This document shows, one piece after another, positions 1-64,000 of a stretch of DNA of 64,000 nucleotides (position 1 is its first letter; the number at the start of each line of letters is the position of its first letter). The DNA comes from the human T2T-CHM13v2.0 reference genome, Homo sapiens. The notes beneath the pieces are model-generated. The model saw only the letters and a program-made list of their open reading frames with translations, ran no database searches and was not told the DNA's origin. The stretch is taken from the NCBI RefSeq assembly GCF_009914755.1, contig NC_060947.1; one strand, written 5' to 3'. Made by a program: the position numbers and the translations under genes.

Positions 1-1478
<1,478 letters not shown>

Positions 1479-3772
1479 TTTGGAAATCTTTACCAACAAA
1501 GAAAAATTCTGATGTATTCTCTTTCAGTTGAATGTCCTCAGATGACTTTCGGCAGACTCTAGAGAATCTTCCCGAAGGTGAGTATCTCTCAAATCTAAAT
1601 GACCAGAGAACCTTTGTCCCTCCATGGATGCGAAAACTGGTAAGAGTGGGAGAATATCAAAAATGCCCTCACTGCCTCCTTTTTCCCATGTCTATCACAA
1701 CACCTGATGTAGCATTGACGGCTTGATAACACTGACAGTTGTAATCCTTAACACTTCTTTTGTTTTCATAGTGATGCCAGATATTCTAAGCAGGTTACAT
1801 GGATTAATTTATTTAATCCTTAAGAATACGTCTATGACGTTGTTTCTATTATTATCTCCAAATAATGTCTCATACATTTCAGTTGTCATCCACACAAAAG
1901 CCATGTGACTTGGCGCAAATCTTCTAAGTTCTCTGAGCTCCAGACTCCTGGGCCATGAAATGGAAGTAAAGAATCATAGTTCATGTTTTAGATCATAGTT
2001 ATCAGCAAAATAATAATAACATGAGACTATCGTGGTACAGAGATGTTAGAGAATTTTCCTGAGGTGCAGTGGCAGTGGTAGTCTGATCCAGAGCTCCAAG
2101 CCATTTAAAGCTCATTCACGTTTGCATTTGTTTATGAAGTTCAGATGTTGCTCACTAGGGCTTTACCCCATAGGGCCTGCTGGTGCTTCCAAGGAGACAC
2201 CCACTCTCGCAACAGGAAGGACCAGCTGGCTTCTGATCCGTTACTGGGGCCACTCGCATGGCTTAGGAATAGGTTTGACTGTGGGCCCCTCCCTACTGTG
2301 AGCTCCTTGAGGGCTTTCTCTACACCTGGTGCATCCGAGAAACCCCAGTCCCAGCCCAGGGGTTTCCTTGGAGGCCCCTGAACGAGTGACTCCACAACTA
2401 CATATTCAATTCCGGTTTAGAGGGTAAAGGGATCTGGGATTGGGTTGCCAGTATGGAGGACAAATTCAAAGAAGGATCATGAAAGGTATTAATTGTTATT
2501 ATTACTACATTTAAACAGTGTTTATAAGCTCAGAGAGGACTTTCCCTTAGCCTATTTTACATGTATTGTTCACTATTTCATAAGTGAGGAAGCTGAATAA
2601 ATGTAGCTTAAGACTGTTGGTCAGTGACCCATCCCAGTGCAACCAGAATTGATATGGGTACCACCTCACTGAATTCCACATTCAATGTTGGTGCCTCGGT
2701 AGGCTGGTATGCCAGATCTGGTACTGCTTTCTTTGCTGCCTGGATTAATTTCAGCAAACCATTTCTTTCCCTCTCCCTTCCCTGTATTCCTCTCCCCACA
2801 CCATCTTTCCCAGCAGTGTTTCGTCCCCTCCCTATGTTTTTACATTTACCCTCCCAGCAGCTGTCTACGAGCTTATATGGGATCCCTTGTATTTTATAGA
2901 AGCTCTTCCTTTTGCAGACCTGTGAATTCTTAGAATGCTATGCTCCAAATCTTCTGTATATCACACTCTCAATTACATGGAGATTTTTGCTGTTTGCAAG
3001 AATGTCAGTCCTAAAAGAGTGGGAAGATAAGCATTCTATCCCTGGAAACCCCATTCATGTAGGCCAATCCTTTCCCTTCTAACCTCCCCTCCCAGGTTTC
3101 TCCTAATTTAGGCAAGTGTAACTCTCCCAGCTTTGTTGAGAACATTGATTAAGGTAATGCATGCGAAGACGCTTTGTAAGCTCTAAAGCACTATAGAAAT
3201 GGCACTGATTCTGTTTATCTGTGACCTTCACATTATAAAGATCATGCCCAAGAAGCCAGCAGAGGAAGGAAATGATTAGAAGGGAGTGCCAGAAGCATCT
3301 GCCCCACAAAACGATCCGAAGCAGCTGTGCCCACCCAGGAAAAGCAAATACCTCTAGAAGATTCACAAGAGATCTGGTAAGAGGAAACAATTCGGGAACA
3401 AACCCTCTGGCTTTCCTGGCTATGTTCAGGTGTGTGGATTGGGTGTGTGGCACGGACCCCAGACAAGCCTGGGTCCCGGCTGAGCTGAGGAGCTTGCCCA
3501 GCGCCAGAAGAGATGTTAGACATGACTTCCAGAGACACAGAGTGGAGTTGTCATCCATATACAACCACGTGACTTGGGGCAAGTCTTCCAAATTTTCTCA
3601 GCTCCAGATTCCCAGTCCATACGATGGAAGTAAAGAATCATAGTTCACAAATTGTTTGGAGACATTATATTTAGTCTAGAAGGCCTGATGACATGAAAGG
3701 TGCTCAAGCAATTCTATCTGTAATTAATTACCTGGGATCATGTCTTACGCAGCTCAATGCCTGATACCCAAT

Positions 3773-5460
3773 CAGTTGTACTTCAGAGATATTGCAGGTT
3801 CGGTTCCAGACCACTGCAATAAAGTGAGTCACACATTTTTTTTGTTATTGTCGTTTCGCAGTGCATAAAAACATTACGTTTTCACTATAGTGTACTCTAC
3901 TAAGTGTGCAATAGCATTGTCTAAAAATGTACATACCTTAATTTTAAAATAATTCATTGATAAAAAATGCTAACAATCTTCTGAGCCTTCAGTGAGTCAC
4001 ACTCTTTTTGCTGGTGGAGGGTCTTGCCTTGGTGTTAATGGCTGCTGGCTGATCAAGGTGGTGGTTGCTGAAGATTGGAGTGGCTGTGGCAGTTTCTTAA
4101 AAGAACACAACGGTGAAATTTGCCACATTGATTAGCTCTCCCTTTCATGAAAGATTTCCCTGTAGTGTGTGATGCTACTGGATAGCATTTTACCCACAGT
4201 AGAACTTCTTTCAAAGTTGGAGTCAATCCTCTCTAGCTATGAAAGTCCTAGATGGCATCTCCTTCCAATAGAAGGCTATTTTATCTACATTGAAAATCTG
4301 TTGTTTAGTGTAGCCACCTTCATCAGTGATCTTAGCTAGATCTCCTGGATAACTTGCTGCAGCTTCTCCATCAGGGTTTGCTGCTTCACCTTGCACTTTT
4401 ATGTTATGGAGATGGCTTCTTTCCTTAAACCTCACGAACCAACTTCTACTAGCTTCACGTGTTTCTCCTGCAGCTTCTTCACCTCTCTCAGCTTTCATGG
4501 ACGTGAAGAGAGTTCAGGTCTTTCTCTGAATTAGACTTTGGCTTAAGGGAATGTTGTGGCTGGTTTCATGTTCTGTCCTGACCACGCAATCTTCCTCTAT
4601 TTCAGCAGTAAGGCTGCTTTACTTTCTTATTTGTGTGTTCACTGGAGTATTAGTATTATTATTTCCTTCAAGACCTTTCCTTTGCATTATATACTATTAT
4701 TTCCTTCAAGAACTTTTCCTTTGCAATCACAGCTTGGCTGTTTGGTGGAAGAGGCCGAGCTTTCAGCCTGTCTTGGCTTTCAGCGTGCCTTCCTCACTAA
4801 GCTTAGCCATTTCTAGCTTGTGATTTAGAGTGAGAGACATGCGACTCTTCCCTTCCTTTGAACACTTAGTGGCCATTGTAGGGTTGTTCATTGTCCTAAT
4901 TTCAGTATTGCTGTGTCTCAAGAAATAGGGAGGCCCAAGAAAAGGAAGGTAGGCAAGGAAGAGCTCATCGGTGGAGCAGTCAGAACACACACAACATTGA
5001 TCAATTAAGTTTGTCATCTTCTGTGGGTGCAGTTCCTGTTACCCCTAAAACAATTACCCACAACAGGGTGATTATTGTCAGTAATAACCTAATTGCACAT
5101 TTAAAAAAACTAACACAGTGTAAATGGATTGTTTGTAACACAAGGATAAATGGTTGAGGGGACGGATACCCTATTTGCCATGATGTGATTATTATGCATT
5201 GCATGCATGTATCAAAACATCTCACGTACCCCATAAGTATATAGACCTACTGCGTACCCACAAAAATAAAAAAAATTATTTTAAAAGACTAAAGAACAAC
5301 AAAACAATCGCAATCATAATATCAAAGCTCACTGATCACAGATCACTATAACAGATATAATAATAATGGAAAAGTGTAAAATTGGTGAGAATTTCAAAAA
5401 AAAATTGCAGTATCTGCGAAGCAGGATAAAAATGAGGTGCCATAAAACAAGGTTTGCCTT
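3773..5460 (-). mobile_element. Tigger1 DNA transposon, internally deleted, with nested L1MA 3' fragment
   Basis: Terminal sequences cagttgtacttcagagatattgcagg and tatctgcgaagc..aaaacaaggtttgcct; transposase remnant [35 protein letters not shown] (ORF 4223..4498). Confidence 0.9.
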
Positions 5461-6008
5461 GTGCCCTTAACGAATACGTGCAGCATGAAAGGAGGTATGG
5501 GTGAGTGTTCCCATAAGTGAAGAGGCTGGGAATCTAAACCTGACAACGGAAGGAGCCAGAAGCTAAAACTTTAATTGGTATTTGTGGTGTATTGGTGTGG
5601 ATCTAAGGCCTCAGCCTCTCTAAGCCAGAGAATGTGAAAAACTGGATAAAGAAGGCCCATGGGCACTTGGTGGTGGGGAGGCATCTCCTTTTTTGAGAAA
5701 ACAGAGCCTAACACTCTCCAACCCACCCAACCCTCACTTTCCAACTATTCTCCATCATAGGACCCAAAAGGGGGAAACATGCCTGGACCCACAGACTGCG
5801 TGAGAGAAAGCAGCTGGTGATTTATGAAGAGATCAGCGACCCTGAGGAAGATGACGAGTAACTCCGTAAGTGAACCTTCCGCTCATCCCCCACATCCCTG
5901 CAGATGTGCTATTCTGTTATGATACTGGTATCCCATCTGTCACTTGCTCCCCAAATCATTCCCTTTTCTAGGGTACAGCATTGAGGCTGAATGATGAGAT
6001 TTCCCATT

Positions 6009-6009
6009 C

Positions 6010-6045
<36 letters not shown>

Positions 6046-6332
6046 TTTTTTTTTGGAGGGATTCTTGCTCTGTCGCCCAGGCTGGATGTGGTGGCCCGAT
6101 TTCGCCTCACTGCAACTTCCGCATCCCGGTTCAAGCAATTTTCTTGCCTCAGCAACCTGAGTAGCTGGGATTACACGTGTGCACCCCACACACCCGGCTA
6201 ATTTTTGTATTTTTAGTAGAGATGAACTTTCACCATGTTGGTCAGGCTGGTCTCGAACTCCTGACCTCGGGATCCACCTGCCTCGGTCTCCCAAAGTGCT
6301 GGGTTTACAGGCGTGAGCCACCGCACCCGGCC
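6009..6332 (-). mobile_element. Alu specific to pseudogene intron 7
   Basis: TSD gatttcccat at 5998 and 6333; absent from the SSX2 paralog near 26670. Confidence 0.9.
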
Positions 6333-7060
6333 GATTTCCCATGCTCTTTCTACTCTCTACCCTGTATATCCAGGGATGCTCCCTACCCAGGATGCTGTGG
6401 GTTCCCAAACCCCAGGTCAGCCCTGATATGCGGGCCACACCTTCCTCTAGCCTAGGAATGGATCACCCAGGCGAAGAAGTCACTGTGGCATGAACAGATG
6501 GTTCACTTCGAGGAACCGTGGAAGGCGTGTGCAGGTCCTGAGGTAGGACAGAATCAGAGTGTGCAGGGTCTGCAGGTCAGGAGGAGTTGAGGTTGAGTTG
6601 TCACGTGGTGGGAACTCACTGCCACTTACTTTCCTTCTCTCTTCTTGCCTCAGCCTCGGGGATACGACACATGCCCATGATGAGAAGCAGAACGTGGTGA
6701 CCTTTCATGAACACGGGCATGGCTGTGGACCCCTCGTCATCAGGTGCATAGCAAGTGAAAGCAAGTGTTCACAACAGTGAAAAGTTGAGCGTCATTTTTC
6801 TTAGTGTGCCAAGAGTTCGATGTTAGAGTTTACGTTGTACTTTCTTACAGTGTGCCATTCTGTTAGATATTAACATTTTCACTGATCAGCAAGACATACT
6901 TAATGCATATTTCGGTTTGTGTATCCATGCACCTACCTTAGAAAACAAGTATAGTCAGGTATTCTCTCCATAGAACAGCACTACCCTCCTCTCTCCCCAG
7001 ATGTGACTGCTGAGGGGAGGTCTGAGTGTTTAATTTCAGATTTTTTCCTCTGCATTTACA

Positions 7061-7095
<35 letters not shown>

Positions 7096-7461
7096 CCAAG
7101 TAACACTATAAGCATCTCCCATCTGCTTGTACTCCCCTCATCCGATTCCCCTCTATCAGTCACTGACAGTTAATAAACATTTGCAAACGTTCCCCAGTTG
7201 TTTGCTCCTCTCATTATTGTGCACACAGCTCTCTGCATGTGTATGAATATTTCTTTAGGAAAGATTCTTAGAAGTGGAATTGCTGTGTCAAACGAGTCAC
7301 TTATTCAACAAAAAACTAATGAGTGCATACTCATGCTGAGCGCTGTTCTAGGTGCTGGAGAGACACCAGGGAACAAGGCAGACAGATGTTTCTGACCCCC
7401 ATTCTAGAGGAAGATGTTTCCCGTTGTTGGGTTTCTTGGTTTGTTTGTTTGTTTCTTCTAG

Positions 7462-7623
<162 letters not shown>

Positions 7624-9718
7624 TAGAGAGTCTCACTATGTTACCCAGGCTGGTCTCCACCTCCTGGGTTCAGGCAATCCTCTCACCTTGGCCTCCTAAT
7701 ATATTGGGATTACAGGCGTAAGCCACCGCACCTGGCCTCCAGTTTTTATTTTGATAGAGACTATACACTTCAGTCCTGGAGCAGGATTCTGCAGCAGGTG
7801 TTTGGGCATCTTGGCCTTCGCTCTCTGAACCATTTTCGGGTTCTAGGGCTGGGACGGTCCATTTGGGAGTATGTAGGAGGAGACACAGATGAAATCGTCA
7901 TCTGGGGAACGCAGAGGGATGAGGAAGATGCGTGCACTGTAGACCCTGTGATGCACAGGGAATAGAAGAGTCCACTTAGTCTCCATGCAAAGGAGCAACG
8001 GTGGGAAAGTCTCCTGGACAGGAGCGTGAGACTGCCCATCAAGGATCTCACCAACCAAGGGCCTGGGGGCTGGGGTGGGGACGATGATTTGGGAATGGGA
8101 CAGTTCTTTCTCACATATACCACTGCACGGTGCGGAGGTGGAACAGTTGTGGGGAAGGAAGGGCAGAGGGGAGTCCGTTTTAGAACAAACCAGTGTGTGT
8201 GAATGAAGACATTAAACCTCCATTCACACACAACAGACTTGAAACACCAGCCCCGGGTGGAGGCAGGACTGGAGCTCTTTTGACCATTCATACCCCATCA
8301 CCTTGGCCTCCTGGTTCTCCCCAGCCTTGGAAGGAGGACACTATCATCATTATGCCTATATGATAGATGAGAGAGGGAGTCCCAGACAGATGGTAGGCAT
8401 CTTGTCACAGGTCCTACAGCTGGCAGGTGCAGGAGGGGCTGAGTTTGGAGTTCATTGACTCTAGAAATATTAAGGAGGAAAGGTGTGTGTGGTGGAGGGA
8501 GGGAGAATTGAACAAACTCCAGGTTCTGTCCCCAGTCGCAAGGTAGAGGTTGTGGGTTCATTTTCCAAGACAGGGAGCCCTTAGAGATGGAGAGTGCAGG
8601 GAGGAAGAGGCAATCGTGGACATAGTGGGGACAGTGGGAGACAGAGATGTGCAGCCTGGGCAGAAGAGAGGCAGGCAAAGAAGCAGGGGATACCCAAGAC
8701 CAAGTGTGGGCTGTCACAGCCACCAGAGGGAGAGGGTGCCAGGAAGGAGGTTGTGGGCCTCCAGGAGCAAGAGGTTCCCTAGATCTGTGAGCATGCCCTG
8801 CCTGGCACTGCAGGAAGAGATGGCTGCCACCCAGGTCAGTGTGGACATACCTCTACCTGTGTCTCAGAGGAAACAAATTCTATTTTATCCCAATATAGTT
8901 CTGTATTACACAAATGTAACATTCCAATACTAGATATTGAGTGCCTTACCCTCCATGCAAATAGAGGAGAGGATACCCTAAAGGAGATACCGAAGGATTT
9001 GATTTTTCTTTCTCCCTGGGAAGATGGGATCCATAAGTTGAGTCCCCCAGCCCACAAGACAGGTGCAAAGAAGGGTGGCTGGAAGATTGTGAGTCATGAC
9101 AGGGAACATTTTTCGTTAGGTTCCATGGGTATATAAAACTCCCGACTATCTGTCTATCAGGGATAAAGAGTGAACATGGTCCCCTCTCCACAAATGTGTT
9201 TCTCTCCTTCACTATTACAGTGAAGGTCTGAAGTTCCGTCAAGTTCTGATACATTACTTTTATTATTATTATTTGTTTTTTTCTTTCCTTTTTTTTTTGA
9301 GACAGAATGTCACTCTGTCACCCAGGCTGGAGCGCAGTGGCGAGATCTCCCACTGCACTTCCAAGTTCGAAGGAATGTTGGGTAGGGTACGGGATCTATC
9401 TGCCATCTTGCTTCAATCATCTGGTTTTAGATATTTTATGTACTTTTGTCACTATATATGTGTAATTTTTCTCAATTTGGATTTCTAAATGGTTATTATT
9501 GGTATGTAGAAAAGCTATCTATTACTGTATATAATAATTTGTTACCTGTCTGGGTGCAGCTTCCCCTGCATTTTGGCACAAGACTCAATCTGTTTTATTC
9601 TCAAAAAAAAAAAAAAAACAAACAAAAACAAAACAAAACAAAACAAAACCTGATAGCCTGGGTGCGGTGGCTCATGCCTGTCATCCCAGCACTTTGGTAG
9701 GCCGAGGTGTGTAGATCA

Positions 9719-9973
<255 letters not shown>

Positions 9974-11610
9974 TCACTTCACAGGCAATAGAGAGTTATA
10001 AAAGGATACTTTATGGAAGATTTCATAGAGAAGACTGATGGAAAGAAAGAAGTGTATATTTTACAGAGCTGAGCAGTTCACAGCAAAAATCACCAGAACT
10101 GCCTTTTTCTCCAAAATTATTACCCCTAAGCTATTCTACTACTGGTTCTTCTAGTCCTTCCCTCTATTCCAAATCCTCAAATTGTCCATTTTCTTATTGC
10201 AATAATTTTCCTCTGCCCAGATCTAGGTCCTCCACAACACTTAGCACTCTCTTCGAGTGTTTGCATGCCCATTGTTTTAGCTCAGGTTCCCAAGGAAACA
10301 GAATTTGGGCCATTCCGGACACCTCTAGACAGACTATACCGAGAAACCATGCCTGGAACGGTGCAGGGGGAGAGGAGAGGAGAGGGAATTTACATACCTG
10401 GCTCTCACTCCTGGTTCCTTTTCTTAACGGTCAAAATTTATCCCACAGGCACGAGCTCCCCTACACTTCTAGATTGCATCATCTGCCCCCTTGGCAGCTG
10501 TCTGGGAAGCCAGATCCCACACTTGGAAGTGTAGTTTTTTCATACAATCCAAAAGTGGTAGCAGAGGCCAGGTGTGGTGGCTCACGCCTGTAATTCCAGC
10601 ACTTTGGGAGGCCGATGCAGGCAGATCGTGAGGTCAGGAGCTCGAGACCAGCCTCGATAGCATGGTGAAACCCCGTCTATACTAAAAGTACAGATTTAGC
10701 TGGGCATGGTGACGTGCACCCGTAATCCCAGATACTCCGGAGGCAGAGGTGGGAGAATCGCTTGACCTCGAGAGGCAGAGGTTGCACTGAGCTGAGATCT
10801 CACCATTATACTCCAGCCTGGAGGACAGAGCGAGACTCAATCTCAAAAACAAAACAAAACAAACAAACAAACAAACAAACACAAAAGTGGTAGCAGAAGT
10901 CAGAAAGTCCAGGTATGTAGCTACTTTGCCTAGTTGTAAAGCAGCAGCCAAGGGTGAAAACTGAATACTCCCAGGCAAGTCCTAAGTTCACCGAGTAACT
11001 GGAGTACCCATCTGTGTTAGTTAATTGCCTTTATCTGAAGGAAAAGTAAAACTCATGTCTCTGTGACAACCAGGTGCTTACAGCTTGGAGCGAGGCACCT
11101 AGGCTAAACTCCTCTGGTGACAGGGAGACAAGGACATCATCTTCCTCAATGTTCACATTTCAAAGAGATGGCTCCAAGGCCCTGAAGAAAGACATTCCTA
11201 GGGGATGGGCGTGGTGGCTCACGCCTGTAATCCCAACACTTTGGGAGGCTGAGGCTGGAGGATCACTTGAGGCCTGGAGTTCAAGTTCAAGACATTCCTG
11301 GGTTCTAGGATGGCCAGAGGCTTACAGATCAAAGGAAGAATTTACAAATACAAATTTTCTCAAGAAAATGCTCTAAGGAAAGTGAAATGGGGAAAGGTCT
11401 CTTCTTCCCTTTTGGCAACAGGAAAAATTCAATTTTATGTTTAGTTACCCTTACAATATCCCCCTTTTGTTATTGTTTTATAGGAACACTGCAATTTTCT
11501 AATTATCTCCACTGCTGTTTCTATCTTTCTCTGTGTGGTTTACAGCCACCTAGATATCCAACAAGTCCATAGTAAGATGCAAAGCAAAGCAATTATCAGG
11601 ATTATAATAG

Positions 11611-11921
<311 letters not shown>

Positions 11922-12582
11922 TAAATTCAGTATAATACTCCCCTTGTTTGGGCGGCGGGACCTTTAAACACATCATACTGGTTAATTGTGTCAAAGTCAA
12001 AATAAATTATAGAGACAAATCCCTAAATCAAATGCTGTATTTGGGAATCACAAAATTGCAATCCAGGGCATATACAAGGACTAGGGTGGTCTTCAGTGTG
12101 TCCAACGAACAAACAGAAGTTGGAAATTTTATTAGAAAGAAAAATGTTACATATTGTTTTGAAATGAGGCTCATTGGCCCTGGAGAAGCTGGTTCATTCG
12201 CACAATCAGCTTTCACATTCCCTCTTTTGATCAACATCTTTGTTTGAAAACCTCACTGATTAGCCATCTTAAAGTGAGGCTTCACTGTCACTCCATGCCA
12301 GGATGGACGTGGGCCGGTTGTCTTTGTCCCATGTCAAGGGAAAGGTAAGGGAGTCTAGATCAGGGACATGGGCCATATTTGAGCCACAAAGAGGCCAGAA
12401 GGAAAAAAAAAAATTCAGGCAGGTTTGTCTGGAGTTCAGCATCAAATTCCATCTTGTTAGTCCCATCTATATTAGCATTCATCTTGAAGCACTAGGCCAA
12501 CATTTTCCTGTTGGTAGAACTGGCTTAACAAATATTAGACAGGCAACAAGAATGGAGCTCAAAGATCATAATACAAAAGTAA

Positions 12583-12913
<331 letters not shown>

Positions 12914-13524
12914 TAATTAGCAATAGTAGAATAAATTTAGTTTGTACAATGATTTTGAACTAAGATCCCAAGCCTAAGGGCCACCAGCTAAACAAATCAA
13001 AAGACTATGGGGGAATTGAATGAGACCTCTTATAGTCTTTGAGTAGCATTTGAGGACTGGGTTGAATTAAAGCAGAGTGCCAACTCTATAAAAGGGACCA
13101 CTCTATAAAAAGGATTCACTAGGTGAATCAAAGGATTTGGGAGTCATGGTCTGCCAAGTGAAAAATGTAGACATTAAGGGGATAAGAGTCTCATTATGAT
13201 ATGAAGACTTATTCTGATATCTTGGGAAAAGCTGTCTACAATGTGGAATCGTCAGCTTCTCATCCTGATTTGTCGTTCGAATGTCTCTGGTTATGGCATT
13301 CGACAGTTTGGTGAACTTTTTGTGTGGTCCATGCATCAGACACGAGACTTGTTCCTTAAAATGTATGCAGTTTGGCTAGGTGCAGTGGTTCATGCCTGTA
13401 ATCCCAGCATTTTGGGAGGCTGAGGTGGGCAGATCACGAGGTCAGGAGATAGAGACCATCCTGGGTAACTCGGTGAAACCCCGCCTCTACTAAAAATACA
13501 AAAAATTAGCCGGGGATGTTGTCA

Positions 13525-13668
<144 letters not shown>

Positions 13669-13695
13669 TTATGCAGTTTTTGTCTTAGAGTATTT

Positions 13696-14609
<914 letters not shown>

Positions 14610-14718
14610 AGGCTTCAGGAACAGAGCAGTTTCTGTTTTTAGTAATTTTATGGGAAAAAGTTGGATCTAGTCTAGTCTGTATGTAGATAACAAGAACTCG
14701 GCCAGGCGCAGTGGCTCA

Positions 14719-15074
<356 letters not shown>

Positions 15075-15467
15075 TTAGCAACATAATTTTTCTCTATACA
15101 TTGATCACTTAGGAATCTCAGATTTAAAAACCTCTTGAGCATAGAAAGTCAAACCAAGGCCGACCTTAGATTTCACCTACCTTCTTAAGGTTCCTGGGCC
15201 TGACAGAAAGTGACCGTTTTTATTCACCCACTCTAAAGCTAAAAACACTTGAAGTCAGGCATTCCATGCATTTTGATGAAAGCCTTGGTAATATAACCAA
15301 TTTTTTTTTCTTTTTGAGACAGTCTTGCTCTGTCACCCAGACTGCTGAGATCTCAGCTCGCTGCAGCCTCCACCTCCTGGTTTCAAGCAATTCTCCTGCT
15401 TCAGCCTCCTGAGTAGCTAGGATTACACATGTACACCACCATGCCCTACTACATTTTTTCTTTATAA

Positions 15468-15608
<141 letters not shown>

Positions 15609-15639
15609 TAATTGTATCTGTCTATAAAGAGAGAGCAGA

Positions 15640-15770
15640 TTTTTTTGTGTGTGTTTAGAAAAAAGGTGGGTCAGGTGCAATGGCTCACACCTAAAATCCC
15701 AGAGCTTTGGGAGGCCACTTGAGCCCAGAAGTTCAAGATCAACCTGGGCAACATAACTAGACCCCCATTG

Positions 15771-15827
<57 letters not shown>

Positions 15828-16506
15828 AAAGAAAACAAAAAGGAAAGATGGAAAAGAGAAAAGAAGTATGGTTTTATAACTACCTGCAGGTAGGGCCTGC
15901 ATGAGGTGGTGGGTGTACTTGAGAGAAGAGAAGAGGAACGGAGGAGAGGAGAGGGGAGGGGAGGAAAGGGGGGGAGAAGGGCGAGGGGAGGGGGAGGAAG
16001 GGGACAGGGGAGGGGGAGCGGTGGAGCGGCACGGAGGCGGGAATGGTTTTATTACTACCTGCAGGCAGGGCCTGCATGAGGTGGTGGGTGTGCTGGGCCC
16101 AGGGTACGTGTGGGCTGTGAGGAGATGGTGATGGTGAGGCTGGAAGGAAAGGGGGTGGCTTGGAAACCAGGCCCAGGGGATCCTCAGATCCGCTTCTTGG
16201 AATGGGCAGCCTTGAGAAAAGAGTCATGGTAAGCCACAGTCATGCCATCCATCAGATGCAGACATTCTTGGAAATCCAGCTGCCCATCACTAGTGAGGTC
16301 CAGTTTCTTCATCATGTGGTCAAAGACACTGGGGGCCTCTGGTTCTTCATGAAGGCATCCAGTTCTGTATTCATGAAGCTTGGGAACTCCATCTTGGAGT
16401 GAATGCTATCGTAACCATCCTTTCCAGCCTATTTCTGGAAAATAGCAATCAGGGACTCTCTGTAGGGCTGGAGACTTTTGCCATGTTGGAGTTGAATGAG
16501 GCACCA
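15640..16506 (-). pseudogene. S100A11 processed pseudogene (CDS-like 16484-16184)
   Basis: Intronless, reads MAKVSSPTE../SLIAIFQK*AGKDGYDSIHSKMEFPSFMNTELDAFMKNQ../GVFDHMMKKLDLTSDGQLDFQECLHLMDGMTVAYHDSFLKAAHSKKRI* (S100A11-like). Has frameshifts and a stop, AATAAA at 16053-16048, and TSD-like agagcag(a/g)ttttt near 15632 and 16507. Confidence 0.9.
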
Positions 16507-17033
16507 AGAGCAGGTTTTTACTGGACCTGTGTAAATAACCATATTGCCATAGGAATATTTACAAATAGTTTTCAAATTCTGGAGGAATTGAGTAGTAAGA
16601 AAAAGCAAACATTTCCATCTCAGTTTACAAAAGTATACTTCACAAAATTATTATAAACTATAGATAGTTTAACAGAGAAAATTTTCTCTTTTTTTTTTCA
16701 TTTTTTTGAGAAAGGATTGCGCCCCGTCGCCCAGGCTGGAGTGCAGTGGTGCAAACACGGCTCCCTGCAACCTCTGCGTCCCGACTCAAGTGATCCTCCC
16801 ACCTCGGCCTTGCAAGTAGCTGGGACCACAGGTGCGTGCCACCATGCCCAGCTAATCTTCTTATTTTTGTTTTTGTTTTTGTAGAGACAGGGTTTTGCCA
16901 TGTTGCCCAATCGGGTCTGGAACTCCTGGGCTCAAGCGATCCTCCTGCCTTGGCTTCCAAAGTGAGCCACCACATCCCACCAGAAAATTTTCTTAAATGT
17001 GGAAAACAAAACATTTAGGTAAAAAACAAATAA

Positions 17034-17183
<150 letters not shown>

Positions 17184-18644
17184 TAAAGTTTTAAATAAAG
17201 GTCACAAAAACATTATTGGTTATTTAGCCTCATATAATTAATGTTTGTTCTGCTTGATCTTGATAATCAGTTGCATGAACCCATCAGTTTTCGTTAGAGT
17301 TTTCAAAAATAATTCATTTCGTTCATTGATCTGAAAGTTATTACAAATCTATATTCAACAGTACTTGTTAAAATATTTTTTATGAATCTGATTCTGGATG
17401 CCTTTAGAGAAGAATCAGCACTGTAGATGATAAAGCTTAGAATAGTAACGATTAAAATCCGATGAAAGTTCAATAATTGACAAGGAAATTCAGTTATTTC
17501 TATTATAGAGAGAATTTTAAGATAACAACCAGAATCATGACTAACAGCATCACACCAGGACCATCAGACCTCTGTAAATTTTATATGATCTTCTGAACAT
17601 TAACATCAATAATATATCTATATAAATGTAAACACCAATTAGTATTTTTTATTATCTGACATTGTTTTTCATATAATGTGACATATCAAATAAGCCTAAT
17701 GAGAGACACATTCTTTGAGGCTCTCCAGGGGCCTCACTGGTAAATCTCAAAGTCAATTTTAGGTTAAAAAGACTTAAATTAGAATTTGATTAGTTTGTTC
17801 AACAGCAATAGATAAATTAAAAAAGAATTGCATTTTGGGGAAGTTTGTCAAAGATGTTAAAAGGCTCAAAACACTTGTGCAAAACAGGATCACGGGTCAC
17901 TGTGAAATAATAGTCACTCATTTAACCAGAGTGATAGTCCACAGACTTCAAAAGCAATACAGAAAGTTACATGGACTTAAAAACTTACCCTTTCAAAGCT
18001 CAGTTTTCCTAAGCAAGAAGAAACCTAATCAGTAGGCTGGGCGTGTTGGCTCACGCCTGGAATCCCAGCACCTTGGGAGGCCGAGGCGGACAGATCACTT
18101 GAGGCCAGGAGTTCAAGACCAGGCTGAGCGACATGGCAAAACCCCTTTTCTACTAAAAGGACAAAATATTAGCTGGGTGTCGTGGCCCACGCCTGTGGTC
18201 CCAGCTACAGGAGGCAAAAGAATTGCTTGAACCTGGGAGACAAAGGTTGCAGTGAGCCAAGATCCCGCCCATTGCATTCCAGCCTGGGCGACAGAGAGAG
18301 ACTCCATCTCAAAACAAAACCCTAGGATCAACAGAAAGGAATGCCTGGGTTAAGATAAAGGATTGTGGAGACCCAAGTTCTTATTTGCAGAGGAAGCCTT
18401 CAGGTACTAGGCTTCAGAGAGACTAGGTTGTAACATGTTTCTTATTAGACTGAAAGTCTGTGTTGATGTTGATGCCAGAGAGGTATAATGAGGCATGCCT
18501 GACCCCCACTTCCTGTCATGGCCTGAAACCATCTCTCAGGTTAAATTTTAAAAGAGCCCTGGCTGAGGAAGAAGTCCATTCAAATGGTTGCGGGTTGGCG
18601 GGGGATAGGATTTTATTTTTGATCTACAAGTTCTGTAAGATAAC

Positions 18645-20015
<1,371 letters not shown>

Positions 20016-20193
20016 CAATTAACCAGTATGATGTGCTTAAAGGTTGCCCCACCCCCTGACAGGGTGAGTATTATACTGAATTTAAAAATTCTTTCTAGGC
20101 AGGGCATGGTGGCTCACATCTGTAATCCTAACACTTTGGGAAGCCGAGGTGGGTGGATCACCTAGGGTGAGGAGTTGAAGACCAGCCTGGCTA

Positions 20194-20394
<201 letters not shown>

Positions 20395-21165
20395 CTATTA
20401 CAATCTTGATAACTGCTTTGCTTTGCATCTTACTATGGACTTGTTGGATATCTAGGTGGCTGTAAACTACGCAGAGAAAGATAGAAACAGCAGTGGAGAT
20501 AATTAGAAAATTGTAGTGTTCCTATAAAACAATTAACAAAAGGGGGAAATTGTAAGGGTAACTAAACATAAAACTGAATTTTTCCTGTTGCCAAGAGGGA
20601 AGAAGAAACCTGTCTCCATTTCACTTTCCTTAGAGCATTTCCTTGAGAAAATTTGTATTTGTAAATTCTTCCTTTGATCTGTAAGCCTCTGGCCATCCTA
20701 GAACCCAGGAATGTCTTGAACTTGAACTCCAGGCCTCAAGTGATCCTCCAGCCTCAGCCTCCCAAAGTGTTGGTCTTACAGGCGTGAGCCACCACGCCCT
20801 GCCCCCGAAATGTCTTTCTTCAGGGCCTTGGAGCCATCTCTTCGAAATGTGAACACTGAGGAAGATGATGTCCTTGTCTCCCTGTCACCAGGGGAGTTTA
20901 GCCTAGATGCCTTGCTCTAAGCTGTAAGCAGCTGGTTGTCGTAGAGACATGAGTTTTATTTTTCCTTCAGATAAAGGCAATTAACTAACACAGATGGGTA
21001 CTCCAGTTACCTGATGAACTTAGGACTTGCCTGGGAGCATTTAGTGTTCACCCTTGGCTGCTGCCATACAGCCAGGCCAATTACCTACATATCTGGACTT
21101 TCTGATTTCTGCTACCACTTTTTATTGTTTGTTTGTTTTGCTTTTTTTTTTTTTTTTTTTTTTAG

Positions 21166-21324
<159 letters not shown>

Positions 21325-22372
21325 TAGTAGAGACGGGGTTTCTCCATTCTGGCCAGGCTGATCTCCAACTCCTGACCTCATGATCCGCCTGCCTTGGCCT
21401 CCCAAAGTGCTGGGATTACAGGTGTGAGCCACCACGCCTGGCCTCTGCTACCACTTTTGGATTGTATGAAACACTACACTTCCAAGTGTGGGATCTGGCT
21501 TCCCAGACAGCTGCCAAAGGGGCGGGTGATGCAATCTAGAAGTGTAGGGGAGTTCGTGCCTGTGGGATATCTACTGCCTGTGAAGTGAATTTTCTTTTTA
21601 TTTCTTTTTCTTTTTTATTTAGAGACAGAGTCTCTGTCGCCCGGGCTGGAGTGCAGTGGCCCGATCTCGGCTCACTGCAATCTCTGCCTCCTGAGTTTAT
21701 GTAATCCTCCCTCCTCAGCTGCCCTGGTAGCTGGCACTACAGGCATGCAACACCAATGCCTGGCTAATTTTTTCATTTGTGTGTTTAGTAGAGAAGGGGG
21801 TTCACCATCTTGGCCAGGCTGGTCTCGAACTCCTGACCTCAGGTGTTCCACCTGCCTCAGTCTCCCAAAGTGCTGGGATTACAGGCGTGAGCCACCGTAC
21901 CCGGCCTGTCACATTTACTTTGGAGAATAAAACAAGTTGAGTCTTGTGCCAAAATGCAGGGGAAGCTGCACCCAGACAGGTAACAAAATATTATATACAA
22001 TCATAGATAGGTTTACTACATACCGATAATAACCATTTAGAAAACCAAATTGAGAAAAATTACACTTTCATAGTGACAAAAGTACATAAAATATCTAAAA
22101 CCAGATGATTGGAGCAAGATGGCAGACAGATCCCGTGCCCCACTCAATCAACATTCCATTGAACTGAGAAGAAAATGTTTTCAAGGGTCAACTCTTAACA
22201 GTAGAGGAAAATAAGAAAACGTGTCAGTGGTCCGCCAGAAATATTGAGGCATTCCTGGGAGATAGAGTAGATGGGATCAGACTGATAGAGAAACCCGAGG
22301 AGACAAGACCACAGCTCAAATCACTGTAGTAAAGAGATGCTGTTTGCTTTGAGCAACAGACTTACTCTGTGA

Positions 22373-22579
<207 letters not shown>

Positions 22580-22780
22580 TGACCTCAAGTGATCTGCCTG
22601 CCTCGGCTTCCCAAAGTGCTGATATTACAGAGTGGGTCACCGCGCCCACCCGCCCACCCAGGAGATTCTCTTTGTAACAAAGCCTCTGAAAATCTCCAAA
22701 CCCTGAATCAAAAAAAACACGGAGCTGGAAAGGGCCTTAGGATAATCACATCATGTAGGTTAATTTAAAAGTTCATTAGA

Positions 22781-23198
22781 GGAACCAACCCAAATGTCCA
22801 ACAATGATAGACTGGATTAAGAAAATGTGGCACATATACACCATGGAATACTATGCAGCCATCAAAAACGATGAGTTCACGTCCTTTGCAGGGACATGGA
22901 TGAAGCTGGAAACCATCATTCTCAGCAAACTATCGCAAGGACAAAAAACCAAACACCACATGTTGTCACTCATAGGCGGGAATTGAACAATGAGAACACA
23001 TGGACACAGGAAGGGGAACGTCACACACCGGGGCCTGTTGTGGGGTGGGGGGAGGGGGGAGGGATAGCATTAGGAGATATACCTCATGGTAAATGACGAG
23101 TTAATGGGTGCAGCACACCAACATGGCACATGTATACATATGTAACAAACCTGCACGTTGGGCACATGTACCCTAAAACTTAAAGTATAATGAAAATA
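22781..23198 (+). mobile_element. Young L1PA 3' fragment with target-site duplication
   Basis: ORF2 end ([21 protein letters not shown]) plus 3'UTR; TSD aaaagttcattaga at 22767-22780 and 23199-23212; TT/AAAA target site. Confidence 0.93.
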
Positions 23199-23225
23199 AA
23201 AAGTTCATTAGAAACATCTGAATCA

Positions 23226-23696
<471 letters not shown>

Positions 23697-25729
23697 TTAC
23701 AGTAATAATCAAGGAGAGAAACACATTTGTGGAGAAGGGACCATGTTCACTCTTTATCTATCCATGATAGACAGATAGTCCGGAGCTTTATATACCCATG
23801 TAACCTAAGGAAAAATGTTCCCTGTCATAACTCACAATCTTCCTGCCACACTACGTTGCACCTGTCTTGTGGGCTGGGGGACCCAACTTATGGATCCCAT
23901 TGTCCCAGGGAGAAAGAAAAATCAAATGCTTCGGTATCTCTTTTAGGGTATCCTCTCCTCTATTTGCATGGAGGACATGGCACTCAATATCTAGTAGCCG
24001 AATGTTACATTTGTGTAATACAGAACTATATTGGGATAAAATAGAATTTGTTCCCTCTGAGACACAGGTAGAGGTACGTCCACACTGACCTGGGTGGCAG
24101 CCATCTCTTCCTGCACTGCCAGGCAGGGCATGCTCACAGATCTGGGGAACCTCTGTTGCTCCTGGAGCTCCACAATCTCCTTCCAGGCACCCTCTCCCTC
24201 TGGTGGCTGTGACAGCCCACATGTGGCTTTGTCTCCCCTGCTTCTTTGCCTGCCCCTCTTCTGCCCACCCTTCGTATCTCTGTCTCCCACTGTCCCTGCT
24301 GTGACCACAACTGCCTCTCCCTCCCTGCACTCTCTCTCTCCTAGGGCTCCTTGTCTTCGGTAAATGAACCCACAGCCTTTACATTTTGATTGGGGACAGA
24401 GCCCGGGGCTTGTTCAATTCCCCCTCCCTCCACCACACACACCTGTCCTCCTTAAAGTTTCTGAAGTCAGTGAGCTCCAAACTCAGCCCCTCCTGCACCT
24501 GCCAGCTGTAGGACCTCTGACAAGACACCTACCATCTCTCTGGGACTCCGTCTCTCATCTATTATATTGGCATAATGATGATAGTGTCCTCCTTCGAAGG
24601 CTGGGGAGAACCAGGAGGCCAAGGTGATGGGCCACGAACGGGCAAAACAGCTCCAATCCTGCCTCCACCTGGGGCTGGTGTTTCAAGTCCATTGTGTGTG
24701 AATGGAGCTTTGATGTCTCCATTGACACGCAATGGTTTGTTCTAAAATAGACTCCCCTCTGCCCTTCCCTTCCCCACAACTGTTTCACCTCTGTACCGTG
24801 CAATGGTACCTGTGAGAAAGAACTGTCCCATTCCCAAATCATCATCCCCACCCCAGCCCCCAGGCCTTTGGTTGGTGAGACCCTTGATGGGCGCTCTCAT
24901 GCTTCTGTCCAGGAGACTTTCCCACCAATTGCTCCCCTGCATGGAGACTAAGTGGACTCTTCTATTCCCTGTCCATCACAGGGTCTACATTGCACGCATC
25001 TGCCTTATTCTTCCACGTTCCCCAGATGACGATTTCATCTGTGTCTCCTCCCACATCCACCCAAATGGACCGTCCCAGACCTTGAAACCGAAAATCATTC
25101 AGAGAGCAAAGGCCAAGATGCCCAACCACCTGCTACAGAATCCTGCTCCAGGACTGAAGTGTATAGTCTGTATCAAAATAAAAACTGGAGGACAGGTGCT
25201 GCGGCTCACGCCTGTAATCCCAACACTTTAGGAGACCAAGGTGGGAGGATTGCTTTGGCCCAGGAGTTTAAGTCCAGCCTGGGTAACATAGAGAGACTTT
25301 CTTGACAAAACCTTAAAAAACTTAGTGGATCATGATGGTGCACGCCTGTAGTCACAGCTTCTCTGGAGGCTGAGGACGGAGGATTGCTTGAGCCCAGGAG
25401 TTCAAGGCTGCACTGAGCTATGATCATGCCACTGCACTCTAGCCTGGACAGAGCAAGACCACCATCTCTAGAAGAAACAAACAAACAAAACCCAACAACT
25501 GGAAACATCCTCCTCTAGAACGGGGGTCAGGAACTCCTGTCTGCCTTGTTCCCTGACGTCGCTCCAGCACCTAGAACAGCGCTCAGCACGAGGACGCACT
25601 CATTAGTGTTTTGTTGAATAAATGACTCCTTTGACACAGCAATTCCACTTCTAAGAATCTTTCCTAAAGAAATATGCACACACGTGCACAGAGCTGTGTG
25701 CACAATAATGGCACGAGCAAACAACTGGG

Positions 25730-25880
25730 GAACGTTTGCAAAGGTTTATTAACTGTCAGTGACTGCTACAGGGGAATCGGATGAGGGGAGTACATGCTGA
25801 CCAGGAAACAGAGTGAGGGGAGCTTGACCAGGACGCATGGCAATGGGAAAAGCAGATGGCAGATGCTTATACTGGTACTT

Positions 25881-25929
<49 letters not shown>

Positions 25930-26356
25930 TGTGGTTTGTGTGCGTGTGTGTGTAAATGCAGAGGAAAAAATCTGAAATTAAACACTCAGAACTGCCCTCA
26001 GTAGTCACATCTGGGGAGAGAGGAGGGTAATGCTGTTCCATGCAGAGGTAACCGACAATACTTGTTTTCTAAGGTAGGTGCATGGATACACAAACCAAAA
26101 TATGCATTAAGTATGTCTTGCTCATCAATGAAAATGTTAGTATCTAACAGAATGACACAGTGTAAGAAAATACAACGTAAACGCTAACATCGAACTCTTG
26201 GCACACTAAGAAAAATGACGCTCAACTTTTCACTGTTGTGAACACTTGCTTTCACTTGCTATGCACCTGATGACGAGGGGTCCGCAGCCATGCCCATGTT
26301 CGTGAAAGGTCACCACGTTCTGCTTCTCATCATGGGCATGTGTCGTATCCCTGAGG
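25730..26356 (-). other. SSX2: SSX2 exon 8 (3'UTR); polyA signal AATAAA at 25750-25745
   Basis: Pyrimidine tract then cag|CCTCAGGGATACGAC; contains a (CA)n tract; tttatt on + at 25745-25750; exact 3' end estimated. Confidence 0.85.
25882..25953. repeat. (CA)n microsatellite in SSX2 3'UTR (shorter paralog 7058-7090)
   Basis: Long gt run on +. Confidence 0.95.
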
Positions 26357-26825
26357 CTGAGGCAAGAAGAGAGAAGGAAATAAGTGGCAGTGAGTTCCCA
26401 CCACGTGGCAACGCAATCTCAACTCCTCCTGACCTGCAGACCCTGCACACTCCGATTCTGCCCTATCTCAGGACCTGCACACGCCTTCCACGGTTCCTCG
26501 AAGTGAACCATCTGTTCATGCCACAGTGACTTCCTCGCCTGGGTTATCAATTCCTAGGCTAGAGAAAGGTGTGGCCCGCATATCAGGGCTTACTTGGGGT
26601 TTGGGACCCCACAGCATCCTGGGTAGGGAGGATCCCCGGATATATACAGGGCAGGGAGTAGAAAGAGCATGGGAAATCTCTCATCGTTCAGCCTCAATGC
26701 TGTACAGTAGAAAATTGTAAGAAGGGAATGATTTGGGGAGCAAGTGACAGATGGGATACCAGTATCATAACAGAATAGCACGTCTGCAGGGATGTGGGGG
26801 ATGAGTGGAAGGTTCTCTTACGGAG

Positions 26826-34597
<7,772 letters not shown>

Positions 34598-35925
34598 GGC
34601 ACCGGGAGCAGTCTGACCTGCAAGAGAAATAGCCTGAGTCTTTCCAGCCACAGCAGCTTTGATCCTGTGGAGGGAGAAGTCAGTGAAGGCCGGCCACCCT
34701 CAGTCACCTGGAATCAGCTGCTGCATTTCTCCATCCGGGGCTTATCTGTCCCTGAGTAAGGATATGGGGAGAAATCAGATGAAAACAGGGAACCAGGGGT
34801 CTCTGGGAGAAGTATTGATAGGGAATGACAGGTTTCCTATGGGCAAAGCAGCCTTGAGTCTTTGGGAGGGGGTTGGCTAATGTTGTTAGTAGTTTCCCTG
34901 GAGCTAGGCTTACCCTGAAAGATGTACGGACCCTTTTTGGGGAGGCAGGGACATGACTGTGTAATTTTATTCAGTGGGGGCATGCTGACACCCCCACTCA
35001 ATAAATAAAGGAAGGGAAGTTAGTCCCAGAGATAACATGGTCTCTTTGGCGATGGATCTGATCAGGCAGAGGGATGGGGGGTTCTGTTCTGTTGAAGAGA
35101 AATGAGCATCGCTAATATGAACGTGTTCAGAGGCTATTACTCGGTGATTTGTAAATTATTAGAAGGAAGAGAGCTAGAATTTCTGAGACTACAAGAGCCC
35201 GCCATCACTTAGAGAGAATGTGGGGCATTTCAAGATGCAGCAATCAGCCAGGCGCCGTGGCTCACGCCTGTAATCCCAGCACTTTGGGAGGCCGAGGCGT
35301 GCAGGTCGCTTGAGCCCAGGAGGTCGAGACCCGGCTGGGAAACACAGCAAAACCCCCGTCTACAAAATACACAAAAAGTTAGCTGGGGTTGGTGGAGCAG
35401 GCCTGTACCATCCCAGCACTTTGGAAGGCCAAGGTGGGCGGATCGCCTTAGCCCAGGAGCTTGAGACCAGGCTCGCAAACGTAGCAAAACCATCTCTACT
35501 AAAAAAAACAAACAAAATTTAGCAGAAGCGGGGTGGTGCGCGCCTGTAGCCCCAAGGCCTAGGCGAGAGGCTCACTTGAGCCCAGGAGGAAAGATTTGAG
35601 TGAGCTTTTTTGGTTTTTGTTTTTTCAGACAGGGTCTCGCTCTGTTGCCCAGTCGGGAGTGCACTGGCGTGATCATGGCTCACTGCAACCTCCGCCTCTT
35701 AGGTTCAGGCGATCCACCAGCTGTGGCTTCCAAAAGTGCAGGGATTACAAGTGTAAGCCACCACGCCCGGCCCAAATTTCTTAAGTTACTACAGAGTTCC
35801 TAGGAAAAATCCCGTACCTGAAAAAGTTAGAAACTGACAGGAAAGATTCGAGATGGCGGCCTGCCTCATATACACTCCTTATTAAAACTAGATAGCAAAT
35901 GCACCGCGGAGGAGGGGAGGGGTAG

Positions 35926-36058
35926 GAAGAATGGAAAAAGAAAATCGGCGTATGCTTACTCTGATTTTGGAAGAATCCAAAGAGAAAATCAGACCGTGCG
36001 TACTCTGAGTATGGAAGAATCGAAAGAGAGAGAAAGTCAGAGCATGCGTACTCTGAAC
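35926..36058. repeat. Three imperfect tandem copies of a ~44-46 bp unit forming SSX2 exon 1 and its donor
   Basis: gaagaatggaaaaagaaaatcggcgtatgcttactctga / gaagaatccaaagagaaaatcagaccgtgcgtactctga / gaagaatcgaaagagagagaaagtcagagcatgcgtactctga. Confidence 0.85.
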
Positions 36059-36060
36059 TT
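35960..36060 (-). other. SSX2: SSX2 exon 1 (non-coding); 5' boundary approximate
   Basis: Donor ATCAGA|gtaagc at 35960/35959; joins exon 2 as ...CCAAAATCAGA-GTCAGACTG... Confidence 0.75.
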
Positions 36061-36300
36061 AAAGTAGCCAATCCCAGGGGATGCTTTAGGCGGGAAAATT
36101 AGAGTCTCCACCCCCACTTTGAGAAGGTTCCGTCCCTGGAGCCGGGACTGATAGAAGCCACATCCGCTTCGCTTGTTCCGCCTACTGTTCTGACTTCTAA
36201 TTGGCCAGATGGAGTTCACTAACTGCCCTGATTGGTCCATCATCCTTGGGCAGTGACATAGCAGAATAATGTCTCCTCCTCCAGCCACACTTTGTTGCCA
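36060..36300 (-). promoter_or_regulatory. SSX2 promoter: E2F-type site (GGCGGGAAAA 36089-36098), CCAAT boxes at 36068-36072, 36200-36204, 36231-36235; CpG-containing, no obvious TATA
   Basis: Motifs read directly; two same-orientation CCAAT boxes lie 31 bp apart; the region is immediately upstream of exon 1. Confidence 0.6.
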
Positions 36301-36689
36301 CTGCGAAAAAGTGGGTGGTCCTCAGGCGCCGTCAGATTTTGAACTCTCTGAAGACCGTTCCTGGATCTTGGGTTAAAAATCTGGATTCTAGTCTGAACTG
36401 TGGGAAGAAAAAAATAGTCAATCTGTGATTTTTCTACTTGAAAGACACGATGTTTTCCAAACTAGCACATTTGCGGAGGTTTGCTATACTTAGTCGTGGC
36501 TTTCATTCTTCAGTGGCTTCTATGTCTGTTGCCACTGAAAAAACAGTCCAAGGCCCCGCAACCTCTGCTTACATTTTTGAAAGGGAATCTAAGTATGGTG
36601 CGCACAATTACCATCCTTTACCTGTAGCCCTGAAGAGAGGAAAATGTATTTACTTATGGGATGTGATTGTGGTATTGGTTACATCTGCC

Positions 36690-37715
36690 TTGGCCAATCC
36701 TCCAGCCTCCGTCTTGGGACTACAGGCGCGAACCACCCTACCCCCACTAATATTTTTTATTTTTTGATTTTTTAATAGAGAAGGTTTCGCTGTGTTGGCC
36801 AGGCTGGTCTTGACGTCGTGGGCTCAAGCGATCCTCCCACCTCGGCCTCGGGACTACAGGCATTCACCACCCAGCCCACGCTTTTTTTTTTTTTTTTTTT
36901 AAGTAGAAACCAGGTTTTGCTATGTTGGCCAGGCTGGTCTCATCGTCCTGGGCTCAAGGGATCCTTCCGCCATGGCCTCGAGACGACAGGCATGCACCAC
37001 CCTGCCCACGCTTTTTTTTTTTTTTTTTTTTTTAGTAGAAACCGTGTTTCCCTATGTTGGCCAGGCCGGCATCAAGCTCCTGGACTCAAGGGATCCTCCC
37101 ATCTCAGGACTACAGCCATGCACCACCCTGCCCAAGCTATTTTTTGTTTTGTTTTGTTTCGTTTTAGTGGAAACCGGGTTTCGATATGTTGCCCAGGCTG
37201 GCCTCAACCTCTCAGGCTCAGATGATGCTTCCACCTCGGCCTCAGAACTATAGGCGTGTGCCATTCTACCCCGCTCATTTTTATTTATTTATTTATTTAT
37301 TTATTTTTTAGGAGAGGCAGGCTTTCGCTTTGTTGGCCAGGCTGGTATCAAACTCCTGGGCTCAAGCAATGCTCCCACCTTGGCCTCAAAACTACAGGAG
37401 TGAGCCACCCCGCCCACGCTATTTTTCTGTTGTTCTTGTTGTTAGCAGAAATGGGGTTTCGCTATGTTGGCCAGGCTGGCCTCGACCTCCTAGGCTCAAG
37501 CAATCCTCCCGCCTCGGCCTCGGGACTATGGGCTCACACCACCCCGCCCCCACTAATATTTTTAATTTTTCTATTAGAGACAGTTTCGCTATGTTGTCCA
37601 GGCTGGGCTCTACCTCTGGGACTCAAGTGATTCTCCCGCCTCGGCCTTGGGACTACAGGCATGCACCACCCTGCCTTTTGCTATGTTTCCCAGGTTGGTC
37701 TTGACCTCCTGGGCT
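36690..37715 (-). repeat. Tandem array of ~8 Alu-derived ~130-bp units
   Basis: Repeating unit: ctcggcctc-gggactacaggc-caccacc-T tract-tagtagaaa-gtttcgctatgttggccaggctgg-cctgggctcaagcgatcctccc. Confidence 0.88.
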
Positions 37716-37850
37716 CACTCAATGATTTGAACCCGGGAAGTGGAGGTTGCATTGAGCTGAGATCACACCACTGCACTCCAGCTTGGGCGACAGAGCAAGA
37801 CTGAAAAAGAAAGAAAGAAAGAAAGAAAGAGCGAGAGAGAGACCAGCTGA

Positions 37851-38039
<189 letters not shown>

Positions 38040-38042
38040 TGA

Positions 38043-38138
<96 letters not shown>

Positions 38139-38289
38139 TGAGTGACCATCGCAGCCCTTGAGGTTTTAGAACAAGAAAATCTTGCTGAAAATGCAGAAAA
38201 AAAAATGGGTATTATCGTGAGAAGTGAACCCATGAAGCTACCTTTTGATGTTGTAACTGCCATAAGAGGAACAGAATTATTATTATTGC

Positions 38290-38594
<305 letters not shown>

Positions 38595-39246
38595 TAAATG
38601 CTATTGTTATTAAAGAAACCATAGACTGTAATGCTTGGGAGGTGTGTCTATGACTTTGAGATTATGGACTTCTGGCCAAGCCCACCCATGGTGACATCAT
38701 CAGGTTTCACCTCTGCTGGTGATCAAGGAGGATGAGATTCGAGAGTCCAGTGAAATCATTAACAAGACCATCTTGTCGTTCTGAGGGTAGCAGCTGTTTT
38801 CAGTGGTCCCTGGGAGCCGGCTGGAGACAGGTGGTCCTGTAAAAGCTCTGCTCTAAATGTAGGCACATTCCACTCCCATGTGCCGTCAAAATCTTTTTGT
38901 GTATATATGTTTTTTTCAGTTGATACACAATGGAACAATGTTCATGAACCTGACATTTGCTTTGTAGTGTTAAGAGAATGTAATGGCATCTATATTCAGT
39001 GAAAGCGTTTTGATGTGCACGTGTACTTTATAAGGTGAAATGCATCTGTATATACAGACAGCCTTTAAATCACATCCTTCAGTATACTTTATATATGCTT
39101 TTATAATTTCCTTGCTGGTATAAAGGTTTTGTATTTGAAAAAGTATCTCTAGCGTATTACATAAAAGGCTGCACCTTATAAAGTCAAATCATTGTTTTCA
39201 TTGAATTTTAGGAAGGATCAATGGTTAAGCATATAAAAAATACTAG

Positions 39247-39568
<322 letters not shown>

Positions 39569-41669
39569 TATAAATTACTAATATTAAGTAAACTTTATGT
39601 TGACCAACACCAGGATATATTCTATGGATGTCATTATTTTGAATTAAGAATTAGTGTTTAACATCCCTAAATTGTTTTGAGTGCTTGATTATAATTTGTA
39701 AAAAAAAGTTTATTTTTAATATTTCTTTACATTTTAAACAAAGCTTATATTTCAGAAAAAAAAAAAAAGAGACAGAACATGGCCGGGTGCAGTGGTTCAC
39801 GCTTGTAATCCCAGCACTTTGGGAGGCCGAGGTGGGCAGATCACTTGAGGTCAGGAGTTTGAGACCAGCCTGGCCAACATGGAGAAACCCCGTCTCTACT
39901 AAAAGTACAAAAATTAGCCAGGCATGGTGGCACCCGCCTGTAGTCCCAGCTACATGGGAGGCTGAGACAGAATAGCTCGAACCCGGGAGGCAGAGGCTGC
40001 AGTGAGCTCGAGAGTGTGCCACTGCACTACAGCCTAGGAGACAGAGTGAGAATCCCTCTTGAAAAAAAAAATGTACAGTACATTTTCATCACCGCAATGC
40101 TATCCCTTGTGCTACTCATTTTTAGTAATACTCTCCTCCCATCCGCCATCCCTAATCCCTGGCAACCACAAATCTGTTTTTCGTTTCCACAATTTTGTCT
40201 TTTCTACAATGCTGTACAAGTGAAATCTTACAGTATATAACGTTTTACGGGCTTATTTCACTCAGCGTAATTCCATGGAGATTCCTCCAAGATATTGATA
40301 TTTGTGTATCAATAGTTCATTGTTGTTGTTGTTGTTGTTGAGACAGAGTCTCACTCTGTCACCCAGGCTAGAGTGCAGTGTCTCGGCTCACTGCAACTGT
40401 CTGCCTCCCGGGTTCAAGCAATTTTCCAGCCTCAGCCTCCCGAGTAGCTCTGACTACAGGTGCGCGCCACCACACCCGGGTAATTTTTGTATCAGTAGTA
40501 AAGATGGGGTTTCAACATACTGGCAAGGCTGGTCTTGAACTCCTGACATCATCATCCACCCGCCTCGACCTCCCAAAGTGCTGTGATAACAGGGTGAGCC
40601 ACTGTGCCCTGACGATAGTTCATTTTTATTGCTGAGTAGCATTCCAGGGGATGGATATACCACAGTTTGACCATTCACTTATTTTAGGACATATTGATTA
40701 TTTCCAGCTATTGGCTATTACAAGTAAAGCTGCTATGAACAATTATGTACAAGTTTCTGGATGGGCATACATTTTAATTTCTCTGAAGTGTAATTGTTGA
40801 ATTGTATGGTCACTGCATTGTTTAGTTTTATAAGAAACTACCAAACTGCTTTCCAGAGTGGCTGTAAGATTTTACCTTCCCAGCAGCACTTAATGAGGTG
40901 TCCAGTTTCTCTGCATCCTTGTCACCATTTGGTGTTGTCACTATGTCTTTTATTTTAGCTATTGTAATAAGTGTGTAGTGATACCTCATCGTGGTGTTAT
41001 TCTGCATCTAGTGAAGCAAATGAGTGTTGAACATCTTTTCATGTGCTTATTTGCTTATTTCCTCTTCAGTGAAATGTATGTTCATATCTTTTCATGATTT
41101 TCTAATTGGATTATTTGTTTGTATTTTTTACCATTGAGGTTTTTATTATTTTTTTTTTCTTGAGACAGAGTCTTGCTCTGTTACCCAGGCTGGAGTGCAG
41201 TGGCACGATCTTGGCTCGCTCCGACCTCCACCTCCGAGGTTCAAGTGATTCTCGTGCCTCAGCCTCCAGAGTAGCTGGGATTACAGGCATGCATCATCAT
41301 GCTTGTCTAATTTTTGTATTTTTAGTAGAGATGGGTTTTTTGCCATGTTGCCCAGGCTGGTCTTGAACTCCTGGCCTCAAGGGATCTGCCCTCCGTCCAC
41401 CTCGACCTTTCAAAGTGCTGGGATTACAAGCCTGAGCCACCACGCTCAGCCTACTGTTGAGTTTTGAGAGTACTATACGTATCCATTGTATATTCTGGAT
41501 GTGAGTCCTTTCTTGGATATGTGGTTTGCAAACATTTTCTTTCAGATCGTACCCTATTTTTTCATCCTTTTAACAAGATTTCTTGCAGAGCAAAAGTTTT
41601 AAATTGGATAAAATCTAATTTATTTTTTTCTTATGTATTATGCTTTTTGAACCATTCACTATGCCCTAG

Positions 41670-41968
<299 letters not shown>

Positions 41969-42391
41969 TGATCCGCCCACCTCGGCCTCCCAAAGTGCTG
42001 GGATTACAGGCGTGAGCCACCGTGCCCGGCCTTTTTTAGTTTTATATTTTAGATTTAAATCTATGATCCACTTGACTTACTTTTTTGTATAAAGGTATGA
42101 AGACTAGGCCTTATTATTATTATTTTTTTTTTTTTGGCCTATGGCTCTGCAACTGCCCCAGCACCATTTGTTAAGCAGATGATCTTTCCCTATTTTTGTC
42201 TCTTGGTAAAAAATCAGTGTGGGCTATTTCTAGGTTTTCTATTTTGTTACAGCGATCTATGTGTCTATTTTTCTCCCAATGGTATATAGTCTTGATTCCT
42301 GTAGCTATATAAGAAGTATTGAAATATGGTAGAGCAATTCCTCCCACCTTATTCTTCTTCTTTTTCAAAAATTGTCTTAGCTATATAAATA

Positions 42392-42693
<302 letters not shown>

Positions 42694-43610
42694 TGACAAT
42701 TTGTTACAGCAGCAATCAAAAATGAATACACATAGAAATAGATTAATTAGTGAAACAAAATAAAAAGTCAAGAAACAGACTAATTTATATACAAACTTCA
42801 GCATGCATTTCCAAACAGTGGGCAAAAGATGGGGTGTATAATAAAGGATTGTATAATAAAGGATTGTTGTCTATCCATTTGGAAAAATAAACATTAAATC
42901 CTTACTTTCAACCACATAAAATAATAAATTCTAAAAATTCAGAGACTTAAATGTGAAAACGTGAAGTCATAAAGAACTAGATGAAATTTTAGGAAAATAT
43001 TACAGCGTAAGACATCTTGAGTTGGCATAGGCACTTCCTGACATTACACCAAGGCTATAAACAATGAATCTGACATATTTAAAGATGTAAAAAGTAAAGT
43101 ATCATCTAAGTCAAAAGACACCATAAAAAAACTGTTTAAAAAGGCAAATATTAGGCCAGGCACAGTGGCTCATGCCTGTAATCTCAGTACTTTGGGAGGC
43201 CAAGGCGGGCAGATCACGAGGTCAGCAGATCGAGACCATCCTGGCTACCACGGTGAAACCCCGTCTCTACTAAAAATACAAAAAATTAGCCGGGTGTGGT
43301 GGTGGGCGCCTGTAGTCCCAGCTGCTCGGGAGGCTGAGGCAGGAGAATGGTATGAACCCGGCAGGAGAATGGCGTGAACCTGGGAGGCGGAGCTTGCAGT
43401 GAGCCGAGATTGCACCACTGCACTCCATCCTGGGCAATAGAGTGAGACTCCGTCTCAAAAAAAAAAAAAAAAAAAAAGGCAAATTTTGGGGAAAATGAAG
43501 CATCCCCAATAAATTAACAGTAACCATCTCTAATATGTAACAAAGCTTTTCCATATCAATAAGAGAAACTGGAACAACCAAATGAAAAAATGTGTTCAGG
43601 CATGGCACTA

Positions 43611-44069
<459 letters not shown>

Positions 44070-44349
44070 CTACTTGAAGAAATAATGTTCTAGAATTTTC
44101 CCAGTTGAACAAAGACATGAATCTTCAACCTGAAAAGAGCCACCTAGTTCTGAGCCTGATTAACACACATGTGCACACACACCTGCGCACGCAGGAGCGC
44201 ACACACACACACACCCCCTCGGGGTAAAATTTCTAGGATAAAGATAAAATCCTGAAAGGTCCCAGAGAGAAAAAGAGAAGAGAGAATGCAATGGAGAGGT
44301 TTTTCAAGGAGCTGATTTAAAATAACTTTGGGCCAGGCGCAGTGGCTCA

Positions 44350-44654
<305 letters not shown>

Positions 44655-45022
44655 CTATATACAGCCAGAATAATCCAGAATGAGGGGAAAAATATTTCAG
44701 AAAATTCATGACGCATATACCCTTCAGAAATAATTATTGGTATCCAGTCCTGTGAGAAGGGAAAACTAAATTTAGGAGGAAGGAGGTGATTTCAGTAAGC
44801 AATGGCGAGCAGAAAAATAGTAAAATTTATTGAAAAGTGTAAGCTTTAGATTGAAAAATTTTAAAATTACAGTCTTGAACTAAAATTCCCAGTATTATAA
44901 ACTTGGAAGACGGGAGCAGGGACAGGAAAGAAAAGATAAGTTTTTTTGGTGTTCAAGGAAGGGATACAGATGCTAATGAATGATAGAATGCGGTGGTGCA
45001 CGCCTGTAACCTGAGCTATTCA

Positions 45023-45294
<272 letters not shown>

Positions 45295-45429
45295 TCACAT
45301 GCCTGTGGTTCCAGCTACTCAAGAGGCTGAGGCAGGAGAATTGCTTGGACTCGGGAGGCAGAGGTTCAGTGAGCCAAGATCGTGCCACTGTGCTCCAACC
45401 TGGGCGACAGAGGAAGACTCTGTCTCAGA

Positions 45430-45468
<39 letters not shown>

Positions 45469-45979
45469 ATAGAAAACCTATTGGATAGATTGGATATGAA
45501 AACATTAACTGCTCAAATAAATAATTCAGCGGAATAGATTGGATGTTAAAACCGATATAGTTGAAAAAGCAATTACTGAGCTGAGGAAATGCGTCTAAAG
45601 AATTCATAAAAGTAATCAGTAATGGATAGAGAAGAAGTAAATGAAAGAAAAGTTAATTAATAGAGAGGATAGAAGAATAAATGTCAAAACACATCTAATA
45701 GTAGCCTTATAAGAAGAGAATACAGTTATTAAAAAGGAGAGTGTACTTAAATAAGCAATCAATGAGAATTCCTCAGATTTAAAAAAATGACTTAAGGTTT
45801 AAAGGTATTATAGTACACACATACACACAGGAAAAGTGAAATGTAAAATTGTGAAAGACAAAGAAAAAATATTTTAAAAACGATCAGAGAGAAATAGCAG
45901 GTTACTTACGGAGGAAAAATAAACTGACACCGGATCTCTCAAATACCACACTGGAGGCAAGGATACAATGGTGTAATAA

Positions 45980-46357
<378 letters not shown>

Positions 46358-46359
46358 TG

Positions 46360-47160
<801 letters not shown>

Positions 47161-47675
47161 CTGAAAGCAAAAGCAAGAAAGCCAACAGCAGTAAAATGAA
47201 TGGGTCACAAAGGAGAATTTTTGTGCATTGCTAAACAGGACTCTGCTTTAAACATTGTGAAAGTTGATTATGTGAAGTGAGTCACTCTTAGTTGTTTTTT
47301 TTGTTTGTTTTGTTTTGTTTTTTGTTTGTTTTTTTGTTTTTTTTTTTGTTTTTTTTTTTGTTTTTGAGATGAAGTCTCTCTGTGTCACCCAGGCTGGAGT
47401 GCCATGCGTGATCTCGGCTCACTGAAACCTCAGCTTCCTGGGTTGAAGCGATTCTCCCGCCTCAGCCTCCCGAGCAGCTGGGACTACAGCCACGTGCCAC
47501 CACACCCGACTAATTTTGTATTTTTACCGGAGACAGGGTTTTGCCATGTTGACCAGGCTGGTCTCAAACTCCTGACCTCAAGCCATCTGTCCGCCTTGGC
47601 CTCCCAAAGTGCTGTGATTACAGGCGTGCTCCACCGCAACCCACTGAATTGACTCATTCTTGACATACACAACTA

Positions 47676-51097
<3,422 letters not shown>

Positions 51098-51157
51098 GAT
51101 CACCTGCCTAGGCCTTCCAAAATGCTGGGATTACAGGTGTGAGCCACCATGCCCAGT

Positions 51158-52020
51158 GAGGAAAAGAAGTATTAAACGCTATTGTTATTAAAGAAACCAA
51201 AGATCGTGATGCTTGGAAGGTGATTCTAAGACTCGAGATAATGGACTTCTGGCCAAGCCAACCCATGGTGACATCGTCAGGTTTGCGCCTCCACTGGTGA
51301 TCAAGGAGGATGAGATTCGAGAGTCCAGTGAAATCATTAACAAGACCATCTTGTCTTTCTGAGGGTAGCAGCTGTTTTCAGTGGTCCCTGGGAGCCGGCT
51401 GGAGACAGGTGGTCCTGTAAAAGCTCTGCTCTAAATGTAGGCACATTCTACTCCCATGTGTCTTCAAAGCCTTTGTGTGGAATATCCATTATTTTCAGTT
51501 GATACACAATAGAACAACGTTTATGAACCTGCCTTTTGCTTCGTAACGTAAGTAAGAGAATGTAGTGGCATCTATATTCAGTGAAAGTGTTTTGATGTGC
51601 ATCTGTACTTTCTAAGGTAAAACATATCTATGTATACAGAACAGCCTTTAAATCACGTCCTTCAGTATACTTTATATATGTTTTTATAATTTCCTTGCTG
51701 GTAAAAATCTTTTGTATTTGAAAAAGTTATCTCTGGGGTATTGCATAAAAGGCTTCATCTTGTAAAGTCAAATCACTGCTATCATTAAATTTTAGGAAGG
51801 GCGAATGGTTAGTCATATGTAAAATACTAATATTAAGTAAACTTCATATTGGCAAACACCAGAATGTATTCTATGGTTGTCATTATTTTGAATTAAGAAT
51901 TAGTGATTAAAATTCCTAAATTGTTTTGAGTGCTTGATTATAATTTGTAAAAAAAGTTTATTTTTAATATTTCTTTAAATTTAAAATAAGGCTTATATTT
52001 CAGGAAAAAACAAAAAAAAG
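51158..52020 (+). pseudogene. Second, partial OAT processed pseudogene copy (C-terminal codons plus 3'UTR)
   Basis: [60 protein letters not shown] ending ~51362; 3'UTR is paralogous to 38785-39768 but lacks the AluY. Confidence 0.88.
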
Positions 52021-52104
52021 ATACAGAACATGGCCAGGTGCAGTGGTTCACGCCTGTAATCCCAGCGCATTGGTAGGCCAAGGTAGGCAGATCACTTGAG
52101 GTCA

Positions 52105-58003
<5,899 letters not shown>

Positions 58004-58032
<29 letters not shown>

Positions 58033-58242
58033 TGTTTTCAAGGATCAATTCTTAACAGTAGAGGAAAATAGGAAAGCGTGTCAGTGGTCCACCAGAAATA
58101 TTGAGGCATTCCTGGGAGATAGAGTAGATGGGGTCAGACTGATAGAGAAACCCAAGGAGACAAGACCACAGCTCAAATCACTGTAGGCGAGAGATGCTGT
58201 TTGTTTTTTGAGACGGAGACTTACTCTGTCGCCCAGGCTGAG
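58004..58242. other. 239-bp palindrome spacer
   Basis: L1 A-rich tail (58004-58032), a paralog of 22175-22400, and the truncated start of an antisense Alu ending cccaggctgag. Confidence 0.93.

Positions 58243-64000
<5,758 letters not shown>

What the first reader, a model, noticed from the sequence alone, without database searches (positions are those of the whole stretch)
26270..26356. SSX 3'UTR exon begins with what looks like a fossil PRDM9/PRDM7 PR/SET-domain exon
Seen: right after the exon-8 acceptor, SSX2 reads cctcag GGATACGACACATGCCCATGATGAGAAGCAGAACGTGGTGACCTTTCACGAACATGGGCA-TGGCTGCGGACCCCTCGTC, which translates HAHDEKQNVVTFHEHGHGCGPLV. The paralog is at 6659-6740 (ORF 6559..6780). 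Established: SSX shares its KRAB-like and SSXRD domains with PRDM9/PRDM7, whose SET motif reads [21 protein letters not shown]...RPGCELLV. From memory the PRDM9 exon starts cag GTATGTGAACTGTGCCCGGGATGATGAAGAGCAGAACCTGGTGGCCTTCCAGTACCACAGGCA...GGCTGTGAACTGCTGGTC, which aligns at nucleotide level with one 3-nt gap and one ~33-nt gap. Inference: SSX arose from a duplicated PRDM9-like gene that still included the methyltransferase exons, gained a stop in exon 7, and kept the old SET-exon acceptor as its terminal UTR exon. I do not know of this being described.
Basis: partly seen in the sequence, partly recalled or inferred. Interest (0 to 1): 0.85.

Follow-up and report, generated by a model that had tools for sequence, protein, structure and literature searches.

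The report
PRDM9 methyltransferase exon relic in SSX2
The first 130-odd bases of the untranslated last exon of the cancer-testis gene SSX2 are a decayed copy of the last methyltransferase-domain exon of the recombination gene PRDM9, which shows directly that SSX genes began as a partial genomic copy of PRDM9.

Summary
A 221-nt query around the SSX2 exon-8 acceptor found, in the whole 3.1-Gb genome, only SSX copies and one other place (E 4e-6). That place is an exon whose translation is 64/64 identical to solved PRDM9 structures. The reverse search found only PRDM9, PRDM7 and SSX copies. Dinucleotide shuffles never reached the observed score, either for the exon part or for the 80 nt of intron before it (0 of 2000 each).

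SSX2 is collinear with PRDM9 genomic DNA from the KRAB-A exon to this exon. About 1.7 kb of PRDM9, holding two PR/SET exons, has no counterpart in SSX2. The SSX stop TAA lies on a PRDM9 Tyr codon. The relic has gaps of 3, 33, 33 and 1 nt, its old donor GT reads TT, and its mismatches are even over codon positions. So it is a non-coding fossil whose branch-site and pyrimidine-tract region still serves splicing. The acceptor in use lies 6 nt upstream of the PRDM9-homologous AG.

Descent of SSX from PRDM9 is already proposed in print. I found no description of this relic. Interest is moderate.

The parts
26357..26400 (-). Last 44 nt of SSX2 intron 7, homologous to the 3' end of the PRDM9 intron before its penultimate exon. 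It holds 15 consecutive identical bases (26400-26386) that include a branch-site-like CTCAC (A at 26391, 35 nt before the exon), a pyrimidine tract, and the acceptor AG in use (26358-26357).
   Evidence: 17/18 identical at 26400-26383; 0 of 2000 shuffles for the upstream intron alone. The branch-site role is inferred, not tested.
26351..26356 (-). First 6 nt of annotated exon 8 (CCTCAG). Its last two bases are the AG that aligns with the PRDM9 acceptor, which is now inside the exon.
   Evidence: Alignment. The hub annotation has exon 8 starting at 26356. The chr6 processed copy L020 joins exon 7 directly to these 6 nt. 6 of 19 chrX copies keep this AG and 13 do not.
26225..26350 (-). Fossil of the penultimate PRDM9 exon (the last PR/SET exon), 194 nt in PRDM9 and 126 nt here. 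It has gaps of 3, 33, 33 and 1 nt. Identity is 63 of 87 in the first four ungapped blocks.
   Evidence: Shuffle tests. Mismatches per codon position are 8/6/10 of 29 sites each.
26211..26224 (-). Position of the old PRDM9 donor and the first bases of the old intron. GT now reads TT, so the exon runs on.
   Evidence: Alignments. TT is present in 19 of 20 copies matched by the anchor. Homology is not detectable beyond this point (1273 of 2000 shuffles; 463 of 500).
25730..26210 (-). Rest of the terminal exon. It is SSX-specific 3'UTR with a (CA)n run and AATAAA at 25750-25745, and has no detectable PRDM9 counterpart.
   Evidence: sequence; the genome-wide search finds only SSX copies and the chr6 retrocopy..
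26401..26659 (-). Middle of intron 7, with no significant match to PRDM9. It sits where about 1.7 kb of PRDM9 (L024 5265-6999), with exons of 272 and 68 nt, is missing.
   Evidence: 61 of 300 shuffles reach the score. (738 of 1000 and 474 of 1000). PRDM9 exon positions.
26660..26747 (-). Block in the 5' part of intron 7, homologous to the PRDM9 intron just after its SSXRD exon.
   Evidence: 69% over 88 nt. (0 of 300 shuffles).
26822..26926 (-). SSX2 exon 7 (SSXRD), homologous to the PRDM9 SSXRD exon with both splice sites aligned. The stop TAA at 26828-26826 lies on a PRDM9 TAC codon.
   Evidence: (tblastn E 0.001). (TAA in 17 of 17 copies).
33943..34091 (-). SSX2 exon 3 (KRAB-A) plus 34 nt of the following intron. 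This is the 5' limit of detectable PRDM9 homology.
   Evidence: 74.5% over 149 nt, E 2e-26. (donor aligned). (upstream region: 44 of 500 shuffles, not significant).
6609..6785 (+). The same intron end and fossil exon in the pseudogene SSX15P.
   Evidence: (6609-6719 against chr5 23632000-23632110, 71%, E 7e-9). (frame and ORF end at 6780).

Best explanation
SSX2's terminal, untranslated exon 8 begins with a relic of the penultimate exon of PRDM9, the exon that encodes the last third of the PR/SET methyltransferase core.

Shown. The SSX ancestor was a DNA-level partial duplicate of PRDM9, running at least from the KRAB-A exon to this exon. Its introns are still alignable. The two PRDM9 exons between the SSXRD exon and this one (272 + 68 nt, holding the pre-SET region and the first two thirds of PR/SET) have no detectable counterpart. 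A Tyr codon near the end of the SSXRD exon reads TAA. The relic exon's donor GT reads TT.

Inferred. With its donor gone, transcripts run through the old exon into SSX-specific sequence and end at an AATAAA about 480 nt further on. The old exon thereby became the start of a 3'UTR. The part still working is the 3' splice-site region inherited from PRDM9: a branch-site-like CTCAC within a 15-nt stretch identical in both genes, followed by the pyrimidine tract. A new AG 6 nt upstream has taken over as acceptor. Because the stop lies 5 nt before the last exon junction, the 3'UTR intron should not trigger nonsense-mediated decay (general rule, not tested).

The relic's protein-coding content is dead and decays about as fast as intron.
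For: Genome-wide searches are reciprocal and exclusive. SSX2 to genome gave 19 chrX SSX copies, 1 chr6 retrocopy and one other hit at chr5 23632000-23632098, E 4.2e-6. That chr5 exon is 64/64 identical to PRDM9 chains 6nm4_A and 4ijd_A. PRDM9 exon to genome at E<=10 gave itself, PRDM7 in 2 pieces and 8 SSX copies, and nothing else.

Shuffle tests gave 0/2000 for the exon part, 0/2000 for the upstream intron and 1/2000 for the exon remainder.

Collinearity: 11 unique HSPs in SSX2, all in gene orientation, 10 collinear, plus 4 more in SSX15P. The reversed-sequence control gave 1 unique HSP.

Splice sites of exons 3-7 are aligned, and TAA sits on TAC.

The missing PRDM9 exons were located. The intron-7 5' block gave 0/300 shuffles.

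The relic is the penultimate exon, because the rest of PRDM9 is one ORF in one last exon.

Decay: gaps of 3, 33, 33 and 1 nt, and mismatches of 8/6/10 over the three codon positions. Pfam gave 0 families. The old donor reads TT in 19 of 20 copies.

Acceptor use: the chr6 processed copy joins exon 7 to the 6 nt upstream of the PRDM9-homologous AG.
Against: At protein level the relic is hardly detectable. phmmer against PDB at E<=10 returned no PRDM9. tblastn of the PRDM9 exon ORF against the window gave E 0.19 for SSX2 and 0.003 for SSX15P.

Gap placement in the middle of the exon is ambiguous. Another scoring scheme gave different gaps.

No homology was detected downstream of the old donor or upstream of the KRAB-A exon. 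The true ends of the duplicated segment are therefore unknown.

The relic varies somewhat less among 13 non-redundant SSX copies than its neighbours do: 24/146 variable columns against 180/685, Fisher p 0.011. This fits pure neutral decay imperfectly, although the test ignores shared ancestry and gene conversion.

Only the human genome could be examined.

The branch-site and NMD statements are inference.
Confidence: 0.93

Rival explanations
1. The relic is not merely a fossil. The start of exon 8 is under present-day constraint in SSX genes as a cis-element, for example exonic splicing enhancers next to the 3' splice site or a 3'UTR regulatory site.
For: Among 13 non-redundant, well-aligned chrX copies the relic has 24/146 variable columns (pi 0.040). 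That is like coding exon 7 (20/105, pi 0.037) and the branch-site/acceptor stretch (7/44). The middle of intron 7 plus the rest of the UTR has 180/685. Fisher p 0.011.
Against: The effect is about two-fold on few sites. The test treats columns as independent and ignores shared ancestry and gene conversion among paralogs. My first impression of a much larger low-diversity block was largely an artefact of three truncated copies. Identity to PRDM9 in the relic (72%) is no higher than in alignable intron (p 0.277).
Confidence: 0.15
2. The proto-SSX gene translated the relic for a time as a shortened SET remnant, or the relic is still translated in some isoform or by readthrough.
For: The frame is open for 62 codons. 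In the most parsimonious alignment the first three gaps are multiples of three: 3, 33 and 33 nt.
Against: The SSX reading frame carried across the exon 7/8 junction is not the SET-like frame (read from the sequence and the ORF list). A 1-nt gap breaks the PRDM9 frame after the I-R-C residues. Mismatches are even over codon positions, 8/6/10. Pfam finds no domain. The two 33-nt gaps remove the stretches that, by recalled numbering, hold the catalytic tyrosines. The importance of Tyr357 is stated in the passage of PMC6116924 seen. Loss of the two upstream exons shifts the frame. The gap placement is ambiguous.
Confidence: 0.03
3. The similarity is chance or a shared repeat. Alternatively, a PRDM9 fragment was inserted later, by retrocopy or gene conversion, into an SSX gene of separate origin.
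For: Protein-level searches alone would not have found it.
Against: Shuffle tests gave 0/2000. The genome-wide hits are reciprocal and exclusive, so it is not a repeat family. The homology includes intron sequence upstream of the exon, which excludes an mRNA-derived insertion. The relic lies in collinear order with five other homologous exons and several intron blocks.
Confidence: 0.02

Closest known systems
Human PRDM9, penultimate exon (chr5 23632048-23632241 in this assembly). By my count of collinear exons this is exon 10 of 11; the two exons upstream of KRAB-A are recalled, not seen.
   Same: It is homologous at nucleotide level over the whole exon plus about 45 nt of the preceding intron. 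The splice-acceptor region lines up to within 6 nt. It holds the same place in the order of exons after the SSXRD exon.
   Different: In PRDM9 the exon is 194 nt, coding and internal. It encodes the C-terminal part of the PR/SET core (64/64 identical to PDB chains). In SSX2 it is 126 nt with four gaps, untranslated and out of frame with the SSX ORF. Its donor is destroyed and it is fused to about 480 nt of unrelated 3'UTR.
PRDM7 (chr16), the primate-specific duplicate of PRDM9. The primate-specific origin is stated in the passage of PMC6116924 seen.
   Same: It is another partial or derived copy of PRDM9 that keeps this exon, at 98-99% identity to PRDM9.
   Different: PRDM7 is recent and keeps the exon as coding sequence, with an internal tandem duplication (two overlapping matches). 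The SSX relic is old (intron K2P 0.35) and non-coding. SSX also exists in mouse (passage of PMC3579818), so it predates PRDM7.
[quoted passage not shown]
   Same: The conclusion about ancestry is the same.
   Different: That argument rests on protein domain order. The passages I read mention no SET-domain remnant, no intron homology and no origin for the stop codon. Here the evidence is genomic: collinear introns, aligned splice sites, a relic SET exon and the TAC-to-TAA position.

Membership tests
Paralogous copy of the PRDM9 penultimate exon (homology by DNA duplication) | Nucleotide similarity above chance | tested here: met
   0 of 2000 dinucleotide shuffles reach the score, z 10.7. Genome-wide E 4.2e-6.
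Paralogous copy of the PRDM9 penultimate exon (homology by DNA duplication) | Reciprocal, exclusive best match in the genome | tested here: met
   the only hit outside SSX is in PRDM9; at E<=10 the PRDM9 exon finds only itself, PRDM7 and 8 SSX copies.
Paralogous copy of the PRDM9 penultimate exon (homology by DNA duplication) | Flanking intron is also homologous, and the exon boundary is aligned | tested here: met
   The upstream intron gave 0 of 2000 shuffles, with 15 consecutive identical bases. The homologous AG is at 26352-26351 and the AG in use is 6 nt upstream. The downstream side aligns for only about 12-14 nt and is not significant.
Paralogous copy of the PRDM9 penultimate exon (homology by DNA duplication) | Collinear with the rest of the parent gene | tested here: met
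   10 of 11 unique HSPs are collinear, against 1 unique HSP in the reversed control. Splice sites of exons 3-7 are aligned.
Functional PR/SET methyltransferase domain (PRDM family) | Recognisable domain in an intact frame joined to the gene's ORF | tested here: not met
   Pfam gave 0 families at E<=10. PDB phmmer returned no PRDM chain. The relic lies after the stop codon and out of frame with it. A 1-nt gap breaks the frame. The two upstream SET exons are absent.
Functional PR/SET methyltransferase domain (PRDM family) | Coding-type substitution pattern (excess change at third codon positions) | tested here: not met
   Mismatches are 8/6/10 at codon positions 1/2/3, with 29 sites each.
Terminal 3'UTR exon in use by SSX transcripts | Spliced to exon 7 in mature mRNA, and followed by a poly(A) signal | tested here: met
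   The hub annotation (NM_175698.4) says so. The chr6 processed retrocopy L020 shows the exon 7/exon 8 junction without an intron. AATAAA lies 15-20 nt before the annotated end. No RNA data were available here.

The most novel reading that the evidence does not exclude
The relic SET exon and the collinear introns are an undescribed 'smoking gun' for the birth of the SSX cancer-testis family by partial genomic duplication of PRDM9. In addition, the relic is not inert. Its PRDM9-derived splice region and first ~130 nt would be kept under constraint in SSX genes as a splicing or 3'UTR element, so a piece of a methyltransferase exon would have been recruited to a non-coding role.
Probability: 0.15. 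Interest if true: 0.6.

Novelty: new member of a known kind. Interest (0 to 1): 0.5.

Why it matters
SSX genes are the fusion partners in synovial sarcoma and are cancer-testis antigens. PRDM9 positions meiotic recombination. In the passages I read, their kinship is argued from two shared protein domains. The relic exon, the aligned splice sites and the alignable introns turn that argument into direct genomic evidence.

They also give a concrete path from a KRAB-SSXRD-SET-zinc-finger gene to a KRAB-SSXRD-only gene:
- loss of about 1.7 kb with two exons, which by itself shifts the frame into an early stop;
- a Tyr-to-stop change;
- loss of a donor site, which turned an internal coding exon into the start of a 3'UTR.

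The relic is a marker that can be traced in other mammals to date the event and to order these steps. It does not change what is thought about SSX or PRDM9 function.

Tried and rejected
(1) Protein-level detection. phmmer of the 39-aa translation against PDB at E<=10 gave one unrelated ribonuclease and no PRDM9. Pfam gave nothing. The signal is in the DNA.

(2) Remnants of the two missing PRDM9 exons. tblastn of their ORFs against the whole window gave best E of 0.3-0.44. One hit lay in the collinear slot of SSX15P (6342-6494), but DNA alignment with shuffles did not support it (474 of 1000 for SSX15P, 738 of 1000 for SSX2). The middle of intron 7 against the missing 1.7 kb gave 61 of 300. An alignment with near-free gap extension over-fitted this region and I disregarded it there.

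(3) Extension of homology:
- downstream of the old donor: 1273 of 2000;
- rest of exon 8 against the whole last PRDM9 intron: 463 of 500;
- 1 kb past the poly(A) site: 38 of 200;
- upstream of the KRAB-A exon: 44 of 500.
None is significant.

(4) A striking low-diversity block among the 19 paralogs shrank to a two-fold effect. Three truncated or misaligned copies (L003, L016, L018) and one of each identical pair (L001, L005, L010) were dropped before that recount.

(5) The MAFFT pairwise alignment is unreliable past column ~150. I used local alignments instead.

Birtle & Ponting 2006 is not held.

Full report
**What is in the sequence**

On the minus strand, SSX2 intron 7 ends with a pyrimidine tract and two AGs 6 nt apart. 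The annotated exon 8 starts at 26356, after the upstream AG. The frame from 26349 gives the quoted peptide and is open for 62 codons from stop to stop. SSX15P carries the same stretch at about 6654-6785, and the ORF ending at 6780 is there.

**Is it like PRDM9, and beyond chance?**

I searched the window's own 3.1-Gb genome with 221 nt around the acceptor. The search returned 19 chrX SSX copies, one processed copy on chr6 and exactly one other place: chr5 23632000-23632098, 73% identity, E 4.2e-6. The match starts 44 nt before the exon. The chr5 sequence is an exon flanked by AG and GT. Its 64-residue translation is identical to PRDM9 chains 6nm4_A and 4ijd_A.

The reverse search used this exon with its flanks at E<=10. 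It found itself, PRDM7 on chr16 and 8 SSX copies, and nothing else.

Local alignment against dinucleotide-preserving shuffles gave:
- SSX2 26350-26225 against the 194-nt exon: 0 of 2000 reach the score (z 10.7).
- The 80 nt of intron upstream, on its own: 0 of 2000 (z 11.2).
- The second half of the exon, on its own: 1 of 2000.

At protein level the signal is faint. There was no PRDM9 among PDB hits at E<=10 and no Pfam family. Pairwise BLASTP gave 7/12 identities, E 3e-4.

**Anatomy of the relic**

In the most parsimonious alignment the first four blocks are 63 of 87 identical. They are separated by gaps of 3, 33 and 33 nt. A 1-nt gap then breaks the PRDM9 frame, and similarity continues to the old donor. 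Another scoring scheme places the middle gaps differently, so their exact positions are uncertain.

Mismatches fall 8/6/10 on codon positions 1/2/3. This shows no coding-type pattern.

The old donor GT reads TT in SSX2 and in 19 of the 20 copies matched by the anchor. Beyond about 26211 no similarity to PRDM9 is detectable (1273 of 2000; 463 of 500). The remaining 480 nt of the exon match only SSX copies genome-wide.

By recalled residue numbering, the two 33-nt gaps remove the stretches holding the catalytic tyrosines. The passage of PMC6116924 seen states that Tyr357 is required for activity.

**The splice region**

Fifteen consecutive bases (26400-26386) are identical in SSX2 and PRDM9, and 17 of 18 at 26400-26383. 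They contain CTCAC, which fits the branch-site consensus, with its A 35 nt before the exon. The branch-site role is my inference.

The AG that aligns with the PRDM9 acceptor is the downstream one. The upstream AG is absent from PRDM9 at that position. The chr6 processed copy joins exon 7 to the 6 nt after the upstream AG, so that AG is the one used. The downstream, PRDM9-homologous AG is kept in 6 of 19 chrX copies and lost in 13.

**The whole gene is collinear with PRDM9**

I ran sensitive blastn of the window against 40 kb of chr5 and kept only hits unique on both sides, which sets aside the many Alu matches. This gave 11 HSPs at E<=1e-3 inside SSX2. All are in the gene's orientation and 10 are in collinear order, from the KRAB-A exon (34091-33943, 74.5%, E 2e-26) to the relic. 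SSX15P added 4 more. Six further unique rows lie at 56445-59801, in stretches the hub lists as masked repeats, and are unrelated to SSX. A reversed-sequence control gave 1 unique HSP.

Exon-by-exon alignment shows the acceptors and donors of SSX2 exons 3-7 lined up with PRDM9 exons. Exons 1 and 2 gave only weak matches (scores 13 and 12.5).

The SSX stop TAA (26828-26826) lies on a PRDM9 TAC codon, 4 nt before the shared donor. TAA is present in 17 of 17 chrX copies in which the end of exon 7 was found. Two further copies lack it at the expected place.

After its SSXRD exon, PRDM9 has exons of 272 and 68 nt and then the relic's parent exon. Everything after that is one ORF in one last exon. 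In SSX2 the intron after exon 7 matches the PRDM9 intron for a block at 26747-26660 (0 of 300 shuffles). After that, 259 nt have no significant match (61 of 300), where PRDM9 has about 1.7 kb with those two exons. A direct junction of the PRDM9 SSXRD exon to the parent exon reads into a stop at the third codon. So either the deletion or the TAC-to-TAA change could have truncated the protein first.

**Age**

Across 952 aligned intron sites the mismatch fraction is 0.277 (K2P 0.35). Across 275 exon sites it is 0.302. With assumed neutral rates of 1.0-2.2e-9 per site per year (general knowledge), this gives roughly 80-175 million years. The figure is biased low, because only blocks that are still alignable count. 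It fits the statement in PMC8835667 (Discussion passage) that SSX is confined to mammals. It also fits the existence of a mouse Ssx cluster (PMC3579818 passage).

**Is the relic constrained today?**

A sliding-window scan of 19 copies suggested a large low-diversity block. Much of that came from three truncated copies with unrelated flanks. I dropped those three and one of each identical pair, which left 13 copies. With these the relic has 24 of 146 variable columns, against 180 of 685 in the middle of intron 7 plus the rest of the UTR (Fisher p 0.011). That is similar to coding exon 7, at 20 of 105. This is a modest hint and is not corrected for shared ancestry or gene conversion.

**Literature**

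I ran five full-text searches. I read passages only, not whole papers, in PMC8835667, PMC6116924, PMC2865497, PMC3579818, PMC5519329, PMC2779102, PMC5688218, PMC10380595 and two bioRxiv preprints.

These passages describe the shared KRAB-related and SSXRD domains. [quoted passage not shown] None mentions a SET-exon remnant, intron homology or the origin of the stop. Birtle & Ponting 2006 is not held, and supplements were not consulted. So 'not described' means not found in these searches.

**Verdict**

- The acceptor in use is 6 nt upstream of the inherited AG.
- Two SET exons are missing through a ~1.7-kb loss.
- The order of that loss and the stop gain is open.

The relic is a new, well-supported piece of evidence for an ancestry that was already proposed. 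It is a tidy evolutionary result of moderate interest.

Noticed in passing
L003, L004, L009, L014 (chrX SSX copies at 47.53-47.85 Mb of G000:C23): In 4 of the 17 chrX copies where the end of exon 7 was found, the exon-7 donor reads AT instead of GT. These copies cannot splice exon 7 to exon 8 the way SSX2 does. They may be pseudogenes or may use another 3' end.
   Followed up: no
L016 (G000:C23:52074547-52074766) and L018 (G000:C23:51888420-51888640): These copies carry the relic and the 3'UTR but no recognisable exon 7 at the expected distance, and their flanks do not align with the other copies. They look like truncated SSX fragments. L016 lies in no gene of the hub's table.
   Followed up: partly
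L020 (G000:C6:119774765-119775351): This is a processed SSX retrocopy on chr6, with exon 7 joined to exon 8 without an intron. It is 90% identical to SSX2 over the relic but only 74% over the rest of the 3'UTR.
   Followed up: partly
L027/L028 (G000:C16:96146566-96146952): PRDM7 matches the PRDM9 exon in two overlapping pieces (query 23-221 and 131-321). This indicates a tandem duplication of about 90 nt inside this exon in PRDM7.
   Followed up: no
window 25730-36075 against chr5 23617192-23632256: SSX2 coding exons are no better conserved against PRDM9 than the alignable intron blocks (mismatch fraction 0.302 against 0.277). This is in line with fast protein evolution in SSX.
   Followed up: partly
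window 56445-59801: Two inverted copies of a long repeat also match two places inside the PRDM9 locus (chr5 23638489-23639815 and 23621683-23623794) at 67-70% identity. This is a shared interspersed repeat, unrelated to the SSX/PRDM9 homology.
   Followed up: no
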